DNA from: a phage
Strand: one strand, 5' to 3'
Length of the DNA: 1,209 nt
Sequence record: OR846194.1
Positions 1 to 1,209 of the stretch are shown here, piece by piece (position 1 is the stretch's first letter; each line of letters starts with the position of its first letter). Below the pieces are notes generated by a model. That model saw only the letters and a program-made list of their open reading frames with translations, was not told the origin of the DNA and searched no databases. The translations under genes and the position numbers were made by a program.

Positions 1-39
1 CCGGTAAGGGTAGCCGCCGGTAACGCCAACTCTGTACGT

Positions 40-81
40 CTCACCACCTCTATGATTGGCGTCTTATGTGGTGAGTTTTTT
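40..81 (+). terminator. Inverted repeat CTCACCAC (40-47) / GTGGTGAG (68-75) followed by TTTTTT (76-81): candidate intrinsic terminator or attenuator, alternatively a dyad operator
   Basis: The 8-bp arms are perfectly complementary with a 20-nt spacer, which can partly pair internally (52-55 with 64-67, including one G-U pair). A six-T run follows immediately. The loop is large for a canonical terminator, so confidence is low. Confidence 0.3.
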
Positions 82-93
82 AAGCTTGCTACC

Positions 94-97
94 GAGG
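94..97 (+). promoter_or_regulatory. Shine-Dalgarno (GAGG) for rha start at 106
   Basis: GAGG sits 8 nt upstream of ATG 106. Confidence 0.5.
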
Positions 98-105
98 CTG
101 CCATT

Positions 106-651
106 ATGGCTACGATCCCAACCTTTGTTCACCCTGAAATCACGATCATCAATGGTCGTGCTGTCACTACATCTCTTGCAGTTGCTAACTACTTTACTAA
201 ACGGCATGAGCGGGTTTTAGATAGAATTCGAAACCTTGAATGCTCCGCTGAATTTGCTGAACACAATTTTGTGTTAAGTGGTTATACCGACGCTTCAGGC
301 CGCAAACTACCTTGCTATCAAATAACCCGCGACGGTTTTGCGTTTCTTGCTATGGGTTTCACGGGTAAACGTGCTGCCCAGTTCAAAGAGGCATACATCA
401 ATGCCTTTAACCAGATGGAGAAACAGCTTTCAAAGCCCGCTGTACCGAGCGACGTTGCACATAACGCCAGCGTTCTCTATTCCTACATTTCATCAATTCA
501 TCAGGTCTGGTTGCAGCAGCTTTATCCCATGCTGGAAAAAGCTGAATCACCGCTGGCTGTAAGTCTGTATGACCGAATTAACGATGCGGCATTTCTTGCC
601 CGTCTTATTCATTCGTCGCTGAACTCTTCAGAGGTAAGGGGGCGCAAATGA
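106..651 (+). CDS. rha: Phage regulatory protein, Rha family (N-terminal Rha domain with a divergent C-terminal region). Start at ATG 106 preferred; the in-frame ATG at 52 (the ORF-track start) is an alternative.
   Basis: Long ORF ending at TGA 649-651. The translation carries the motif I recall as characteristic of the Rha domain: ...NGRAVTTSLAVANYFTKRHERVLDRIRNL...YQITRDGFAFLAMGFTGKRAAQFKEAYINAFNQME. ATG 106 has a GAGG Shine-Dalgarno at 94-97 (8-nt spacer); ATG 52 has no recognisable SD and would place the 40-81 hairpin/T-tract inside the coding region. Family assignment is from memory, not a search. Confidence 0.8.
   Translation: MATIPTFVHPEITIINGRAVTTSLAVANYFTKRHERVLDRIRNLECSAEFAEHNFVLSGYTDASGRKLPCYQITRDGFAFLAMGFTGKRAAQFKEAYINAFNQMEKQLSKPAVPSDVAHNASVLYSYISSIHQVWLQQLYPMLEKAESPLAVSLYDRINDAAFLARLIHSSLNSSEVRGRK
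636..642 (+). promoter_or_regulatory. Shine-Dalgarno (AAGGGGG) for the small ORF starting at 648
   Basis: Purine-rich AAGGGGG sits 5 nt upstream of ATG 648, inside the 3' end of rha. Confidence 0.6.
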
Positions 652-872
652 TCCGGAATATTTTCAAACGATTTACCAATCAGACTTTCCGTTGTCCTCT
701 CCCCGGTCAGTGGTACACCACGCCAGCAGGGCATGTTCTACGTGTTAGCCTGGTTGACCGTGAATGTCAGAAGGTGATTTGTGAACCGCTGGGCCGTAAT
801 TACCGCGTCAGTATGCCGCTTATAGCCTTTCGCTCCGGAAAAAACATGAAGCATCTCGGAGGTGCTGCATGA
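648..872 (+). CDS. Small hypothetical phage protein (74 aa), function unknown; translationally coupled to rha
   Basis: ATG 648-650 overlaps the rha stop TGA 649-651 (ATGA). Strong Shine-Dalgarno AAGGGGG at 636-642 with a 5-nt spacer. The ORF ends at TGA 870-872, which overlaps the start of the next gene. Protein MIRNIFKRFTNQTFRCPLPGQWYTTPAGHVLRVSLVDRECQKVICEPLGRNYRVSMPLIAFRSGKNMKHLGGAA has 3 Cys and 2 His; I recognise no confident family. Confidence 0.65.
   Translation: MIRNIFKRFTNQTFRCPLPGQWYTTPAGHVLRVSLVDRECQKVICEPLGRNYRVSMPLIAFRSGKNMKHLGGAA
858..862 (+). promoter_or_regulatory. Shine-Dalgarno (GGAGG) for the replication-protein gene starting at 869
   Basis: GGAGG sits 6 nt upstream of ATG 869, inside the 3' end of the small ORF. 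Confidence 0.65.
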
Positions 873-1209
873 GTATGGAGCTGATGGTTAAAGCGATGAA
901 AATTCGAGTGGGAAATCCATTGCGAAAACTGGTTCTGATTAAGCTGGCTGATAATGCCAGCGATCAGGGCGAGTGCTGGCCCAGCTATCAGCATATCGCT
1001 GATCAGTGCGAGATTAGCAAACGTTCTGTGATGAATCATATTGCGGCCCTCTGTGAGTCCGGGCTGGTAAAAAAAGTCACCCGGAAAGGTGAAAAAGGTA
1101 ACTCAAGTAATATCTATCTCCTTCATCTTGATGGTGCAGGAGATTCACTAGGGGGTAGTGCAAATAATTCACTATCTGGTGCAGCAAATTCACCAGGTAG
1201 TGCAGGAGT
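869..1209 (+). CDS. Replication-initiator-like protein with an N-terminal winged-helix/HTH DNA-binding domain (phage O-like replisome organiser); 3'-truncated by the window end
   Basis: ATG 869-871 overlaps the upstream stop TGA 870-872. Canonical SD GGAGG at 858-862 with a 6-nt spacer. Open frame runs to the window end. Translation MSMELMVKAMKIRVGNPLRKLVLIKLADNASDQGECWPSYQHIADQCEISKRSVMNHIAALCESGLVKKVTRKGEKGNSSNIYLLHLDGAGDSLGGSANNSLSGAANSPGSAG matches the pattern I recall for HTH_36-type N-terminal domains of phage/plasmid replication proteins (LxKLADxA...GxCxPSxxxIAxxCxxSxRSVxxxIxxLxExGLV...NxY), followed by a Gly/Ser/Ala/Asn-rich linker. From memory, not a search. Confidence 0.7.
   Translation, partial: MSMELMVKAMKIRVGNPLRKLVLIKLADNASDQGECWPSYQHIADQCEISKRSVMNHIAALCESGLVKKVTRKGEKGNSSNIYLLHLDGAGDSLGGSANNSLSGAANSPGSAG
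1133..1209 (+). repeat. Imperfect tandem direct repeats (units about 18-24 bp, consensus roughly GGT(AGT)GCARSA(AAT)RATTCACYA) inside the replication gene; iteron-like; truncated by the window end
   Basis: Unit starts at 1133 (GGTGCAGGAGATTCACTAGGG), 1154 (GGTAGTGCAAATAATTCACTATCT), 1178 (GGTGCAGCAAATTCACCA) and 1196 (GGTAGTGCAGGAGT...). The core RATTCACYA recurs at 1142-1150, 1166-1174 and 1187-1195. Unit lengths differ by multiples of 3, so the reading frame is preserved. Confidence 0.5.

Follow-up and report, generated by a model that had tools for sequence, protein, structure and literature searches.

A run of dyad-symmetric direct repeats in a lambdoid prophage of Escherichia coli O157:H7 probably represents the iterons of a putative prophage replication origin, embedded in the coding sequence of the prophage's own initiator gene; judged from sequence, the arrangement is very probably the classic lambda type, realised in a different initiator family. 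The window (the whole stretch of 1,209 nucleotides that was analysed) contains a Rha-family gene, a 74-codon open reading frame and, on the plus strand at 869–1209, the first 341 nt (113 codons) of the gene for a 272-aa replication initiator, whose start codon, the ATG at 869, shares bases with the stop of the preceding reading frame (ATGA). The full gene of 272 codons occupies 6869–7687 in a 100%-identical E. coli record (L001) and ends at window-equivalent position 1687. It follows cI/cro, as is usual in lambdoid phages, and is itself followed by genes for a PerC-family regulator, a Dam methylase, a LexA-like protein and RusA. The early-left operon contains yfdP/Q/R, as does that of ST64B.

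The initial annotation of the window had recognised at least three complete repeat units plus a fourth truncated at the edge, spaced at 21–24 bp, and both the count and the spacing hold, with units found at 1133, 1154, 1178 and 1196. Iteron 1 (1133–1153, GGTGCAGGAGATTCACTAGGG) carries a dyad core at 1134–1148 (GTGCAGGAGATTCAC), iteron 2 (1154–1177, GGTAGTGCAAATAATTCACTATCT) one at 1158–1172 (GTGCAAATAATTCAC) and iteron 3 (1178–1195, GGTGCAGCAAATTCACCA) one at 1179–1193 (GTGCAGCAAATTCAC). Iteron 4 (1196–1209, GGTAGTGCAGGAGT) is cut at the window edge, and its full core, GTGCAGGAGTTGCAC, is a perfect 5+5 dyad at window-equivalent 1200–1214. The 100%-identical record supplies the core of a fifth unit, beyond the window at window-equivalent 1224–1238, and the complete five-unit array spans 111 bp from 1133 to window-equivalent 1243. 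Unit starts within the window lie 21, 24 and 18 nt apart; the dyad motif common to all units, GTGCA-N5-TKCAC, recurs at a core spacing of 24, 21, 21 and 24 bp, with arms that are complementary at four of five positions in four units and at all five in unit 4. Tandem Repeats Finder makes only a modest call here (period 21, 2.5 copies, 67% matches, score 55), and the dyad core describes the repeat better. Shuffling predicts 0.01 occurrences of the pattern in the window, where three are present; the comparison is generous because the pattern was defined after viewing the same data. Exact matches to the motif in a 13.2-kb stretch of the prophage are confined to the array. No sigma-70-like promoter was found within or near the array.

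The array begins at codon 89, directly behind the winged-helix domain, and encodes the peptide GAGDSLGGSANNSLSGAANSPGSAG, which the initial annotation had given correctly. That annotation had also offered an alternative, in which the region is only a low-complexity Gly/Ser/Ala/Asn linker with codon-level repetition and the DNA repeat is a by-product of the repeated peptide. The peptide does follow a repetitive pattern (G-[S]-A-G/N-D/N-S-L/P), and disorder is predicted for the region, but the DNA is far more repetitive than its peptide demands: in 20,000 synonymous recodings, not one reached the observed motif count or the repeated 6-mer content, and all seven alanine codons of the array are GCA. 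Comparison of E. coli with Aeromonas phage AsXd-1 extends this beyond a single sequence, the same codon being used at 24/26 conserved residues in the array (92%) against 34/63 in the N-terminal domain (54%) and 29/65 in the C-terminal domain (45%); where TGCAC and TTCAC are exchanged in units 4 and 5, the amino acids differ and the motif is retained. Among 23 distinct type-A arrays, variable positions number 8/50 in the dyad arms, 13/25 in the central 5 nt and 19/33 between units (Mann-Whitney p 5e-6), and the most conserved positions within the arms are third codon positions. In two types of homologue the unit periods are 23, 22, 24 and 23, 22, 23 bp, and periods of 22–23 bp are not multiples of three; in homologues of the RothD and mEp554 types the reading frame accordingly changes from one copy of the DNA unit to the next. 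Recoding, silent-site conservation and changes of frame together contradict an explanation by the linker alone, which we regard as most improbable; conservation of the nucleotide repeat beyond the needs of the protein, for which the initial annotation had looked to homologues, is what the comparison found.

Much of this evidence also bears on whether the repeats could be a neutral minisatellite, made and remade by slippage in a tolerant disordered linker and lacking any function at the DNA level. In-frame variants of one to nine units are common, and a recent duplication alone would beat the synonymous-recoding null. Against this, the arms have been retained in both E. coli and Aeromonas phages although flanking silent sites are about half diverged, and polymorphism avoids the arms; slippage would leave the dyad symmetry of every unit unexplained, and unrelated repeat sequences occupy the same site in every type of N-domain. 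A minisatellite origin is accordingly judged very unlikely. Natural variants nonetheless range from one or two units up to nine, which indicates that copy number is loosely constrained. Some of the variant copies may lie in dead prophages, and the variable unit number among natural variants is counted against the reading of the array as origin iterons.

Homologues of the initiator from many hosts carry 3–7 dyad repeats at the same site in the gene. Relatives with the same architecture occur in phages of Escherichia, Salmonella, Klebsiella, Aeromonas, Vibrio and Aggregatibacter, and further in those of Morganella, Psychrobacter, Pseudomonas, Labrenzia and Arthrobacter. Across this range the repeats keep their position whilst their sequence changes together with the N-terminal domain: N-domains fall into 14 clusters, each with its own dyad repeat sequence. 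The unit paired with the phi24B-type N-domain, as opposed to type-A units, is GGGGCAGGAGCTGCCC. N-domain identity correlates with array similarity (rho 0.52; Mantel 0/2000), a value that is weak on its own because linkage would give a correlation too, and co-variation of the domain with the adjacent array is partly expected from linkage alone. More telling than the correlation is the absence of discordant pairs set against many recombinants: over 90 unique loci, N-domains at least 95% identical never occur with dissimilar arrays and pairs below 70% N-domain identity never share an array, and yet recombinants with different C-domains joined 3' of the array are common.

The same co-variation speaks to the identity of the protein that would read the sites. 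The initiator gene has regulator genes of the Rha and PerC families as neighbours, and these regulators, the repressor or a host factor might be supposed to bind the array. The repeat type, however, tracks the initiator N-domain in phages whose neighbouring genes differ widely, and the promoter regions of the 13-kb prophage stretch hold no copy of the motif. Binding by another protein is therefore rated as extremely unlikely, and the initiator itself is the presumed reader of its iterons.

Its sequence places the initiator with PHROG 270 and relatives, the phage replication initiators of the HTH_36 type. The match to PHROG 270 ('replication initiation protein') covers residues 3–271 (E 1.4e-88), Pfam HTH_36 matches residues 17–67 (E 3.5e-12; 46.4 bits against a cut-off of 25), and DnaD_N matches residues 21–85 just below threshold (26.9 bits against a cut-off of 27); 5406 homologues were retrieved at E <=1e-5. 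The N-terminal winged-helix DNA-binding domain (residues 1–88, plus strand, 869–1132), supported by HTH_36, DnaD_N, AF2 and Foldseek, is presumed to be the iteron reader. Its AF2 model (pLDDT 80–93) comprises four helices and a two-strand wing whose strands end at residue 85, and Foldseek matched the initiator to winged-helix proteins only, including the DnaD N-domain 2v79, and through the N-domain only. The repeats had been described as lying directly after the helix-turn-helix domain, which the domain limits bear out, HTH_36 covering 17–67 and DnaD_N reaching 85, ahead of the array at codon 89; their peptide had been described as fitting a dual role as inter-domain linker. Residues 91–157 have pLDDT below 50 in the AF2 model and are predicted to form a disordered linker; as the array lies in frame within its codons, the same DNA would serve as both origin core and linker. 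The C-terminal domain matched no Pfam or NCBIfam family and no PDB relative by sequence or profile. The tail of the initiator reads DPYFKASYDNVDYSQIPAGFRG.

From these elements a mechanism can be proposed, in which binding, melting, helicase recruitment and origin firing are steps that we infer. The dyad symmetry of the sites suggests binding by dimers, and the five sites, about two helical turns apart, would be occupied by dimers of the winged-helix N-domain. Initiator translated from the early-right operon would fill the array to give an 'O-some'-like nucleoprotein complex, whose distortion of the DNA would melt a low-stability flank, candidates being the 40 bp that precede the array and, on its 3' side, the phased GAACC repeats. 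The host replicative helicase would then be brought in by the C-terminal domain, as the prophage encodes neither helicase nor loader. Indeed, no helicase or helicase-loader gene of the P or gp12 type lies directly downstream of the initiator in the prophage, and the want of a partner gene for the step after binding counts against the proposed origin; a P-like or helicase gene does accompany some homologues of the initiator (phi24B, RothD, S1249, phi2).

The flanks provide mixed evidence as to where melting might begin. By nearest-neighbour calculation over 3 kb, duplex stability is lowest in the 40-bp segment 1093–1132 (dG -45.1; mean -55.8, sd 3.2), directly 5' of the array, where the DNA also encodes the wing (KGNSSNIYLLHLD), and this segment is a candidate melting region. 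GC content and nearest-neighbour dG show no strong AT-rich tract behind the array in the prophage; the 3' flank is mildly unstable (GC >=0.43, dG -51 against the mean of -55.8), and this, too, weighs against an origin. The initial annotation, which had looked downstream for further repeats followed by an AT-rich stretch, was thus borne out in part: extension added two more units to make five, whereas the 3' AT-rich tract proved weak, the minimum of stability falling on the other side. In the average of 53 loci, peaks of low stability appear on both sides of the array, the 3' peak being the stronger and the 5' peak falling at the same relative position as segment 1093–1132.

It is here that a further explanation must be considered, namely that the initiator does bind these sites, with the origin lying elsewhere in the prophage, and that binding serves autoregulation, a transcriptional roadblock or copy control by handcuffing. 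The array falls within the early-right transcription unit, lacks a strong AT-rich tract on its 3' side in the prophage and varies in copy number, and the iterons of iteron plasmids also serve copy control. No second motif cluster, however, lies in the 13 kb around the gene, where a search for further copies (for example an autoregulatory site) gave nothing above chance-level one-mismatch matches. The low-stability segments beside the array in the family average, and the parallel with lambda and P22, whose intragenic iterons are the origin, likewise argue against sites without origin function, and this explanation is considered unlikely. A putative origin within the initiator gene thus remains the preferred reading.

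Directly 3' of the iterons, beyond the window at window-equivalent 1241–1290 (to 7290 in L001), lies a second element of 2–4 copies of GAACC(A)GTCA, with the GAACC core phased every 11–12 bp. The DNA of this element is conserved across N-domain specificities and ahead of at least six types of C-domain, and it is read in up to three frames; its range extends from enterobacterial phages to those of Pseudomonas, Labrenzia and Arthrobacter. Tentatively, the family origin may be bipartite, with variable iterons that set specificity and a constant GAACC element for specificity-independent unwinding or helicase entry, although we hold this to be no better than a possible reading. In single-stranded form the element might be recognised by the initiator, through its conserved part, or by a host protein that is likewise conserved, and it could provide a crossover point for swaps of origin modules between phages. 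If it does act in unwinding or helicase entry, it would explain how replication starts in 'O-only' lambdoid phages that lack a loader of their own.

The module is far from rare. The window is matched in 1172 of 5426 complete E. coli genomes, the same initiator module is present in the isolated or induced phages cdtI, mEp460, SfV and ST64B, and some assemblies report circular replicons of 34–45 kb that are whole phage genomes carrying it. It is also found in phages encoding Shiga toxin, cytolethal distending toxin or serotype-converting functions. The array thereby offers a concrete origin candidate for a very common replication module, and the co-variation of iteron types with the recognition helix gives a winged-helix family a natural table of specificities, from which incompatibility of prophage replicons in the same host could be predicted. 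The constant GAACC element, in turn, is a candidate handle on the helicase-loading step.

Known systems share parts of this arrangement to differing degrees. In lambda, four 19-bp iterons and an AT-rich region within gene O make up the origin; the origins of Stx phages 933W and P27 have six iterons, and the two extra iterons of Stx phages add 13 amino acids (PMC7466680). The iterons of lambda, Stx phages, P22 and phage L all sit inside O or gene 18 (PMC7466680, PMC8022706). As in lambda and Stx phages, the prophage iterons lie mid-gene at the boundary between N- and C-terminal domains, are imperfect inverted repeats about two helical turns apart, and extra copies add in-frame linker residues, variants of the prophage family having 1 to 9 units. 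They differ in that the initiator N-domain is HTH_36 rather than Phage_rep_O, the iteron sequence is unrelated, and the prophage has neither a pronounced 3' AT-rich tract nor a P-type partner gene.

The lambda and P22 parallel drawn in the initial annotation therefore stands for the intragenic arrangement of the repeats but not for the protein, which falls outside the lambda O / P22 gp18 family. Phage_rep_O (PF04492) gave no match to the prophage initiator at E up to 1, its best family being HTH_36, whereas P22 gp18 matches PF04492 at E 6.9e-38. Homology to P22 gp18 or lambda O was considered and rejected, there being no detectable similarity (BLASTP against P22 gp18, E 4.4; no PF04492), so the mapped P22 origin in gene 18, annotated as a rep_origin at 32840–32984 of NC_002371, cannot be transferred by homology. 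Gene 18 of phage L contains six 11-bp repeats, and from sequence such initiator-specific repeats are taken to be the likely origin (PMC8022706). The prophage resembles P22 and phage L in having initiator-specific repeats within the initiator's own coding region, and a single GAATCAGTCA right after the last P22 repeat resembles the prophage GAACC element; P22 differs in that gp18 is a Phage_rep_O protein, in its own DnaB-type helicase, gp12, and in a clear A-rich tract behind the repeats.

A further comparison is with the 'O-only' lambdoid modules of the phage LLS type, found in 34 of 314 Enterobacterales lambdoid phages in a 2025 survey that called their replication not understood and unstudied (PMC12315714); the word 'iteron' occurs 0 times in that paper, which describes neither iterons nor an origin (PMC12315714). 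The prophage shares with them a single O-like gene, no helicase or loader, and yfdP/Q/R in the early-left operon, and its initiator is that carried by ST64B, mEp460, SfV and cdtI. Full-text literature searches for the iteron and GAACCAGTCA strings returned unrelated primer sequences only, and no description of iterons in connection with ST64B, SfV, cdtI, mEp460 or phi24B was found.

Beyond lambdoid phages, the replisome organisers of Gram-positive phages (SPP1 G38P / oriL and relatives) have a DnaD-N-like fold and an origin inside the gene, with binding repeats in their own coding sequence and partner genes for helicase and loader. The prophage initiator shares with them a winged-helix N-domain resembling that of DnaD and the intragenic position of its repeats, whereas relatedness is seen only via the sub-threshold DnaD_N match, and the repeat architecture differs. 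Iteron plasmids of the RepA, pi and TrfA type provide a last comparison, with direct repeats that are bound by a winged-helix initiator, adjoin a DNA-unwinding element and set replicon specificity, a layout that the prophage would share. In the plasmids, however, the iterons are not part of the rep gene, and the Rep protein, which has two winged helices, binds them as a monomer, whereas those of the prophage are translated and have a dyad symmetry that suggests binding by dimers.

The window occurs at 100% identity in E. coli O157:H7 chromosomes (e.g. NZ_CP169544.1 573092-574300), at 98.6% in phage cdtI and at 88-98% in further phages, among them mEp460, SfV, ST64B and Stx2a and Stx2c phages. 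Matches are present in 1172 of 5426 complete E. coli genomes. Three genes were read in it, with 13.2 kb of surrounding prophage sequence fetched as context (L001, whose coordinates are those of the window plus 6000): a Rha-family gene ending at 651 (Pfam Phage_pRha, E 1.5e-30), a 74-codon ORF at 648-872 (PHROG 1153, no function assigned there) and, from an ATG at 869, the first 113 of the 272 codons of an initiator gene. Both junctions are ATGA stop/start overlaps (648-651 and 869-872), which suggests translational coupling of all three. The initiator matches PHROG 270, 'replication initiation protein', over residues 3-271 (E 1.4e-88), its N-half and C-half are each matched alone by separate PHROG families, residues 17-67 correspond to Pfam HTH_36 (E 3.5e-12) and residues 21-85 match DnaD_N below threshold; by homology the 272-aa protein is a phage replication initiator. 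Its gene occupies the lambdoid gene O site, 3' of the repressor/cro pair. Next come genes for a PerC-family (yfdN-like) regulator, a Dam methylase, a LexA-like protein and RusA; neither a helicase nor a loader gene was found in this replication module (L001 6869-9540).

The initial annotation described iteron-like repeats directly after the HTH domain, spaced by 21-24 bp, with at least three full units and a fourth cut by the window edge, and this description holds. Units start at 1133, 1154, 1178 and 1196, the last being cut at 1209, and every unit contains the dyad GTGCA-N5-TKCAC, with cores at 1134-1148, 1158-1172 and 1179-1193. Extending the sequence downstream, as had been advised, adds two more at window-equivalent positions 1200-1214 and 1224-1238 of L001, so that the complete array comprises five units whose cores lie 24, 21, 21 and 24 bp apart; the dyad of unit 4 is perfect, 5+5 (GTGCAGGAGTTGCAC). 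No further exact match to the pattern was found outside the array in the 13.2 kb. Tandem Repeats Finder alone scores the array at just 55. The array-encoded peptide, residues 89-125, follows immediately upon the winged-helix domain (N-domain, residues 1-88).

A search of phage genomes with the N-domain protein sequence gave another 19 full-length initiator genes, from phages of Escherichia, Klebsiella, Aeromonas, Vibrio, Aggregatibacter, Morganella, Psychrobacter, Pseudomonas, Yersinia, Labrenzia and Arthrobacter. In each counted homologue, 3-7 direct repeats, each of them internally dyad-symmetric, come right after the winged-helix domain (mEp515, in which that domain is a short separate ORF, was omitted). 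Repeat sequence varies by type: GGGGCAGGAGCTGCCC three times in phi24B, GGTATGCCAGCAGATAGCACA four times in Aggregatibacter S1249, GGTAGTGTCAGAGAGACACCGGG four times in mEp554, TAGTGAYNNNNTGTCACC three times in Vibrio D290, CCCGCAGAATCTGCG three times in Vibrio pA2SJ1 and a CGTCAAAATCTGAC-type repeat in 689R6 and YeP1. IMG/VR contributed 120 more loci, among which 90 arrays were distinct. Clustered at ~78% identity, the N-domains form 14 clusters, each with its own repeat, and the sequence of the helix 51-64 region changes along with the cluster. Among 90 unique loci, dissimilar arrays are absent from pairs whose N-domains are at least 95% identical (minimum 8-mer Jaccard 0.28), and pairs below 70% have no array in common (maximum 0.18, the few cases being related motifs). 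Recombinants joining a given N-domain and array to different C-terminal parts (C-domains) are, however, frequent: beyond the same junction lie C-domains of at least six classes, and proteins P0067 and P0072 fuse a phi24B-type or RothD-type N-domain, with its own repeats, to the window-type C-domain. Because discordant N-domain/array pairs are absent whilst C-domain exchange is common, N-domain and repeats behave as one specificity module, as they do in lambda, 434, P22 and phage L.

Whether such repeats are merely a low-complexity linker with codon-level repetition was addressed by three independent tests: synonymous recoding, comparison with Aeromonas phage AsXd-1 and natural polymorphism. 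Firstly, the 37-residue array peptide was recoded synonymously 20,000 times with the prophage's own codon usage. The array has five motif hits and 31 repeated 6-mers against null means of 0.04 and 4.8, and no recoding (0/20,000) reached either value; all seven of its Ala codons are GCA. Recent duplication could also beat this null, and the other two tests therefore weigh more. Secondly, in AsXd-1, with an N-domain 83% identical in protein, residues identical in both proteins share their codon at 24 of 26 array positions (92%), against 34/63 (54%) in the N-domain and 29/65 (45%) in the C-domain. Where the amino acids of the two arrays differ, the DNA motif is kept: TGCAC and TTCAC arms are swapped between units 4 and 5, changing V-A to D-S and the reverse. 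Thirdly, across 23 distinct natural variants of the window-type (type A) array, 8 of 50 dyad-arm positions vary (mean alternative count 0.5), against 13 of 25 in the central 5 nt (2.4) and 19 of 33 between units (3.2), the arms differing from all other positions at p 5e-6 (Mann-Whitney). Most conserved of all are third codon positions inside the arms, the reverse of the pattern left by protein-level selection. For the family, a peptide-driven repeat was excluded because RothD-type (23, 22, 24) and mEp554-type (23, 22, 23) spacings are not multiples of three, so that one DNA unit is translated in different frames. Codon-level repetition is thus a poor account of the array, and conservation beyond what the protein needs, as the initial annotation had proposed to look for, is what these comparisons demonstrate: DNA-level selection acts on the repeats.

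The same DNA was also proposed to encode an inter-domain linker, and structure prediction agrees. An AlphaFold2 model built from 45 homologues has a confident winged-helix domain at residues 1-88 (pLDDT 80-93), a stretch of pLDDT <50 at 91-157 and a helical C-domain at 160-225 (pLDDT ~60-80); because the array peptide falls in the low-pLDDT stretch, the array doubles as codons for a predicted disordered linker. Foldseek matched generic winged-helix proteins only, including the DnaD N-domain (2v79) and MarR/PadR-type dimeric regulators, and the C-domain has no relatives in Pfam, NCBIfam or PDB. Natural in-frame variants of 242, 250, 272, 286, 294 and 302 aa (P0001-P0042, alignment A1) carry 1, 2, 5, 7, 8 and 9 units in proteins otherwise alike, the 2-unit form on 64 contigs, which shows that the linker tolerates such change in nature. 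This parallels the difference between lambda and Stx origins, with four and six iterons (PMC7466680). The initiator's last ~25 residues (DPYFKASYDNVDYSQIPAGFRG, L001 7612-7684) recur at the gene end in vB_EcoM-689R6 (L217), whose initiator differs in both N-domain and C-domain, the latter looking like the lambda O C-terminus, and is likewise followed by yfdN with no loader gene; this tail may act as an interaction module of its own.

Directly 3' of the last iteron, just outside the window at window-equivalent 1241-1290 (L001 7241-7290), lies aGAACCAGTCActcttttGAAGCAGTCAaaGAACCAGTCAatGAACCAata, one instance of an element of 2-4 GAACC(A)GTCA copies that follows arrays and is also present at loci L083-L092 and L214-L224. 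In 15 homologues chosen without regard to it, 12 have at least two copies of GAWYC(N0-2)TCM right after the array and one more has two elsewhere in the gene, a density of 27.6 per kb against a background of 0.26 per kb. The copies share a GAACC core phased every 11-12 bp (Itty13, Labrenzia), and in variant P0018 part of the element is duplicated. Up to three reading frames are used: copies in the window prophage read as R-T-S-H and E-P-V-N, and the four GAACCGTCC copies of Arthrobacter phages Abidatro and Jamun lie in frames 1, 0, 2 and 0 (period 11, 11, 13). Across seven diverse homologues, identical residues share a codon in 175 of 183 pairs (96%) in the element against 404 of 1083 (37%) in the N-domain, at similar amino-acid difference rates (27% and 32%). 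Because of these differing frames, conserved silent sites and similar divergence, it is a DNA-level element or a recombination-homogenised segment rather than a conserved peptide motif. It goes with every iteron type and every C-domain type (at least six) and is the point of module exchange. No description was found in the literature, and our conjecture is an unwinding or helicase-entry element, or a recombination joint. In phi24B (L083), a Morganella phage (L090) and L115 an extra GAACCAGTCA lies 5' of the array in the wing-coding segment (L-N-Q-S-N), such that in phi24B-type and Morganella-type genes the element brackets the iterons. The P22 rep_origin (L213 2841-2985) has a single GAATCAGTCA directly after the last gene-18 repeat, followed by an A-rich tract with repeated ACAAAAGACAAT. 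The P22 initiator is from a different family, and the resemblance may be a shared origin feature or mere coincidence.

The AT-rich tract anticipated downstream fared unevenly. In the window prophage it is weak: GC in the 3' flank never falls below 0.43, and 40-bp nearest-neighbour stability there is -51 where the mean is -55.8 (sd 3.2). In an average of 53 diverse loci the array itself is stable and has a low-stability peak on either side, the 3' one being the stronger (z 1.1-1.4 at 0 to +30); on that side obvious A/T runs occur in several homologues, S1249, Morganella and D65 among them. In the window prophage the least stable 40-mer in 3 kb (-45.1) is directly 5' of the array at 1093-1132; since the segment also encodes the wing, the protein may account for its composition. 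A 10-nt inverted repeat (1116-1125 / 1135-1144, ATCTCCTTCA / TGCAGGAGAT, 90% complementary) joins this 40-mer to the centre of iteron 1; together they could be a melting site or mere chance.

To the dyad repeats, DNA-level selection, N-domain co-inheritance and linker coding established here, a mechanism may be added by analogy with lambda O and ori-lambda (PMC7466680) and with winged-helix dimers. N-domain dimers would fill the five sites, the complex would stress the adjacent low-stability segment until it opens, and the C-domain would recruit the host helicase by a putative route, the phage having no loader gene of its own. In nature the module works: it is found in phages that are viable or inducible (cdtI, mEp460, SfV, ST64B), and some assemblies report complete phage genomes containing it as circular replicons of 34-45 kb. 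NZ_CP148393.1 (L220), CP077666.1 and NZ_CP019281.1 are deposited as 34-45 kb circular 'plasmids' with the same replication region; 12 kb read from NZ_CP148393.1 hold lambdoid early genes and the same module.

The embedded-origin interpretation of the initial annotation is supported as far as sequence analysis reaches. With a single O-like gene and no helicase or loader, the module matches the O-only class found in 34 of 314 Enterobacterales lambdoid phages, none studied and their replication not understood according to a 2025 survey that makes no mention of iterons (PMC12315714). Iterons themselves will not surprise a specialist; of interest are a candidate origin for this very common, unstudied module and the frame-independent GAACC element. 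The array may be likened to the embedded origins of lambda and P22, but the window initiator falls outside the protein family of lambda O and P22 gp18, lacking their Phage_rep_O domain (BLASTP against gp18, E 4.4), and both phages have a downstream partner gene where this module has none. It is already the accepted view that ori-binding proteins only distantly related to one another have iterons of their own within their genes (PMC8022706), so the array falls under this known kind.
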